Assembly: GCA_040004775.1 (NCBI GenBank)
Contig: JBDUAD010000001.1
Span: 27,453-91,452, forward strand
Source of the DNA: a bacterium
GTDB lineage: Bacteria > Actinomycetota > Actinomycetes > Mycobacteriales > Jatrophihabitantaceae
Direction of reading: 5' to 3'
Length of the DNA stretch: 64,000 nt
The position numbers and the translations under genes were made by a program. Positions 1-64,000 of this stretch are shown here, in pieces. Each line of letters opens with the position of its first letter. The first letter of the stretch is position 1. The notes under the pieces are model-generated. The model worked only from the letters and a program-made list of their open reading frames with translations, was not told where the DNA came from and searched no databases.

Positions 1-653
1 ATGCGCTGGTCGGGCGGCACCTGGGACAGCAGCGCGCCGAGGACGGTCGTCTTACCCGTTCCCGTGCCTCCGCTGATCAGCAGGGCCAGCCGGGCCTGCA
101 CCGCGGCGGAGAGGACTTCGGCCACGTGCGCCGGTACGGCGCCGCCGGCAACCAGGTCAGCCATGCGCACGCGCCGCCGAGCGAGGACCCGTAGGGAGAT
201 CGTCGGTTGCTCGGCCAGCGGCGGGATGATCGCGTGCAGCCGCGTGCCGTCGGGGAGGTGGGCGTCCACGAACGGCTGGGCGTCGTCGAGGCGCCGGCCG
301 GCGGCCACGGCCAACCGGCAGGCGAGCGCGCGGACCTCTGCGGCGGACGCGAACCCGACCTCGACGCGCTCCAGATCACCGCCGCGGTCCACGAAGACCG
401 CGTCCGGTCCGTTCACCAGGACGTCGGTGACGCCGTCGAGGGCCAGCAGCGGCTCCAGTGGGCCGGCTCCGGTCAGCTGCGCGGCCAGGTCGATGTCCCA
501 CCGGGCCAGCACCGCATCGTCGGCCAGCAGTCCGGCCGCGCGGCGGGCCTGGCCCAACGCAGTCGTCAGGTCGGATCGCGTGTCCTCGGCCAGCCGCGAA
601 CGAACCTGAGCCAGCAATGAGCCGTCGGGAATGCGCGTGGCCGTGCCGCTCAT
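1..653 (-). CDS. CpaF/TadA-family secretion ATPase (Tad/Flp pilus type), N-terminal part; 3' end lies beyond window start
   Basis: Manual minus-strand translation from ATG at 653: MSGTATRIPDGSLLAQVRSRL...LLISGGTGTGKTTVLGALLSQVPPDQR, with Walker A GGTGTGKTT. ATGA start/stop overlap with the upstream ssd-like gene at 650-653. Absent from the ORF track because it runs off the edge. Confidence 0.8.
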   Translation of the reverse strand, partial: MSGTATRIPDGSLLAQVRSRLAEDTRSDLTTALGQARRAAGLLADDAVLARWDIDLAAQLTGAGPLEPLLALDGVTDVLVNGPDAVFVDRGGDLERVEVGFASAAEVRALACRLAVAAGRRLDDAQPFVDAHLPDGTRLHAIIPPLAEQPTISLRVLARRRVRMADLVAGGAVPAHVAEVLSAAVQARLALLISGGTGTGKTTVLGALLSQVPPDQR

Positions 654-1444
654 GCCGACCGCCGATGTCCGGCGGCGACCGACCGGTGACGCGACAGCGT
701 CGGGGTGGGTTCGCGGCACCGGTCCAGCAGCTGGCGCGCGAGCGACCGGTGGGACCGCCGGATCCGGCGCACGTCCACGCCGCGGTCTCGACCGGCGGCG
801 AGCCCGGGATCCGCGCCAATCGTGCCGGCCAGCTCGAGCTGCACGGCGGCGGCCACGCGCGACGCTGAGAGCGCGGCACCGTCGTCGCGCACGACGAGCA
901 GCGAAGTCCCGGCGAACCCCGGGCTGGACTCGACCGCAGCCCGTTGGCCGGCCGCCGCGGCAACGGCGGGCACCCGCGCCGGTACGACCAGCACAACGGC
1001 CGTCGCCACCTTGATCGTCTCGGCCCGGGCCGGGCTCGGCCACCGGCCTACGTCGACGATGACCGGACCGATGGCGCGGGCGGACTCGAGGACGGAAGCG
1101 ACCGCGGCCGGGTTCGGCGGTGCCGGCAGGTCACAGGCGAGGAAGGGCACGTCCCACCACCGAGGCAGGCCTTCGACCAGCTGTTCGGGATCGAGGCGGT
1201 CGCCCGCGCTGTGCAGGCCGGACCACCGGGCACCCTCGATACCCTCGGCGCCAAGGACGACGTCGATGCCGCCGCCGAGCGGGTCCAGGTCCACCAGCAC
1301 CGGCCACACGTCGTCGGCGGCTCCGCACGAGGTCAACAGTGCACACACGGTGCTCGCTCCGGCCCCACCGCTCGCGCCCACGACGGCAATGACCGGGGCA
1401 GGCGCACGATCGTCACTCACGACCTCGGCTCGCGGTTCGCTCAC
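650..1444 (-). CDS. ssd: Ssd-like septum-site-determining / CpaE-ParA-like protein with degenerate Walker A
   Basis: ORF 650..1657 contains VIAVVGASGGAGASTVCALL and a ParA/CpaE-like body. Start trimmed to the GTG at 1444 (VSEPRAEVV...) because the upstream part is low-quality and approaches the divergent HAD gene. Position next to a CpaF-like ATPase matches Rv3660c/Rv3659c. Confidence 0.65.
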   Translation of the reverse strand: MSEPRAEVVSDDRAPAPVIAVVGASGGAGASTVCALLTSCGAADDVWPVLVDLDPLGGGIDVVLGAEGIEGARWSGLHSAGDRLDPEQLVEGLPRWWDVPFLACDLPAPPNPAAVASVLESARAIGPVIVDVGRWPSPARAETIKVATAVVLVVPARVPAVAAAAGQRAAVESSPGFAGTSLLVVRDDGAALSASRVAAAVQLELAGTIGADPGLAAGRDRGVDVRRIRRSHRSLARQLLDRCREPTPTLSRHRSVAAGHRRSA

Positions 1445-1561
1445 CGCTCCAACCTGCAGCGCCGCGGACGCGCTAGGTGCGTTATCACGGCGCCTGTGGA
1501 CCAGCTGGCAAGGCTGTGGAGAAACCGGCCGGGACCCACGGGCGGCCGTATATTCGCCGCT

Positions 1562-2365
1562 GTGATCTCCGGCGCGCAAACAGCCGCGTTCTTCGACCTC
1601 GACAAGACGATCATCGCCAAGTCGAGCACCTTGGCCTTCGGACGGCCCTTCTATCACGGCGGCTTGATCAATCGCCGCGCCGTGGTGCGCAGTGCCTACG
1701 CGCAGTTCGTCTTCGCCCTCTCAGGTGCCGACGAGGACCAGATGGACCGCATGCGCGACTACCTCACGGCGATGTGCACCGGCTGGGACGTCCAGCAGAT
1801 CCGCGACATCGTCACGGAGACGTTGCACGAGATCATCGACCCGATCGTCTACGGCGAGGCGGTGGCGCTGATCGAATCGCACAAGGCCGCTGGACGCGAC
1901 GTCGTAATTGTGTCTTCGTCGGGATCGGAGGTTGTGGAGCCGATCGGGGAGATGGTCGGTGCCGACCACGCGATCGCCACGCAGATGGTGGTGGCTGACG
2001 GCAAGTACACCGGGGAGATCGACTTCTACGCCTATGGCCCCTACAAGGCCGCCGCGATCCGCGCCCTGGCCGTCGAGCGGGGCTATGACCTCAGCCGCAG
2101 CTACGCCTACACCGACTCGATCACCGACCTGCCCATGCTCGAGGCGGTCGGGCACCCGACCGCGGTGAACCCCGACCGCGCGCTGCGCCGGGAGGCCCAG
2201 ACCCGCGGCTGGAGCGTGCTCGCCTTCTCCAACGCAGTGCCACTGAAGGACCGATTCCAGGAGATGCACGCACCGGGTCCGGCGGTCACGGCCAGCATCG
2301 CTGCCGGTGCCGCAGCCGTGGCCGGCGCAGCCCTGCTGGCCACCCGTCGGCGCGGCCGGACCTGA
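1562..2365 (+). CDS. HAD-IB family hydrolase (SerB-like phosphatase, Rv3661-like)
   Basis: Within ORF 944..2365; GTG at 1562 gives VISGAQTAAFFDLDKTIIAKSS... (HAD motif I DLDKT). Later VVIVSSSGSEVVEPI and YTDSITDLPMLE motifs. Confidence 0.8.
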   Translation: MISGAQTAAFFDLDKTIIAKSSTLAFGRPFYHGGLINRRAVVRSAYAQFVFALSGADEDQMDRMRDYLTAMCTGWDVQQIRDIVTETLHEIIDPIVYGEAVALIESHKAAGRDVVIVSSSGSEVVEPIGEMVGADHAIATQMVVADGKYTGEIDFYAYGPYKAAAIRALAVERGYDLSRSYAYTDSITDLPMLEAVGHPTAVNPDRALRREAQTRGWSVLAFSNAVPLKDRFQEMHAPGPAVTASIAAGAAAVAGAALLATRRRGRT

Positions 2366-2701
2366 CGATCCGGTTCCGGTAACCGGAGGTTGCGTCCGCG
2401 CGTCCGAAGGGTGTGAGATGGACCACATCGCAGTACCGATCAGGTGTCATGGCGGTCCAGCCCCCAGCTCCTGATCGGGCGCGAGACGGACGGAGCCGGG
2501 AACCCACGCGGCGACCGAGCCACGCATCAGGCTGAGGTGGCAACGCCCGGCGGCAGCACGGGCACGCCGTACCTCTGAGGTGCACGCCTGGTACTCCGGT
2601 CACGCCCGTCACGGCGGCGTCGTCGCCTCGGCACACGCTGGGGCGGCGGCGCCGTTTCTCCTCGAGCGGGAAACTCTCGCCCCGGTCCTACGGAGTCGGC
2701 A
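2366..2701 (+). ncRNA. Candidate Ms1/MTS2823-like (6S-like) sRNA locus; ends undefined
   Basis: 336-bp gap between convergent Rv3661-like and Rv3662c-like genes, the same gene pair that flanks MTS2823/Ms1 in mycobacteria. No convincing ORF. Compound hairpin at 2640-2683 (GGGGCG...GTTTC-loop-GAAAC...CGCCCC). Synteny-based only. Confidence 0.3.
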
Positions 2702-3490
2702 TCACCCGCGCTGCAGAGCTTCACAGATGGCGACGGCCTCACGGGCGCCGAGGACGACCGCCCCGGCCATGTGCTCGACCCAGGCGACCACTGCGTCCGG
2801 ACGTCCGGCCCGGTATGCGGCCAGGGCCGCCTCCTCCTCGGCCCGCCGCTCCAGCGCGCCGACCTCGAGGACCACGAGGGAACGCGGATCCAGCCCGCGC
2901 TCGACCAAGGTCAGTCGGGCGGCCGCGTTGGCCACGACCATCGACGCCGGCGCGAACGCGTCCAAGGTGAGCAGTTCGGCGCGGACCACCGCGGCCACGA
3001 CGACCGCCGGCGCCCGGGTCGCGGCCAGGGTGGCGGTGAGCAGGTCGAGGCGATCGCTGACCGCGGCGGACGTCGGCCGTCCGAGCACGGTGCGGTCCTC
3101 GACGAGATCGGCGGCGGCCAGCAGGTGCAGCCGGGCCAGCACCTGGCGCGGCGCCCGGGCCCAGGTCCCGGCGACGGCCGGCAGCTCGGCCGAGACTCGC
3201 AGGGCGCCTTGGATCGCCGGGTCGTCGATCGCCCCGGCCCGCAGGTCGGCCAGCGACACGGACGAGCCGCCCAGCGCGCACGAAGCCCACACCCCCCGCA
3301 GCGCCGACTCCGCAGACACCTCACTGGAGCGTCGCCGCAGGACACGGTGGACCAGCAACGCGTCCACCGCCGCCCGGCTCCTGGCCACCGCGACGCTCAC
3401 TGCCGGTCGGGCGACCAGAGCGGACAGCGGATCGGCGACCGGGCGGTCGGCGGTCGCCGACGACGTGGACTCAGGATCTGCGGCGGGCAC
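2702..3490 (-). CDS. Conserved actinobacterial hypothetical protein (Ala/Leu-rich, Rv3662c-like position)
   Basis: ORF 2702..3490, 262 aa, with coherent high-GC3 coding pattern. No motif recognised by eye. Confidence 0.55.
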   Translation of the reverse strand: MPAADPESTSSATADRPVADPLSALVARPAVSVAVARSRAAVDALLVHRVLRRRSSEVSAESALRGVWASCALGGSSVSLADLRAGAIDDPAIQGALRVSAELPAVAGTWARAPRQVLARLHLLAAADLVEDRTVLGRPTSAAVSDRLDLLTATLAATRAPAVVVAAVVRAELLTLDAFAPASMVVANAAARLTLVERGLDPRSLVVLEVGALERRAEEEAALAAYRAGRPDAVVAWVEHMAGAVVLGAREAVAICEALQRG

Positions 3491-3550
3491 GCCGGAACGC
3501 TAGTCGAGCCGCGTCGTGGCCGACGGAGACGCTGCGGCCCGGCGCACCCA

Positions 3551-3580
3551 CCCACGGTGACCCACCGTGACCCACGGGCG
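3551..3580. promoter_or_regulatory. Three 10-nt phased direct repeats (cccacSgtga) upstream of acs
   Basis: cccacggtga cccaccgtga cccacgggcg at 3551-3580, about 140-165 nt upstream of the acs GTG. One-helical-turn periodicity. Confidence 0.25.
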
Positions 3581-3717
3581 AGGCAGGCCACCTCCGCAGG
3601 GTGGTCGGGCGTTCGGCCGCGCGATACGTTCGCACGGCACCCGCCGGCGCGTCCACACCGGCGGGTAGAGCGCGGACGCGACCACCACCGCGGCGCCCGC
3701 CCGAGGAGAGGAGCACC

Positions 3718-5694
3718 GTGGCCGAGGACTCCGAGAACCTGTCCAACCTCCTGCACGAAGAGCGCCGTTTCCCACCGGCACCGGAGTTCACCGAGCGGGC
3801 CAATCTGCGGGCCGACGCCTACGACGCCGCGGCCACCGACCGCCTGGCGTTCTGGGAGACCCAGGCTCGTCGCCTCGACTGGCAGAAGCATTGGACGGAC
3901 GTCCTCGACTGGTCGGGGGCGCCGTTCGCGAAGTGGTTCGTCGGCGGCACGTTGAACGCCTCGGTCAACTGCGTCGACCGCCACGTCGCCGCGGGTCAGG
4001 GCGACCGGGTGGCTATCCACTTCGAGGGCGAGCCGGGCGACTCGAGGTCGATCACCTACGCCGAACTGGCCGACGAGGTCGGGCAGGCGGCCAACGCGCT
4101 GACCGACCTCGGGGTCGGCCCGGGTGATCGGGTGATCGTCTACCTGCCGATGATCCCCGAAGCGATCGTCACCATGCTGGCCTGCGCTCGGCTCGGCGCC
4201 GTCCACTCGGTCATCTTCGGCGGTTTCTCCGCGCAGGCGATCTACGACCGGGTGGTCGACGCCGAGGCGAAGGTCGTGGTCACCGCGGACGGCGGCTACC
4301 GACGGGGCAAGGTCCTGCCGCTCAAGCGCGCTGTCGACGACGCGCTGGCCAAGGGAGGAACGACCGTGGAGAAGGTCGTCGTGGTCCGCCGCGGCGGCAA
4401 CGAGGTCACGATGGAGGACGGCCGAGATCTGTGGTGGGACGACACCGTGGCTACCGCCTCGACGTCGCACGAACCGCAGTTCTTCGACGCCGAGCACCCG
4501 CTCTACATCCTCTACACGTCGGGTACGACCGGGAAGCCGAAGGGCATCCTGCACACCACCGGCGGCTACCTCACCCAGACCGCCTTCACGCACTTCGCGG
4601 TTTTCGACCTCAAGCCCGAGCGCGACGTCTACTGGTGCACAGCGGACATCGGCTGGGTCACCGGGCACAGCTACATCGTCTACGGGCCGCTGGCCAACGG
4701 CGCGACCCAGGTGATCTACGAAGGTTCGCCGGACACGCCGCACCGGGGTCGGTTCTGGGAGATCGTGCAGAAGTACGGCGTCAGCCTGCTCTACACCGCC
4801 CCGACGGCGATTCGCACCTTCATGAAGTGGGGCGAGGACATCCCGGCCGGCTTCGACCTGTCCAGCCTGCGCGTCCTGGGCTCGGTCGGTGAGCCGATCA
4901 ATCCGGAGGCCTGGATGTGGTACCGCCGGGTGATCGGAGGGGACCGCTGCCCGGTGGTCGACACTTGGTGGCAGACCGAGACCGGCGCGATGATGATCAG
5001 CCCGCTGCCCGGCGTCACCGAGAGCAAGCCCGGTTCGGCCATGCGTCCCCTCCCGGGCATCTCGGCCGACGTGGTCGACGACCGTGGCAAGTCCGTGCCC
5101 GACGGCGGCGGCGGCCTGCTCGTGCTCACCGAGCCGTGGCCGGCCATGCTGCGCGGCATCTGGCGGGACGACGAGCGCTTCATCGAGACCTACTGGTCCC
5201 GCTTCGCCGAGCAGGGCTACTACTTCGCCGGCGACGGCGCCAAGAAGGACGACGACGGGGATCTTTGGCTGCTCGGCCGGGTCGACGACGTCATGAACAT
5301 CTCCGGTCACCGGATCTCCACCACGGAGGTGGAATCGGCGTTGGTCTCCCATCCGGCCGTGGCCGAGGCCGCAGTCGTGGGCGCTACCGACGCCACCACG
5401 GGCCAGGCGATCGTTGCCTTCGTGATCCTTCGCGGGTCGGCGGCCGACGGCGGGGAGGCTATGGCCGCCGAGCTGCGCGCGCACGTGGCCACCGAGATCG
5501 GTGCCATCGCCCGGCCCCGCCAGATCATGGTGGTGCCCGAGCTGCCCAAGACCCGCTCCGGCAAGATCATGCGCCGTCTGCTGCGCGACGTTGCCGAGCA
5601 CCGAGAGGTCGGCGACGTCACCACGCTGGCCGATTCCACGGTGATGGACCTGATCGAGGAGAAGCTGCCGGCCGCAGCCGCCACCGAGGAGTAG
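3718..5694 (+). CDS. acs: Acetyl-CoA synthetase (AMP-forming)
   Basis: ORF 3601..5694; GTG at 3718 preceded by GGAGAGGAG. Motifs LYILYTSGTTGKPKG, WWQTETG and PKTRSGKIMRRLLR. Confidence 0.95.
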   Translation: MAEDSENLSNLLHEERRFPPAPEFTERANLRADAYDAAATDRLAFWETQARRLDWQKHWTDVLDWSGAPFAKWFVGGTLNASVNCVDRHVAAGQGDRVAIHFEGEPGDSRSITYAELADEVGQAANALTDLGVGPGDRVIVYLPMIPEAIVTMLACARLGAVHSVIFGGFSAQAIYDRVVDAEAKVVVTADGGYRRGKVLPLKRAVDDALAKGGTTVEKVVVVRRGGNEVTMEDGRDLWWDDTVATASTSHEPQFFDAEHPLYILYTSGTTGKPKGILHTTGGYLTQTAFTHFAVFDLKPERDVYWCTADIGWVTGHSYIVYGPLANGATQVIYEGSPDTPHRGRFWEIVQKYGVSLLYTAPTAIRTFMKWGEDIPAGFDLSSLRVLGSVGEPINPEAWMWYRRVIGGDRCPVVDTWWQTETGAMMISPLPGVTESKPGSAMRPLPGISADVVDDRGKSVPDGGGGLLVLTEPWPAMLRGIWRDDERFIETYWSRFAEQGYYFAGDGAKKDDDGDLWLLGRVDDVMNISGHRISTTEVESALVSHPAVAEAAVVGATDATTGQAIVAFVILRGSAADGGEAMAAELRAHVATEIGAIARPRQIMVVPELPKTRSGKIMRRLLRDVAEHREVGDVTTLADSTVMDLIEEKLPAAAATEE

Positions 5695-5826
5695 CCCCAG
5701 CTGGTCGTCGCTCCGATTGGTTGGTCTCGTAGCAGTGGACCGGCCGGCGTGTCGCGCTCCCCAGCGGCCAATGTCGACCGGTCGTCCGGCAACGTCAGCC
5801 CGGGGTCAGTCAGCGGCCAACCTCGG

Positions 5827-6492
5827 TCAGCGGGATCGCGGGCGCAGGATCAGGTCGGTGACGACCGAGTCGGGCGGCGAGCCGAGCACCGAGACGACGG
5901 CCGCCGCGACCGTCTCGGCAGCGAGGTAGGAGTCCGGCTCGTAGGCGCCGCCCTCCTGGGCCCGCAGCGCCTGCTGCATGTCCGTGGCCACCCGACCCGG
6001 GTAGACGGTGGAGACCCGCAGGTCTGGCTCCTCCTCGCGCAGCGTGTCAGCGACCGCGCGCAAGGCGAACTTAGTGGCCGCGTAGACGGTGCTGTTCGCC
6101 GTCGCCCGCCGGCCCTGACCCGAGTTGACGAACACGACGGTGCCCCGGGCCGCCCGCAGGGCGGGCAGCAAAAGGCGGGTCAGCTCGGCCGCCGAGACGA
6201 CGTTGATCGCCAGCTCGCGGTTCCACTCGGCCACCGACGAATCGGCCAGGTCGCCGCGCACCGCGACGCCGGCACAGTGCACCAGCCCGTCCAGCCGTTC
6301 AGGAAGGGCGTCAAACGCGGCGGCCAGGCCGGCCGGGTCCCAGAGATCGGCGACGACCCGGTGGGCCACCGGCAAGGCGGCCAGCGCCGGCGCCGACCGG
6401 CCGATCGCCGTGATCTCGTGCTTGTCGCCGAGCGCGTCGAGCACACACCGGCCGATGCCCCGCGTCGCTCCAGTGATCACGTAGGACGCCAT
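5827..6492 (-). CDS. Short-chain dehydrogenase/reductase (SDR)
   Basis: MASYVITGATRGIGR (TGxxxGIG) and YAATKFAL (YxxxK). Confidence 0.9.
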   Translation of the reverse strand: MASYVITGATRGIGRCVLDALGDKHEITAIGRSAPALAALPVAHRVVADLWDPAGLAAAFDALPERLDGLVHCAGVAVRGDLADSSVAEWNRELAINVVSAAELTRLLLPALRAARGTVVFVNSGQGRRATANSTVYAATKFALRAVADTLREEEPDLRVSTVYPGRVATDMQQALRAQEGGAYEPDSYLAAETVAAAVVSVLGSPPDSVVTDLILRPRSR

Positions 6493-6725
6493 GTCCGGAC
6501 CTTAACCGCGCCCAGGCTTGCGCCGACCGGCCGCGACGAGCACGCCGTTGGCGAGACGGAGACGGCCCGGTCGGCTCGGGGCGCGCGCCGGTACTGCAAT
6601 GATGGTGCCGCCCGCTCTCCCGGCCCCGCCCCGTGGCCTGGGGCGTCGACCCGCGCCGCCGACCGACACTGTCGCCCGGCGGCGTTGGCGAGGGAAGCAA
6701 ACCACCGACGAGAGGACCGGATGTC

Positions 6726-7163
6726 GTGACCGCGCAACCGCAACCACCGACGGCGACGGCAATCCGCCCCGCTGGCGCCGATGCCTCGATCGGTGACCTG
6801 GCCAAGGACGCCTCCACCCACCTGTCGACGATCATCCGCGGCGAGGTCGAGCTGGCCAAGGCCGAGGTCGGGGCGTCGGTCAAGAATGCCGGCACCGGCG
6901 CGGTGATGTTCGGTGTGGCCGCGGTGCTGCTCATCTTCTCGTTGACGTTCGGGTTGGTGTCCCTGGCCGAGGGGTTGACGTCGCTCGGACTGTGGCGCTG
7001 GCTGAGTTACCTGATCGTGTTCCTCGTGCTGGTGCTGCTGGCCGCGATCTTCGGCTACCTCGGTCTGCGTAAGGTCAAGCGGATCAAGGCGCCGGAACGC
7101 ACGATCGCCACCGGCAGGGAAACTGCGGCCTACCTCAAGCACCCCATCTCGCCGACGACCTGA
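6726..7163 (+). CDS. Actinobacterial holin-X / phage-holin-3_6-like small membrane protein
   Basis: Within ORF 6633..7163; GTG at 6726 follows GAGAGGA. SIGDLAKDASTHLSTIIRGEVELAKAEV, then two TM helices, then KVKRIKAPERTI, a pattern typical of this family. Confidence 0.7.
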   Translation: MTAQPQPPTATAIRPAGADASIGDLAKDASTHLSTIIRGEVELAKAEVGASVKNAGTGAVMFGVAAVLLIFSLTFGLVSLAEGLTSLGLWRWLSYLIVFLVLVLLAAIFGYLGLRKVKRIKAPERTIATGRETAAYLKHPISPTT

Positions 7164-7210
7164 CCGCCCGGCTTCCCGCCGGAAACGGCCCTCATCCCCC
7201 GCGACCGCTG

Positions 7211-8137
7211 ATGATCCGTCCCACCGACGAGTCGACCGTTCTCGTGCCCGGACCGTGGACGCACCGCACAGTCCGGGCCAACGGCATCGCGCTGCACGTG
7301 GCCGAGCTGGGCTCCGGCCCGCTGGTGCTGCTGTTACACGGGTTTCCACAGTTCTGGTGGGCGTGGTCCCAGCAGCTGATCGACCTGGCCGACGCCGGCT
7401 ACCACGCGGTCGCGGTGGACCTGCGCGGCTTCGGCGCCAGTGACAAGCCGCCGCGTGGTTACGACCTGCCCACCCTGGCCGAGGACATCGCCGGCCTGGT
7501 CGTCTCCCTCGGCGAGCACGACGCCTTGATCGTCGGCAACGACCTCGGTGGCCTGGTCGCCTGGTCGGTCGCCACCGTGCATCCCGAGGTGGTGCGGAGC
7601 ATCGCCGTGCTCGGCACTCCGCATCCACTGCGGCTGCGGGCGGCGATCGCCGCCGACCCGCGCCGACAAGGCCGGGCCTCCGCCTACGCGCTCACTACGT
7701 TTCAGATCCCCCGCGTGCCCGAGGGGCTGTTGACCCGCGACTCGAGCTACGTCGCCGGCCTGTTCGATCGCTGGAGCGGGCCGCAATGGCGGGCGGCGCC
7801 GCGCTACGCCGACGACGTGGAGCGCTACGCCGAGTCGTTGCGGGTCAGCAAGGCCGCGCACTGTGCGCTGGAGTACTTCCGCTGGAGCTTCCGCAGCGTG
7901 CCCCGCCGGGACGGGCGCCGGGCCGCGGCCCGACTGTTGGTCGGCGTGCGTGCACCGGTGCTCCAGCTGCACGGCGCGGACGACGGCTGCATGCTGCCGT
8001 CCACCGCGCAGGGATCCTCGCGCTACGTCAGCGGTCAGTACGAATGGCACCTGCTCCCCGGCGTCGGCCACTTTCCGCAGGACGAAGCACCCGAGCGAGT
8101 CAGTAGCGAAATCATCCGGTGGGCCAAGGGGACGTGA
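7211..8137 (+). CDS. Alpha/beta hydrolase (epoxide-hydrolase/haloalkane-dehalogenase-like)
   Basis: HGFPQFWWAW, VDLRGFGASDKP, nucleophile elbow VGNDLGG and C-terminal GHFPQDE. Confidence 0.9.
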   Translation: MIRPTDESTVLVPGPWTHRTVRANGIALHVAELGSGPLVLLLHGFPQFWWAWSQQLIDLADAGYHAVAVDLRGFGASDKPPRGYDLPTLAEDIAGLVVSLGEHDALIVGNDLGGLVAWSVATVHPEVVRSIAVLGTPHPLRLRAAIAADPRRQGRASAYALTTFQIPRVPEGLLTRDSSYVAGLFDRWSGPQWRAAPRYADDVERYAESLRVSKAAHCALEYFRWSFRSVPRRDGRRAAARLLVGVRAPVLQLHGADDGCMLPSTAQGSSRYVSGQYEWHLLPGVGHFPQDEAPERVSSEIIRWAKGT

Positions 8138-8399
8138 CCCGCTCGGCCCCGGTGTCCGTCCCGTCCGGCGAGTCAGGAAGGCTCGGCCCACCGGCTCTGA
8201 TGCGGACCCGACGGCCGAGCGCCGATCGCGAGATCGCGCGAGTGCTGCATCCGGGCGGGCGGTCGGTCTGCTCTGGAACCAGGCCTTCGCCCAGGACCAC
8301 GCCCGCCGTATCGGGCTGGAGTCGGGAGCCGCATTCGAATTGCCGTATCTCACGCTGGCCCGGCGGGCGACCCGCCGCTGAGCGGTAGCGTCGGCTTCC

Positions 8400-9353
8400 A
8401 TGCTGCATGTGCGGCTCGTCGTCCCGGCCGACCGACGGGCCGAGGTCGTGGAGATCCTGGTCGACGACGCCCGAGTGACGAACGTGGTCGTCCTGCCGGG
8501 CGCCGGGCTCGACCCGCCGGGGGACGTCGTGGACTGCGACGTGGCCCGCGAGGGCGCCTCGGACGTGCTCGGCCGGTTGCGCCACCTCGGTCTCGACGAG
8601 AACGGCAGCGTGACGCTGAGCGGCATCGAAGCCGCACCCTCGCGCAACGCCCGGGCGGCGGAACGGGCCGCCCCCGGCGCGCCCGACGACGCCGTGGTGT
8701 GGGACATCGTGGAGCAGCGAGCGTGGGGCGACGCGGCCGGCTCGTGGTCCTACTACGTATTCCTCACCCTGGCCACGCTGCTGGCCGGAGTCGCCGTGGT
8801 GACCGACAGCGCGATCCTGGTGGTCGGGGCGATGGTGGTCGGTCCGGAGTTCGCGGCGGTAGCCGCGGTGGCAGTGAGCATCGCGGTGCGCAACCCACCG
8901 CTCACCGTGCGGGCACTGCGGCTGCTGGTCGCTGGCTTCGCGGTGGCGATCGCGATCACCGCCCTGGCCGGCCTGGCCGCGCGCGCCGCGGGCTGGGTGG
9001 ACCCGGCGTCCCTGCGTGCGCCTCGTCCGCTGACCGCGTTCATCTGGCACCCCGACCGCTGGTCGGTGGTCGTCGCCCTGCTGGCCGGCGCGGCCGGGGT
9101 GCTGTCCCAGACCGGCGGCAAGGCTAACGCCCTGGTCGGGGTGTTCATCTCGGTCACCACCGTGCCCGCCGCCGGCAACCTCGCGCTGGCGATTGCCGTG
9201 TGGGTGCCCGGTGAGATGGGCGGCGCCGCGGCCCAGCTCGCGGTCAACCTCACCGGGATGACCGTGGCCGGCGTGCTGACCTTGCTGGTTCAGCGCACGC
9301 TGTGGCGACGGGTGCGGGCCCACGGTCGGGTGCCGCAGCCCGCGCCCCGCTGA
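8400..9353 (+). CDS. DUF389-family membrane protein
   Basis: N-terminal soluble domain MLHVRLVVPADRRAEVVEIL, followed by multiple TM segments typical of DUF389. Confidence 0.75.
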   Translation: MLHVRLVVPADRRAEVVEILVDDARVTNVVVLPGAGLDPPGDVVDCDVAREGASDVLGRLRHLGLDENGSVTLSGIEAAPSRNARAAERAAPGAPDDAVVWDIVEQRAWGDAAGSWSYYVFLTLATLLAGVAVVTDSAILVVGAMVVGPEFAAVAAVAVSIAVRNPPLTVRALRLLVAGFAVAIAITALAGLAARAAGWVDPASLRAPRPLTAFIWHPDRWSVVVALLAGAAGVLSQTGGKANALVGVFISVTTVPAAGNLALAIAVWVPGEMGGAAAQLAVNLTGMTVAGVLTLLVQRTLWRRVRAHGRVPQPAPR

Positions 9354-9375
9354 TCCCACCCGCGCTGAGTCAGCG

Positions 9376-10139
<764 letters not shown>

Positions 10140-10140
<1 letters not shown>

Positions 10141-11033
10141 CAGCGCGCTCCCGGTCCGGCGGTCAGGTCCAGGCCGATGTCAAGGACCGGCGCGGAGTGG
10201 GTCAAGGCGCCCACGGCCAGGAAGTCGACGCCGGTGTCGGCCACCGCCCGCGCCCGATCCAGCGTCAGCCCACCGGAGGCCTCAGTGCGCACTCCTCGGG
10301 CTCGGGCGTAGGTCACCGCCTCGGTCATCTCCGCCAGAGACATGTTGTCGAGCAGCACCAGCTCCGCGCCGACGTCGACCACCTCGCGGGCCTGGGCCAC
10401 GCTGTCGACCTCGACCTCGATCGGCAGCCCGGGCGCGGCGGCCCGCACCAGGGCGAACGCCGCTGCGGCTCCCCCGGCCGCGGAGATGTGGTTGTCCTTG
10501 ACCAGTGCCGCGTCGGACAGCGACATCCGGTGGTTCACGCCGCCGCCGCAGCGCACCGCGTACTTCTCCAGCGCGCGCAGGCCGGGCATCGTCTTGCGGG
10601 TGTCGCGGATGCGGGCTCGCGTGCCGGCCACCGCGTCCACCCACGCCCGGGTCAGCGTGGCTACGCCGGACAGGTGGCCCAGCAGGTTCAGCGCCGTGCG
10701 CTCGGCGGTGACGATGTCGCGCACAGGGCCACGGACGGTGAGCACCACCTCGCCTGGCTCCACTCGGGCGCCGTCAGCCGACCCGGCGTCCACGCGCAGC
10801 CGGCCGCTACTGACTACCTCGAAGACATAAGCGGCGACCGGCAGGCCGGCGACCACTCCGTGCCCCCGGGGCACGGCGTTGGCGCTGCCGAGCGCGGTCG
10901 CCGCCACGGTGGCGACCGCGGTGACGTCCGGGCCGTCGCCCAGGTCCTCGTCCAGGGCTCCGGCCACGACGTCGGTCACCATGTCGGGATCGAGCCCGGC
11001 CGCGACGACCTCGGCCAACGCGGAGCTGGTCAT
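10140..11033 (-). CDS. nadC: Nicotinate-nucleotide pyrophosphorylase (quinolinate phosphoribosyltransferase)
   Basis: Internal ATG at 11033 of ORF 10140..11744 (MTSSALAEVV...). TAERTALNLL, RKTMPGLRALEKYAVRCGGG, LLDNMS. Start overlaps the nadB stop (ATGA, 11030-11033). Confidence 0.9.
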
Positions 11034-12745
11034 GCCCGGACCGCCGTCGCGCCGGTCGCAGGGCCGGCGGTCAACGCCGGATCGGCCGGTGGAACGGCCA
11101 CGAAGGTCGTCTGCAGGGCACCGTCGGCGCCCAGCATGGTGTCGAGGTGCCCCCGCCAGTGCTCGTCGTCGCGGTCGGCGAAGTCCTCCCGCCAGTGGGA
11201 CCCGCGGGTCTCCTGGCGGCGGGTGGCCGCGGCGACCAGGACGGCGGCCACGGTGACCAGGTTGGTCGCCTCCCAGCCGCCGATGTCGGGCACCGTCGTA
11301 GTGCGCTGACTCAACCCGGCCAGACCCGCCTCGGCGCGCGCCAGGCCGGCCGCGTCCCGCAGCACGCCGACGTCGGCCGACATCAGGGCCTGCAGGTCGG
11401 CGCGCACCGCGTCGTCGACCAGGCCACCTCGACCGTCGGGTGACACCGGAGCCGGCGACGGCGTACCGGCCGCGAGCCGGGCGGTGATGTCGCCGGCGAT
11501 CCGGCGGCCGAAGACCAGCCCCTCGAGCAGTGAGTTCGACGCCAGCCGGTTGGCCCCGTGCACGCCGGTGCAGGCCGCTTCGCCGCAGGCGTAGAGCCGG
11601 GCGATCGCCGAGCGCCCGTGCAGGTCGGTGCGCACGCCCCCCGATGCGTAGTGGCAGGCCGGCACCACGGGAATCAGCTCGTGCACCGGGTCGATGCCGT
11701 GCGACTCCAGGGTGGCGAGGATGGTCGGAAACCGGACCCGCCACTTCTCGGGCCCGAACGCGCGGGCGTCCAGCCAGACGTGCTGGGCGCCGGTCGCCCG
11801 CATGCGCCGCACGATCGCCTTGGCCACCACGTCGCGGGGAGCCAGGTCGGCCAGCTCGTGCTGACCGCGCAGAAACGGGACGCCGGCGTCGTCGAGCAGG
11901 ATCGCGCCCTCGCCCCGGACGGCCTCACTGACCAGTGGCTGCTGACCGTGGGCGCGGTGTCCGAGCCAGAGCACGGTGGGGTGGAACTGGACGAACTCCA
12001 GGTCGCGGACCACCGCACCGGCCCGCAGCGCCGCGGCCACGCCGTCACCCGTGGACACCGACGGGTTGGTGGTCGAAGCGAATACCTGGCCCATGCCGCC
12101 GGTGGCCAGCACCACCGAGCCGGCCCGTACGGCCCCGACGCCGTCCCGCTGGCCCTCGCCCATGACGTGCAGCGTCACGCCGGCCACGCCGCCGTCGGCG
12201 GCCAGCAGCAGGTCGAGCACGATCGCGTGCTCGATGACCTCGACGGTGTCCTGGTCCAGTACCCGGGCGACGAGGGCGCGCTCGATCTCGGCTCCGGTGG
12301 CGTCGCCGCCGGCGTGGGCGATCCGGTCGCGATGGTGACCGCCCTCGCGGGTCAGCGCGAGCTCGCCGCCGGCGGTGCGGTCGAAGCGGGTGCCGAGTTC
12401 GACCAGTTCGCGCACCGCGGCCGGGCCTTCGTCGACCAGGACCCGCACCGCGGCGACGTCGCACACCCCGACGCCGGCGACCAGCGTGTCGGCCAGGTGC
12501 TCGTCAGGGGAGTCGTCACGTCCGAGGGCCGCGGCGATACCGCCCTGGGCCCAGCGGGTGGAGCCGGCGGCCAGGACGTCCTTGGTGACAACCAGCACCC
12601 GGGCCGGCGAGCCGGCGGCGGTGGGAGCACCGGCCAGGCGCAGGGCGGTGGTCAGCCCGGCGATGCCCGAGCCGATCACCACGACGTCGGCCTCGGCCGT
12701 CCAACCGGGAGCAGGGGCGCTGAGGCGCGGCGGCAGGGTCATCAT
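11030..12745 (-). CDS. nadB: L-aspartate oxidase
   Basis: Internal ATG at 12745 of ORF 11030..13342 (MMTLPPRL...). VVVIGSGIAGL, RWAQGGIAA, HYASGGVRTD, GANRLASNSLLE. ATGA overlap with the panC stop. Confidence 0.9.
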   Translation of the reverse strand: MMTLPPRLSAPAPGWTAEADVVVIGSGIAGLTTALRLAGAPTAAGSPARVLVVTKDVLAAGSTRWAQGGIAAALGRDDSPDEHLADTLVAGVGVCDVAAVRVLVDEGPAAVRELVELGTRFDRTAGGELALTREGGHHRDRIAHAGGDATGAEIERALVARVLDQDTVEVIEHAIVLDLLLAADGGVAGVTLHVMGEGQRDGVGAVRAGSVVLATGGMGQVFASTTNPSVSTGDGVAAALRAGAVVRDLEFVQFHPTVLWLGHRAHGQQPLVSEAVRGEGAILLDDAGVPFLRGQHELADLAPRDVVAKAIVRRMRATGAQHVWLDARAFGPEKWRVRFPTILATLESHGIDPVHELIPVVPACHYASGGVRTDLHGRSAIARLYACGEAACTGVHGANRLASNSLLEGLVFGRRIAGDITARLAAGTPSPAPVSPDGRGGLVDDAVRADLQALMSADVGVLRDAAGLARAEAGLAGLSQRTTTVPDIGGWEATNLVTVAAVLVAAATRRQETRGSHWREDFADRDDEHWRGHLDTMLGADGALQTTFVAVPPADPALTAGPATGATAVRA

Positions 12746-13587
12746 GCGGTCAGCTCCACGGCGACATTGTCGATCAGGCGGGTGCGGCCCACGCGCGCGG
12801 CCACCAGGAGCCGAGCCGGACCGGGTCCGGGCTCGCGGCCGAGGTCCGCGCCGCGCAGCTCCAGGTAGTCCACGTCGACGTGCGCGCTGGTCGCCAGCAC
12901 GGCGTTCGCGGTTGCCACCACCTGCTTCCGCGTGGCCCCGGCTACGGCCGCCTGCTGCCCGGCTTGCAGGGCCGCGGCCAGCACCGGCGCGGCCGCGCGT
13001 TCGGCCGGGTCCAGATAGACGTTGCGGCTGGAGCGGGCCAGGCCGTCCGCCTCGCGCACCGTGGGGACCGCCACGACGTCCACCGGCAGGTCCAGGTCGT
13101 TGACCATTGCCCGCACCAGCGTCAGCTGCTGGTAGTCCTTCTCCCCGAAGTACACCCGTCGTGGAGCCAGCAGGGAGAGGAACTTGGCCACGATGAGGAG
13201 GACGCCGGCGAAGTGTGCGGGCCGGGATGCTCCCTCGAGCTCGGCGCCAAGCGGTCCGGGATCGATACCGATCTGCGGCGACGACGGGTATACGTCGGCC
13301 ACCGTCGGCGTCCAGACCAGGTCCACACCGGCCGTGCGGCACCGGCGCAGGTCCTCGGCCAGGGGTCGCGGGTAGCGGGCCAGATCCTCGCTCGGCCCGA
13401 ACTGGGCCGGGTTGACGAACACGGTGGCGACGACCACGTCGGACGCCTTGCGTGCCGCCCGCATCAACGCGTCGTGGCCCTCGTGCAGCGCACCCATGGT
13501 AAGTACGGCGCCGACGTCCGCGTCGGCACCCAGCTCGGCTCGCGCGGCCAGGAACTGCGCCCGTGAACCGACGACGCGGTCAGGCAC
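12742..13587 (-). CDS. panC: Pantoate-beta-alanine ligase
   Basis: TMGALHEGH (HxGH), VFVNPAQFGP. Start set to the GTG at 13587, 2 nt after the upstream gene stop; the longest ORF extends to 13647. Confidence 0.9.
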   Translation of the reverse strand: MPDRVVGSRAQFLAARAELGADADVGAVLTMGALHEGHDALMRAARKASDVVVATVFVNPAQFGPSEDLARYPRPLAEDLRRCRTAGVDLVWTPTVADVYPSSPQIGIDPGPLGAELEGASRPAHFAGVLLIVAKFLSLLAPRRVYFGEKDYQQLTLVRAMVNDLDLPVDVVAVPTVREADGLARSSRNVYLDPAERAAAPVLAAALQAGQQAAVAGATRKQVVATANAVLATSAHVDVDYLELRGADLGREPGPGPARLLVAARVGRTRLIDNVAVELTA

Positions 13588-14479
13588 CGCTCGGTTCCTC
13601 GCCGGCCGGCGCCAGGATCTCGGCCAGCTCCGCGCGCTGGGCCGCACTGATCTGTCCGGCCGCCTCCGCCCGCACGGCGGTGCGCCGAGCCATGGCCAGG
13701 TAGGACTCCACCACCTGCAGGCCGCGCAGCTCCAGCGTGGTCCGGTGCACCCGCACCGTGTCCACGTCCCCGCGCGCGACCGGCCCGGTCAGCGCACCGT
13801 CGGACAGTCGCAGCGCGTTGTCCAGCGCGGCCGATACCAACGGCGAGAGAGCTCTGGCGGGTGCGTCCACGCCGGCCGCGCCGAGCAGATCGACCGCGTC
13901 GCAGATCAGCGTGACCAGGTGGTTGGCCGCGTGGCTCAAGGCCGCGTGGTACAGCGGCCGGGCGGCGTCGGGCACCCACACCGGATCCCCACCCATCTCC
14001 AGCACCAGGGTCTCGGCGACGGCGCGGTAGTCCGGAAGGGCGGTCACACCGAACACCGCACCCCGCAGCCGGTCGAGGTCCTCGGGCCGACCGGTGAAGG
14101 TCATGACCGGATGTAGGGCCAGCGGGAGGACCCCGACCGCCGCGGCGGGGGCCAGTGCGGCCAGCCCGTGCGCCCCCGAGGTGTGGACGATGATCTGGCC
14201 CGCGCGCCAGGTACCGGTGGCCGCCAATCCGGAGACGAGGCCGACCAGGTCGTCGTCGGGCACGGCCACCAACACAAGGTCGGCCATGGCGGCCACCTCG
14301 TCCGCCGGCCGCAGCGGAACTCCGGGCAGGAGCCGTTCGGCCCGTCGGCGCGACGCGAGTGAGACCCCGCTGGCCGCCACCACGGAGTGGCCGGCGCTCT
14401 GTAGCGCCGCGCCGAGGACGGAGCCGACTCGTCCGGCCCCGAGCACGCCGACGGCCAGGCGTGGACCGGCCACGCTCAT
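13580..14479 (-). CDS. Rossmann-fold / DUF2520 protein (Rv3603c-like)
   Basis: ATG at 14479 of ORF 13580..14713: MSVAGPRLAVGVLGAGRVGSVLG (GxGxxG). Conserved position upstream of panC. Confidence 0.8.
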   Translation of the reverse strand: MSVAGPRLAVGVLGAGRVGSVLGAALQSAGHSVVAASGVSLASRRRAERLLPGVPLRPADEVAAMADLVLVAVPDDDLVGLVSGLAATGTWRAGQIIVHTSGAHGLAALAPAAAVGVLPLALHPVMTFTGRPEDLDRLRGAVFGVTALPDYRAVAETLVLEMGGDPVWVPDAARPLYHAALSHAANHLVTLICDAVDLLGAAGVDAPARALSPLVSAALDNALRLSDGALTGPVARGDVDTVRVHRTTLELRGLQVVESYLAMARRTAVRAEAAGQISAAQRAELAEILAPAGEEPSGA

Positions 14480-14739
14480 GTCGAGCCCCCAGGGATAGGT
14501 CGGAGCCGGATCGGCCACGACGTCGGACGGCGGATCCCGGCGGTCGGACGTCCGTGCGGCGGTTCTTACCGGCTGGAGCGCCGACACTACCGAGCGGCTA
14601 CGAGCCTCGGAGCAACGGATCGGCCGGCGACGGCAGGCACCCGGCCGACGTCGCGTGAGATGCTGCGCCGACGTTTTACTGACCCGCCGGCCGATCGTGC
14701 GCCGGTGCCCCACTTCGCGCGACGTCGAGGAGCCCGACC

Positions 14740-15081
14740 GTGACCGAGATCAATCTGCCGCTCGCCCAGCTCGTGGCCGCGGCCACCGACCGGGCCGGCC
14801 TCGGCGCCACGGTTCCGGCACTGTTGCTCGAGCTGCAGGCCGAGCTCGGTGTGCTCGGTGGGCTGGCGGTCGTGGCCACCGACCGCGGCCGACGACCGTT
14901 CCGCGTCGAAGCGGCGTGGGCCGAGGCCTTCGGTCGGCTGGCGCTCGGGGTCTTCGTACTGGCCGATCAGACCGGCCTGGTGGTCGACGAACTGGTGCGG
15001 GCAGCCGTGGCCCGCGCCAACGCCGAGGCTGTGGCCCAGCCGGACTCCACCGAGCACGACTGGCCCTTCAGCGACGGCTGA
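14740..15081 (+). CDS. Hypothetical protein, 113 aa
   Basis: GTG start 7 nt after GAGGAG; strong GC3 bias in frame. No motif recognised. Confidence 0.5.
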   Translation: MTEINLPLAQLVAAATDRAGLGATVPALLLELQAELGVLGGLAVVATDRGRRPFRVEAAWAEAFGRLALGVFVLADQTGLVVDELVRAAVARANAEAVAQPDSTEHDWPFSDG

Positions 15082-15110
15082 GCCGGCCGGCCGGCACATT
15101 CGACCGGACG

Positions 15111-16589
15111 TCAGCTCTGACGGCGCCGGCCCACGTACTCCCCGCCCGAGGGAGCTGGCTGCGGTACGGAGCTGGCCGGCCGGGCCGCCGGATCCGACGA
15201 CGGCGCGGTACGCGGGGGCGGCGGAACCGCGAATGCCGCCGGCGCCGACGAACGCTCGCGAAGAGGCAATTCGGCCGCGCGGTCAGAGACAGACGGCGCC
15301 TCGGCCGACCGGGTCCACGGGTCGGCGACGCGAAAGGCGGACAGCCGGGGCAGCGCGGCGAACGGGTCACGTTGGATGTCGGGCGGGACCGGCGCTGACG
15401 AATCGCCGGCGTCGTAGGAGAAGCGACCGGCCGGCGCCGCGGTCGCCGGCACGGAACTAGGCGCGGACGCCGGCGGCGTCTGCTCGGTCGGCGCGGTGGC
15501 GGAATCAACCGGCCCTGGCCCCACCTCCGGCGGCTGGTACGGCGACGTTTGCGGCGGCCCGGCCGGCGGGTCGGACGCCGCCCCTCGAGCCGTAATCGCG
15601 GACGACGGCGACCAGGTGGTGGACGTCGAGCCGGACGCCCGCACCGGGCTCCCATCGCGCCCGGCCGGTGCAGCCGGGGACTCGGACCCCGCGGCCGGTG
15701 CGGCCGCTGTGACGTTCGCTGGGCCGGCCGCTGTGCCCTTCGCTGGGCCGGCCGCTGTGACGTTCGCTGGGCCGGCCGCTGGGCCGGTCGCTGGGTCGAA
15801 GGATGTGTGAGCGTCGGGGACGACGCCTGTGCTGCCGGCCGATGACGGGGTCCACAGGTCGGTCTCGCGCCGCATACCTGTCGCTTCGGCCGGCTCACCG
15901 CCGCTTCGGTTGCCGCCGCCCTGGTTGCCGCCGCCCTGGTTGCCGCCGCCCTGGTTGCCGCCGCCCTGGTCGCTGGCGCTGGTGATCGCGTTGCCGGCGT
16001 TGATGACGCCGAACTCGCGGCCCGGACGTCCGATCGGCACCGATTCACGCTCGACGTTCAGGCGGCGAATCTCGTTCTGTAGGGCAGCCAGGTCGGACCC
16101 GATGATGCGGGTGGTCTCGATGCGCTCGAGGCGCAGCCGGCCATCGACCGCGTCGAGGACTTCGCCCCGCAGCCCCGCCACATCCGCGCGTAGAGCGGCC
16201 AGTCCTTGGCCCAGGATGCGTTCCATCTCACGGCGCAGCATCGCTTCCAGCTGCAGCTGGTACTCGCGCCGCTGCTCGGCGTCACCGTCGATCTCGACCT
16301 CACCCCGGCGGCGCCGCTCTATGTCGCCACCGGTCTGCGCCACCGTCGCGGCGGTCTCGTCATCCGGCTCGGGGTTCGAGGGCCGCAGCTGCGTCGAACG
16401 GGTTCCGCGCAGGGCGTACGCCCCGATCAGCACGCCCCACAGGGCCACCGGGAAGCCCACCCGATTCAGCACGGCCGAGCTGCTGACGCCGATCCAGTAG
16501 ATGCCCAGGGCGGTCAGCCCGAGGGCCACCAACACGGCGAGGAAGCGCAGCACCGGGCGCCGTCGCCGGGCCGGGGGGTGCCGCGTCAT
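15111..16589 (-). CDS. Pro/Ala-rich membrane protein with coiled-coil and repeat arrays (Rv3604c-like position)
   Basis: ATG at 16589 (MTRHPPARRRRPVLRFLAVLVALGL...): two TM helices, a charged coiled-coil segment, GGNQG x4 and AGPA(N/K)xTA x3 repeats, and a long Pro/Ala/Ser tail. Confidence 0.7.
   Translation of the reverse strand: MTRHPPARRRRPVLRFLAVLVALGLTALGIYWIGVSSSAVLNRVGFPVALWGVLIGAYALRGTRSTQLRPSNPEPDDETAATVAQTGGDIERRRRGEVEIDGDAEQRREYQLQLEAMLRREMERILGQGLAALRADVAGLRGEVLDAVDGRLRLERIETTRIIGSDLAALQNEIRRLNVERESVPIGRPGREFGVINAGNAITSASDQGGGNQGGGNQGGGNQGGGNRSGGEPAEATGMRRETDLWTPSSAGSTGVVPDAHTSFDPATGPAAGPANVTAAGPAKGTAAGPANVTAAAPAAGSESPAAPAGRDGSPVRASGSTSTTWSPSSAITARGAASDPPAGPPQTSPYQPPEVGPGPVDSATAPTEQTPPASAPSSVPATAAPAGRFSYDAGDSSAPVPPDIQRDPFAALPRLSAFRVADPWTRSAEAPSVSDRAAELPLRERSSAPAAFAVPPPPRTAPSSDPAARPASSVPQPAPSGGEYVGRRRQS
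15700..15800. repeat. 24-nt in-frame tandem repeat (about 3.5 units) inside the Rv3604c-like CDS
   Basis: ggccgctgtgacgttcgctgggcc repeated with one variant unit; encodes AGPANVTA/AGPAKGTA. Confidence 0.85.
15910..15972. repeat. 15-nt in-frame tandem repeat (about 4 units) inside the Rv3604c-like CDS
   Basis: ttgccgccgccctgg x4; encodes GGNQG repeats on the minus strand. Confidence 0.9.
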
Positions 16590-16644
16590 GTCGGAGGACT
16601 CTATCGGCGCTGCCCGTTCAAGCCCCGGCGACGCTTGGACAACG

Positions 16645-17085
16645 TCACCGCCGGGACGGGTCGAGCGTGGCCCGTTCGAGGAGCAGCGCCGCGACCAGCA
16701 GGGCCAGCGCCACCAGGACCGCCAGCCCGCCCACCATGGCGTCGTGGCGAGCCGCCTCGACCTCGCCGACATCGGGCAGGACGCGTAGGGCTAGCCCGAC
16801 GACAGCGCCGAGCAGGCCGGCGGCAAGGATGGCCGAGGCTTTGGCCAGGGCGAGGCAACGGGCGATTACCAGCGCAGCCATGGGTCGCGCCCCGGCCTGG
16901 TGGGTCACCGCCGCGCGTACTCGTCGGGCGGCGACGACCTCCCCCACGGCCAGCGCGGCGAACGGCGTGACGACCACGTACTCCAGCGGCGGCATGGAGC
17001 CGTAATAGCGGCGGAGGATGAGATAGACCACGGCCGCGACGACGAGAGCGACGGCCACCAGGTCGCGGACGGAGGTGCGCTGCAT
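16645..17085 (-). CDS. DUF3180 membrane protein (Rv3605c-like)
   Basis: 146 aa with four hydrophobic helices. Conserved position immediately downstream of folK. Confidence 0.75.
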   Translation of the reverse strand: MQRTSVRDLVAVALVVAAVVYLILRRYYGSMPPLEYVVVTPFAALAVGEVVAARRVRAAVTHQAGARPMAALVIARCLALAKASAILAAGLLGAVVGLALRVLPDVGEVEAARHDAMVGGLAVLVALALLVAALLLERATLDPSRR

Positions 17086-17088
17086 CGC

Positions 17089-17646
17089 CTAGCCGTCCGT
17101 CCCGGGCGTGGATACCGGAGTAGCAGCCGACACCGACGCGGGTGGCCCGCCGGTTCGCAGGCAGAGGTCGGCCCGTAAGCGCACGCCGTCCAGCTCGGCC
17201 GGCGGCAGCGCGGCAACCACGGCCGGCACAGGCCCGTGTCCGACCAGAATTGCGGCCGGGTCGACCTCCAGCCAGGGAACCAGCACGAAGGCCCGCTCAG
17301 CGGCGCGAGGATGGGGCAGGGTCAGCTCCGGCCCGGTGCATGATCGACCGTCCACGTCGACGAGATCCACGTCGAGCGTCCGAGGTCCGAAGCGCACGTC
17401 GCGCCGCCGTCCGGCTGCCGCCTCGGCGGCATGGGCCCGGCGCAGCCACTCGTCCGCGTCGGCGGCCGGGTCGTCGACCACGACCGTCGCGTTGAGGTAC
17501 TCGGCCTGCGGCACCGGTCCCCACGGCGCCGTCTCGTAGACGCCGGAGACGGCCCGCAGCCATGGCCGGAACCTATCGACAGCCGACTGCAGGTGGCTCA
17601 GGCGGTTCCCGAGGTTGCTGCCGATGGACAGCACCGCACGGCTCAC
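17089..17646 (-). CDS. folK: 2-amino-4-hydroxy-6-hydroxymethyldihydropteridine pyrophosphokinase
   Basis: GTG at 17646 (VSRAVLSIGSNLGNR...) overlapping the folB stop (GTGA). RTLDVDLV, LPHPRAAERAFVLVPW. Confidence 0.9.
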   Translation of the reverse strand: MSRAVLSIGSNLGNRLSHLQSAVDRFRPWLRAVSGVYETAPWGPVPQAEYLNATVVVDDPAADADEWLRRAHAAEAAAGRRRDVRFGPRTLDVDLVDVDGRSCTGPELTLPHPRAAERAFVLVPWLEVDPAAILVGHGPVPAVVAALPPAELDGVRLRADLCLRTGGPPASVSAATPVSTPGTDG

Positions 17647-18077
17647 GGCTGCACCGGATGGGGCTGCACCGGATCGGGCTGCACCGCTTCCGGCTGCACC
17701 GCAGCGGCTGGCTCGCGGGTGCGGCGAACGGTCACTCCGACGTCGTCGAAGCGCAGGGCGATGGGCGCCTGCGGCTTGTGGACGGTGACCGTTGCCGCCT
17801 CCACCCGGGCGTCGGCCAGGCAGACCGCGACCAGCCGCGCGGCCAGCGTCTCGAGCAGATCGACGGCCGGTCCGGCGACGACCGCGGCCAGTGCCTCGGC
17901 CAGCTCGCCGTAGTGCACCGTGTCGGCCACGTCGTCGGACGCGGCGGCCGGGCGGGCGTCGAGCTCGAGGTCGACGTCCACGATGAAGTCCTGCCCGTCG
18001 CGGCGCTCTTCGGCCAGCACGCCGTGGCGACCGAACACCCGCAGGCCACGCAGGCTGATCACATCGGGACGGCTCAT
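17643..18077 (-). CDS. folB: Dihydroneopterin aldolase
   Basis: ATG at 18077 (MSRPDVISLRGLRVFGRHGVLAEER...) overlapping the folP stop (ATGA). C-terminal AVQPEAVQPDPVQPHPVQP tail. Confidence 0.9.
   Translation of the reverse strand: MSRPDVISLRGLRVFGRHGVLAEERRDGQDFIVDVDLELDARPAAASDDVADTVHYGELAEALAAVVAGPAVDLLETLAARLVAVCLADARVEAATVTVHKPQAPIALRFDDVGVTVRRTREPAAAVQPEAVQPDPVQPHPVQP
17647..17706. repeat. 15-nt tandem repeat x4 forming the folB 3' tail
   Basis: ggctgcaccggatgg / ggctgcaccggatcg / ggctgcaccgcttcc / ggctgcaccgcagcg. Confidence 0.85.
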
Positions 18078-19000
18078 CGCGCGGCGGCCCGGATCGCGTC
18101 CACGGTCCGGATGGCGTCCACCGCGGCCCGCACCCTGTGCGTGCGGACCCCCCAAACCCCGGCGAGGGCGCAGTATGTCGTGATTGCCGTGGTGGCGTCC
18201 TCGCGCTCAGCGACCGGACGGGGCGTGCCGTCGGGACCAGCCAGCAGCCGGCCGAGAAAGGACTTGCGCGACGCCGCCACGAGCACCGGCGGCCCCAAGA
18301 CCAGGAACTCGGCAAGGTGGGCCAACAGCGCCCAGTTGTGCTCGGCCGTCTTGGCGAACCCCAGCCCCGGATCGATCACCAACTGATCGATGTCGACGCC
18401 GGCGGCCAGGGCGGCGTCGACGCGAGCCCCGAGCTCGGCAACGACATCGGCCACCACATCGTCGTAGTAAGCCAGGGACTGCATGTCCTCGCTGTGGCCG
18501 CGCCAGTGCATGAGCACCCACGGGCATCCGGCGTCGCGGATCACGGCGGCCATGTCCGGGTCGGCCATGCCACCGGAGACGTCGTTGACCACGGTCGCCC
18601 CGGCCTCGAGCGCGGCGGCGGCCACGCGGGCCCGGTAGGTGTCTACACTGACCGGCACGCCGGCCCGGGCCAGCTCGGTGATCACCGGAACTACCCGGCG
18701 GACCTCCTCCTCGGCCTCGACCCGCCGCGCGCCGGGGCGGGTGGACTCGCCGCCGACGTCGACCAGGACCGCGCCCTCGTTGCACATTGCCCGTCCATGC
18801 GCCACGGCAGCGCTCACGTCGACGTAGCGACCGCCGTCGCTGAACGAGTCCGGCGTCACGTTCAACACGCCTATCACAACGACCGACCCAGCACTCGGTC
18901 GGCCAGTACTCGGCCGGCTAGTGCTCGGCCGGGCGGCGCTCAGCGGGCCAGTACTCGGTGGGGCGGCACTCGGCCGGGCGGCACGCGGCAGGCTGGTCAC
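18074..19000 (-). CDS. folP: Dihydropteroate synthase
   Basis: GVLNVTPDSFSDGG, VDVGGESTRPG, DPGLGFAKT. Start is ambiguous: the GTG at 19000 includes a repeat-encoded RPSxx extension; an alternative GTG at 18877 gives VIGVLNV... Confidence 0.85.
   Translation of the reverse strand: MTSLPRAARPSAAPPSTGPLSAARPSTSRPSTGRPSAGSVVVIGVLNVTPDSFSDGGRYVDVSAAVAHGRAMCNEGAVLVDVGGESTRPGARRVEAEEEVRRVVPVITELARAGVPVSVDTYRARVAAAALEAGATVVNDVSGGMADPDMAAVIRDAGCPWVLMHWRGHSEDMQSLAYYDDVVADVVAELGARVDAALAAGVDIDQLVIDPGLGFAKTAEHNWALLAHLAEFLVLGPPVLVAASRKSFLGRLLAGPDGTPRPVAEREDATTAITTYCALAGVWGVRTHRVRAAVDAIRTVDAIRAAAR
18888..18992. repeat. Imperfect 15-nt tandem repeat (about 7 units) at the folP 5' end / folE-folP spacer
   Basis: Units resembling ccagtactcggccgg; in frame they read (A)RPS(T/A)x pentapeptides. 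Confidence 0.75.
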
Positions 19001-19044
19001 CCTGGCATCGTGCCCGACCCGCGCGGCGGATCGGCCTGGCACGG

Positions 19045-19731
19045 TCAGCGGCCGAGGATGAGCGACATTGCCTCGGCCCGGGTACGCGGATCGGAGCGCA
19101 TGATGCCACGCACTGCCGAGGTGGTCGTACGGGCGCCCGGTTTGCGGATGCCGCGCATGGCCATGCACAGGTGCTCGGCGTCGACTACGACGATCGTGCC
19201 GCGGGCCTGCAGGCGGGTCTGCACCGCGTCGGCCACCTGAGCGGTCAGCCGCTCCTGGACCTGGGGACGGCGGGCGTAACCGTCGACCAGGCGGGCCAAC
19301 TTGGACAGTCCGGTAATGCGCCCGTCCGGGCCGGGGATGTAGCCGACCGCGGCCGTCCCGTGCCACGGCACCAGGTGGTGCTCGCACGTGGAGTACAGAG
19401 GGATGTCGCGGACGAGGACGAACTCGTCGTGATTCTCCTCGAAGGTCGTCTGCAGCACATCGGCCGGTTCGGTGAAGAGCCCGGCGAACATCTCGGCGTA
19501 GGACTGGGCTACCCGCTTGGGCGTCTCGCGCAGGCCCTCGCGCTCGGGATCCTCTCCGATGGCGATGAGCAATTCCCGCACGGCGGCCTCGGCCCGGTCC
19601 AGGTCTACGCCGCGCGCGGGTTGCAACTCACCGGCTCCAGCCGTGGCGCCGTGGGGGTCGCGCCCGTTCAAGCCGACCGGGGTCGGCGCCCCGTCGGCCT
19701 TTACGGCGGTGGCGCCCAACCCGTTCAGCAT
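19045..19731 (-). CDS. folE: GTP cyclohydrolase I
   Basis: ATG at 19731 of ORF 19045..20448 ([10 protein letters not shown]...). [18 protein letters not shown]. Confidence 0.9.
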
Positions 19732-19756
19732 CGGCGCCCCGGCTGCCGAGTGCTTG

Positions 19757-22135
19757 TCAGTTCCCGTCACCGGAGCTGTCCGGGGCTCCATGCTTGGGCC
19801 GGCCGGTGGGTGACGAAGTCTGCGTCGCGCCCTGCCCGTTGACCGCCTGCCCGTTGACGGCCTGGCTGTTGTCCGGCCGACCGTTGGCCGGCTGCCCCTT
19901 GGCTGGCTGGCCGTTGCCCGCGTGTCCGTTGCTGGGCTGGCCATTGGGCTGGCCGTTACCCGGCTGTCCCTCCGAAACCGGCCGGAACGTCTCGGCCGGC
20001 GGCGGATACGACCCCCGTGGCGGGCTGTAGATCGGTGGCTGGTAGTTCGGTGGCTGGTAGTTCGGTGGCGGGAAGCTCGGTGGGGAATACGTCGGTCCGC
20101 CGCCGGTGCCACCGGAACCGGGCGCATTCCCCCCGCCGTAGGAGCCCGAACCGCCGTAGGAGGCGGCTGCGGCGGCGGCGGCATCGCGGGCGCGCTTCTG
20201 GGACTCGGCGCGCTCCTGCGCGGCCTGCTTGATGCGCGTGCGCAGTTCCTCGGGGATCTCCACCGGGGGCTTGTCGCTCGGCGTGCGCTTGCCGAAGCCG
20301 TTGAACGTGTTGTGCGGCGGGCGCTTGCGCACCGGTCCGAGGATGCGGTGTAAGTCCTCGTTGGACAGCGTCTCCCTCTCCACCAGCTCCAGCACCATCT
20401 GGTCGAGCACGTCGCGGTACTGAACCAGGATCTCCCAGGCCTCGTCATGCGCGCCCTCGATCAGGCCGCGCACCTCGTTGTCGATGCCGGCGGCGATGTC
20501 CTCGGAGTAGTCGCGCTGGTGGCCGTAGTCACGGCCCATGAACGGCTCGGCGTCGGACGTGCCGTACTTCACCGCCCCGAGCTTGGCGCTCATGCCGTAC
20601 TCGGTGACCATCGAGCGGGCCAGGCTGGTCGCCTTCTCGATGTCGTTGGACGCACCCGTGGTCGGCTCGTGGAAGACGAGCTCCTCCGCGGCCCGCCCCC
20701 CGAGTGCGTACACCAGCTGGTCGATGATCTCCGACCGCGTCTGGGTGTAGCGGTCCTCCACCGGCAGCACCAGCGTGTGCCCCAGCGAGCGGCCGCGCGG
20801 AAGGATCGTCACCTTGTGCACCGGGTCGAGGTTGGGCATCGCCCATGCCGCCAGTGCGTGGCCAGCCTCGTGGTAGGCGGTGACCCGCTTCTCGTCGTCG
20901 CTCATGGCCCGCGTCTTGCGCTCGGGCCCGGCGATCACGCGGTCGATCGACTCCTCCAACGCGGAGTTGCTGATCAGCCGGCCATTGTTGCGAGCGGTGA
21001 GCAGGGCGGCCTCGTTGATGACATTGGCCAGGTCGGCGCCGGTGAAGCCGGGAGTGCGTCGGGCGATGACGTCGAGGTCCACGTCAGCCTCGAACGGCTT
21101 GCCCTTGGCGTGCACCCGCAGCACCGCCTTGCGGCCCTCGATGTCGGGCGGTCCGACGGCGATCTGGCGGTCGAAGCGACCGGGGCGCAGCAGGGCCGGG
21201 TCGAGGATGTCGGGACGGTTGGTGGCGGCGATGAGGATGACGCCACCCTTGACGTCGAAACCGTCCATCTCGACCAGCAGCTGGTTCAGGGTCTGCTCGC
21301 GCTCGTCGTGCCCGCCACCCATGCCGGCGCCACGGTGACGCCCGACGGCGTCGATCTCGTCGACGAAGACGATGGCCGGGGCGTTCGACTTGGCCTGCTC
21401 GAACAGGTCACGCACGCGCGAGGCCCCCACACCGACGAACATCTCGACGAAGTCCGAACCGGAGATCGAGTAGAACGGCACACCGGCCTCGCCGGCCACC
21501 GCGCGGGCCAGCAGGGTCTTACCGGTACCAGGGGGGCCGTAGAGCAGGACGCCCTTGGGGATCTTGGCGCCGATGGCCTGGAACTTGGCCGGGTTGGCCA
21601 GGAAGTCCTTGATCTCCTGCAGTTCCTCGACCGCCTCGTCGGCACCGGCGACATCGGCGAAGGTGGTCTTGGGCGTGTCCTTGTTCACCAGCTTGGCCTT
21701 GCTTCGCCCGAAGCTCATCACCCGGTTGCCGCCGCCCTGGGCCTGGGACATGACGAACAGCAGTATCCCGCCGATGAGCAGGATCGGCAGGAGCAGGCTC
21801 AGCAGGCTCCAGATGATCGACTCACCGGGGTTCTTGGTGGTGTACGGAGCGCCGCCGATGTCACTGACGATGGCGTTGGTCTGGTCCTTCGCGTAGACCG
21901 TCTTGATCTTGGAGTGTCCGTCGAAGGGCGTCCTGAGATCGATCGACAGGGTCTGGCTCTTGTCGTTGAGCGTGGCGCTCTTGATGTTGCCGGCCTTGAG
22001 CTGGCTGATGGCGTCGGAGGTCTTGACCGAGGAGTAGTCACCGCCCCCGGCCAGCGCCGACTGGACGATGAAAAAGACGATCAGGGCAATCGGGACCCAG
22101 AACCACCACGACCGGAGAATGCGCTTGCGATCCAT
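19757..22135 (-). CDS. ftsH: ATP-dependent zinc metalloprotease FtsH with long low-complexity C-terminal tail
   Basis: ATG at 22135 ([18 protein letters not shown]...). [34 protein letters not shown]. Tail carries PPNYQ and NGQPx repeats. Confidence 0.95.
19830..20080. repeat. 15-nt in-frame tandem arrays in the ftsH 3' tail
   Basis: Units like ctgcccgttgaccgc at about 19830-19975 (xNGQP) and gtggctggtagttcg x2-3 at about 20030-20075 (PPNYQ). Confidence 0.75.
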
Positions 22136-22378
22136 AGTCCGTAGCCGGGGCCTCACGGCCGGCCGGCCTGCCTCCTGTTTCGTGCGGTCTGGACGGGTCG
22201 ACGGTACACGGGGCCGCCGACGGAAACCGGGTTCGCGACGCACCCGATAGGAGGTCAACGCCCGAGGCGGGGCGATACGTTCCGCTCCACGTCATCGTCC
22301 GGTTCGCCCGTCGCGAACGCGGCGCGAGGGCGGTGCCCGGCTTGACGGCCGTTCGGCCGCGGACGGAGGAGCAGGCGG

Positions 22379-22927
22379 TCAGGACGAGTAGACGGTGGGC
22401 TTGAGCACGCCGATGTAGGGCAGTCCCCGGTAGCGCTCGGCGTAGTCCAGCCCGTAGCCGACGACGAACTCGTTGGGGATGTCGAAACCGACGTAGCGCA
22501 CGGGTACCTGGACCTTGGCGGCGTCGGGCTTGCGCAGCATGGTGACGATCTCGATCGATGCCGGCCCGCGCGACTGGAGGTTCTTCATCAGCCAGGACAG
22601 GGTGAGTCCGGAGTCGATGACATCTTCCACGACGAGCACGTGCTGATCGCTGATGTCCCGGTCGAGGTCCTTGAGAATGCGGACGACGCCGGAGGACGTT
22701 CGCGAGGAACCGTAGGAACTCACCGCCATGAACTCCATCGTCGACGGCCGATGAAGAGCCCGGGCCAGGTCGGACATGAACATGGCCGCGCCCTTGAGCA
22801 CCCCGACCAGCAACGGTTCCCGGTCGGCGTAATCGGCGTCGATCTGGGCGGCGAGCTCCACGGTCTTGTCCCGTATCTGCTCGGCGGTAACGACGACCGA
22901 CTCGATGTCGTCATCGAGTAGCGACAC
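22379..22927 (-). CDS. hpt: Hypoxanthine-guanine phosphoribosyltransferase
   Basis: GTG at 22927 preceded by [23 protein letters not shown]-binding motif. Confidence 0.9.
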
Positions 22928-22975
22928 GGTGGCTCCTGTCCGGGCACGGCAGTCACGGGCGGCCACGGTCGGCGA

Positions 22976-24022
22976 TCAGGTGACCGGCCGGTCCAGGGCC
23001 AGCCTGCCAGACCGGCGAAGGGCCGCGTACCCGCCCGGCAGGTCCACCGCCGACTGCCCGTGCCACGCCGTCACCAGCCGGTCCAGGGCGTCGAGGTGCA
23101 CCGCGCCCAGCGCCGCGACGCCGCCCTCGGCGCACCACGTGCGCAGCACCCGGGTCCGGATCGCGCGGGGGTGCATCGCCAGCGCCACGGCATCAAGGGT
23201 CGCCGGGCCGGCGCGTCCGTCGGCCGAACCGTTGGGCAGGGTCACCGCGCCGCTAACCGTCGCCGCCAGCTCGTCGAGCGCCTCGAGGTCCTCGCGTAGC
23301 AGCCGCCCGGTACGCGCCAGCGCCGCGGCCACGCCGCCGCCAACCGCCTCGTCGAGCCGTGGCAGCACGTTCTGGCGCAGCCGCACGCGGGTGTAGCGCG
23401 GGTCGACGTTGTGCGGGTCGTCCCAGACCGAAAGGCCGAGCGCGGCGCACGCGGCTCGGGTTGTCGACCGGTCGATGTCGAGTAGCGGGCGAACATGGCG
23501 CCCGTCCCAGGGCGCCATCCCGGCCACCGAGCGCGGTCCGGACCCACGGGCGAGCCCGAGTAGCACCGTCTCCGCCTGGTCGTCCCGGGTGTGACCGAGC
23601 AGGACCGCGGCCGAGGCGGCGTCGGCGAGCGCGTCGAGGGCGCGGTAGCGCGCCGTGCGCGCCGCACCCTCCGGTCCGCCGCGCGACCCCACGTCCACGG
23701 CGACCACGTGCACGGGGTCGAGCCCGAGCTCGAACGCCAGATTTCCCGCGCGCCTAGCCGCGGACGCCGATCCGGGCTGCAGCCCGTGGTCGACGACGAC
23801 TGCGCCGGCCGATCGCCCGTCCCGAGCGGCCAGGAAGGCCACTGCCGCGGCCAACGCGGTCGAATCGGCTCCGCCGGACAGTGCCACCAGCACCGACGCC
23901 GGCCCGGACCCCTCACCGGACCCAGGGTCGGCGGCATCCGCGCCAGATCGCCTGGCATCGAGATCGGCCAACGCGGTGCGGACGGCGGTGCGGACGGCGG
24001 CCACGGCCGGATGCGGACCCAT
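22976..24022 (-). CDS. tilS: tRNA(Ile)-lysidine synthase
   Basis: PP-loop ALSGGADSTALA. ATG at 24022 (MGPHPAVAAVR...); the longest ORF extends to a GTG at 24064. Confidence 0.85.
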   Translation of the reverse strand: MGPHPAVAAVRTAVRTALADLDARRSGADAADPGSGEGSGPASVLVALSGGADSTALAAAVAFLAARDGRSAGAVVVDHGLQPGSASAARRAGNLAFELGLDPVHVVAVDVGSRGGPEGAARTARYRALDALADAASAAVLLGHTRDDQAETVLLGLARGSGPRSVAGMAPWDGRHVRPLLDIDRSTTRAACAALGLSVWDDPHNVDPRYTRVRLRQNVLPRLDEAVGGGVAAALARTGRLLREDLEALDELAATVSGAVTLPNGSADGRAGPATLDAVALAMHPRAIRTRVLRTWCAEGGVAALGAVHLDALDRLVTAWHGQSAVDLPGGYAALRRSGRLALDRPVT

Positions 24023-24086
24023 CGGCTCAGCGCTCGAACTCGGCGGTCGTGGGCTCAGCGACACAGCTCGGTGCGGCGTCGACGGC

Positions 24087-25133
24087 TCAACCGTGTACGC
24101 GCGAGATCCACTGCTCCGGCGCGCCGATCTCGGCCTTGCTGGGCAGGTTGGCCGGCGCCACCCACACCGCGTTGAATCCGTCCAGGCCGATCCGTTCCAC
24201 CACCCCCCGCACGAATGCCGAGCCCTCGACGTACTGACGGGTCTTGGCGTCCAGGCCGAGCAGCCGGCGCATCAGCTTGTCCAACGGGTTGCCGCCCTTG
24301 CGACGGCGCACGGCGAAGCGGGCCTCGATCTGCTTCTGCGTGGGGATGACGTCCGAGGACACCGCATTCATCACGTATTCCGCGTGGCCCTCGACCAAGG
24401 ACATGAACGCCGTGATCCGGTCGACCACGACCCGCTGCTCGGGGGTGGTCAGGGCCCCCAGCACGCCGCTGCCGTCGCCCTGTCCGCGGGCGGCGCGAAC
24501 CAGTTCGCTCACCGCCGAGCCGACCCGCTCGCGCAGCGCGGCCGGATCGGTGTCCATCAGCTGGGTGAGGGTCTCGATCTCCTCGTGCATGTGCTGGCGC
24601 ATCCAGGGCACCGCGGTGAACTGCACCCGGTGGGTGACCTCGTGCAGGCAGACCCAGAGCCGGAAGTCCGACGGTTTCACGCCGAGCTTGCCCTCGACGT
24701 CGACAATGTTGGGCGCCACCAGCATGAGCTGGCCCTCGGGCTGGGCGAAGAACTCGAATTGGCCGAGCACCTTGCCCGACATGAAGCCGAGCAGGGCGCC
24801 GGCCTGCGCGCCGGTCACCTTGCCGCCGAGGCTGTCGACCAGCGCGTTGGACGGCTTGCCCGCGGCCAGTTTCTCGATCAACGGGCCCATGAGCGCGGCC
24901 ATCCCGCCGGCGTTAGCGTCGATCCATCCGGCCCGGTCGACCACCCGGGTGAGGGCGGTGACCGGCGGCTCGGTCAGGCCCGTCAGCTCGGCGACGTGGC
25001 CGGCGGCCACCTCGGCTGCGGTGCGCAGGTCGGCCACGGCAGCATCGGCCACCTCCCGCGAGACCGGTGGAGTGGCCGGCGACAGGCGTTTGGCCGTGGA
25101 GGCCGCCAGGTCCCAATCAATGAGAGAAGCCAT
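24087..25133 (-). CDS. Zinc-dependent metalloprotease (DUF2342 / Rv3626c-like)
   Basis: HEVTHRVQF (HExxH). Conserved position between tilS and dacB. Confidence 0.85.
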   Translation of the reverse strand: MASLIDWDLAASTAKRLSPATPPVSREVADAAVADLRTAAEVAAGHVAELTGLTEPPVTALTRVVDRAGWIDANAGGMAALMGPLIEKLAAGKPSNALVDSLGGKVTGAQAGALLGFMSGKVLGQFEFFAQPEGQLMLVAPNIVDVEGKLGVKPSDFRLWVCLHEVTHRVQFTAVPWMRQHMHEEIETLTQLMDTDPAALRERVGSAVSELVRAARGQGDGSGVLGALTTPEQRVVVDRITAFMSLVEGHAEYVMNAVSSDVIPTQKQIEARFAVRRRKGGNPLDKLMRRLLGLDAKTRQYVEGSAFVRGVVERIGLDGFNAVWVAPANLPSKAEIGAPEQWISRVHG

Positions 25134-25219
25134 GCCGCCACGGTAACCGGGCCGAGGCGATGCGCTGTCCCGGACCGGTTGGGCGGATCAGCAGCGAAGG
25201 ATCGCGAAGACGCCGCCGA

Positions 25220-26617
25220 TCAGGTACAGGCGCAGGTGACCAGCCGGGCAATTGCCCGATCCACCGCGGCTTCGGCGGGAAATCGGCCGTCGGCCGGCAC
25301 CCGGTCGGCCATGACGGCGAAGATCACCGGCCGGCCGGCCTTGGTCCGGGTCAGTCCGGCAAGGGTGAGCACGCCGGTCAGCGTCCCGGACTTGGCGCGA
25401 ACCGCGCCGGCCGCTGCTGCGCCGGTACCGACGCGGTAGCGCGTGGCCAGGGTGCCGTCCCACCCGGCCACCGGTAGCGCCGACACCACCTGCCGTAGCC
25501 GGGGATCGGTGCCGGTCAGGGCGGCCCGCAACAGGGCCACGAGGACGGCCGGGCTGAGCCGATCCCGCGCCGACAGCCCGGAGGCGTCGACCAGCGTGGC
25601 CGGCACGGTGATGCCGTGAGCGGCCAGCGTTGACCGGATGGCGGCGACGGCACCGGCGAAGGTCGGCGGCTGCCCGCTCACGGCAGCCAGGTGACGCGCC
25701 AACATCTCGGCCATCACGTTGTCCGAGCCGGAGAGCATCTGCTCGACCAGGTCGAGGACCGGCGCCGAGCGCACGGTGGCCAGCGGCGCCGCTCCGGCCG
25801 GGGCCACGCCGCGGCTCACGGTGGCATCGGGTCGCCGCAGCGCAATCGCCAGCGCGCGGCCGGCCTCGAGGTCCGGAGTTGCACTGCGCTCGTCGCCTCC
25901 GGCGGCCGGTCGTGCTCCGTCCACGACAAGGCCGGTGATCGCGGCCGCGTAGTCACTGGGCACGTCCTCGGGCGCCCAGCCCGGCGCGGTGACCGCTCCG
26001 GCGAACACGGAGCCGTCGACGACCACCGAGGTCACCGGGGCGATGCCGTCCGCGGTGATCTGAGCGGCCAGGTCCGTGATCCGTGCGGCGCCCGGATACA
26101 TCGTTGCCGCGCCTGCTCGCGCGGCGCTCAGCGTGGGATCGCCGCCGCCGACGAGCACCACCTCCCCCGGCCGGGCGCCGGCGACCACTCGGGTCGTGAG
26201 CCGTGCGGTCGCCGGCACGGCGGCGAGCACGGCACCGGCCGTGGCCAGCTTGGCCGTGGACGCGGGCGGGCTCATCGCCGTCGACGTCCGGTTGAGCAGG
26301 GCGGTGCCGGTCGACGCGTCGACGACGAGGGCGTGCACCGAGCCGCCCAGCGCCGGTGCGGTGAGCGCGGGACCGAACGCGGCGGCAACCGCGGCCGGTC
26401 TCGGGACGCCGGCCGTGGTGGACGTGGTGGGCCCGGACGGTGCCTGGGTCGATCCCGGCACGACGGAGGGAGGCGGCACCGGCGCCGAGGTCACCACCGG
26501 TCGAGGGGCGGCGGTTCCCCGCGCGGCGCGCGTTGCGGCGAAGGCCACGACGGCGATTACGGCGGCCAGCACGAGGGTCACGACGACCCCAAAGATCTGT
26601 CCTCGCCGCTGGGCCAT
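25220..26617 (-). CDS. dacB: D-alanyl-D-alanine carboxypeptidase/endopeptidase (PBP4, S13 family)
   Basis: N-terminal TM anchor. PASTAKL (SxxK), LSGSDN (SxN), KSGTL (KTG-like). Confidence 0.85.
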   Translation of the reverse strand: MAQRRGQIFGVVVTLVLAAVIAVVAFAATRAARGTAAPRPVVTSAPVPPPSVVPGSTQAPSGPTTSTTAGVPRPAAVAAAFGPALTAPALGGSVHALVVDASTGTALLNRTSTAMSPPASTAKLATAGAVLAAVPATARLTTRVVAGARPGEVVLVGGGDPTLSAARAGAATMYPGAARITDLAAQITADGIAPVTSVVVDGSVFAGAVTAPGWAPEDVPSDYAAAITGLVVDGARPAAGGDERSATPDLEAGRALAIALRRPDATVSRGVAPAGAAPLATVRSAPVLDLVEQMLSGSDNVMAEMLARHLAAVSGQPPTFAGAVAAIRSTLAAHGITVPATLVDASGLSARDRLSPAVLVALLRAALTGTDPRLRQVVSALPVAGWDGTLATRYRVGTGAAAAGAVRAKSGTLTGVLTLAGLTRTKAGRPVIFAVMADRVPADGRFPAEAAVDRAIARLVTCACT

Positions 26618-26721
26618 GATGCGCGAGACTAGTGACCACTCCGGCTCCCCGGGCGCGACGTGCGCGCGGGTACCCGCCGGATCCGGGGAGCCCGGACCAA
26701 CCGCGAGGAGGAGGTGCCGGC

Positions 26722-27228
26722 GTGGAGTTCGATGTCCTCATCGAGATCCCCAAGGGCAGCAAGAACAAGTACGAGGTCGACCACGCGTCCGGCCGCATCC
26801 GGCTGGACCGCACCCTGTTCACGTCGACGCAGTATCCGGCCGACTACGGCTTCGTCGAGGAGACCCTGGGGGCGGACGGAGATCCCCTCGACGCGCTCGT
26901 CATCCTCGAGGGCGACCCGCTCTTTCCCGGCTGCCTGGTCCGGTGCCGAGCCATCGGCATGTTCCGGATGACCGACGAGAAGGGTGGCGACGACAAATTG
27001 CTCTGCGTGCCGGCCAGCGACCCGCGCCTGGAGCACCTACGCGACATCCACCACCTGCCCGAGTTCGACCGGCTGGAGATCGAGCATTTCTTCGTGGTCT
27101 ACAAGGACCTCGAGCCGGGCAAGAGCGTCGAGGGTGCCTCGTGGGCTGGTCGGGACGAGGCCGAGGCGGAAATCCTGGTCTCGCGCCAGCGCCTGGCCGA
27201 GCATCCGGATGTCTTCGCCGCACACTGA
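26722..27228 (+). CDS. ppa: Inorganic pyrophosphatase
   Basis: GTG at 26722 after [39 protein letters not shown]. Confidence 0.95.
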
Positions 27229-27358
27229 GCGTGCGGGCCGACGCCGCGCCGATAGCGCGGACCCGCGGCGGCAATCTTCAGGATCGTGGGTGACGAGCCG
27301 TCTCCGGCCTGAAAATCCGTAGACGGCGGAGCCGGCGGGCCGACCGATAGGCGCGGCC

Positions 27359-27541
27359 TCAGCTACTCCCGGCGGCCTGCAGGAGTCGCTCGGCCGCACG
27401 GCGGATGATCTCGCGTTCTTCGTCGGTGATCTGTGCGGCGCGGGCCTCGACCACCCACGCCACCCGCTCGAGGTCCCACACCACCCACGGCGTGTGGCGA
27501 GTCGAGCCGGACGTCGATCCGAAGCGCGACGAAATGTCCAT
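27359..27541 (-). CDS. Small hypothetical protein, 60 aa
   Basis: ATG at 27541 of ORF 27359..27787 (MDISSRFGSTSGSTRHTPWVVWDLERV...). Good GC3 bias; weak GAAGG upstream. Confidence 0.35.
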   Translation of the reverse strand: MDISSRFGSTSGSTRHTPWVVWDLERVAWVVEARAAQITDEEREIIRRAAERLLQAAGSS

Positions 27542-27687
27542 GCCTTCGAGTCTGGCCCGAACCAACGGGTCCTGTCCTCCCAATCTTTCGTCGCCCGCCC
27601 AGTGTCGTCGTGCTAGGAAGAATCTCCTAGCCCGCGCTGTTGTACCACTTGGTACAGTCGGTTTACGACGGGACTGGGGAGGACACC

Positions 27688-28176
27688 ATGGGACTGCAAG
27701 ACATCGATCTTCGCGGTGAGTCGTCGGCCGCACCACCCGTCGTCTGGGCACTGCTGGCCGACAGCTCCACCTGGCCGTCGTGGACACCCATCGAGGGCTA
27801 CGAGCAGGTGCGGCCGTCGGGTCCCGACGGCACCGGCGAGGTCCGGACCTTCCGAACCGGACGACACCGGGTCCGCGAGGAGATCATCGAGAGCACACCG
27901 CCCACCCGGCTGACGTACACGCTGCTCGGTGGCCTCGCCCTTCGCGACTACCGGGCCCAGATCGACGTCGAACCGAGGCCCGCCGGCGGCAGCCGGCTCC
28001 GCTGGCACACCACCTTCCGGCCCAAGGTGGCCGGCAGTGGCTGGCTGTACCGCCGCGCCCTGGAACAGGCGACTCGTGCCTTCGTCGACGGACTGATTCG
28101 CGCCGCGGAGGCCAAGGCGGCCATAAGGGCGCTTGAGGGTCAGCACGGCGCCGGGCCGAACACCGCGGCCACATAG
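27688..28176 (+). CDS. SRPBCC (polyketide cyclase/START-like) family protein
   Basis: ATG at 27688 after GGGGAGGA. VWALLADSSTWPSWTP...TYTLLGGLALRDYRAQIDV pattern. Confidence 0.8.
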   Translation: MGLQDIDLRGESSAAPPVVWALLADSSTWPSWTPIEGYEQVRPSGPDGTGEVRTFRTGRHRVREEIIESTPPTRLTYTLLGGLALRDYRAQIDVEPRPAGGSRLRWHTTFRPKVAGSGWLYRRALEQATRAFVDGLIRAAEAKAAIRALEGQHGAGPNTAAT

Positions 28177-28733
28177 GTCCGCATCGCCTCGTTGACGGCG
28201 CGTTGGTCGCCGGTGGTCACGAGGTCGAGCAGCAGGCCGCGATACACGGCCAGGCCCAGACGCGTGAGCCGCCGGGCCTCGGCCCGGGGGTAGCCGTGCG
28301 CCACCAGCAGGTCCGTGACCGGCACGAGCCAGGCGGTGGTCAATCGGCTGGCGGCGGCCACGTCGCCGGTCGCCGCCAGCTGGGCCTGGAGCTGGAACAA
28401 CAAGCGCTCCACCGCACGCATCTTCGGCGCCGACAACCGCCGCCAGAAGCGCAGGGAGAGCTCGGCCGCGGAGAAATCACGCTCCACCGCGAGATCGGCG
28501 AGCGCCGCCCGCTGCCGGGACTCCACGTCCTCGACCACCGCGTGCAGCAAACCGTCCTGCCCGCCGAAGTGGTAGATCAGCATCCGATGGCTCGACCCGA
28601 CCTCGGCCGCCAAGGTCCGCAGCGAGATCGTGGCTGTACCGGTGGCCAGCAGATGCGCCACGACCCGGTCGAGCAGCTCCTGTCGAGCCGGCCCCGAACC
28701 CGGCGCCGACCGGCCCGCAGTCATGGCGCGCAA
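28140..28733 (-). CDS. TetR family transcriptional regulator
   Basis: HTH segment ISLRTLAAEVGSSHRMLIYHFGGQDGLL. Confidence 0.9.
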   Translation of the reverse strand: MRAMTAGRSAPGSGPARQELLDRVVAHLLATGTATISLRTLAAEVGSSHRMLIYHFGGQDGLLHAVVEDVESRQRAALADLAVERDFSAAELSLRFWRRLSAPKMRAVERLLFQLQAQLAATGDVAAASRLTTAWLVPVTDLLVAHGYPRAEARRLTRLGLAVYRGLLLDLVTTGDQRAVNEAMRTYVAAVFGPAPC

Positions 28734-28784
28734 CAGTAGCGAGCGGGGCCGCGATCCCGCGCCAAACGCGATGACCAGACGCTA

Positions 28785-29010
28785 ATGTCCCGCCGGGCGG
28801 CCCGGCCGGTCGCGTTCTTCACCGGCGGGACGGCCACGGTGGAACTGGAAACGGCCCACGCGTCGGGAGACCTTGTCGTGCTGGTCCTCATCGAGCGACA
28901 GCGGGGCGAGGCCGGCGGCCTGCCGGAACTGGACTGGTCACTGAGGATCACGCTGGTCTTTCGCCGGGAGGATTCGAAGTGGCTCCTGCTGCATCGCCAC
29001 GCCGACCCGC
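28785..29010 (+). pseudogene. NTF2/SnoaL-like (DUF4440-like) gene remnant, C-terminal half only
   Basis: ORF 28785..29411 begins ...VAFFTGGTATVELETAHASGDLVVLVLIERQRGEAGGLPELDWSLRITLVFRREDSKWLLLHRHADPL, which looks like the C-terminal beta-sheet half of an NTF2-fold protein. Only about 50 nt separate it from the divergent TetR, so there is no room for the N-terminal half. The frame then reads on into the AKR gene. Confidence 0.35.
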
Positions 29011-29124
29011 TGGCCGCGGGGATCGGATCGCCCGCGCGGCCGAACTCGCCTGTGGCTGACCCCGCCCGGCCGTCGGCGATCGCCACCGCGCACAGTGGTG
29101 GGCCACACCTGACGGAGGACACAG

Positions 29125-29994
29125 TTGACTGCGACGACCCTTCCCGGCGGCACCTGGACCGTGGCCGACGACCTGACCCTCACGCGGGTCGGTTACGGCG
29201 CCATGCAATTGGCCGGACCCCGCGTCTTCGGTCCCCCGGCCGACCGGGACGCGGCCGTCGCCGTGCTGCGGGAGGTAGTAGACCTCGGCATAACCCACAT
29301 CGACACCAGCGACTACTACGGCCCTTACATCACCAACGGAATCATCAAAGAGGCGCTGCACCCGTACCCCGCGGACCTCCACATCGTGACCAAGGTCGGC
29401 GCGTTGCGTGACGCCAAGGGCCGCTGGCCCACGGCGCTGGCTCCGGATCAGCTGCGCCGGGCGGTGCACGACAACCTCGATCACCTCGGCCTCGACGTTC
29501 TCGATGTCGTGAACCTGCGAGTCGGCGGACTCGACGCGCCGACGCCCGGCTCGCTGGCCGAACCGTTCACCGCGCTTGCCGAACTGCAGCAGGAGGGGCT
29601 GATCAAGCATCTGGGCATCAGCACGGTCGACGCCGGGCAGTTGGCCGAGGCCCAGTCCATCGCGCCGGTCGTCTGCGTTCAGAACTATTACAACCTCGCC
29701 CATCGCCTCGACGACGACTTCATCGACGCCCTCGCCGCCCAGGGCATTGCCTACGTGGCGTACTTCCCCCTCGGAGGCTTCTCCCCGCTGCAGTCCGACA
29801 CCCTGGCCGCCGTGGCCGGCGACCTCGGCGCCACGCCGATGAGCGTGGCCCTGGCCTGGCTGTTGCAGCGCTCGCCCAACATCCTGCTGATCCCCGGTAC
29901 GTCCTCGGTGGACCACCTGCGCGAGAACGTCCGCGGAGCCGGGCTGGACCTCTCGGCCGAGGACCTCGACCGGCTGAACGCGATCGGCGCCTGA
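29125..29994 (+). CDS. Aldo/keto reductase
   Basis: TTG start after GGAGGA. GYGAMQLAGP, GITHIDTSDYYGP, LIPGTSSVDHLREN. Confidence 0.9.
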   Translation: MTATTLPGGTWTVADDLTLTRVGYGAMQLAGPRVFGPPADRDAAVAVLREVVDLGITHIDTSDYYGPYITNGIIKEALHPYPADLHIVTKVGALRDAKGRWPTALAPDQLRRAVHDNLDHLGLDVLDVVNLRVGGLDAPTPGSLAEPFTALAELQQEGLIKHLGISTVDAGQLAEAQSIAPVVCVQNYYNLAHRLDDDFIDALAAQGIAYVAYFPLGGFSPLQSDTLAAVAGDLGATPMSVALAWLLQRSPNILLIPGTSSVDHLRENVRGAGLDLSAEDLDRLNAIGA

Positions 29995-30022
29995 GCTCGC
30001 CCCGCGGCCGGAACGGAAAAGG

Positions 30023-30055
30023 CAGCCGGGCCGCCTCGATGCGGCGGCCCGGCTG
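30023..30055. terminator. Bidirectional intrinsic terminator hairpin between convergent AKR and MFS genes
   Basis: Perfect 13-bp stem cagccgggccgcc / ggcggcccggctg with 7-nt loop tcgatgc. Flanked by GGAAAAGG upstream and TTTCC downstream. Confidence 0.6.
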
Positions 30056-30092
30056 TTTCCTACGGTATTGCGCTGGTTCCTACGGTGCCGGC

Positions 30093-31676
30093 TCAGGCGG
30101 CCATGGCCGCACCGGCGTCAGCCGGCAACTCGTCCTTGTCCGCCTTGATCAGCACGACGATCGTGATGAAGGCGGCGGTGAGCAGGCCGACCCCGATCCC
30201 AAAGGCCACGTGGTAACCGTGGATGAACGCCAGCGGCTGGACCTGGGGCAGGTCGGCCGGCGACTTGAGGTTCGAGGCCAGGTAGGACGTGACCGCGCTG
30301 GCGTAGAAGGTGTTGAGCAACGCGGTGCCCAGCGATCCACCGATCTGCTGGCTGGTGTTCAACATCGCGCTGGCCACACCGGCGTCGTGCCGGGAGACAC
30401 CGAGCAACGCCAGGCTGGACAGCGGCACGAACACCAGGGCCAGGCCCACGCTCATCAGCAGCTCACCGGGTAGGACGTGAGTCAGCCACGCGCTGGTGTC
30501 ACTGATGAAGGTGAACGTGTACAGACCGATCGCGGCCATAGCGCTGCCGAGCACCATGAGCGGCTTGGGCCCGGTGCGGGGCAAGATATTGGACACGAGA
30601 GCCGCGGTGAAGATGATCCCGGCGCTGAACGGCAGGAACGCGAAGCCGGACTTCAGGGCGCTGTAACCGAGGTTGACCTGGAAGTAGTAGGTCAGGAACA
30701 GGAACATCGAGAACAGCCCGGCACCGACGAACAGCGAGGCCAGGTAGGACCCGCCGCGGTTGCGGTCGAGCACGACCCGCATCGGCAGCAGGGGGTGAGT
30801 GGTCCGTAGTTCGACGGCCACGAAGCCGGCCAGCAGGACGACGGACAGGACCAGGAAGGACAGGGTCGAGCTGGCCGACCAGCCCACGCCGTCCTTGGCC
30901 GCCTCGGTGAACCCGTAGACCAAGCTCAGCAGGCCGGTGGTCACCAGGACCGCGCCGGGGATGTCGTACTTGGTGTTGCCCTGCGCCCGGCTCTCGGTGA
31001 CGAAGAAGAGGGCCGCGGCCGCGGTCGCCACGGCGATCGGGACGTTGACCAGCAAGCACCAGCGCCACGAGGCGTACTCGGTGAGCACGCCGCCGAGGAT
31101 GAGGCCGATCGCCGCGCCGCCGCCGGCGATCGCGCCGTAGACGCTGAACGCGCGGGCCCGCTCGCGCGGCTCGGTGAACGTCACGGTGATCAGGGACAGC
31201 GCGGCGGGAGCCAGCAGGGCGGCGAAGGCGCCCTGCAGGGCACGGGCCCCGAACAGCATTGCCGAGCTCTGGGCGATTCCGCCGATGGCCGAGGCGAGGG
31301 CGAAGCCGAGCAGGCCGACGATGAAGATCTGCTTGCGCCCGACGTAGTCGGCGATGCGGCCACCGAGCAGCAAGAGGCCACCGAAGGCCAGGGTGTACGC
31401 GGTAACGACCCACTGGCGATCGACGTCGGAGATGCCGAGGTCGCGCTGGGCCGAGGGCAGGGCGATGTTCACGATGGACGCATCCAGCACCACCATGAGC
31501 TGGGCCACGGCGATGATCGCCAGGGCCAGCCAGCGGTTGGGGTTGGGGCGCGTGAACGCGCTGAACGGCGAGGTCCGCGCCGGTTCGGCGCGGGCGACGC
31601 CGGGCGCGCCGTCGTAGGTCACGACGCCGCCGGTGTCGACGTCTGGGGTCGAACTGGTCATGGTGGTTCCTTCCAC
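30093..31676 (-). CDS. MFS transporter, DHA2 (EmrB/QacA-like, 14-TMS) family
   Basis: 527 aa. LDASIVNIALP and GGRIADYVGRK motifs and numerous TM helices. Confidence 0.9.
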   Translation of the reverse strand: MEGTTMTSSTPDVDTGGVVTYDGAPGVARAEPARTSPFSAFTRPNPNRWLALAIIAVAQLMVVLDASIVNIALPSAQRDLGISDVDRQWVVTAYTLAFGGLLLLGGRIADYVGRKQIFIVGLLGFALASAIGGIAQSSAMLFGARALQGAFAALLAPAALSLITVTFTEPRERARAFSVYGAIAGGGAAIGLILGGVLTEYASWRWCLLVNVPIAVATAAAALFFVTESRAQGNTKYDIPGAVLVTTGLLSLVYGFTEAAKDGVGWSASSTLSFLVLSVVLLAGFVAVELRTTHPLLPMRVVLDRNRGGSYLASLFVGAGLFSMFLFLTYYFQVNLGYSALKSGFAFLPFSAGIIFTAALVSNILPRTGPKPLMVLGSAMAAIGLYTFTFISDTSAWLTHVLPGELLMSVGLALVFVPLSSLALLGVSRHDAGVASAMLNTSQQIGGSLGTALLNTFYASAVTSYLASNLKSPADLPQVQPLAFIHGYHVAFGIGVGLLTAAFITIVVLIKADKDELPADAGAAMAA

Positions 31677-31792
31677 AGGTACGTGTGCGGTTTGATGTCG
31701 CGCGACGATGCGCGGGAACGGTCGAGCGGGTAGGTGGGGCGATCCGGCGGTGTTGCGCGCGCGCCGGCCGCGTCAAGCTGGGAGTACGCGGG

Positions 31793-32500
31793 CTATCCGC
31801 TGATACCGGGCTCGCGGGAGACGTGGGACACGTCCGCCGCCCTCTGCTCGCCCGTAGGACCCGTGCCCGTACAGCCCTCGGGCGGAGCCGGCCGTGCGGC
31901 CAACCCGTCGATCAGCGGCATGAGGACGGTGTCGACCAGGCGGCCGACGAAGGCTTCGTCGGTCGGCTGGCCGGTGAGGACCATGCGCAGGAACACCATC
32001 GCCGGAGCGATCTGGTGGAACAACTCCAGATCGGCGTCGGCCGGGAGCTGACCACGCTCGATCGCGCGAGCCGTCCAGCGCTGCGCGGCGGCGGTCTTGC
32101 CCTCCACCATCTGCTGGCGCATCAGGCGGGCGAGCTCCGGGTCACTGTGCATGGCGGTGATGAGCCCGGTCATGAGCGGCAGTTCCTGGCTGCCCATGGC
32201 CGCGCACATCGTGCCGAGGCCCTCCACGAGATCGTCGCGGACGCACCCGGTGTCCGGCACCACCGGATCGGCGTAATGACGCAGTTTCAGCGCGTCGACG
32301 ACGAGCGAAGCTTTGGAGTCCCACCGGCGGTACATCGTCGCCTTGGACGAGCGCGCCCGGGCGGCGATGGCGTCCATCGTCACCCGGTCATAGCCCACCT
32401 CGGCGACCAGGTCGAGGGCCGCGTCCAGGATCGCCCGGTCCCGAGACGCGTCGAGGCCGCGGCCTTGACTGGTCTCCGACGGTGCGCTGCGGGCGATCAT
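31793..32500 (-). CDS. TetR family transcriptional regulator (upstream of the MFS pump)
   Basis: ATG at 32500 after AAGGAG. GYDRVTMDAIAARARSSKATMYRRWDSKASLV. Confidence 0.9.
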   Translation of the reverse strand: MIARSAPSETSQGRGLDASRDRAILDAALDLVAEVGYDRVTMDAIAARARSSKATMYRRWDSKASLVVDALKLRHYADPVVPDTGCVRDDLVEGLGTMCAAMGSQELPLMTGLITAMHSDPELARLMRQQMVEGKTAAAQRWTARAIERGQLPADADLELFHQIAPAMVFLRMVLTGQPTDEAFVGRLVDTVLMPLIDGLAARPAPPEGCTGTGPTGEQRAADVSHVSREPGISG

Positions 32501-32564
32501 GGACGTCTCCTTCGATGTTGTGCTGCAGTCACGTAACCGCACTGCACCGACAACTATGCCACGA

Positions 32565-32586
32565 AACGAAACGCAACCGTTTCGTT
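32565..32586. promoter_or_regulatory. Candidate TetR operator palindrome
   Basis: AACGAAACG-caac-CGTTTCGTT, 9-bp perfect arms, about 65-85 nt upstream of the TetR start. Confidence 0.4.
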
Positions 32587-32644
32587 CACCCAGAGTTCAC
32601 ATAGGCGCAGCTCGCGACGTCGCGCGGACTGCCGCATCGTCCGG

Positions 32645-33577
32645 CTAGGCGGCGGGGCGGATCTCCACCGGTCGGTAGACCCAGGCGGTCGCGGGACCGG
32701 TCGCCTGGCAGGTCAGCTTGGCCGGGGAGGAGCGCTCGACCAGGACGCTGATTTCCATCGCGCCCTGCGGCGTGGCCACGCGCACGAGGACGTGCGCCGG
32801 GTCGGTGGAGTCGACCGACAGCACCTGGACATCGCTGGCCTTCGGTGCCTCCTCCAGGGCGTACCCGAAGGCCGCGGCGGCCTGCGCGGCCGGCGGAAGT
32901 CCGACCCGTCCCCGCAGCAGGGCCGGCACCACCTCGCCGCGGTCGGCTACATCGGCGAATTCGGCCGCCGAGAACGACAGGATGCGCCCGTAGACGAGAC
33001 CCACCGGCAGGACGAGCACGTTGGCCGCGAACCGCTCACCGCCGATGTGGCTGCACTCCCAGACCCGTCCCGGCCGGGCCGCGGCCAGCGCCGCGGCCAC
33101 CGGACGGCCCCGCAGCGCGCAACACGGATCGTGCCGGCTGTGCGCGCAGACCAGGTACGTGGGAGCGCGGTCCGGGATGGCCGCCGCCGCGGACGTCGCG
33201 ATGACGTCGGCCGACGGGTCCAGCTCGAGCAATTCTCCGTCCGCGACGAACTCGCCCCAGACCAGGCTCTCCCGACCGGGGCGGCAGTCGGCGAACCCCC
33301 ACCGGCGCGGCTGGGCGCTCGGGCGGCGACCCGGCCGGCGGATGGCCACGACTCGGACGTTGGCCGCACCGAGATCGCGCTCGAGGCGGGCGGCGATCCG
33401 CGGGTCGAACTGCGACTCGCGCAGCCCGCCGCGTCCCCACGGTCCGGGTTGCTCGATCAGCAGAATCCGCGACGCCGGGAACGCGGTGCCGAGCATCGGG
33501 TCACCGCGCAGCTGGGCGAGCATGGCGCAGTTCTCGAGGGAGTCGCGCCACGCCGGGCCGCCGAGGGCGCCGCTCAC
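32645..33577 (-). CDS. Sucrase/ferredoxin-like (thioredoxin-like [2Fe-2S], Apd1/Aim32-type) protein
   Basis: YLVCAHSRHDPCCALRG and ECSHIGGERFAANVLVLP motifs. ATGA overlap with the cupin gene stop at 33574-33577. Confidence 0.8.
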   Translation of the reverse strand: MSGALGGPAWRDSLENCAMLAQLRGDPMLGTAFPASRILLIEQPGPWGRGGLRESQFDPRIAARLERDLGAANVRVVAIRRPGRRPSAQPRRWGFADCRPGRESLVWGEFVADGELLELDPSADVIATSAAAAIPDRAPTYLVCAHSRHDPCCALRGRPVAAALAAARPGRVWECSHIGGERFAANVLVLPVGLVYGRILSFSAAEFADVADRGEVVPALLRGRVGLPPAAQAAAAFGYALEEAPKASDVQVLSVDSTDPAHVLVRVATPQGAMEISVLVERSSPAKLTCQATGPATAWVYRPVEIRPAA

Positions 33578-34896
33578 GACCGGGCCGCGACCACGACGCC
33601 TTCGCGCAGCAGCCGGCGTACGAGGGCCAGCCGCTCGGGGCCGTCGAGGCCGGGCAGGTCGGCCGGCGTGAACTCCTCGTCGTCGAGGACGACCTTGAGT
33701 GCGTCGGATACGGCAGAAGGCAGAGCAATGGTGCTGTCGATGATCCGCAGGCGCAGGCCGGTCTCGTCCTCGTCCAGGCGGTAGCGCAGGCCGGCGCGGA
33801 CGGCGAGGCGGGTGGCATCCGACAGTGCCGCCGCCACCGTGCCCTGGGCCAGCGGTCCCAGCGGAGCCGGTCGGGTGGCGGCGGCCAGAGCGGCACCGAT
33901 CGCGTCGGCGACAGCCGTGAAGTGTTCCGGGGATAGCGCAGCCAGAACGGCGGCCGCGGCGTCGGCGGTCTGCTGCACGTGCGGGGCGAGCACCTCGCGG
34001 TCGGCCAGGTCGCGACCCATGGGCAGCGAACCGCGCAGCGACGGGTCCTCTCCCACCGCGGCGAGCAGATGTCGCAGCACGGTGGCCCGGCTGATCGGGT
34101 GGACACCCACGGTGATGTGGATGGTGAGCTCCTGCAGCGCCTCGGCCGCGTGCAGGAAACCGCGCGGCAGATACAGCGCGTCACCCGGCGCGAGGACGGT
34201 GTCGATCAGGGGTGGTTCGGCCGCGCGGGCCTCGACCTCGGCGCGGCGCTCCTCCCACTTCTCCTCGGGCAGCGGGTCTCGCAGCACCGGCGAGTGGATG
34301 CGCCAGCGCTTGCGACCGGCGACCTGCAGCACGAAGACGTCGTGATTGTCGTAGTGGGCGGCGAAGCCCTGGTTCTGGGGCGGGGTGATGTAGGCGTTGA
34401 TCTGCACCGGGTGGCCCAGCTCGGCGGCCAGCGCGGTCCCGAAACCGATCAGCGGCGGCCACGTGCGGTGCAGGGCCTGGAGAACGAGCGTGGCCCCGTC
34501 GGCCAAAGCGGCGAGGACCTTGTCGTCGGCCACCTGATCGGCGATGCCGGCGCCGGACCCGCCCGAGCGGGTGAACGCCTGACCGGCGATCACCGTGCCG
34601 CCCTTGGCCATGCGCAGGAACGGAGTGCGCAACCCGCGCCGTGAGACCAACTCGTCGACCCCGTCGGCACTCAGCAGGTCCTCGAAGCCGGGTCGACCGG
34701 CCCGCGCGGGGGTGAGCAGGGCGTGCTCGCCCCAGTACTGCTCGGCAAACTGATCGGCCGGTAGGCCGATGCAGCGCTCCAGCGCCGACCCAACGTCGGC
34801 CGCCGACTCCTGGGCTGAGCCGCTGACCGAAGTGCTACTCCGACGGGGGCGACCGGCGCGCCCGGTCACCCCCACCCGAGTGGTGGAACTACTCAC
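33574..34896 (-). CDS. JmjC/cupin_4 domain protein (ribosomal-oxygenase YcfD/RoxA-like Fe(II)/2OG oxygenase)
   Basis: GFAAHYDNHDVFVLQVAGRKRWRI (HxD facial-triad region), LTIHITVGV, and a C-terminal winged-helix-like LALVRRLLREGVV. The GTG at 34896 overlaps the small ORF stop (GTGA); the true start may lie slightly downstream. Confidence 0.85.
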   Translation of the reverse strand: MSSSTTRVGVTGRAGRPRRSSTSVSGSAQESAADVGSALERCIGLPADQFAEQYWGEHALLTPARAGRPGFEDLLSADGVDELVSRRGLRTPFLRMAKGGTVIAGQAFTRSGGSGAGIADQVADDKVLAALADGATLVLQALHRTWPPLIGFGTALAAELGHPVQINAYITPPQNQGFAAHYDNHDVFVLQVAGRKRWRIHSPVLRDPLPEEKWEERRAEVEARAAEPPLIDTVLAPGDALYLPRGFLHAAEALQELTIHITVGVHPISRATVLRHLLAAVGEDPSLRGSLPMGRDLADREVLAPHVQQTADAAAAVLAALSPEHFTAVADAIGAALAAATRPAPLGPLAQGTVAAALSDATRLAVRAGLRYRLDEDETGLRLRIIDSTIALPSAVSDALKVVLDDEEFTPADLPGLDGPERLALVRRLLREGVVVAARS

Positions 34897-35171
34897 GCGC
34901 CGCCGTCGGCGCCGCCATCGTGTGTACCCGGCGAGGCGCCGCCGTCGGCCGGGCCCTCGAGACCGGAGCCGCCACCGGTACCACCGTCGGCGCCGCCATC
35001 GTGTGTACCCGGCGAGGCGCCGCCGTCGGCCGGGCCTTCCAGGCCGGAACCGCCACCGGCACCACCGTCCGCGCCACCGTCCGCGCCACCGTCGGCGCCA
35101 CCATCGGTCACGCCCGGGGAACCGTCGGCTCCGCCGTCGGCCGGGCCTTCCAGGTCGTCACTCAGACTCAT
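34893..35171 (-). CDS. Acidic Gly/Asp-rich tandem-repeat peptide, 92 aa (three LEGPADGGA...DGGADGG units)
   Basis: ATG at 35171 six nt after GAGGAG. G-rich first codon positions. The repeat copies differ by synonymous changes (CTC GAG vs CTG GAA for L-E, GGT vs GGC). Stop overlaps the cupin start. Confidence 0.6.
   Translation of the reverse strand: MSLSDDLEGPADGGADGSPGVTDGGADGGADGGADGGAGGGSGLEGPADGGASPGTHDGGADGGTGGGSGLEGPADGGASPGTHDGGADGGA
34897..35150. repeat. 81-nt tandem repeat: two near-identical copies plus a divergent third
   Basis: gccgccatcg at 34911 recurs at 34992 (period 81 nt = 27 codons). The third copy carries an expanded DGGA tract. Confidence 0.85.
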
Positions 35172-35360
35172 GCGTTCTCCTCACACAGTGGGGACGGTCG
35201 GGCTGCTGCCCGCCCGTGCGCGGGGCCCGGGATCGAGCTCCGCCGCCTCACGCTAGCGACCGGTCGGAACCAGCGACAGGCCCCCCTCGACCATGGCTCC
35301 GGCCGCCGCCGATCGTGCCGTCTCATCCGTCGCAGAAAGCGTCCGAGAGGCGCGCTCGTC

Positions 35361-35786
35361 TTATGGGTCGTCGGCGAGAAGCCACTGCGCAGCCGCGGTG
35401 AGAGCCGCGTCGCTGGTGCTCTCACGACAAAGGGTCCGGGCTCGAATGGTCGTTGTCAGGGCCCACGCCCTTGCGGCGAGGATGGCGACCATTGCGGCCG
35501 CGCGAACCACATTGATGGTGGCGAAGCGGTCCAGGGCGGTCTCGACTGCCGCGGCCGTGACGTCCCCTCGGCGCAGGGAAAGCAGTGTTGGCGCAGCTCG
35601 GGAGGTGGCGGCGGTGTGGGCGACGGTTCCAGCGCCCGCGGCCGCCAGCGCGACAGCTTTGACCATGGTCGGGCGGGCCAGCGGACCGACGAGGACCGCG
35701 GCGAGTGTGCTGAGGACGGTGCCGACGCCCAGGATCGGGTACCAGACCAGGCCATTGCCCAGGTCGGCGGCGCGGACGTAGGTCAC
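35361..35786 (-). CDS. DUF1772-like (anthrone-oxygenase family) membrane protein
   Basis: 141 aa with four hydrophobic segments; WYPILGVGTVLS...RFATINVVRAAAMV pattern. Confidence 0.55.
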   Translation of the reverse strand: MTYVRAADLGNGLVWYPILGVGTVLSTLAAVLVGPLARPTMVKAVALAAAGAGTVAHTAATSRAAPTLLSLRRGDVTAAAVETALDRFATINVVRAAAMVAILAARAWALTTTIRARTLCRESTSDAALTAAAQWLLADDP

Positions 35787-35912
35787 GTACGCGTGCGCGT
35801 CTTTTCGCCGCCGGGCGGGCAGCTGTTTGATGGCTTGGTCAAAGAGCGGCGCCGGCGGCGATGCCGTTGGTCGCGGTGGCCGTGAGGAGAAGCGCCGCCG
35901 TCCAGGACAGGG

Positions 35913-36449
35913 TCACTGCGCACCGTCTCTGCGGGTGGTGGCCATCCGGATGTCCGACTTGGCGTGGTGGATGGCGCGGGCAGTGATGGGGATACCGATG
36001 ACGCTAGGTAACAGCCAGAAAGCGAAGGCGGGCAGGCGGTCCCAGACCGGCAGATGGCGTCCGTTGTCGACGTAGAACGCGGTGAGCATGGCGATGTAGG
36101 ACAAACCCATACCGGCGATGTGTGGGGTGTCGCCGGGTCGGCACCGGCGCCGGTGCTGATAGCCGACGGTGGCGGCGGCAAAGGCGATCAGCCCAATGAT
36201 CGTCAGGTAGTAATCCTGGCGCGGTCGCAGTGCAGTCAACAGCACGGCGGTGACGCACACGGTACGAACGGCGCGGTAGTACCAGCGTCCGATGCGGACA
36301 TGACACGGCGTGCCTTTGTGGGCAAAGGCGGCGGCGGCGCCGGTACCGACGGCGAGGACTGCGGCGAACACGTGCACGCCGAGGACGGCAAGGAAGAGCG
36401 GTGCAGTAGACCCCACCTCGGTACCGAGCGGTCGCGCGGCGTAGACCAT
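35913..36449 (-). CDS. Hypothetical integral membrane protein
   Basis: 178 aa with about five TM helices. Divergent from padR. Confidence 0.6.
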   Translation of the reverse strand: MVYAARPLGTEVGSTAPLFLAVLGVHVFAAVLAVGTGAAAAFAHKGTPCHVRIGRWYYRAVRTVCVTAVLLTALRPRQDYYLTIIGLIAFAAATVGYQHRRRCRPGDTPHIAGMGLSYIAMLTAFYVDNGRHLPVWDRLPAFAFWLLPSVIGIPITARAIHHAKSDIRMATTRRDGAQ

Positions 36450-36472
36450 GACCGCTCCCGTCGCCGAGGACC

Positions 36473-36493
36473 ATACATAGCGTTGCTACGTAT
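36473..36493. promoter_or_regulatory. Candidate PadR operator (imperfect palindrome)
   Basis: ATACATAGC-gtt-GCTACGTAT, arms 8/9 complementary. Lies in an AT-richer divergent promoter region. Confidence 0.35.
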
Positions 36494-36548
36494 TGACGGT
36501 ACTAGCCCTGCTTCCGCGGGGGAAGGGGCCAGGGTAGTCTCACTACCT

Positions 36549-36890
36549 ATGCGGGCGGAGACGCTGAAGGGGCACCTCGACGGCCTGCTGCTGGCTAGTC
36601 TCGAGGACGGCCCGCGACACGGCTATTCGGTGATCGAAGAATTGCGGGCGGTCAGCGGTGGGCAGCTGGACCTACCGACTGGAACCGTCTATCCGGCGCT
36701 GCACCGGCTCGAAACGGCCGGGCTGATCCAGGGCCGCTGGTCAGTGGTCGCCGGGCGGCGCCGACGGGCGTATCAGCTGACCGCGAAGGGACGTCGTGCA
36801 CTGAGCAAGGAGCGGGCGGCCTGGACGCGATTTGCCGCAGTAGTGGGCTCCGTCTTGGAAGGGCGGCAGCCATGCCCCGACCCGACCTGA
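36549..36890 (+). CDS. PadR family transcriptional regulator
   Basis: ATG at 36549. GPRHGYSVIEELR...GTVYPALHRLETAGLI. Confidence 0.9.
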   Translation: MRAETLKGHLDGLLLASLEDGPRHGYSVIEELRAVSGGQLDLPTGTVYPALHRLETAGLIQGRWSVVAGRRRRAYQLTAKGRRALSKERAAWTRFAAVVGSVLEGRQPCPDPT

Positions 36891-37450
36891 TCGAGAGCTA
36901 CCTCACCGAGCTGGCACGTCATCTCCCACCATCTATCGTCACCGAACTAGCCGACGGATTCACCGAGACCTACGAAGTTCACCTTCGCCGCGGCCTGAGC
37001 GGCGAGGATGCGGCACGGATCGCGGTCGCCGAGTTCGGTGAGCCCACGACCGTGATCGCGGCGTTCTCCCAGGTGAACCCGGCCCGGGTTGCGGCGCGCT
37101 CGCTGCTGCTTTTCGGCCCGCTCGTCGGCGCAGCGTGGGCAGCACTCTTGTTGACCCAGCAGGCGTGGACGTGGCCGGTCGCAGCGGCGGCGCGCTTCAT
37201 CTTCGGCGCGGCATTGCTCACCGCGATCGTGCTGCTGAGTGCCGCAGCCCTCGCGACGCGCTACCGGCCAGCCGCACGCAGCGCGGCCGCGGCCTGCGGA
37301 ATCGTGGTCACCCTCGACCTGTGCCTGCTCGGCTACACCACGACTACCGGACTGCTCGACGTGTGGCCCGCGCCCCTGGCCGCGGCATTGAGCATCACCC
37401 GGATCGGCTTCAGCCTGAAACGTCTACCTCAACTCCTAACCGGGTGCTGA
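36872..37450 (+). CDS. PadR-associated membrane protein (permease-prefix domain)
   Basis: LIESYLTELARHLP...DAARIAVAEFGEP N-terminal domain plus four TM helices. 19-nt overlap with padR. Confidence 0.75.
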   Translation: MPRPDLIESYLTELARHLPPSIVTELADGFTETYEVHLRRGLSGEDAARIAVAEFGEPTTVIAAFSQVNPARVAARSLLLFGPLVGAAWAALLLTQQAWTWPVAAAARFIFGAALLTAIVLLSAAALATRYRPAARSAAAACGIVVTLDLCLLGYTTTTGLLDVWPAPLAAALSITRIGFSLKRLPQLLTGC

Positions 37451-37748
37451 TCACCGTTCAGCGGCCGCCCCCGGGACGCCCTCACGGCTCGTTCATCCTG
37501 TGTCTTTCCGACTCCGCCCAACCCTCCGCCACGACGACCACCCGTGCCAGCAGGTCCCGGTCGATGATCGAGACGCGACGGTGCGACCAGGCTGAATTTC
37601 CTCTAATCAGCGCGAAAGCCAATGGACGGCGCCGGCCGGCCCGGTCAACTCCCGGGTCCAGCGGCTGCGGGCTAGTGCGTCCAGGAGTAACCGCTGGGTT
37701 TCGTCGAGTGCGTTGGCCCCGGCTGTCGTCATGAATACCCGGCCGGGG

Positions 37749-38825
37749 CTAGTGGGCGCCGGCGGGGCTGGCGTGGATGGTGGCGGCGGTGAGGCGTCGG
37801 ACCTGGTCGAGTAGGTGTGCTTCGGCGTGGTGGGCGAGGTCGTGTGCCTGGGTGAGCGTGATGGTGGGGTCGACGGTGACGTCGGCTTCGGCGCGCAGTG
37901 TGTGCCCAATCCAGCGGATGCGTAGTTCGCGGACTCCGGTGATTCCGGTGACGCTGGTGACGGCGGCAGTGGCTTGGTCGACGAGATCGGGGTCAACGGC
38001 GTCCATGAGGCGGGCCCCGACCTGGCGCACCGCCGAGCGAAGGACGCCTAGTATCCCGACGGTGATGACGAGCCCGATGACGGGGTCGGCCTGTTTCCAG
38101 CCGAGCGCGACACCGACGGCACCGAGCAGGACGGCGAGGCTGGTGAAGCCGTCGGTGCGGGCGTGCAGTCCGTCGGCGACGAGCGCGGCCGAGCCGATGC
38201 GGCGGCCGATGCGGACGCGGTAGCGGGCGACGAGTTCGTTGCCGATGAAGCCGATGATCGCGGCGCCAGCGACGGCCCAGAGGTGGGTGACCGTTCGCGG
38301 GTAGATAAGCCGGTCGATGGCCTCGTAGGCGGCCAGTATGGACGACAGGGTGATCATGGCGATCACGAACAGTCCGCCGAGGTCTTCGGCCCGGCCGTAG
38401 CCGTAGGTGTAGCGCTTTGTCGCCGGGCGGCGGGCCAGGCGGAACGCGATCAGCAGCGGGACGGCGGTGAGGGCGTCAGCGAAGTTGTGCAGGGTGTCGC
38501 CGAGCAGTGCCACCGACCCGGACAGCACGACGACCACGGCCTGAATGACGGCGGTGACCGCGAGCCCGGCCAGGCTGATCAGCAGCGCCCGGCGCCCAGC
38601 TGCGTCCGCTTCGAGGGCCTCGTCAACCTGATCGGCGGCATCGTGGAAGTGTCCGGTGTTCAGCTCCAACACGGCATGCGTGAACCAAGACCACAGCGAC
38701 CACCCGTGCCCGTGGTCGTTGTCATGGCTGTGCCCGTGGTCGTTGTCATGGCTGTGCCCGTGGTCGTGAGCATCGGCCCGTGCGGGCTGGCCGTGGTCGT
38801 CGGGGTGTTGGTGGTTGTGGATCAT
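37749..38825 (-). CDS. Cation diffusion facilitator (CzcD/ZitB-like) metal efflux transporter with His-rich N-terminus
   Basis: ATG at 38825 (MIHNHQHPDDHG...HDHGHSHDNDHGHSHDNDHGHG). HNFAD and HARTD metal-site motifs. The longest ORF starts at a TTG at 38867. Confidence 0.9.
   Translation of the reverse strand: MIHNHQHPDDHGQPARADAHDHGHSHDNDHGHSHDNDHGHGWSLWSWFTHAVLELNTGHFHDAADQVDEALEADAAGRRALLISLAGLAVTAVIQAVVVVLSGSVALLGDTLHNFADALTAVPLLIAFRLARRPATKRYTYGYGRAEDLGGLFVIAMITLSSILAAYEAIDRLIYPRTVTHLWAVAGAAIIGFIGNELVARYRVRIGRRIGSAALVADGLHARTDGFTSLAVLLGAVGVALGWKQADPVIGLVITVGILGVLRSAVRQVGARLMDAVDPDLVDQATAAVTSVTGITGVRELRIRWIGHTLRAEADVTVDPTITLTQAHDLAHHAEAHLLDQVRRLTAATIHASPAGAH
38705..38770. repeat. 24-nt in-frame tandem repeat encoding the His-rich tract
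   Basis: gtgcccgtggtcgttgtcatggct, about 2.5 units; encodes SHDNDHGH. Confidence 0.8.
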
Positions 38826-38886
38826 CGCGGGTCCGGTCCGTCGCTGTGCATCGTTCGACGTAGCCAACGTACCAAGCCCTTCACAG

Positions 38887-38903
38887 ATTCGAATATTTCG
38901 TAT
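38887..38903. promoter_or_regulatory. Candidate ArsR/SmtB operator in the divergent CDF/ArsR promoter
   Basis: ATTCGAA-tat-TTCGTAT, arms 6/7 complementary, in a locally AT-rich stretch 20 nt upstream of the ArsR ATG. Confidence 0.35.
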
Positions 38904-38923
38904 CAGCCGATAGGGTTAGCGGT

Positions 38924-39328
38924 ATGGCTGCAGCGCGTTCCCGCCCCATTCGATCGGCCGCGGCGTCGGCGTCGGGCGGACCGGTTGTTGAGTCAGCGGT
39001 GTCGGCGCATCCCGATGAGCTCAACGCCGAGCAGGTCACAGCGGCCGTGACCTCGTTCGCGTTGCTGGCCGATCCGACCCGGGTGCGGATGCTGTGGGCG
39101 CTGCGCGAGGCCGAGCTGGATGTGGCGACGCTGGCCGGGTTGGCCGGCTGCCGTCCGACAGTGGCCAGCCAGCACTTGTCCAAGTTGCGCTTCGCCGGGC
39201 TGGTCGAAGGCACCCGCGACGGTCAGCGAGTGGTCTATCGGCTTCGCGGGGGGCACGTTCGCGCCCTACTGAGCGAGGCGCTGTTCCACGCCGACCATCA
39301 CGTCAGCGGGGCACCTGTTCACGATTGA
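38924..39328 (+). CDS. ArsR/SmtB family metalloregulator
   Basis: LADPTRVRMLWAL...VATLAGLAGCRPTVASQHLSKLRFAGLV. Confidence 0.85.
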   Translation: MAAARSRPIRSAAASASGGPVVESAVSAHPDELNAEQVTAAVTSFALLADPTRVRMLWALREAELDVATLAGLAGCRPTVASQHLSKLRFAGLVEGTRDGQRVVYRLRGGHVRALLSEALFHADHHVSGAPVHD

Positions 39329-39334
39329 GGGCAG

Positions 39335-39700
39335 TCAGCTGCTGGTGCGTCGAGCCGTGGTCTTGCTGGCGCGCAGTCGGTAGGACTGGCTGCCGGTTTC
39401 GAGGATGTGGGCGTTGAAGGTGACGCGGTCGACAATGGCGGCGACGAGACGCGGGTCGGGCAACACTGATCCCCATTCAACTGAACGGCAGGTTGGTCGC
39501 GATCGCGATCGGAGCGCGGTCCTCGCGTTCGGTGATGATCTGAAACAGCAGCTCGGCGCCGCGTGGGTCGATCTGGACGTAGCCGAGTTCGTCGAAGCAG
39601 AGCAGGTCGAAGCGGCCGTAGCGGCCGACGACCCGGGACAGGACTTTGTTTCGGGGCGCCCTCGGGCGCGCACCTCGGCGGAGGCGTTCAACGAATTCCG
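39335..39700 (-). mobile_element. istB: IS21-family istB helper-ATPase remnant (5'-truncated, frameshifted pseudogene)
   Basis: Manual translation gives ...RFDLLCFDELGYVQIDPRGAELLFQIITEREDRAPIAIATNLPFS*. A -1/+1 shift near 39478 then reads EWGSVLPDPRLVAAIVDRVTFNAHILETGSQSYRLRASK. Walker A region and istA are absent. Confidence 0.7.
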
Positions 39701-39841
39701 AGGTTGTAGCAGTTCAGTTGCCGGTCGGCTTACGGGTCGGTCACGCCGGGCGGTTCACCTCGCCGCCACCAGTGGTCAGCGCGCATTGCTGCGCATGACC
39801 GCGTTGTAGGGCCAGCTGCGCGAGACCCCTACGCTCGGTCC

Positions 39842-40687
39842 GTGGATCAGGCGCAGACGTATGTCGAGCGGGCTCCGGTGTCGGCCCTGGCCGGCCGGGT
39901 GCGCACGGTCTGGGTCCAGCGCACCGGGGCACGACGGTACCTGCAGCGCAACCTGCCGACCGGCGGCGTCGAGCTGCACTGCCCGATCGGCGGGCTACCG
40001 CGGCTGGTCGGACCCCTGACGGCAGCCGACGTGCAGGTCGTGCCGGCACACACGACGGTGGTGGGTGCCCGGTTCTGGCCGGGCGCGGCGACGCCGCTGC
40101 TCGGCCTGCCGGCCGGCGAGCTGGTCGACCTGACTGTGCAGGTCGACGACGTGTGGGGCGGCGCAGCGGCGCGGCTCGGCGAGCTGCTCGCCGGCGCCCC
40201 GGGGCCGGACGCGGCACTCGAGCAGCTGCAGCGCTACCTCCTCTGCCGGCAGGCGCGTACCGATGACCCGGACCCGCTCGTCACTGAGGCGGTGCGCCGA
40301 TTAATGCCGTGGCAGCCCGTCGAGGTCGCCGGGCTGACGACGCGGTTGGCGATCTCCGCGAGTCAGCTGCGGCGCCGTTTCCTGGCCACTGTGGGCGTGG
40401 GGCCGAAGAGCTTGCAGCGAACGCTGCGCTTCCAGGGTTACCTCGCGCTCGCGCAGGCCGCCTCGACGCCCGGAGGGCCTGTACCTCGTGGCCGGCTGGC
40501 CGACCTTGCCGCGGATGTTGGCTACGCCGACCAACCGCACTTGAGTCGCGAGTGCCTGCGCTTGAGCGGCCTCACGCCGCGAGAGCTGCTCAGGGGCGGG
40601 ATCGACCGGTGCGGGTGTGGGCATGACCATTCGGCGTCCTATCTGTCGTTCCTCGCTGGTCGTGCGCGGGCACTCCGGCCCGGTTAA
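39842..40687 (+). CDS. AraC family transcriptional regulator
   Basis: C-terminal HTH ...VGYADQPHLSRECLRLSGLTPREL; N-terminal cupin-like sensor domain. Confidence 0.85.
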   Translation: MDQAQTYVERAPVSALAGRVRTVWVQRTGARRYLQRNLPTGGVELHCPIGGLPRLVGPLTAADVQVVPAHTTVVGARFWPGAATPLLGLPAGELVDLTVQVDDVWGGAAARLGELLAGAPGPDAALEQLQRYLLCRQARTDDPDPLVTEAVRRLMPWQPVEVAGLTTRLAISASQLRRRFLATVGVGPKSLQRTLRFQGYLALAQAASTPGGPVPRGRLADLAADVGYADQPHLSRECLRLSGLTPRELLRGGIDRCGCGHDHSASYLSFLAGRARALRPG

Positions 40688-40740
40688 CGACGCGCGTTTC
40701 GTTCAAGCCCTCGATCCAGCGACGTCCTAGCGTCGGCTCC

Positions 40741-42069
40741 GTGAACAATCTCGGCCAGCTGCAGGCGGCGCTCAACGGCAACCTGCTCACGCCCGGCTCG
40801 TCCGCCTATGACGCCGCCCGGCGCCCGGCGCTGGCCCGATACCGGGATGTGCGTCCGCGGGCGGTCGTCCAGTGCGCGTCGACCCGTGACGTAGCCCGCA
40901 CGATCGCCTACGCACGGACCACCGGCCTGCACGCCGTCCCACGGGGCGGCGGGCATTGCTTCGCCGGACGCTCGTCGACCGAAGGACTGGTGGTCGATCT
41001 CGGCCGCCTCAATGCCATCGCGGTCGACGCGGACGGGCGCGCGACAATCGGGGCCGGCGCGCGGCTCACGCAGGTCTACGACGCGCTGCACCAGCATGCG
41101 CGGACCATCCCGGCCGGCTGCGGTGCCACGGTCGGCATCGCCGGGCTCACCCTGGGCGGTGGGCTCGGCCTGCTGGGGCGGATGCACGGGCTGACCTGCG
41201 ACGCGCTCGTCAGCGCGCACGTCGTGCTCGCCGACGGACGATTGGTCGAGTGCGACACGGAACGGGAACCGGAGTTGTTCTGGGCGCTATGCGGCGCGGG
41301 CGGCGGCCAGTTCGGCGTGGTCACCTCGCTCGTATTCGCCACAGTCGCGGAGCCGCGCGCCACCCGCTTCGAGCTGTGCTGGCCGGACGCCGCAGCAGCT
41401 GCGGTCATCGCCGCGTGGCAGCACTGGGCGCCGGTCGCCCCGGACGACATCACCGCCAACCTGACGGTCGTCACCGAACCCGGCCACCCCCTGCGCGTGG
41501 TCGTCTTCGGTGCCGCGCTCCGTGACGGTGAAGCAACGTCGACCCTGCTGGACGAGCTCGTCGGCGGAGTCGGCACCCGTCCGGAAACCCAGGCGCAGGA
41601 CGGCATGGCGTTCCGCGATCTCAAGCGCTCGTTGGCCGATCTCGACCCGCGAGAGAGCAGCGCGCGGGTCACGACCAGCCGGTCCGAGTTCTTCGCCTGC
41701 CCGCTACCGGCCGCAGCGATCGCAGCGCTGCTCGACGAACTCGCCACCAGGCCGCCGAACGAGCGGCGGGAGCTGAACTTCACGGCCATGGGCGGTGCGT
41801 ACAACCGGGTTGCCCCGGACGCGACGGCGTTCGTCCACCGCAACGAGCACTTCCTACTCGAACACGTCACCGACGGCAGCGCACGGTGGGCCGACCGTTC
41901 GTGGGCGATCGCGCACGACCATGGCTCCGGGCGGGTGTACCCAAACTTCCCCGACCCTGCGCTGAACGACTGGGCGGACGCCTACCACGGCGGCAACCTC
42001 GCCCGCCTCGTCGCGGCCAAGCAGTGCTACGACCCCGACCGCTTCTTCCGCTTCCCGCAGGCCGTCTGA
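40741..42069 (+). CDS. FAD-binding oxidoreductase (FAD_binding_4 / berberine-bridge-enzyme-like)
   Basis: PRGGGHCFAGRS, GCGATVGIAGLTLGGGLG, and C-terminal BBE-like YDPDRFFRFPQAV. Confidence 0.9.
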   Translation: MNNLGQLQAALNGNLLTPGSSAYDAARRPALARYRDVRPRAVVQCASTRDVARTIAYARTTGLHAVPRGGGHCFAGRSSTEGLVVDLGRLNAIAVDADGRATIGAGARLTQVYDALHQHARTIPAGCGATVGIAGLTLGGGLGLLGRMHGLTCDALVSAHVVLADGRLVECDTEREPELFWALCGAGGGQFGVVTSLVFATVAEPRATRFELCWPDAAAAAVIAAWQHWAPVAPDDITANLTVVTEPGHPLRVVVFGAALRDGEATSTLLDELVGGVGTRPETQAQDGMAFRDLKRSLADLDPRESSARVTTSRSEFFACPLPAAAIAALLDELATRPPNERRELNFTAMGGAYNRVAPDATAFVHRNEHFLLEHVTDGSARWADRSWAIAHDHGSGRVYPNFPDPALNDWADAYHGGNLARLVAAKQCYDPDRFFRFPQAV

Positions 42070-42086
42070 CATCACGAGAGGAACTC

Positions 42087-42656
42087 ATGTCTATGACCAC
42101 CGCCACCACTCTCGGCGCCGGCACGTGGGTCGGCGATCCAATCCATTCCGACATCTCGTTCCGGGTCCGCCACATGGGCGTCGGCAAGGTCAGGGGAACG
42201 TTCGCTCTTGCCGCGGCGGCGTTGACCGTCGGCGACGACGGCGCGGCCACTCCCAGGGTGACCGCGCTGATCGACGCCACCTCGGTGCACACCGGAAGCG
42301 ACCAGCGCGACCAGCACGTCCGCTCCGCCGATTTCCTGCACGTGGAGAAGCACCCGACGATCGAGTTCACCTCGACGGACGTCCGCGACATCGACGGCGA
42401 GACCTTCACCCTGGTCGGCGAGCTGACCTTGCACGGCGTCACCAGGACCGTTCAGCTGCAGACCGAGTTCCTCGGCGTCGTCGACGACCCGTCCGGCGCA
42501 GAGCGCACCGGGTTCTCGGCGACCACCACCATCAGCCGCGCCGCGTTCGGCGTCGACATCCACCTCGGGTTCGGAGCCGGCAACGTCGTGGTCGCCGACA
42601 CCATCGAGGTCGCCATCGAGATCGAGTTCACCGGCGGCGGATCGGATCTGCGATGA
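42087..42656 (+). CDS. YceI family polyisoprenoid-binding protein
   Basis: ATG at 42087. HSDISFRVRHMGVGKVRGTF, HPTIEFTST, LTLHGVTR. Confidence 0.9.
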   Translation: MSMTTATTLGAGTWVGDPIHSDISFRVRHMGVGKVRGTFALAAAALTVGDDGAATPRVTALIDATSVHTGSDQRDQHVRSADFLHVEKHPTIEFTSTDVRDIDGETFTLVGELTLHGVTRTVQLQTEFLGVVDDPSGAERTGFSATTTISRAAFGVDIHLGFGAGNVVVADTIEVAIEIEFTGGGSDLR

Positions 42657-42880
42657 GTAATACCGTGCTGTACATGTCGATGTCGCTCGACGGGTTCGGG
42701 CCGGCAGCGTTGACGTGCCCAGGGTGTCGGCCGATTCCGCCGGTTAAATTGGCTCGACCGGCGCAACGACCCGGGACCGAGCGGTCCAGTGATGACCGAG
42801 CTGAACTCGACCCCCAACCTCGCATGCCTCGCGGCGGCCAGGCACACCTACACCCCGGCCGGCTCTTTCACTTCTCATAA
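42653..42880 (+). pseudogene. Remnant of a RibD_C/DHFR-family gene (only the first ~15 codons recognisable)
   Basis: ATGA overlap with the yceI stop. MSNTVLYMSMSLDGF matches the N-terminus of the intact paralog downstream (MRNLVLQMGISIDGK). The rest of the frame is junk-like. Confidence 0.35.
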
Positions 42881-42959
42881 CCCATCCGTGATCCGGTGTG
42901 AAACCCGGGCGGCTAGTTCAATGTACGGACGACAAGAGGGACGACAAGAGGAGCACGAC

Positions 42960-43508
42960 ATGCGCAACCTGGTATTGCAGATGGGCATCTCGATCGACGG
43001 GAAAGTGTCCGGCGGTCCCGAGCAGGACATCGGTGGGGGCGAGGCGGAGCACCCGGACGTCGTCGCCAGGAAGATGGCATGGGTCAGCCAGGCAGGGCTC
43101 CACGCGATGGGCCGTGTCTCCTACGAGGAGATGTCCGGCTTCTGGCCCACGTCCACCGCCGGGTACGCCAAGCCCATGAACGAGATCCCGAAGGTGGTGT
43201 TCTCCAAGACCCTGACCCGGGCCGACTGGGCGACCACGACGATCGCCAGTGGAGACCTCGAGGAGGAGGTCGCGAAGCTCAAGGCCGAGCCCGGCGGCGA
43301 CATCATCGTCTACGGCGGCTACACGTTCGCCCAGGCCCTTACGCGCGCGAACCTGGTGGACGAGTACCGCCTGGTCACGCGTCCCGTCGCGCTCGGCAGC
43401 GGCGAGGCCATGTTCAAGGACCTCTCGGTGGGGCGCCGGCTCGAGCTGGCCGAGGTCACGCCGTACCCCGACGGGACCGTCATCTCCATCTACCGCCGGC
43501 CAAGCTAA
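42960..43508 (+). CDS. Dihydrofolate reductase family (RibD C-terminal domain) protein
   Basis: ATG at 42960 after AAGAGGAG. LQMGISIDGK, GRVSYEEM, IIVYGGYTFAQAL, DEYRLVTRPVALGSG. Confidence 0.85.
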   Translation: MRNLVLQMGISIDGKVSGGPEQDIGGGEAEHPDVVARKMAWVSQAGLHAMGRVSYEEMSGFWPTSTAGYAKPMNEIPKVVFSKTLTRADWATTTIASGDLEEEVAKLKAEPGGDIIVYGGYTFAQALTRANLVDEYRLVTRPVALGSGEAMFKDLSVGRRLELAEVTPYPDGTVISIYRRPS

Positions 43509-44042
43509 CCGCGTGCGGCAACCGTGCGCTCCGTCCGGGTCACAGCTCGCGGATCCGGACGTGGCGCACCCAGGGGTCGCGGTCCTTCCGGAGCACCAGG
43601 GTGGCAGGGACCGCGTGGACAGGATGCACTGCTCGAGGCGCCTCGGGCGACACGTCGGCGTACCGGCGGACGTACGACGCGGGGTCCGCGAACGTCGCCT
43701 TACGCTGGCACAGGGAGCGCTCGCTCGACGCACCGCGGCCGGGTGTGGAAGCCGCGGGGTCGACGTAGTGCCGAGGTCGAAGAAGTCGCTCGAGCCGGCC
43801 CGGCCCGCCGGGCCTCGGTGACCCGCCCAGCTGGAGGACGTTGAGCCCCTCGAGCCGTCCCAGTTATGGATTGGCTTACGGCGCTGTCGCGATGTCAGGC
43901 GGAGTTGCGGAGCTCGTGTTCGGCGGCGCGGCGGATCGAGGAGGACAGTGATCGGTCGTCGGCTTCGGCGCGGTGCTCAGCATCCCCAACCGGTGAGAGG
44001 TTGTCGTTGTGGGCGAACCCACAGTGGACATGGCCACGCCCG

Positions 44043-44558
44043 ATGGCTACCACCGCACGCAACGCTGGCGCAGAACCGCCAGCCTGTGCGCCGGTGGCGC
44101 TCGCCGTGAGCCTCGTCGCTGCGTGTACAAAGCACCCCGGCCGGGCGCCTCCCACGAGTATCAGCACAACAGTGGTTGGCTCTCCGGCAACCGCGACCCT
44201 CTCCACCGCACCGATTGCTGGCGCGGATTCTCTGACATGTACCGGCGCGATCGGCTATCTCGATCGACCCGAACCCGAGATGCAATCCGTGTTCGACGTT
44301 GTCGCACTGGACACCAACCGAACACTGCAGGCTCCAACGTCCGGCCTGACCGACCCGAGGTATGCCTATTTTGCCAAGTCGCCGCTGGAGATTCGGGTCG
44401 GTCAATTCGTCGAGCTCATCGTCCCGCTCGCATGGAGTCGCCATGTCGCGTTCAGCTGGGGAAACTCGGGTCCGCAATCGATCACAACGCATCTGCTGGT
44501 GACTGGCTGCCCATACACGACCGAGCACAAGGATTGGCTCGTCTACCCCGGGGCGTGA
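44043..44558 (+). CDS. Putative lipoprotein, hypothetical
   Basis: ATG at 44043 of ORF 43866..44558: MATTARNAGAEPPACAPVALAVSLVAAC with an LVAAC lipobox-like motif. Lower local GC. Confidence 0.45.
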   Translation: MATTARNAGAEPPACAPVALAVSLVAACTKHPGRAPPTSISTTVVGSPATATLSTAPIAGADSLTCTGAIGYLDRPEPEMQSVFDVVALDTNRTLQAPTSGLTDPRYAYFAKSPLEIRVGQFVELIVPLAWSRHVAFSWGNSGPQSITTHLLVTGCPYTTEHKDWLVYPGA

Positions 44559-44734
44559 GCTCCGGATCGGCGTCGACGGCACCCACGACGCCGCCTCGGG
44601 CGATGCTGCGGACACCGTCCGGGAAGAGGGCAGGGGTGATGGCGAGGTGGATCAGGCCGACGCCTGCGGTGAGCATCCCGACCTCAGGTCGGTGACGGTT
44701 GATCACCACTGGGAACGTCCTTCCGGGCGACGGA

Positions 44735-45922
44735 TCAAATCACGGCCGGATTGGCGGCGTCCACGCGCAAGCGACGGGACTTCGCGGCCTCGACCGCGCC
44801 GGTCGCAGCGGCCGTCGCGCTGGCGAAAGACACCTCCGAGAGCAGGCCAGGAGCCCCGACTTCGTCCCCGGCGAGGAACACCCCGTCGCCCTGGTCGACG
44901 GCGGGCCGGTCGCGCCAGGTGTAGCCGGGCAGGTCGAGCGCTCCGGTGCGGTGGTGGGCGCTACCGTCGCGCCGCCACACCGTGCGCTCGCGCCACCCCG
45001 GCAGGCCGAGGTCCACGAGGTCCTCGAGCTGGCGCCGGGCGTCGGGCCGGCCCTCCTCGCCGATCGGGCGTTGCGCCTGCACCAGGGTGCTGCCCTTCGG
45101 CGTGAGGGCAGGGTCGGCCCGCGAGAACGCTTCGACCCAGCCCGGCCGGTCGAGGTCGGAGACGATGAATGCGTCGCCGCGACGCCGATGCACCGCGACG
45201 TCGAGCAGCACCGTGTCCCCGCTGACCGCCGGCGTGGACAGCGGGCGGCCGAGCAGGTTGCGGGCCGCGGGCAGCGACGTCGCCACGATGGTCGGGCCGG
45301 TTGGCAGCGTGGTGACCGGGCTGCCCGTTTCGATGCGGACGCCGAGGTCATGGGCGTGGTCAGCCAGCCGGTCGACCAGCGCGCTCCACCCGCCGACCAG
45401 GTACCGCGGGCCGCCGCCGGGATTGCTCACCCGCAGCAGGCGCTCCCAGACGAACGCCGCGGACAGGCGTCCGGGATCACTGGTGAACGTCGCCACGCCC
45501 ATGAAGGACGAGGCCGCGGCCGCCGTCGCCTCGCCCAGAATGCTGGTGACCCAGCTGCGGAAGTCGACGTCGACGGGTGCGGTTCTTCCCCGCCGGGCCA
45601 TCAGCCTCATCAGGCCCGCTGATGGCATTGCGCGTAGTCGTCCGTCTCGGCGGAACCGGATGCCGGCGGCCGCGCCCATTGGCAGGCGCCGGTACGGCCG
45701 GGCCAGATCCCGGCGGAGCAGCCATCGCCACAGTGCGCCGTCGGCGTAGAGCACGTGCGGGCCTTCGTTGGCCACGAACGGTTCCGGCGTGGAGCGAGCC
45801 CGGCCACCAAGGTGCGCGTTCTTCTCCAACAGCCGCACCGGTGCGCCGGCCTCGGCTGCGGTCACTGCGGCGACCAGTCCGGCCATGCCGCCGCCGACCA
45901 CCACCATTTCGTTCGTCGTCAT
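44735..45922 (-). CDS. NAD(P)/FAD-dependent oxidoreductase (phytoene-desaturase/amine-oxidase-like)
   Basis: ATG at 45922: MTTNEMVVVGGGMAGLVAAVTAAEAG. C-terminal FLAGDEVG. Confidence 0.85.
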   Translation of the reverse strand: MTTNEMVVVGGGMAGLVAAVTAAEAGAPVRLLEKNAHLGGRARSTPEPFVANEGPHVLYADGALWRWLLRRDLARPYRRLPMGAAAGIRFRRDGRLRAMPSAGLMRLMARRGRTAPVDVDFRSWVTSILGEATAAAASSFMGVATFTSDPGRLSAAFVWERLLRVSNPGGGPRYLVGGWSALVDRLADHAHDLGVRIETGSPVTTLPTGPTIVATSLPAARNLLGRPLSTPAVSGDTVLLDVAVHRRRGDAFIVSDLDRPGWVEAFSRADPALTPKGSTLVQAQRPIGEEGRPDARRQLEDLVDLGLPGWRERTVWRRDGSAHHRTGALDLPGYTWRDRPAVDQGDGVFLAGDEVGAPGLLSEVSFASATAAATGAVEAAKSRRLRVDAANPAVI

Positions 45923-46028
45923 GCCAGGCAGACACCGCCGACCGCCGGACTGTGACATGGGCGCGGCGATCTCTTCTCCGTCCGCCCTGCCGTGTCACAG
46001 CCAGGGAGCATGCGGTGTCATAGCGAGC

Positions 46029-46964
46029 ATGACGTCCGATCCCGATCCCGGTCCCGGCTCCCGTCGCGATCCGGACGAGGAGTTCGAGCACCATCGGCGG
46101 CTGCTTGTCGGCGTGGCCTACCGGATCCTGGGCAGCGTGAGCGACGCCGAGGACGTCGTGCAGGAGACCTGGCTGCGCTGGTCGACCGTTGACGCAGCCG
46201 GGGTACGCGACCCTCGGGCGTTCCTCGTCACCGCCACCTCGCGCTTGGCCCTCAACGCGCTGCGCGCGCAACGCAACCGGCGGGAAAAGTACGCGGGGCC
46301 CTGGCTACCGGAACCGATCCGGACTTCGGACGACGACGTCTCGGCCAACGGAGATCCGGCCGAACCGGTGCTGCTGGCCGAGAGTGTCTCGATGGCCTTC
46401 CTCGTCGTGATGGAGTCGTTGACGCCGTTGGAGCGGGTGGTATTCGTCCTGCACGACCTGTTCGGCTTCGAACACGCCGAGATCGCCCGTGCCGTGGAGC
46501 GCTCGGAGCCGGCCGTGCGCCAGCTCACCTCGCGGGCCCGCCAGCACGTGCAGGAGCGGCGGCCGCGCAGCGTGCCCGACCCGGCCGAACACGCTCGCGT
46601 CACCACCGCGTTCATGCATGCGGCGGTCAACGGCGACGTCCAGGCCCTGCTCGACGTGCTCGCTCCCGACGTCGTCGTGATCACCGACGGTGGCGGGGCG
46701 ACGAAGGCGGCCCTGCGGCCGATCCACGGCGCGGACAAGGCCGCCCGATTCCTGGCCGCGATCAGCCACGACGCCGTCGGCGCGACCTGGACACCGGCCG
46801 CGCTCAACGGCCGCCCGGGTGTCCTCGTCTACTTCGGCGACCAGCTCATCGGCGCCGTTGATCTTGATACCGGGGACGGGCAGGTGAACACCGTGCGGGT
46901 GCAGCTCAACCCGGCCAAGCTCGGCGGTGTCGCGGCCGGTCAGGGTCCCGAACCGAGTAACTGA
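46029..46964 (+). CDS. ECF sigma-70 factor, SigJ-like, with SnoaL-like C-terminal domain
   Basis: ATG at 46029. VGVAYRILGSVSDAEDVVQETWLRW (region 2), LTPLERVVFVLHDLFGFEHAEIARAV (region 4), and a long C-terminal extension. Confidence 0.9.
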   Translation: MTSDPDPGPGSRRDPDEEFEHHRRLLVGVAYRILGSVSDAEDVVQETWLRWSTVDAAGVRDPRAFLVTATSRLALNALRAQRNRREKYAGPWLPEPIRTSDDDVSANGDPAEPVLLAESVSMAFLVVMESLTPLERVVFVLHDLFGFEHAEIARAVERSEPAVRQLTSRARQHVQERRPRSVPDPAEHARVTTAFMHAAVNGDVQALLDVLAPDVVVITDGGGATKAALRPIHGADKAARFLAAISHDAVGATWTPAALNGRPGVLVYFGDQLIGAVDLDTGDGQVNTVRVQLNPAKLGGVAAGQGPEPSN

Positions 46965-47062
46965 CGCCACCCGATCCATCACCGCCAGCGGCGGGCGAGC
47001 CGCCGAGCCGTATACGTGCTGTGCGCCCGGCCGCACGTGGGACCTACGGCTCGGCGAATCGA

Positions 47063-47917
47063 TCAGCGCCAGATGTCGATGGCGATCGAGCGCATCTGTT
47101 CACTGAACCGCCCGTCCGGGCTGGCCTCGGCCAGCATGTGCCGCAGCTCGGCGTCGAAGGCGGGCCACCGGTCGCCGAACAAGTGCGGCGCGGACCAGGA
47201 TAGCGAGTGGACCGACGCGGCCACCTGATCGACCGTGCGCTCGACCACCCGACCAGCCACCTCGAGTCGCTGCGGTGCGGTCCACCCAGCGGCGCGGTAG
47301 ATCTCCTCCTCGCCGCCCAGGTTCCCCGTCGGCCGCAACCCCTGTCCGGCCCGCGTCTCATCGCCGAGGTAGCGGCGCACCAGGTCGGCGACCGCCGCCC
47401 GCGGTGGGCCGGGGTGGGGCAGCTCGAGCTGCGTCTCGACGCCCTCGTGCGTGGTGGCGTGGACGTGGATCAGCACTCCGCCCGGGGTTACCAGAGCGCG
47501 CACAGTGGCCGCGACACGGGGCCGATCCATCCAGTGGAACGATTGCGCGAAGGTGACGAATTGCACCGGTGGCAGGTCGTCCGGTAAATCCTCGGCCCGC
47601 AGGTGCCGCCAGGTGACGTTGGCGATCTGCTGCTGGGCGGCCCGGCGGGCGGCCACGGTCAGCATGTCGGCGTCGGCGTCGACCCCGATCGCTTCGGCGA
47701 CGTGCGGGGCCAGGAGCAGGGTCAGCGATCCGGGCCCGCAGCCGACGTCGAGCAGTCGCCCAGAGCCGTCGAGCGGTACCTCGGCTACGAGCACATCGGC
47801 GAGTTCGGTCGGATACGCGATCCGCCCGGTGGCGTAGTACTCCGCACTTCCGGCGTACAGCGAGGCATCCCACGACCACGGCGACGTCCCCCCGTCACCA
47901 GCGGTTGGGGAGGACAC
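47063..47917 (-). CDS. Class I SAM-dependent methyltransferase
   Basis: LLDVGCGPG motif I. Confidence 0.85.
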   Translation of the reverse strand: MSSPTAGDGGTSPWSWDASLYAGSAEYYATGRIAYPTELADVLVAEVPLDGSGRLLDVGCGPGSLTLLLAPHVAEAIGVDADADMLTVAARRAAQQQIANVTWRHLRAEDLPDDLPPVQFVTFAQSFHWMDRPRVAATVRALVTPGGVLIHVHATTHEGVETQLELPHPGPPRAAVADLVRRYLGDETRAGQGLRPTGNLGGEEEIYRAAGWTAPQRLEVAGRVVERTVDQVAASVHSLSWSAPHLFGDRWPAFDAELRHMLAEASPDGRFSEQMRSIAIDIWR

Positions 47918-47961
47918 GGGCCTCAGCCGGCCGCGCCCGCGTCAGGACGCACGCTCGACAC

Positions 47962-48255
47962 CTACCCGCTCCAGACCTGGAGGCCGAGGGGGCCGGGCAG
48001 CGGGGGCGGAGCGAGTGGTGGAGCGCCACCGGGATCGGGCAGCGGCGAGGGCATCGGCGGTTGCGGAGCCGGACCGCCCGGTTCACCGGGGCGAGCCGGG
48101 GGTTGGGGCATCGGCGGCTGCGGTGTAGGTGCAGGCCCCGGCGTCGGGGCGGGCCCCGGCGTCGGCGGCTGCGGCGTCGGTCCGGGCGTCGGCTCCGGAG
48201 GCGCGGGCTCGGGCGACGGGGCGGGGGGCTCGGGGTCCACGGGGGGAACGGTCAT
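47962..48255 (-). CDS. Proline-rich small protein, 97 aa (hypothetical)
   Basis: ATG at 48255 (MTVPPVDPEPPAPSPEPAPPEPTPGP...) downstream of GGAGGAGG. Same orientation as the flanking menG and methyltransferase genes. The mirror Gly-rich ORF on the plus strand is the alternative reading. Confidence 0.35.
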   Translation of the reverse strand: MTVPPVDPEPPAPSPEPAPPEPTPGPTPQPPTPGPAPTPGPAPTPQPPMPQPPARPGEPGGPAPQPPMPSPLPDPGGAPPLAPPPLPGPLGLQVWSG

Positions 48256-48317
48256 GAAAGGCACTGTCCTCCTCCGACGCTCGGCGGTGTAGTTCCGGCG
48301 CATTGCGTCCCGCGAAC

Positions 48318-49019
48318 TCATAGGCGCGTGGCGCGGTGCAGCGCGACGATCCCGCCGGTCAGGTCCTGCCAGGCAACCTCCGACCAGCCGTTTTCGGTAA
48401 TCCGTTGAGCCAGCTGCGACTGGTCGGGCCAGGCGCGAATCGACTCGGCCAGATAGACGTAGGCGTCGGGGTTGCTCGACACGCGGCGGGCGATTCGCGG
48501 CAACGCGGCTATGAGGTACTCCAGGTACACCAGGCGCAGCGGCGCCCGTGTGGGACGGCTGAACTCGCACACCACCAGGGTCCCTCCGGACCGGGTGACC
48601 CGAGCCATCTCGCGCAGGGCCACGTCGACGTCGGCGACATTGCGCAGCCCGAAGGAGATGCACACGGCGTCGAACACGCCGTCGGCGAAGGGCAGGCGCA
48701 GCGCGTCGCCGGCCACGAACGGCAGGGCGCCCCGGTCGTCCCGGCGGCGGCCGGCGCGCAGCATGCCGAGGGAGAAGTCGCAGGCGACGGCTCGAGCGCC
48801 GCCGGAGGCCAATTCGGCGGTCGAGACACCGGTGCCGGCGGCGAGGTCGAGGACCCGATCACCCGGCCGGGCATCGAGGCTGCGGCGGGTGAGCCGGCGC
48901 CAACGCCGGTCCTGGCCGAGTGAGAGCACGGTGTTGGTCACGTCGTAGCGCCGGGCCACGCCGTCGAACATCGACGCGACCTCGCCCGGCTGCTTGTCCA
49001 ACGTCGCTCGGCTCATCAC
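48318..49019 (-). CDS. menG: Demethylmenaquinone methyltransferase
   Basis: [42 protein letters not shown]. Confidence 0.9.
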
Positions 49020-49065
49020 CGCTTCATTGTCGCCCTCACCGTCGCGCGGCTCGTCGTCGGTCGAC

Positions 49066-50016
49066 TCAGCGCCGAGCCAGCAGCGTGGCCAGGTCCGAGG
49101 CCGCTTCGGCGGCGGCCGAGTCGGCCACGGCCGCTACTCCACCCACGCCGAAGTAGGAGTGGTTGAGCGAGGGGTACTCCCGCGCGATCACGTCGACGTC
49201 GGCGGCGCGCAGATCCTCGGCGTAGAAGTTCCCCTCGGTGCGCAGCACGTCCAGCGTCGACGTGTGCACCACCGCCGGAGCTACGCCCGAAAAGCTCACC
49301 GCCCGCCGTGGCGACACCCGCCAGTCACCGGCGTCGGCCTCGTCGACGTAGGTGGCCGCGAACGTGACCATGCCTTCCATCGTCAGTCCGAAGCGCTGGT
49401 GGCTGGTTCCGCGGGACATGTAGCCGGCGTTCACCTGCGGGTCGACGTAGCGACCGCTCACGTCGGTGACCGGATAGAACAGCACCTGGGCAGCCAGCGG
49501 CGCGCTCACATCGCGGCGGGCCAGGGCCACGGAGGCGGCCAGCTGCGCGCCTGAGCCGTCACCGGCTACCACCAGGTCCGGGCCGCCGCCGAAGTCGGAC
49601 AGCCGCCCGGCCACCGACTCGGTGGCCGCCGCGGCGTCGTCGAACGCTGCCGGGAACCGGTGTTCCGGCGCCAGGCGGTAGTCCACGGACACCACCACCG
49701 CGTCGGCGAGAACGGCGATGCGCCGGGCCTGGGCCAGGTGGGTGTCCAGGTCCCCCATCATCCAGCCGCCGCCGTGGAAGTACACGACCGTCGCGCGCGA
49801 GTTCCGGCGATCGGAGGCCGTCGGGCGCACGACCCGTATCCGGATCGGGCCGGCGGGCGTCGGCACCTCCTGGTCGGACTCCTCGACCGCCGAGAACCGC
49901 GGACCCAGGTCGGCCAGAGCCTCCGCACTCCGGGCTCTCGTCTGCGCGCGGGCCTCGTCCACGGTGACCGCCGCTGAGCCGGGGGCGATCCTGACCAGCA
50001 GCCCGGAGTCGGTCAC
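49066..50016 (-). CDS. Alpha/beta hydrolase, hormone-sensitive-lipase-like esterase
   Basis: [13 protein letters not shown] (HGGG) and a [10 protein letters not shown] nucleophile region. Start set to the GTG at 50016; the longest ORF extends to 50232. Confidence 0.8.
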
Positions 50017-50310
50017 CGCGGCATCGTAGCGAGGACCGTGCCGGGCGATTGGTACTGTCAAGCATCGGCTGAACCACAGCTCGAGGCAGTGTCGGCCGCA
50101 ATCTGCAGCCGCCGGCGCATCGGCAGGCAGCCGGTCAAACCGTGATCGCCGGTCCTCTGATGCAGCATCGTGGGGGATCTTGATTTGAGTGACGCGAACT
50201 TCGCTCTGCCTTACAACTCTGCTCTGCCTCACAAGGGACGCACCGTCCTATCGGGTCTGACCACCACCATCGCGTCCTCGCCCGCCGCCCGGACGGCGAC
50301 CGCTCCGAGC

Positions 50311-52736
<2,426 letters not shown>

Positions 52737-52811
52737 CCAGCACCCTATCGACGCACGGCCGCACCCGGGGGTGCGTGCCGCGGCCCGGACGGCGTCGGGC
52801 ATCGTTGACGC

Positions 52812-53165
52812 ATGGCCCTCACCCGCTCCGATCTCCCGCCCGGAACCGTGCGCCGCGATGGCAAGTGGGCGGTGGGCAACAGCGACGGCGAGCTGTTCGC
52901 AGTGTCGCGCCGCTGTCGCCACCAGTTGGCCGACCTGAGCGACGGCTCGATCGACGCCGCCGGCTGCCTGGTGTGCCCGTGGCACCAGAGCCGCTACGAC
53001 GTGCGCACCGGCGCCATGGTCAGCGGACCGCGCGGCTTCCTGGGCTACCACGGGCCGACGCCCGGCTACACGTCCTTGGTCCGGGCGTACTCGCGGGTGC
53101 TGCGGCTACGCGTGGGCCGGGTGATCGAGGCGGCCGGGCGGCTCAGCGTGCACAAGGCTCGCTGA
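52812..53165 (+). CDS. Rieske (2Fe-2S) domain protein
   Basis: CRHQ...(17 aa)...CPWH cluster ligands. Confidence 0.85.
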   Translation: MALTRSDLPPGTVRRDGKWAVGNSDGELFAVSRRCRHQLADLSDGSIDAAGCLVCPWHQSRYDVRTGAMVSGPRGFLGYHGPTPGYTSLVRAYSRVLRLRVGRVIEAAGRLSVHKAR

Positions 53166-53226
53166 CCGACGATCTCGCTGACTCGAAAGCCCGTTGACGC
53201 CCGACCCGGCTGACCCAGCCAGGCCA

Positions 53227-54597
53227 TTACTCGGAGGCGACCGGTTGCGGTTCGCGTTCGCGGGCCGCTCGCGGCGCGGCACCGAGATGGCCGACGTCGA
53301 GCTGCTTGACCGCCTCCCGGGCCAGCACCTGCTGGTGAGTGCCCGCCCGCTGGGACCGACCGCGGCCGATGAAGCTCACCGCCCAGTGCAGCAGCGTGGT
53401 CACGCGGTTCTTGAAGCCGACCAGGTAGAAGAGGTGGACGAACAGCCACATCAGCCACGCGATGAATCCGAACAGGCGCACCGGACCGATGCTGGCCACC
53501 GCGCGGAAGCGGGAGATGGTGGCCATGTTGCCCTTGTCGAAGTAAAGGAACTCCGGCTTGGTCGCCCGGCCGGCCAGGCGCTTCTTGATCGTCTTGGTGG
53601 CGAACCGCGCGCCCTGGATGGCCACCTGGGCCACGCCCGGGTAGTCCTTGAGCGTCGTCATGTCGCCGATCACGAACACCTCGGGGTGGCCCGGCAGCGT
53701 CAGGTCGGGCGAGATCTTGATGCGACCGCCGCGATCGAGTTCGGCCCCGGACTGCGCGGCGAGCTGCTTGGTAAGCGACGACGCGCGCACGCCGGCCGCC
53801 CACACCGTGGTCCGAGCCGAGATCCGGTCTGGGCGGCCCTGGTCGTCGACCACGTCGATGCCGCGCTCGTCGACGCCGACGACCTTCTCGTTCAGCCAGA
53901 CCTCGATGCCGAGCTTGCGCAGCTCCTTGGCCGTCTTGGCCGCCAGCGGGTTGCCGAAGCTGCCCAGCACCGAGCCGGCCGCATCGAGCAGGACGATGCG
54001 GGCCTCGGCCGGGTCGATCGCGCGGTAGTTGTGTCGCAGCGTGCGGTGAGCAAGCTCGGCGATCTGCCCGGCCATCTCGACGCCGGTCGGACCGGCGCCG
54101 ACCACGACGAAGGTCATCCACTCCTCGCGGACCGCGGGGTCGGGCTCCAGTTCGGCGTACTCGAAGGAGTTGAAGATCCGGGCGCGGATCTCCAGGGCGT
54201 CGTCGATGCTCTTGAGCCCGGGAGCGTCGAGGGAGTACTCGTCGTGGCCGAAGTAGGACGTTGACGATCCGGCCGACACGATGAGGCTGTCATAGCGGGT
54301 CACCGTCTCCACCCCGAGCGCGGTCGAGTGCACGGTCTTGGCCTCGAGGTCGATCTGGTCCACGTAGCCGAGCAGGACTCGCGCGTTCTTCTGCCGACGC
54401 AGGATCTCGCGAGTGGCCGGGGCGATCTCGCCCTCGCTGAGGATGCCGGTGGCGACCTGGTAGAGCAGCGGTTGGAAGAGGTGGTGTGCAGTGCGGCTGA
54501 TCACCGTCACGTCGACCGGCGCGTTCTTCAGCGCCCTCGCCGCGCTCAACCCGCCGAATCCGGAGCCGATGACAACGACCTGGTGCCGGTGACTCAT
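53227..54597 (-). CDS. ndh: Type II NADH dehydrogenase (NDH-2)
   Basis: ATG at 54597: MSHRHQVVVIGSGFGGL. Second dinucleotide fold FVVVGAGPTGVE. Confidence 0.9.
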   Translation of the reverse strand: MSHRHQVVVIGSGFGGLSAARALKNAPVDVTVISRTAHHLFQPLLYQVATGILSEGEIAPATREILRRQKNARVLLGYVDQIDLEAKTVHSTALGVETVTRYDSLIVSAGSSTSYFGHDEYSLDAPGLKSIDDALEIRARIFNSFEYAELEPDPAVREEWMTFVVVGAGPTGVEMAGQIAELAHRTLRHNYRAIDPAEARIVLLDAAGSVLGSFGNPLAAKTAKELRKLGIEVWLNEKVVGVDERGIDVVDDQGRPDRISARTTVWAAGVRASSLTKQLAAQSGAELDRGGRIKISPDLTLPGHPEVFVIGDMTTLKDYPGVAQVAIQGARFATKTIKKRLAGRATKPEFLYFDKGNMATISRFRAVASIGPVRLFGFIAWLMWLFVHLFYLVGFKNRVTTLLHWAVSFIGRGRSQRAGTHQQVLAREAVKQLDVGHLGAAPRAAREREPQPVASE

Positions 54598-54699
54598 CGC
54601 CGGCTCGACAATGACCATGCCCTAATTTTAGGCGGCCGCTGACCGCTTGGACCAGGTGGGCGGGGTGACCTCCGTCGCCTCCCCGATAGCCTCGCCGCC

Positions 54700-55458
54700 G
54701 TGACCGCCGCGGATCTGCAGCTGGCCGGTGAGCTCGTCCGGGCGGCCGGCGAACTGGCCGCGACAATGCGCCGCGACGGCGTGACCGTCACCCGCAAGAC
54801 GTCGATCAGCGACATCGTCACCCCGGCCGACACCGCGGCCGAGGAACTCGTCGTGGCCCGCCTGGTCGCCGAGCGACCCGAAGACGGCATCGTCGCGGAG
54901 GAAGGGGCTCGTCGGCCCGGGCGCCGGACCTGGTTCGTCGACCCGGTCGACGGCACCTACAACTACGTCAGCGGCCTGGCCACATGGTGTGCCGCGGTCG
55001 CCCTGGTCGACGGCGAGACGCTGGAGCTGGGAGCGGTGTTCGAACCGTCGTCGGGCGAGCTGTTCACCGGCGGCCCCGACGCCCGCACGACGGTCAACGG
55101 CGTTCCGGTGCCGCCGCTGGCCCGGCGGCGGCTGGCCGAGGTGTCGGTGGCCACGTACCTGCACCCGTCGTCCTCGCTGTCGAACGCGGCGGTGCGCGAA
55201 CCGATGATTGACGTGCTGCGCCCGGCAGCATCGGTACGCATGCTCGGCAGCGGATCGATGGAACTGGCCGCGGTGGCCGCGGGCCGGATCGGCGTGTACG
55301 TCCAGACCGACTGCCTGCCTTGGGACTGGCTGCCCGGGCGGGCGCTGGTGGAGGGCGCGGGCGGGCGGACCGAGGTGGTCGAGCGTGGTGGCCACCGCTG
55401 GCACATCGCCGGCAACGCGACCGCGGTCGCCGACGTCCTGTCCATCCTGGACCCGTGA
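54700..55458 (+). CDS. Inositol monophosphatase family protein
   Basis: WFVDPVDGTYNY and WDWLPG motifs. Confidence 0.9.
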   Translation: MTAADLQLAGELVRAAGELAATMRRDGVTVTRKTSISDIVTPADTAAEELVVARLVAERPEDGIVAEEGARRPGRRTWFVDPVDGTYNYVSGLATWCAAVALVDGETLELGAVFEPSSGELFTGGPDARTTVNGVPVPPLARRRLAEVSVATYLHPSSSLSNAAVREPMIDVLRPAASVRMLGSGSMELAAVAAGRIGVYVQTDCLPWDWLPGRALVEGAGGRTEVVERGGHRWHIAGNATAVADVLSILDP

Positions 55459-55498
55459 GCCTGTGTCCCTCCTCGACGCGTCAGTCAGCGCCGGACGC

Positions 55499-56122
55499 TC
55501 ACCTGCGGTGCCGCCCGTACACGACGACGCCGGTCACCGGAATCAGGAGGAAGAGCAGCCAACTGCTGTCCCACACGCCGTTGAGCGCGAAGAACAGGAT
55601 CAGGGCGACGAAGGGTGACACCGCCACCGCCACCTCACCGACACGTCCGCCGAGCGGGACTCCCCGGCCGGCCCGTCCGTGCCGGTCGACGAGAGCTGGA
55701 TCGGGCCCAATTGGTAGCGGCGGAGCACCGGGCGGCGGCATTCGGCTCGTACCCGCACCGGCCGGTGACCCAGGTCCGGCCGCACCGCTCGACCAGCCGT
55801 AGGCCGCGGTCTCGTGCCGCCGGGTCGGCGTCGATGCCGGGAGGACCGGGCCGCCGCTGAGGAAAGCCGGATGGGGGGCGGGCAGATCCGTGAACAGCGG
55901 CGTGATGTCCTCGACCGTGCGGGCCACAGCCGCTCGACCGACCCGCTCGCCGTACTCCCCGGCGTTCAGCCGGCCGGCCTCCAGGTGCGCGTCGAGGGCG
56001 GTGATGACCTGCTCCCGCTCGGCGTAACCGATGCGGTAGCTCGGCGGTCCGGGCGACGGGCCGGATGGGCCCACCGGGCCCTGGCCAGCGGTATCGCGGG
56101 GGCCGTCCACGCCGGCCATCAT
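55499..56122 (-). CDS. DUF1707 domain membrane protein
   Basis: ATG at 56122. YRIGYAEREQVITALDAHLEAGRLNAGEYGERV, a Pro-rich linker and C-terminal TM helices. Confidence 0.75.
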   Translation of the reverse strand: MMAGVDGPRDTAGQGPVGPSGPSPGPPSYRIGYAEREQVITALDAHLEAGRLNAGEYGERVGRAAVARTVEDITPLFTDLPAPHPAFLSGGPVLPASTPTRRHETAAYGWSSGAAGPGSPAGAGTSRMPPPGAPPLPIGPDPALVDRHGRAGRGVPLGGRVGEVAVAVSPFVALILFFALNGVWDSSWLLFLLIPVTGVVVYGRHRR

Positions 56123-56223
56123 CGCGCATCGAGCCGCCTCCGGAAGCGCCACTACGCAGGCACCGGCGCACACGGCAGGGACAGGCCGCCCGTTCCGCCG
56201 CATCCACGGATGAGCACCGACCC

Positions 56224-57472
56224 ATGAGTGCCGACCTGGCCGCCGGGCTGGCCACGGCGCTCTTGGCCGGGCCGTGGGAGCCGGCGCCGATGCAACGCCG
56301 CTGCCGAGAGGCGGTCGGGCGGGAACGGACGCCGCGCTGGCTGCGGCAGCTCGTGGTCGAGGTACTCGGCTACCACCACTACCCGCCGCGCGACGCTCTG
56401 CGTGAGCTGGCCGCGCTGTTGCCGCGGTTTACCCGGCGTGGGGAGTCCGGGCGGATCAGCCGGCAACGCCTGCGGGTGCGCTCCTGGACGCCGGCCCCGA
56501 GCGCCATGGGCACCGTTCCGCCCGCGCCGGGCTGGCCGGTCACCCCGCTCGACGACCTCTTCGCCCTGGCCCGCCTGCTCGACGTCGACGCCGGTGAGCT
56601 GGCCTGGTTGGCCGACGTGCGCGGCATGGAGCGCGATGCGGCATTCCCCTGTGCCACTACCGGCTGAGCGCGCGCACCAAGCGGGGTGGCGGCCTGCGGG
56701 TCCTCGAGGTTCCCAAGCCGCGACTGCGCGAGGCCCAGCGCCGCCTGCTGCGCCACGTCGTCGCGCCGATCCCCACGCACGCCGCGGCCCACGGTGCGGT
56801 ACCCGCCCACAGCGTGGCCACCGCCCTCGCGCCGCACACGGGTAACGGGGCATTGCTGTGCCTGGACCTGGCCCGGTTCTTCGCCTCGGTGGAGGCGGGC
56901 CGGATCTGGGGCGTGCTGCGTACGGCCGGCTATCCCGAGGCGGTGGCCCACACGATCACCGGGCTGGTCACCACCAGCGTCAGCCGGGCGGCGTGGGCCG
57001 CGCTGCCGGCACCGGCGACGTCGACGGCGGCGGAGCACCACGCGCTGGGGCGCGCGCTGGCCATGGCCCACCTGCCGCAGGGGGCGCCCACGTCACCCGG
57101 GTTGGGCAATCTGGTCACGTATCGCCTCGACGTGCGGCTGGCCGGCCTCGCCACGGGTGCCGGAGATCGTGGCCGAGGAGGGCTTCGCCGTCGCCGCGGC
57201 CAAGACAGTGGTCCTCTCCCCTGCCGGACGTCAGCAGGTGCTCGGCGCGGTGGTCAACCAACGCCCAACCCTGGCCCGCCCGGCCTACGACGCGCTGCGG
57301 GCCACGTTGCACAACTGACAGGTGCACGGACCGGCCGGGCAGGCCCGCGAGCAGTCGCTGGAGGAGTTCCGGGCCGCCCCTCACCGCCCGGGTGGCCGAG
57401 GTCAACGGGCTGGATCCCCACCGCGGCGGTCGGCTGCGGGCTCAACTGCGGTCCATCGACTGGAGCGGGTGA
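56224..57472 (+). pseudogene. Reverse transcriptase (retron/Abi/UG-like, stand-alone) gene disrupted by two frameshifts, a deletion of the YxDD region and an in-frame TGA
   Basis: Three frames must be spliced to recover the protein. First MSADLAAGL...LAWLADVRGMERDAA. Then HYRLSARTKRGGGLRVLEVPKPRLREAQRRLL...LCLDLARFFASVE...HLPQGAPTSPGLGNLVTYRLDVRLAGLA. Then EIVAEEGFAVAAAKTVVLSPAGRQQVLGAVVNQRPTLARPAYDALRATLHN-TGA-QVHGPAGQ... Finally LTARVAEVNGLDPHRGGRLRAQLRSIDWSG. Confidence 0.75.
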
Positions 57473-57624
57473 GCCGCTCTTCGCACCGGATCACTCTCCC
57501 GCCGATGATGTAGACCCGCGATGGAATGATGCGCGGGCGGGCGCGGTTGGTGGCCCCACCGCAGTCGAGTCCCAAGCCAGTCCAGCCATGGCCGGGCCGG
57601 CACACCGATCGACGGGAGCACGCC

Positions 57625-59262
57625 GTGACCGAGGTTGACGATCCCCCGCAGTCCGGCTTGGCCTACCACTCGGCGCAGGGTCGCTGGGTGCTGCTGGCCA
57701 CGATCCTCGGCAGCGGGCTCGCCCAACTCGACGGCACGGTGGTCAACGTCGCACTGCCGCGCATCGGTGAGGACCTGCACGCCGGGCTGACCAGCCTGCA
57801 GTGGACCCTGAACGCCTACACCCTCACCCTTTCGGGCCTGCTGCTGCTCGGCGGCTCGCTGGGTGACCGGCTGGGTCGACGGCGCATCTTCGAGATCGGC
57901 ACGGTGTGGTTCACCCTGGCCTCGGTCGGCTGTGCCCTCGCCCCGAGCGCCTCGGTGCTGGTCGGCCTGCGCGCGCTGCAGGGCGTCGGCGGGGCCTTGC
58001 TCACCCCGGGATCGCTCGCGATCCTGCAGGCGGTCTTCCGGCCCAAGGACCGCGCGGCCGCGGTAGGTGCCTGGTCCGGCCTCGGCGGAGTGGCCACCGC
58101 CCTCGGCCCGGTGCTGGGCGGCGTGCTGGTCGGCGCCTTCTCGTGGGGTTGGCGACTGACCTTCCTCATCAACGTTCCGCTGGCCGCGGTTGTGATCCTG
58201 GCGTCGCGACTACACATTCCCGAGACGCGCGACGAGGACTCCCGAGGGCACCTGGACGTCGTCGGCGCGGCGCTGGCGTCGGTCGGGCTGGCCCTGCTCG
58301 TCTTCGGGCTGACCGAGGGGCCGCCGCGTCGGTGGGACGCGGTAACGCTCGCGACCGCGGCGCTGGGCATCACCGTGCTGGTCGCGTTCGTGCTGCACCA
58401 GGGACGCACGCGGGATCCGTTGATGCCACTCGGCCTGTTCAGCGACCGCCAGTTCAGCGCCGCCAACCTGGTGACCTTCGCGGTGTACGCCGCGCTGTCC
58501 GGTGGGCTGTTCCTGCTGCCGGTGCAGCTGCAGCGGGTGTCCGGGTTCTCGCCGCTGGCGGCGGGCAGTGCGCTCCTGCCGGTGACCCTCGTGATGCTGC
58601 TGCTCTCGGCCCGCATGGGGGCGCTGGCCGAACGGATCGGCCCGCGAGTACCCATGTCGGTCGGGCCGGTGGTGGCCGCGGTAGGCATCGCCGCCTTCGC
58701 CCGGGTGGACGCCGACTCCTCCTACTGGATCGACGTGCTGCCCGCGGTGCTGGTGTTCGGCCTGGGGCTGTCGATCACCGTCGCGCCGCTGACCGCGACC
58801 GTCCTCGCCGCGGCTCCGCAGCACCAGGTGGGCGTGGCCTCGGCGGTGAACAATGACGTCGCCCGGGTGGCCGGCCTGCTGGCCGTGGCCGTGCTGCCGG
58901 CGCTGGCCGGGATCACGCCGTCGGTGTACGCCGACCCGGCCCGGCTGTCCCCCGGCTTCCACCGCGCCGTGCTCATCGCCGCGGCCCTGTGCGCCGCCGG
59001 AGGAGTGCTGGCGTTCCTGACCATCCGCAACACCGCGCTCTCGCGGGTGGCGGCCGAGCCCAAGGGCACGTCGCCGCCGGGCGTCGGTTCGGCGGATCGA
59101 TCCGCGGACGACGCAGACGGTATCTACGTTGCCGGTGAATCCGCCGTTGCGGACCGGGTCGATGCCGGCCGCGGCGGTATCGGCGATCCGTACGACGACG
59201 CGCGAGCGCCGCGCCCGGCCGCCTGTGCCATCGGCGCACCCAACCGTCCCGGCGGACGCTGA
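57625..59262 (+). CDS. MFS transporter, DHA2 (EmrB/QacA-like) family
   Basis: GTG at 57625 after GGGAG. LDGTVVNVALPRIGEDL, GGSLGDRLGRRR, 14 TM-like segments and a long acidic C-terminal tail. Confidence 0.9.
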   Translation: MTEVDDPPQSGLAYHSAQGRWVLLATILGSGLAQLDGTVVNVALPRIGEDLHAGLTSLQWTLNAYTLTLSGLLLLGGSLGDRLGRRRIFEIGTVWFTLASVGCALAPSASVLVGLRALQGVGGALLTPGSLAILQAVFRPKDRAAAVGAWSGLGGVATALGPVLGGVLVGAFSWGWRLTFLINVPLAAVVILASRLHIPETRDEDSRGHLDVVGAALASVGLALLVFGLTEGPPRRWDAVTLATAALGITVLVAFVLHQGRTRDPLMPLGLFSDRQFSAANLVTFAVYAALSGGLFLLPVQLQRVSGFSPLAAGSALLPVTLVMLLLSARMGALAERIGPRVPMSVGPVVAAVGIAAFARVDADSSYWIDVLPAVLVFGLGLSITVAPLTATVLAAAPQHQVGVASAVNNDVARVAGLLAVAVLPALAGITPSVYADPARLSPGFHRAVLIAAALCAAGGVLAFLTIRNTALSRVAAEPKGTSPPGVGSADRSADDADGIYVAGESAVADRVDAGRGGIGDPYDDARAPRPAACAIGAPNRPGGR

Positions 59263-59290
59263 CGCTGGCTCGCGTTTCCCGGCGAGCGAC

Positions 59291-59767
59291 CTAGCTGGGC
59301 TCGGGCGGAGGCGCGGCCGGGTCCCGCGACTTGGTCCGCCGACCGGCGCGTGCGGAGCGGCTCCGGTCCGGCTCGGCGACGTCCGCCGGGTCCGGCTGCT
59401 CGCGCTCCGTGCCGGCGGAGGATCCGTCCTCCTGGACGACGTTCACATCGGCCGACGGGCCGGCCAGGTCAGCGTCCAGGCTGTGGCCGCGGGCCTGGCG
59501 CTCGGTGACCCGCAGCCGCATCTCCTCGGCCAGCGCCTCCCGCGGGCGGGCCAGGAGGACGTAGGACAGCGGCACCGACAGGGCAAGGGCGATCGCCGCT
59601 GCGAGCAGGCCGACGAGGCCGCTAACCCACAGGATGACGAAAAGCACACCGAACAGGGCAACGCGCAGCAGGGTGTACGTCCAGAAGTGGACGAGCGGGT
59701 GTCGGCGGCGAGGTATGGGCGCGCTCGAGGTCGACTCCGTCGGCGGCGGGGTCGGCCCGGACGTCAT
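59291..59767 (-). CDS. DUF4229 domain membrane protein
   Basis: ATG at 59767. YTLLRVALFGVLFVILWV...ALALSVPLSYVLLARPREAL. Confidence 0.7.
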   Translation of the reverse strand: MTSGPTPPPTESTSSAPIPRRRHPLVHFWTYTLLRVALFGVLFVILWVSGLVGLLAAAIALALSVPLSYVLLARPREALAEEMRLRVTERQARGHSLDADLAGPSADVNVVQEDGSSAGTEREQPDPADVAEPDRSRSARAGRRTKSRDPAAPPPEPS

Positions 59768-59808
59768 GAGTCGAGGGTAGGGGCGTGGACGTGTGCCACG
59801 CTGGTGGC

Positions 59809-60447
59809 ATGTACGTACCGGCACACTTCGGCGCGCCCGACGACGCGCTGGAGCAACTGCTGGCGCATGCGGGCCTGGCCGATCTGGTCAGCGCCGGACC
59901 GGACGGCTTGGTCGCCACGCCGCTACCGCTGCTGTTCGACGCCGGTACCGGGGCGCACGGGTCGCTGCTCGGCCACGTGGCCCGCATCAACACCCACTGG
60001 CACCTCGACGGCGCCCCGTCGCTGGTGATCCTGCGCGGGCCCGACGCGTACATCTCGCCGTCGTGGTACCCGAGCAAGGCCGAGCACGGTCGGGTGGTGC
60101 CGACGTGGAACTACCTGACCGCACACGTCACCGGCCGCCTGGTGGTCCACGACGACCCGGTGTGGGTCGAGGCGCTGGTTCGCGGGCTCACCGAACACTT
60201 CGAGGGCGGCCGCCCGGCCCCGTGGTCGGTCGACGACGCCCCGCTGCCGTACCTGACCGGCCAGCTGCGGGCGATCGTCGGCGTGGAAGTCGTCGTCGAC
60301 ACGATCAAGGCCAAGTACAAGCTGAGCCAGAACCGCCCGGGCGCCGACATCGACGGCGTCGTCACCGCGCTGAGCCACGGGTCGGCCGTTGACCAGGACG
60401 TGGCCGCCGCCATGACGGCGGCCTCAACCGCGTCCGCGCCGGCCTGA
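59809..60447 (+). CDS. FMN-binding negative transcriptional regulator (PaiB family)
   Basis: ATG at 59809: MYVPAHF... Also VPTWNY, AKYKLSQNR. Confidence 0.85.
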   Translation: MYVPAHFGAPDDALEQLLAHAGLADLVSAGPDGLVATPLPLLFDAGTGAHGSLLGHVARINTHWHLDGAPSLVILRGPDAYISPSWYPSKAEHGRVVPTWNYLTAHVTGRLVVHDDPVWVEALVRGLTEHFEGGRPAPWSVDDAPLPYLTGQLRAIVGVEVVVDTIKAKYKLSQNRPGADIDGVVTALSHGSAVDQDVAAAMTAASTASAPA

Positions 60448-60466
60448 GACGGCCGCAGGCTCCGTC

Positions 60467-60919
60467 CTAGTGCGCCGCCACCGGTGGCACGCGACCCTCG
60501 AACTTCGTCGACAGCACGACCGTGGTCCGGGTGCGGGCCACGCCGCGGATGCGGTTGAGCTCGCCGATCAGCTTCTCCAGCGCGGCGACGTCCGGCACGC
60601 GCGCCTTGACCACGTAGGACTCCTCGCCGGCCACGAACCAGCAGTCCTCGATGGAGGGCACGCCGGTCAGCGCGGCCATGATCGTGTCCTCGTCAGCCTC
60701 GTCGGACAGGAACACCCCGATCAGCGCGCTGATCGCGTAGCCGAGCGCTTCCGGCGCGATGGCCGCGTGGTAGCCGCGCAGCACTCCGGACGCCTCGAGC
60801 TTGGCCACCCGGTCGTGGGCCGACGGAGCGGACAGACCTACCGCCCGACCCAGTTCGGCATAGGTGGCGCGAGCGTTGTTGCGCAATGCGTCGAGCAGCA
60901 CGCGGTCCACGGCGTCCAT
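60467..60919 (-). CDS. Lrp/AsnC family transcriptional regulator
   Basis: ATG at 60919: MDAVDRVLLDALRNNARATYAELGRAVGLSAPSAHDRVAKLEASGVL. Confidence 0.9.
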   Translation of the reverse strand: MDAVDRVLLDALRNNARATYAELGRAVGLSAPSAHDRVAKLEASGVLRGYHAAIAPEALGYAISALIGVFLSDEADEDTIMAALTGVPSIEDCWFVAGEESYVVKARVPDVAALEKLIGELNRIRGVARTRTTVVLSTKFEGRVPPVAAH

Positions 60920-61068
60920 GCCCGCAGTCGACCCGATCACCACGGCCGCGTCAAATGGCCACCACCGTCGTCGTGCCCGAGCCACCAGGGGATGCCTTCG
61001 CCCACGATCGCGCCGATCGACGGGTCGCTCGCCCGGCGCGGGTGGGCCGAGCGTCCTACTGTGAGGGC

Positions 61069-61404
61069 ATGGCCATCGAGTTCGGCGCAATCCTGACGCT
61101 GGTGATGGTGGGCACGTGGCTCTTCGCGATCTTCGATGTCATTACCGCACCGGTCGATCAGATCCGCCTCATGCAGAAGCCGTTGTGGGTGCTGGTGGTC
61201 CTGCTCGGCTTCATCCTCGGAGCCGTCGCCTGGTTCGCCGTCGGACGCCCGCGCGCGTCCGAGCGCCCCGGCGGGTTCCCGCGCCCGGGTGGAAGTCCGC
61301 GCCCCGGTGGACGGTCGCGACCGATGGCTCCGGACGACGACCCGGAATTCCTGCGAACGTTGCGCAGCCGTCCCGACGACGGCACCCCGCCCGCCGGCGT
61401 CTGA
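61069..61404 (+). CDS. PLD-nuclease N-terminal (PLDc_N) domain small membrane protein
   Basis: ATG at 61069. WLFAIFDVITAP...QKPLWVLVVLLGFILGAVAWFAVGRP. Confidence 0.75.
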   Translation: MAIEFGAILTLVMVGTWLFAIFDVITAPVDQIRLMQKPLWVLVVLLGFILGAVAWFAVGRPRASERPGGFPRPGGSPRPGGRSRPMAPDDDPEFLRTLRSRPDDGTPPAGV

Positions 61405-61476
61405 CCCGAGCCTCGATCACCTACCTGGCGCGTGGAGTCCGCGGACTTCCCCCCGGTCCCAGGAAGTGGTTGCCGG

Positions 61477-62556
61477 TCAGTTCAGCCCGGCGTAGCTGTG
61501 CAGGCCGGAGACGACCATGTTCACCACGAAGAAGTTGAACGTCATCGCCGCGAAGCCGGCCAGGTTGATCCACGCCGCGCCGCGACCCTTCCAGCCCGCC
61601 GTCGCCCGGGCGTGCAGGTACGCCGCGTAGACCACCCAGCTGATGAACGCCCACGTCTCCTTGGGGTCCCAGCCCCAGTAGCGGCCCCACGCCGCCTCGG
61701 CCCAGATGGCGCCGCAGATGACCCCGAAGGTGAAGATCGGGAAGGCGAACGCCACGATGCGGTACGACGCCTTGTCCAGGCTCTGGGCCGACGGCAGCCG
61801 CTCGCCGACGGAGACCGGGAAGCGCGCGGGCCGGCCGGCGGCCACCGTCGCCGTGTACCGCATCTTGATCAGATAGAGGCCGGCGAGCACGGCCGACGTC
61901 ATCAGCATGCCCTCGCCACTGGCCGCGGCCGACACGTGGATGGCCAGCCAGTACGACTGCAGCGCCGGCACCAACGGTGAGGCCTGGGCGTAGAGGACGT
62001 TGCCGGCCAGGAACATGACCACGACGACCGGCACCAGCACGAACACGCCGAGGTAGCGCAGCTCGGGCATCCGCGCCAGCACGGCCAGCCAGGCGGCCAC
62101 GGCGATCAGCCCGACCACCATGGAGAACTCGTACATGTTGCCCCACGGCACGCGGTCGACCGCGGTGCCGCGCAGCACGATGGAGCTGAGGTGGATCACG
62201 AAGCCCACGACGGTGACGGCCACGGCCCCGGCGCCGGCCTGCTCGGCCCAACCGCGGCGGCTCGACCGTGTGGACGGGCTCGGAACCGCACGGGCCGGCG
62301 AGTCGTCGAAGGAGGAGTCCAGACCAGCGGGACCACCGGCGGTGGTGAGCACCCGAGTGCGCTGCGGAGCCGACGCCGCCGACACGCGCACCGGCTCGGC
62401 GGTCACCACAACGGTGCTGGTCCGCGCGATACGTCCGCGCCGGCCGAACGCGTACTCGGCGCAGTAGCCGACCAGAGCGACGGAGTAGGTGGCAATGGCC
62501 GTGGTGAACAGCGCGTCGGACAGATGGGCCATCGAATCGTTGACCGCCATCGTCAC
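61477..62556 (-). CDS. ccsB: Cytochrome c biogenesis protein CcsB/ResC (System II heme handling)
   Basis: WGRYWGWDPKETWAFISW (W-rich WWD motif). ATGA-type overlap with the resB stop. Confidence 0.9.
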   Translation of the reverse strand: MTMAVNDSMAHLSDALFTTAIATYSVALVGYCAEYAFGRRGRIARTSTVVVTAEPVRVSAASAPQRTRVLTTAGGPAGLDSSFDDSPARAVPSPSTRSSRRGWAEQAGAGAVAVTVVGFVIHLSSIVLRGTAVDRVPWGNMYEFSMVVGLIAVAAWLAVLARMPELRYLGVFVLVPVVVVMFLAGNVLYAQASPLVPALQSYWLAIHVSAAASGEGMLMTSAVLAGLYLIKMRYTATVAAGRPARFPVSVGERLPSAQSLDKASYRIVAFAFPIFTFGVICGAIWAEAAWGRYWGWDPKETWAFISWVVYAAYLHARATAGWKGRGAAWINLAGFAAMTFNFFVVNMVVSGLHSYAGLN

Positions 62557-64000
62557 GTCCTCCCTGCCGATGCGAGCCGCTCGCCCGCCGATCCGTCGTC
62601 GCTGGGTGCCGGCAGTTCGGCCGACGCTCGCACCCGCTGGGCCAGACCGGAGAACTCGGTGGCGAAGCTGCCCGAGTCGCTGCGGGCCAGGCCGCCGACC
62701 TCGACCACGCTACGACCGCCGGCGATCGGGCCTGACGCCGGGGCGGGCTCGGACCGGTCGGGGCGCACACGGATCCACACCCGCCGCCGACGCACGGCTA
62801 GCGAGCCGATCAGCCCGAGGACCATCGCCGAGGCCGAGATCAATAGGTAGCCCTGGCTCGGGTCGTGGGAGACCTGCAGCGAGGCCCACTGCTTCCACCC
62901 GTCGAAGCGGACCTTGACTCCGGACGGTGTGGTCAGCGTCTGGCCGACGAGCAGGTTCCTGCGGCCGATTTCCTTCAAACCGCCGTTGTCGAGCTGGTCG
63001 GCCGGCAGTGAGTACACCGAACGGGGAACACCGTTGTAGCCCAGGTCGCCGCGATAGGCGATGACGCCGAGCACCGGGTTCTTCGGCTGCGGGGCCTGCG
63101 ACGTGATGAGCCCTTGCGCGTTGACCACCGGCGACGGCGAGAAGAACGCGCTGATGCCGATGTCGTCGCGGTGGGTGCCGTTGGGCGACGCCTTGGCCTG
63201 CAGCGAGTACGCGCCCTCGCTCTGGTAGGTGGTGGGATCGGTCGGGATCAGCGGCGCGGTCTCGGTGCGGACGTCGCCGTCGGGCATCGTCACGGTGATC
63301 GTCGGGGCGAACCCGTGGCCGATGAGATACACCCGGTCGCCTTCGAGGCGCAGCGGGTGGTTGACCGTGATCGTGTGCCGCTCCGGAGCGCCGTTCACAC
63401 CGCGGGAGTAGACGATGTCGGCCGCGAAGGTCTCGGGCTCCCCGCTCGGCAGGTAGGAGGCCGTGAACTTGGTCAGCTCGTCCACGCAGAACGGCGCCAC
63501 CCGCCCGTCCTGGGTGAACCGGCCCGGACGCCACGAGTCGTACTGCTGCACGGTGTTGCAGAACCCGGTGCCCTCGGTGACGACGATCGAGGCGCTGTAG
63601 CCCCACAGCCGGCCGGTGGCGATGGCCACCAGCGAGAGCAGCAGGGCGATGTGGAAGATCAGGTTGCCGGTCTCGCGCAGATAGCCCTTCTCGGCCGAGA
63701 CGGTGACCACTCCGGCCGGTTCCCGCCGCACCTCGGTGCGCCATCGCCGGCCGAGGCCGGCCCGCACTCGTTCGGCCACCGTGGCCGGGTCGCCGACAGC
63801 CATTGACGTATCGGACTGCGGCAAGCGGGACAGATTGCGCGGAGCGGGCAGCGGCCGGGCGCGCACGCCCCGCAGGTGCAGGCGGATCCGCGGCACCAGG
63901 CACCCGACCAGCGAGATGGCCAGCAGCAGGTACACGGCGGCGAACCAGGCGGTGCCGAACACGTCGAACAAGCCGAACCGGTCGAGCAGCCGGCCCCAGG
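62553..64000 (-). CDS. resB: Cytochrome c biogenesis protein ResB/CcsA-partner, partial (5' end beyond window)
   Basis: ...FDVFGTAWFAAVYLLLAISLVGCLVPR, a large periplasmic domain and a C-terminal TM. The frame stays open to position 64000 (WGRLLDRFGLFDVF). Confidence 0.9.
   Translation of the reverse strand, partial: WGRLLDRFGLFDVFGTAWFAAVYLLLAISLVGCLVPRIRLHLRGVRARPLPAPRNLSRLPQSDTSMAVGDPATVAERVRAGLGRRWRTEVRREPAGVVTVSAEKGYLRETGNLIFHIALLLSLVAIATGRLWGYSASIVVTEGTGFCNTVQQYDSWRPGRFTQDGRVAPFCVDELTKFTASYLPSGEPETFAADIVYSRGVNGAPERHTITVNHPLRLEGDRVYLIGHGFAPTITVTMPDGDVRTETAPLIPTDPTTYQSEGAYSLQAKASPNGTHRDDIGISAFFSPSPVVNAQGLITSQAPQPKNPVLGVIAYRGDLGYNGVPRSVYSLPADQLDNGGLKEIGRRNLLVGQTLTTPSGVKVRFDGWKQWASLQVSHDPSQGYLLISASAMVLGLIGSLAVRRRRVWIRVRPDRSEPAPASGPIAGGRSVVEVGGLARSDSGSFATEFSGLAQRVRASAELPAPSDDGSAGERLASAGRT

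Follow-up and report, generated by a model that had tools for sequence, protein, structure and literature searches.

A conserved actinobacterial operon encoding a small acidic repeat protein, a ribosomal-oxygenase-type JmjC protein and a Suc_Fer-like protein

Results

Organization of the operon

In the window (the whole stretch of 64,000 nucleotides analysed here), a three-gene operon extends over positions 32645-35171 of the minus strand and encodes, in this order, a small acidic repeat protein (34893-35171; 92 aa, ATG start), a JmjC/cupin_4 oxygenase, hereafter the cupin (33574-34896; 440 aa, GTG start), and a Suc_Fer-like protein (32645-33577; 310 aa, GTG start). A preliminary description of this DNA had proposed three minus-strand genes chained by start/stop overlaps behind one Shine-Dalgarno sequence, and the three open reading frames were found as placed there. 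Read directly from the minus strand, the stop of the small ORF and the start of the cupin share the 4 nt GTGA at 34893-34896, in agreement with the earlier reading, and the 4-nt overlap between the cupin stop and the Suc_Fer-like start at 33574-33577 is likewise GTGA and not ATGA as had been given. The Shine-Dalgarno sequence GAGGAG is indeed present ahead of the small ORF (35177-35182, minus strand), with a spacer of 5 nt rather than 6 before the ATG at 35169-35171.

Among homologous loci, a 4- or 1-nt overlap is possible at the small ORF/cupin junction in 27 of 58 cases, and the distance is at most 20 nt in 51 of 58. Of 67 loci assessed at the cupin/Suc_Fer-like junction, 39 allow the same 4-nt overlap and 57 have the start within 20 nt. 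The closest homologues of the cupin have in common an N-terminal VGVTG motif directly after the GTG start. Within 4 kb on each side in about 80 loci, the flanking genes are not conserved and the trio alone travels together; it is also present in Mycobacterium and Streptomyces.

The JmjC oxygenase

The second gene had been assigned to the ribosomal-oxygenase (ROX) type of JmjC/cupin_4 proteins with an HxD...H iron triad, an assignment upheld by a match to PF08007 JmjC_2 (E 9.5e-29, bit score 100 with a cut-off of 22; Cupin_8 is also matched) and by alignment to NO66. The best sequence match in the PDB is NO66 (6e-21, at an identity of only about 22%), followed by MINA53 (3e-15) and YcfD (about 1e-8 to 1e-10). 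The same order was obtained when the AF2 model (pLDDT 84) was searched with Foldseek, where full-length NO66 was matched at 1.4e-24 (TM about 0.6, ~455-470 columns), then MINA53 and YcfD, and the JmjC enzyme FIH only at 1.8e-8 (TM about 0.3). The JmjC double-stranded beta-helix core is delimited by the Pfam envelope to residues 163-269 (34090-34410, minus strand). In the residue-by-residue alignment to NO66, which displays the motifs HYD..GRKxW..PRGFxH, the iron ligands H181 (34354-34356), D183 (34348-34350) and H249 (34150-34152) and the 2-oxoglutarate (2OG)-binding K196 (34309-34311), all on the minus strand, fall on the HYD, GRKxW and FIH (here a tripeptide) segments of NO66. This H-D-K-H site is intact in 84 of 84 cupin copies, and an HxT motif (H260, T262) and R245 are invariant. 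A published list (PMC2938197) gives motifs of those bacterial MINA/NO66-like proteins that are nearest to the eukaryotic enzymes; the present clade appears to carry these motifs, with H260/T262 and R245 read as two of the listed features.

A C-terminal beta-beta-beta-beta-alpha-alpha-beta domain (residues 364-437; 33586-33807, minus strand), delimited from AF2 secondary structure and the full-length Foldseek match to NO66, sits where the winged-helix domain of ROX enzymes does, and is a candidate peptide-recognition domain. It is matched by no Pfam model, PqqD/RRE included; RRE-like folds fused to PF08007 have been reported (PMC12710340). As judged from alignment and the structural model, the cupin is a full-length, three-domain Fe(II)/2OG oxygenase of the NO66/MINA53/YcfD type with intact catalytic residues.

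The Suc_Fer-like protein

The third gene product matches PF06999 Suc_Fer-like over residues 135-223 (57.7 bits, cut-off 34.9), as do all of its homologues, and contains the two motifs that had been pointed out before, CAHSRHDPCC and CSHIGGERFAAN. The candidate cluster-binding residues, selected by conservation, lie in C144-A-H146-S-R-H149-D150-P-C152-C153 and C175-S-H177-I-G-G (33038-33148, minus strand): C144, H146, H149, D150, C152, C153 and H177 show no or almost no variation, C175 is retained in 81-100% of sequences, and C17 and C290 are likewise conserved. The protein bears an extra C-terminal beta-sheet domain. Its AF2 model (pLDDT 82.7) had no significant fold match in the PDB by Foldseek (best E 0.067), with a weak match to chain b of the T. 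maritima HydABC hydrogenase (7p8n; probability 0.57, E 0.72). A [2Fe-2S] cluster is a putative assignment, made from Pfam membership and the conserved Cys/His residues. Our literature search found no role for any bacterial Suc_Fer-like member.

The yeast proteins Apd1 and Aim32 belong to the same Pfam family and ligate a [2Fe-2S] cluster through C-x8-C...H-x-G-G-H. Their C-x7/8-C and H-x-G-G elements are presumably shared by the present protein, in which we take the second His of the yeast HxGGH to be replaced, giving H-I-G-G-E. Features conserved here that set it apart from Apd1/Aim32 are C175, two residues before the first His, the CC pair, C17, C290 and the C-terminal beta domain; C175 could substitute for the missing second His of the yeast motif. 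The preliminary description had counted the Fe-S protein as a member of the system. Its gene does follow the cupin immediately in about 73 of 80 loci (~90%), but it is not beside the pair of small ORF and cupin in about 7 of 80, and since the gene is lacking there the protein appears to be accessory rather than core.

The small acidic repeat protein

The small protein of the window consists of MSLSDD followed by three (L)EGPADGGA...DGGADGG units. LEGPADGGA is seen three times in the 92 aa, so that the three repeat units reported earlier are a fair description. At the DNA level, Tandem Repeats Finder detected two 81-nt (27-aa) tandem repeats encoding GLEGPADGGASPGTHDGGADGG(T/A)GGGS (34903-35075, minus strand; 2.1 copies, 93% matches) and 12-nt short repeats encoding (DGGA)n (35057-35107, minus strand; 3.4-4.2 copies). 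The protein is rich in Gly, Asp and Ala and very acidic, lacks Cys, is almost devoid of hydrophobic residues, and is predicted to be an intrinsically disordered polyanion.

Its relatives range from 61 to 195 aa. They begin with an acidic motif, M-x-(L/I)-(N/D/S)-DDD-(I/M)-T-T, which is shortened to MSLSDD in the window, and carry 2 to 7 or more copies of a unit (E)GPADGGA-x2-3-G-x-(H/Q/S/R)-DGGADG(G/S)A. Once the first 12 residues are set aside, 70% of the Asp residues have Ala on their N-terminal side, and the next residue is Gly in 80% and Ser in 11%. His stands directly before DGGADG 113 times (~66% of the cases where this position is not Ala or Gly), and about two thirds of the long units thus read G-x-His-Asp-Gly-Gly. 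Only Gly, Ala and Asp are universal among the residues of the peptides. The protein is rarely annotated, and gene finders usually miss the ORF. The comparative papers on ROX and JmjC enzymes that were consulted do not mention it, and its motifs are absent from the searchable literature.

Evidence that the small ORF is a gene

Taken by itself, the window makes no convincing case for the small ORF as a gene: GC3 is 0.73 in its own frame against 0.86-0.87 in the two open shadow frames that overlap it. In addition, no Pfam or NCBIfam model matches the protein, and its family profile fits only 118 clusters among 1.84 billion representative proteins. A chance open frame in GC-rich repetitive DNA is nonetheless practically ruled out by the comparative data. 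The preliminary description had proposed checking whether cupin_4 and Suc_Fer-like genes occur together with such an upstream small ORF across Actinobacteria. A homologous Gly/Asp/Ala-rich ORF was found directly ahead of the cupin, and on its strand, in all 83 evaluable loci, including those of Mycobacterium, Streptomyces, Rhodococcus, Micromonospora, Agromyces, Cellulomonas and Pseudonocardia. An ATG start is present in 68 of 75 of these ORFs, and an SD-like purine block stands in front of 63 of 75. The repeat region, for which drift out of frame among relatives would have told against a gene, is kept in frame, and differences among close relatives are almost all synonymous: the best pair (L047 and L050) has 23 synonymous changes and 1 non-synonymous, and five close pairs together differ at 124 third, 15 first and 8 second codon positions. 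The DGGADG core, with 381 occurrences, is written with every synonymous codon, and the low GC3 is explained by the frequent use of GGT, GAT and GCT for Gly, Asp and Ala. As this presence in 83 of 83 loci and the in-frame purifying selection settle its coding status, the small ORF is, on comparative sequence evidence, a real protein-coding gene under strong purifying selection in its own frame. With the co-occurrence and the in-frame repeat test both clearly positive, the operon can be regarded as conserved and translationally coupled in Actinomycetota, and its three genes as a functional unit.

Discussion

A candidate dedicated substrate of the oxygenase

Beyond the existence of a real gene linked to an oxygenase, we infer function from sequences and models. 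Genomic context points to the linked small protein, and not to a ribosomal protein, as the substrate of the cupin, overlaps or gaps of at most 20 nt being the rule at both junctions. We give about an even chance to the reading that the hydroxylase has the small disordered polyanion as its dedicated substrate and the Fe-S protein as an accessory. Precedents are the JmjC hydroxylases CzlI (PMC11575548) and BipG (PMC12707348), whose ribosomal peptide substrates are encoded nearby, and the SmaO/SmaX cascade (PMC12186529), where a second iron enzyme comes after an Asp-hydroxylating Fe/2OG enzyme. One point against it is the acidity of the cupin (median pI 5.7, net charge about -10), an unexpected property if this enzyme has to hold on to a polyanion; of the two partner proteins it is the Suc_Fer-like one that is basic (median pI 8.65).

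Under the substrate reading, the acidic N-terminus and/or the repeats of the small protein would dock on the oxygenase, possibly on its C-terminal winged-helix/RRE-like domain, and one residue in each repeat would be hydroxylated. The earlier proposal of Asp, His or Pro as the target in each repeat does not hold for His or Pro as a universal target, as 20 of 75 peptides have no His, 5 no Pro and 4 neither, while all 84 cupins are catalytically intact. The same 20 peptides exclude an NO66-like His hydroxylation across the whole family. Beta-hydroxy-Asp would be the best universal product candidate, because Ala-Asp-Gly is the only context found in every member of the small-protein family. We know of no ROX-type enzyme that hydroxylates Asp; the JmjC enzyme FIH does so but belongs to another clade. 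The His of the G-x-His-Asp-Gly-Gly units would be a second candidate. In the substrates of NO66 and MINA53 the hydroxylated His comes after a Gly-rich loop, and the G-x-His context of most repeats presumably resembles these loops. The basic Suc_Fer-like protein may keep the iron of the oxygenase reduced, or it may act on the hydroxylated polyanion; 2OG oxygenases do not normally need a ferredoxin. The modified small protein would stay inside the cell, where it might chelate metal or report O2, Fe or 2OG status, and would not be a cleaved and exported natural product.

In its most far-reaching form, which we consider doubtful, the operon would represent an unrecognised phylum-wide system of post-translational modification, in which a disordered protein with (Ala-Asp-Gly-Gly)n / G-x-His-Asp-Gly-Gly repeats is hydroxylated at many sites by its own NO66-like oxygenase and, with the help of an unusual Cys/His Fe-S protein, becomes a poly-hydroxy-acid polyanion serving as an intracellular metal buffer or as a switch sensing O2, Fe or 2-oxoglutarate. 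If true, it could reveal the original targets of the enzymes from which the eukaryotic ribosomal histidyl hydroxylases descend, since the cupin clade appears to carry the motifs listed for the closest bacterial proteins.

Comparison with known oxygenases

The view that no system of such composition had been described is borne out for the small protein and for the combination of genes, for neither of which a description was found. The closest counterparts of the cupin are human NO66/RIOX1 and MINA53/RIOX2 and YcfD/RoxA of E. coli and Rhodothermus marinus, which resemble it in having three domains (a JmjC beta-helix, a helical dimerisation domain and a winged-helix-like domain at the C-terminus) and in their HxD...H triad for iron and Lys for 2OG. 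The ribosomal targets of ROX enzymes are an Arg of uL16 and a His each of uL2 and uL15. Whereas these substrates are basic ribosomal proteins encoded elsewhere, the candidate here is a private, polyanionic, non-ribosomal repeat protein that is translationally coupled to the enzyme, and the cupin is followed by a Suc_Fer-like protein. FIH offers a parallel for JmjC hydroxylation within a repeated motif. It hydroxylates the beta-carbon of Asn, Asp and His in ankyrin repeats, with an activity that reports O2; it belongs to a different JmjC clade, and its substrates are folded repeat domains without gene linkage, in contrast to the disordered polyanion proposed here.

Comparable in concept is the conversion of Asp to beta-hydroxy-Asp and then to aminomalonate in a RiPP by the Fe(II)/2OG oxygenase SmaO and the HD-domain enzyme SmaX (PMC12186529). 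Both cases would involve an Fe/2OG Asp hydroxylase followed by an adjoining second iron-dependent enzyme; in the present operon the second gene is Suc_Fer-like and Asp hydroxylation is hypothesised, a distinction drawn from the published description of SmaO and SmaX.

Alternative explanations

The alternative that survives best, though we hold it to be unlikely, is a stoichiometric complex in which the small protein partners the oxygenase, the Fe-S protein or both without being a substrate. It could then be an acidic pseudo-substrate or inhibitor, an rRNA-mimicking chaperone for a basic (ribosomal) substrate, or a carrier that binds Fe(II) or other divalent cations weakly and loads both iron proteins, a role exemplified by the small acidic proteins IscX and frataxin. 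The 4-nt overlaps at both junctions suggest matched synthesis, and translational coupling is at least as compatible with such a complex as with an enzyme and its substrate. The basic Suc_Fer-like protein could bind a polyanion, the cupin being acidic; the cupin is of a type whose known substrates are basic; and no peptide residue besides Gly, Ala and Asp is universal. However, purifying selection keeps the EGPADGGA and DGGADG motifs with a precision beyond what charge mimicry or loose binding of metal would call for, a repeat number of 2 to 7 or more sits awkwardly with a 1:1:1 complex, and the pair of small ORF and cupin persists where the Suc_Fer-like gene is absent.

Improbable, too, is a reading in which the cupin, like YcfD, acts on a ribosomal or some other protein from elsewhere in the genome and the small protein has a separate role, for instance as a hydrophilin, a stress protein or an expression-tuning translated leader. 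The fold and the closest relatives are those of ribosomal oxygenases, and in individual genomes the trio adjoins ribosomal-protein paralogues (S14-L28-L33-L31-CobW-S18 at locus L084, L32 at L085). This neighbourhood is confined to the source loci (L084, or L085/L086) and was not found in the other roughly 80. Moreover, the phylum-wide co-occurrence and the start/stop coupling are hard to explain without a direct functional tie, and a pure leader ORF would not keep a sequence of 60-195 aa under strong purifying selection.

Still less probable is a classical RiPP pathway, in which a multi-core precursor would be hydroxylated in its repeats, cut and exported, for example as a beta-hydroxy-Asp/hydroxy-His metallophore; both hydroxylated residues are classic siderophore ligands. 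A repeated-unit precursor does come first in the operon with a conserved leader-like N-terminal motif (M-x-x-x-DDD-I-T-T), and it is encoded beside the putative modifying enzyme at every evaluable locus, often with an overlapping start. The RRE-like folds fused to PF08007 also speak for such a pathway, as do the JmjC tailoring enzymes known from RiPP clusters, among them the Phe hydroxylase CzlI of curacozole (PMC11575548) and the Orn hydroxylase BipG of biphenomycin (PMC12707348), Fe(II)/2OG enzymes that are, as here, encoded beside a ribosomally made peptide substrate. The top structural homologue of CzlI is YxbC (PDB 1VRB), which is not of the NO66 type (PMC11575548). The CzlI and BipG clusters comprise cyclases, proteases, transporters and other tailoring genes and yield small exported antibiotics from short cores, in contrast to a module of two or three genes with a repeat polyanion of 60-195 aa and a phylum-wide, housekeeping-like distribution. 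The RiPP-like or metal-chelating product suggested earlier would, if secreted, call for a leader protease and an exporter; no conserved protease, exporter or other transporter, further tailoring gene or shared regulator was found within 4 kb on each side in about 80 loci. A signal peptide and an obvious cleavage motif are lacking in the small protein, and the upstream regions of 75 loci yielded no IdeR or Zur box. The MFS/TetR pair adjoining the trio in the window is not seen at the other loci, and the neighbours of the module in many genomes are housekeeping genes (menaquinone methyltransferase, radical-SAM, pyrophosphatase).

Organization of the operon

The three minus-strand ORFs at 32645-35171 form a chain joined by start/stop overlaps, as the preliminary description had reported accurately save for two small details. 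They comprise a small ORF of 92 codons (34893-35171), a JmjC/cupin oxygenase ORF of 440 codons (33574-34896) and a Suc_Fer-like ORF of 310 codons (32645-33577). The 4-nt overlap at 34893-34896 is GTGA, as described; that at 33574-33577 is likewise a 4-nt GTGA and not ATGA, and the Shine-Dalgarno sequence GAGGAG (35177-35182, minus strand) is present, with a spacer to the small-ORF ATG of 5 nt instead of 6 nt. The small protein consists of MSLSDD followed by three (L)EGPADGGA...DGGADGG units; in the DNA, Tandem Repeats Finder reports an 81-nt unit in 2.1 copies (93% matches) and 12-nt units in 3.4-4.2 copies. The cupin ORF matches the Pfam families PF08007 JmjC_2 (E 9.5e-29) and Cupin_8, and the third ORF matches PF06999 Suc_Fer-like with 57.7 bits against a cut-off of 34.9. 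A scan of 32300-35900 returned no promoter or terminator consensus, and there was no Rfam match in the whole window, nor in the operon at a permissive threshold.

Conservation of the small ORF

The DNA of the window has 71% G+C, and the GC3 of the small-ORF frame is 0.73 versus 0.86-0.87 in two overlapping shadow frames that are also open, with shadow ORFs spanning the repeat region at 34769-35401 (+), 34920-35885 (+) and 34889-35104 (-). The gene status of the small ORF is not decidable from the window sequence by itself, and relatives were therefore fetched for comparison. The protein collection contained more than 5,800 cupin homologues at E<=1e-10, and a pattern scan covering a single genome for each GTDB species yielded at least 597 confirmed cupin loci, the best 80 of which (45-77% identity) were kept. 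Among these best 80 of at least 597 loci and three others, the cupin gene is immediately preceded by a same-strand ORF rich in Gly, Asp and Ala in 83 of 83 loci having upstream DNA, the single exception being a locus with only 28 nt of upstream sequence. The best 80 loci belong to Jatrophihabitans, Pseudonocardia, Amycolatopsis, Actinokineospora, Agromyces, Cellulomonas, Cnuibacter, Marmoricola, Kribbella, Micromonospora, Modestobacter, Nakamurella, Cryptosporangium, Rhodococcus, Thermoleophilia/Solirubrobacterales and many uncultured Actinomycetota.

Complete copies of the small ORF were available from 75 loci; ATG is the start codon in 68 of them, and an SD-like purine block accompanies 63. 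The encoded proteins have a median length of 86 aa (range 61-195) and a net charge of about -0.2 per residue, and are composed of 36% Gly, 18% Ala and 17% Asp, with Cys absent and hydrophobic or aromatic residues nearly absent. Their consensus is M-x-x-x-DDD-I-x8-EGPADGGA-x-PG-x-HDGGADGGA-x-EGPADGGA-x-PG-x-HDGGADG-x-A. The motif DGGADG (381 occurrences) is encoded with both GAC and GAT and with the full sets of four Gly and four Ala codons. When small ORFs of equal length from related species were paired, the differences between loci L047 and L050 numbered 0, 1 and 23 at codon positions 1, 2 and 3 (23 synonymous, 1 non-synonymous), and those summed over five close pairs numbered 15, 8 and 124. 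Instead of drifting out of frame among relatives, the repeat region thus accumulates differences mainly at third positions, which indicates that selection acts on the protein sequence and that the small ORF is a real gene, a chance ORF being excluded on this comparative evidence. The copies at three loci (L003, L015 and L037) switch to a shadow frame midway, with tails such as ...EVALMAVPMG..., and the frame of L037 continues into the cupin gene. These three loci belong to a single series of assemblies from uncultured genomes (isolate names MFD...), and the switches are most likely assembly indels in the repeats, the alternative being real frameshifts or slippage.

Annotation and prior description

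A profile built from 28 small proteins matches only 118 clusters among 1.84 billion representative proteins, and several long matches are frame chimeras, so the family is badly under-annotated. The database names are 'hypothetical protein' and, in one evidently spurious case, 'BatC protein'; neither Pfam nor NCBIfam has a family for the small protein of the window, and six canonical members compared at E values up to 10 likewise gave none. The long database homologues P0381, P0323, P0367, P0325 and P0353 were considered as natural fusions between small protein and cupin and rejected, as they are frame chimeras of miscalled or frameshifted genes. Since the GC3 of the shadow frames exceeds that of the true frame, gene finders guided by GC3 would choose the wrong frame or extend the cupin gene upstream. 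This difference probably explains why the small protein is missed, and the shadow frames probably account for frame-chimeric database 'cupins' such as P0381, P0323, P0367 and P0325. The small proteins make up a real, widespread family, largely overlooked by annotation.

The statement that no system of such composition had been described agrees with the searches made: Pfam and NCBIfam contain no family for the small protein, and its motifs occur in no searchable paper. The module was absent from the literature on Suc_Fer-like/cupin proteins, Apd1/Aim32, ROX (the ribosomal oxygenases NO66, MINA53 and YcfD) in Actinobacteria and thioredoxin-like/JmjC neighbourhoods, in a search mostly of papers available without subscription, and it goes unmentioned in the comparative study of JmjC gene neighbourhoods by Iyer et al. 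2010 (PMC2938197) and in two ROX papers. The S. coelicolor genes SCO3422-3424 were considered as a candidate trio and ruled out, SCO3424 being an AbaA/BldB-like regulator.

Linkage of the three genes and their neighbourhood

The Suc_Fer-like gene lies immediately downstream of the cupin gene in about 73 of 80 loci; Rhodococcoides fascians, some Micromonospora and Pseudonocardia kunmingensis lack it. Both junctions are tight: of 58 loci, 27 have a candidate cupin start that overlaps the small-ORF stop by 4 or 1 nt and 51 have one no more than 20 nt away. Between the cupin and Suc_Fer-like genes, a 4-nt overlap is possible in 39 of 67 loci and a start lies within 20 nt in 57. A look-up of annotated small proteins recovered the trio also in Mycobacterium (L082, L083) and on Streptomyces-type contigs (L084, L085, L087). 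The proposed co-occurrence of an upstream Gly/Asp-rich small ORF with the cupin and Suc_Fer-like genes across Actinobacteria was thus found, and together with the tight junctions it upholds the view of the three genes as a functional unit. On this genomic evidence, the small gene is shown to be linked, tightly and phylum-wide, to an NO66-like oxygenase predicted to be catalytically intact, and frequently to a Suc_Fer-like protein.

Clustering of all flanking ORFs revealed no conserved neighbours beyond the trio, and specifically no protease, transporter or regulator. Synteny with menaquinone-methyltransferase, radical-SAM and pyrophosphatase genes is restricted to 10-14 related loci, and the TetR/MFS pair downstream of the operon in the window is absent at the other loci. 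Ahead of the small ORF, no common regulator site was detected in 75 loci, either among IdeR, Zur, DosR, LexA, HAIR and CIRCE boxes or by k-mer enrichment.

For the Streptomyces-type contigs, the trio adjoins an alternative ribosomal-protein cluster S14-L28-L33-L31-CobW-S18 in L084 (2042-4655), an L32 paralogue in L085 (4985-5155) and a DtxR/IdeR-type metal repressor in L087 (6865-7560). Alternative clusters of the first type are typically zinc-regulated, and these neighbours are suggestive of a metal or ribosome link. A zinc/iron link as a general feature was rejected because tblastn found the ribosomal-protein/CobW cluster, the L32 paralogue, the DtxR-type repressor and a His-rich CDF transporter each only at its source locus and at none of about 80 others.

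The oxygenase and the Suc_Fer-like protein

The closest solved sequence relatives of the cupin are human NO66 (6e-21), MINA53 (3e-15), Rhodothermus YcfD (4e-10) and E. coli YcfD (about 7e-9). Its AF2 model (pLDDT 84) aligns over the full length to NO66 in Foldseek (1.4e-24, TM about 0.6), followed by MINA53 and YcfD, while FIH and JMJD5 match at only about 1e-8. Residues H181-x-D183, K196 (GRKRW) and H249 (PRGFLH) align with the metal and 2OG residues of NO66; the H-D-K-H set is kept in 84 of 84 family members, and H260-x-T262 and R245 are invariant. In the model, residues 364-437 form a beta-beta-beta-beta-alpha-alpha-beta domain at the position of the ROX winged helix, and Pfam gave no match on this C-terminal domain. 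According to a recent survey (PMC12710340), PF08007 occurs in fusion with RRE-like folds (peptide-recognition elements of RiPP enzymes), and bacterial homologues have RiPP-like contexts. At the cupin N-terminus, the motif 'VGVTG' is kept in the closest relatives, which supports GTG at 34896 as the start codon. Residues 1-36 (34789-34896) comprise, in the window as in homologues P0004, P0006 and P0009, a short conserved 'T-x-VGVTG' followed by a very variable low-complexity linker, which in P0009 extends to about 150 aa and is made of TEGRGPTPA-like repeats; residues 5-10 form a short strand in the AF2 model.

The Suc_Fer-like protein conserves C144, H146, H149, D150, C152, C153, H177 and mostly C175, as well as C17 and C290. 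Its AF2 model is confident (pLDDT 82.7) and has no significant fold relative in the PDB, so that the [2Fe-2S] assignment rests on family membership and the conserved residues; its C-terminal domain has no Pfam match. We know of no bacterial Suc_Fer-like protein with an assigned role, and a fixed genetic partner offers a starting point for finding one.

Proposed function of the module

Repeat-wise hydroxylation by the oxygenase, one of the two mechanisms raised in the preliminary interpretation, is a reading that we infer and to which we give about an even chance: the disordered polyanion would be the dedicated substrate of the oxygenase, hydroxylated once per repeat, and the Fe-S protein would serve as a redox or processing accessory. 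In the main rival, which we consider unlikely, the small protein would act as a partner without being a substrate, for instance as a pseudo-substrate, chaperone or metal carrier; this reading is favoured by the stoichiometric coupling of the genes and by the basic member of the trio being the Suc_Fer-like protein (median pI 8.65) and not the acidic cupin (median pI 5.67). That the cupin acts on an unrelated ribosomal target is still less likely, as ribosomal-paralogue neighbours were seen in single loci without conservation. As no protease or exporter is conserved, the product is probably a modified protein that stays inside the cell, and a classical exported RiPP is the least probable of these alternatives.

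The general kind of a dedicated-substrate system is already known, since CzlI (PMC11575548) and BipG (PMC12707348) are JmjC Fe/2OG hydroxylases acting on gene-linked ribosomal peptides; in SmaO/SmaX (PMC12186529), an Asp hydroxylase is followed by a second iron enzyme. If a private, gene-linked, non-ribosomal partner is true, it would widen the remit of the ROX enzyme class and provide an easy in vitro substrate for an NO66-like enzyme. To our knowledge, ribosomal proteins are the only partners linked to bacterial ROX-type oxygenases to date.

If every species uses the small protein as the substrate, the modified residue has to be universal. His is lacking in 20 of the 75 small proteins, Pro in five and both in four (L007, L008, L016, L017), and the only residues always present are Gly, Ala and Asp (and Ser). 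Past the first 12 residues, 70% of the Asp residues have Ala in front of them, and the residue after Asp is Gly in 80% and Ser in 11%. The universal residues and this context point to Asp of A-D-G as the candidate target, alongside a candidate His that stands directly before DGGADG 113 times, or in about 66% of the motifs in which a residue other than Ala or Gly holds this position. FIH, which belongs to a different JmjC clade, hydroxylates the beta-carbon of Asp, and NO66 and MINA53 hydroxylate His residues behind Gly-rich loops in the ribosomal proteins uL2 and uL15; the G-x-His context in the small protein appears to resemble these loops.

A distinct small-protein subtype was observed in seven loci (L007, L008, L013, L014, L016, L017, L075), in which the EGPADGGA...H unit is absent and GDGGADGAADAGGDGGAG-type repeats are found, often with a single Phe, Tyr or His ahead of DGGADG. 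Its hosts are mostly uncultured Actinomycetota, one being labelled Pseudonocardiales, and it could help to map enzyme residues that co-vary with the peptide type.

Other features near the operon

A perfect 9+9 nt palindrome, AACGAAACG-N4-CGTTTCGTT, is located at 32565-32586, within the 102 nt that separate the Suc_Fer-like stop from a TetR gene (31793-32542, minus strand); an MFS transporter gene (30093-31676, minus strand) comes after the TetR gene. The palindrome resembles a TetR operator belonging to a separate efflux unit. The listed start of the TetR gene is the GTG at 32542; an ATG near 32500 with GAAGGAG just upstream is a better one. About 2.5 kb upstream of the operon, a cation-diffusion-facilitator transporter (Cation_efflux and ZT_dimer domains; 37749-38867, minus strand) carries a long His/Asp-rich N-terminus, HDHGHSHDNDHGHSHDNDHGHG; it is absent near the trio at other loci. 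Two minus-strand ORFs at 35361-35786 and 35913-36449, both without Pfam match, are divergent from a plus-strand pair at 36054-37450 that encodes a PadR-family regulator and, behind it, a membrane protein of 192 aa with a weak HAAS-domain match; the PadR ORF as listed (278 aa) probably begins well ahead of the real start.
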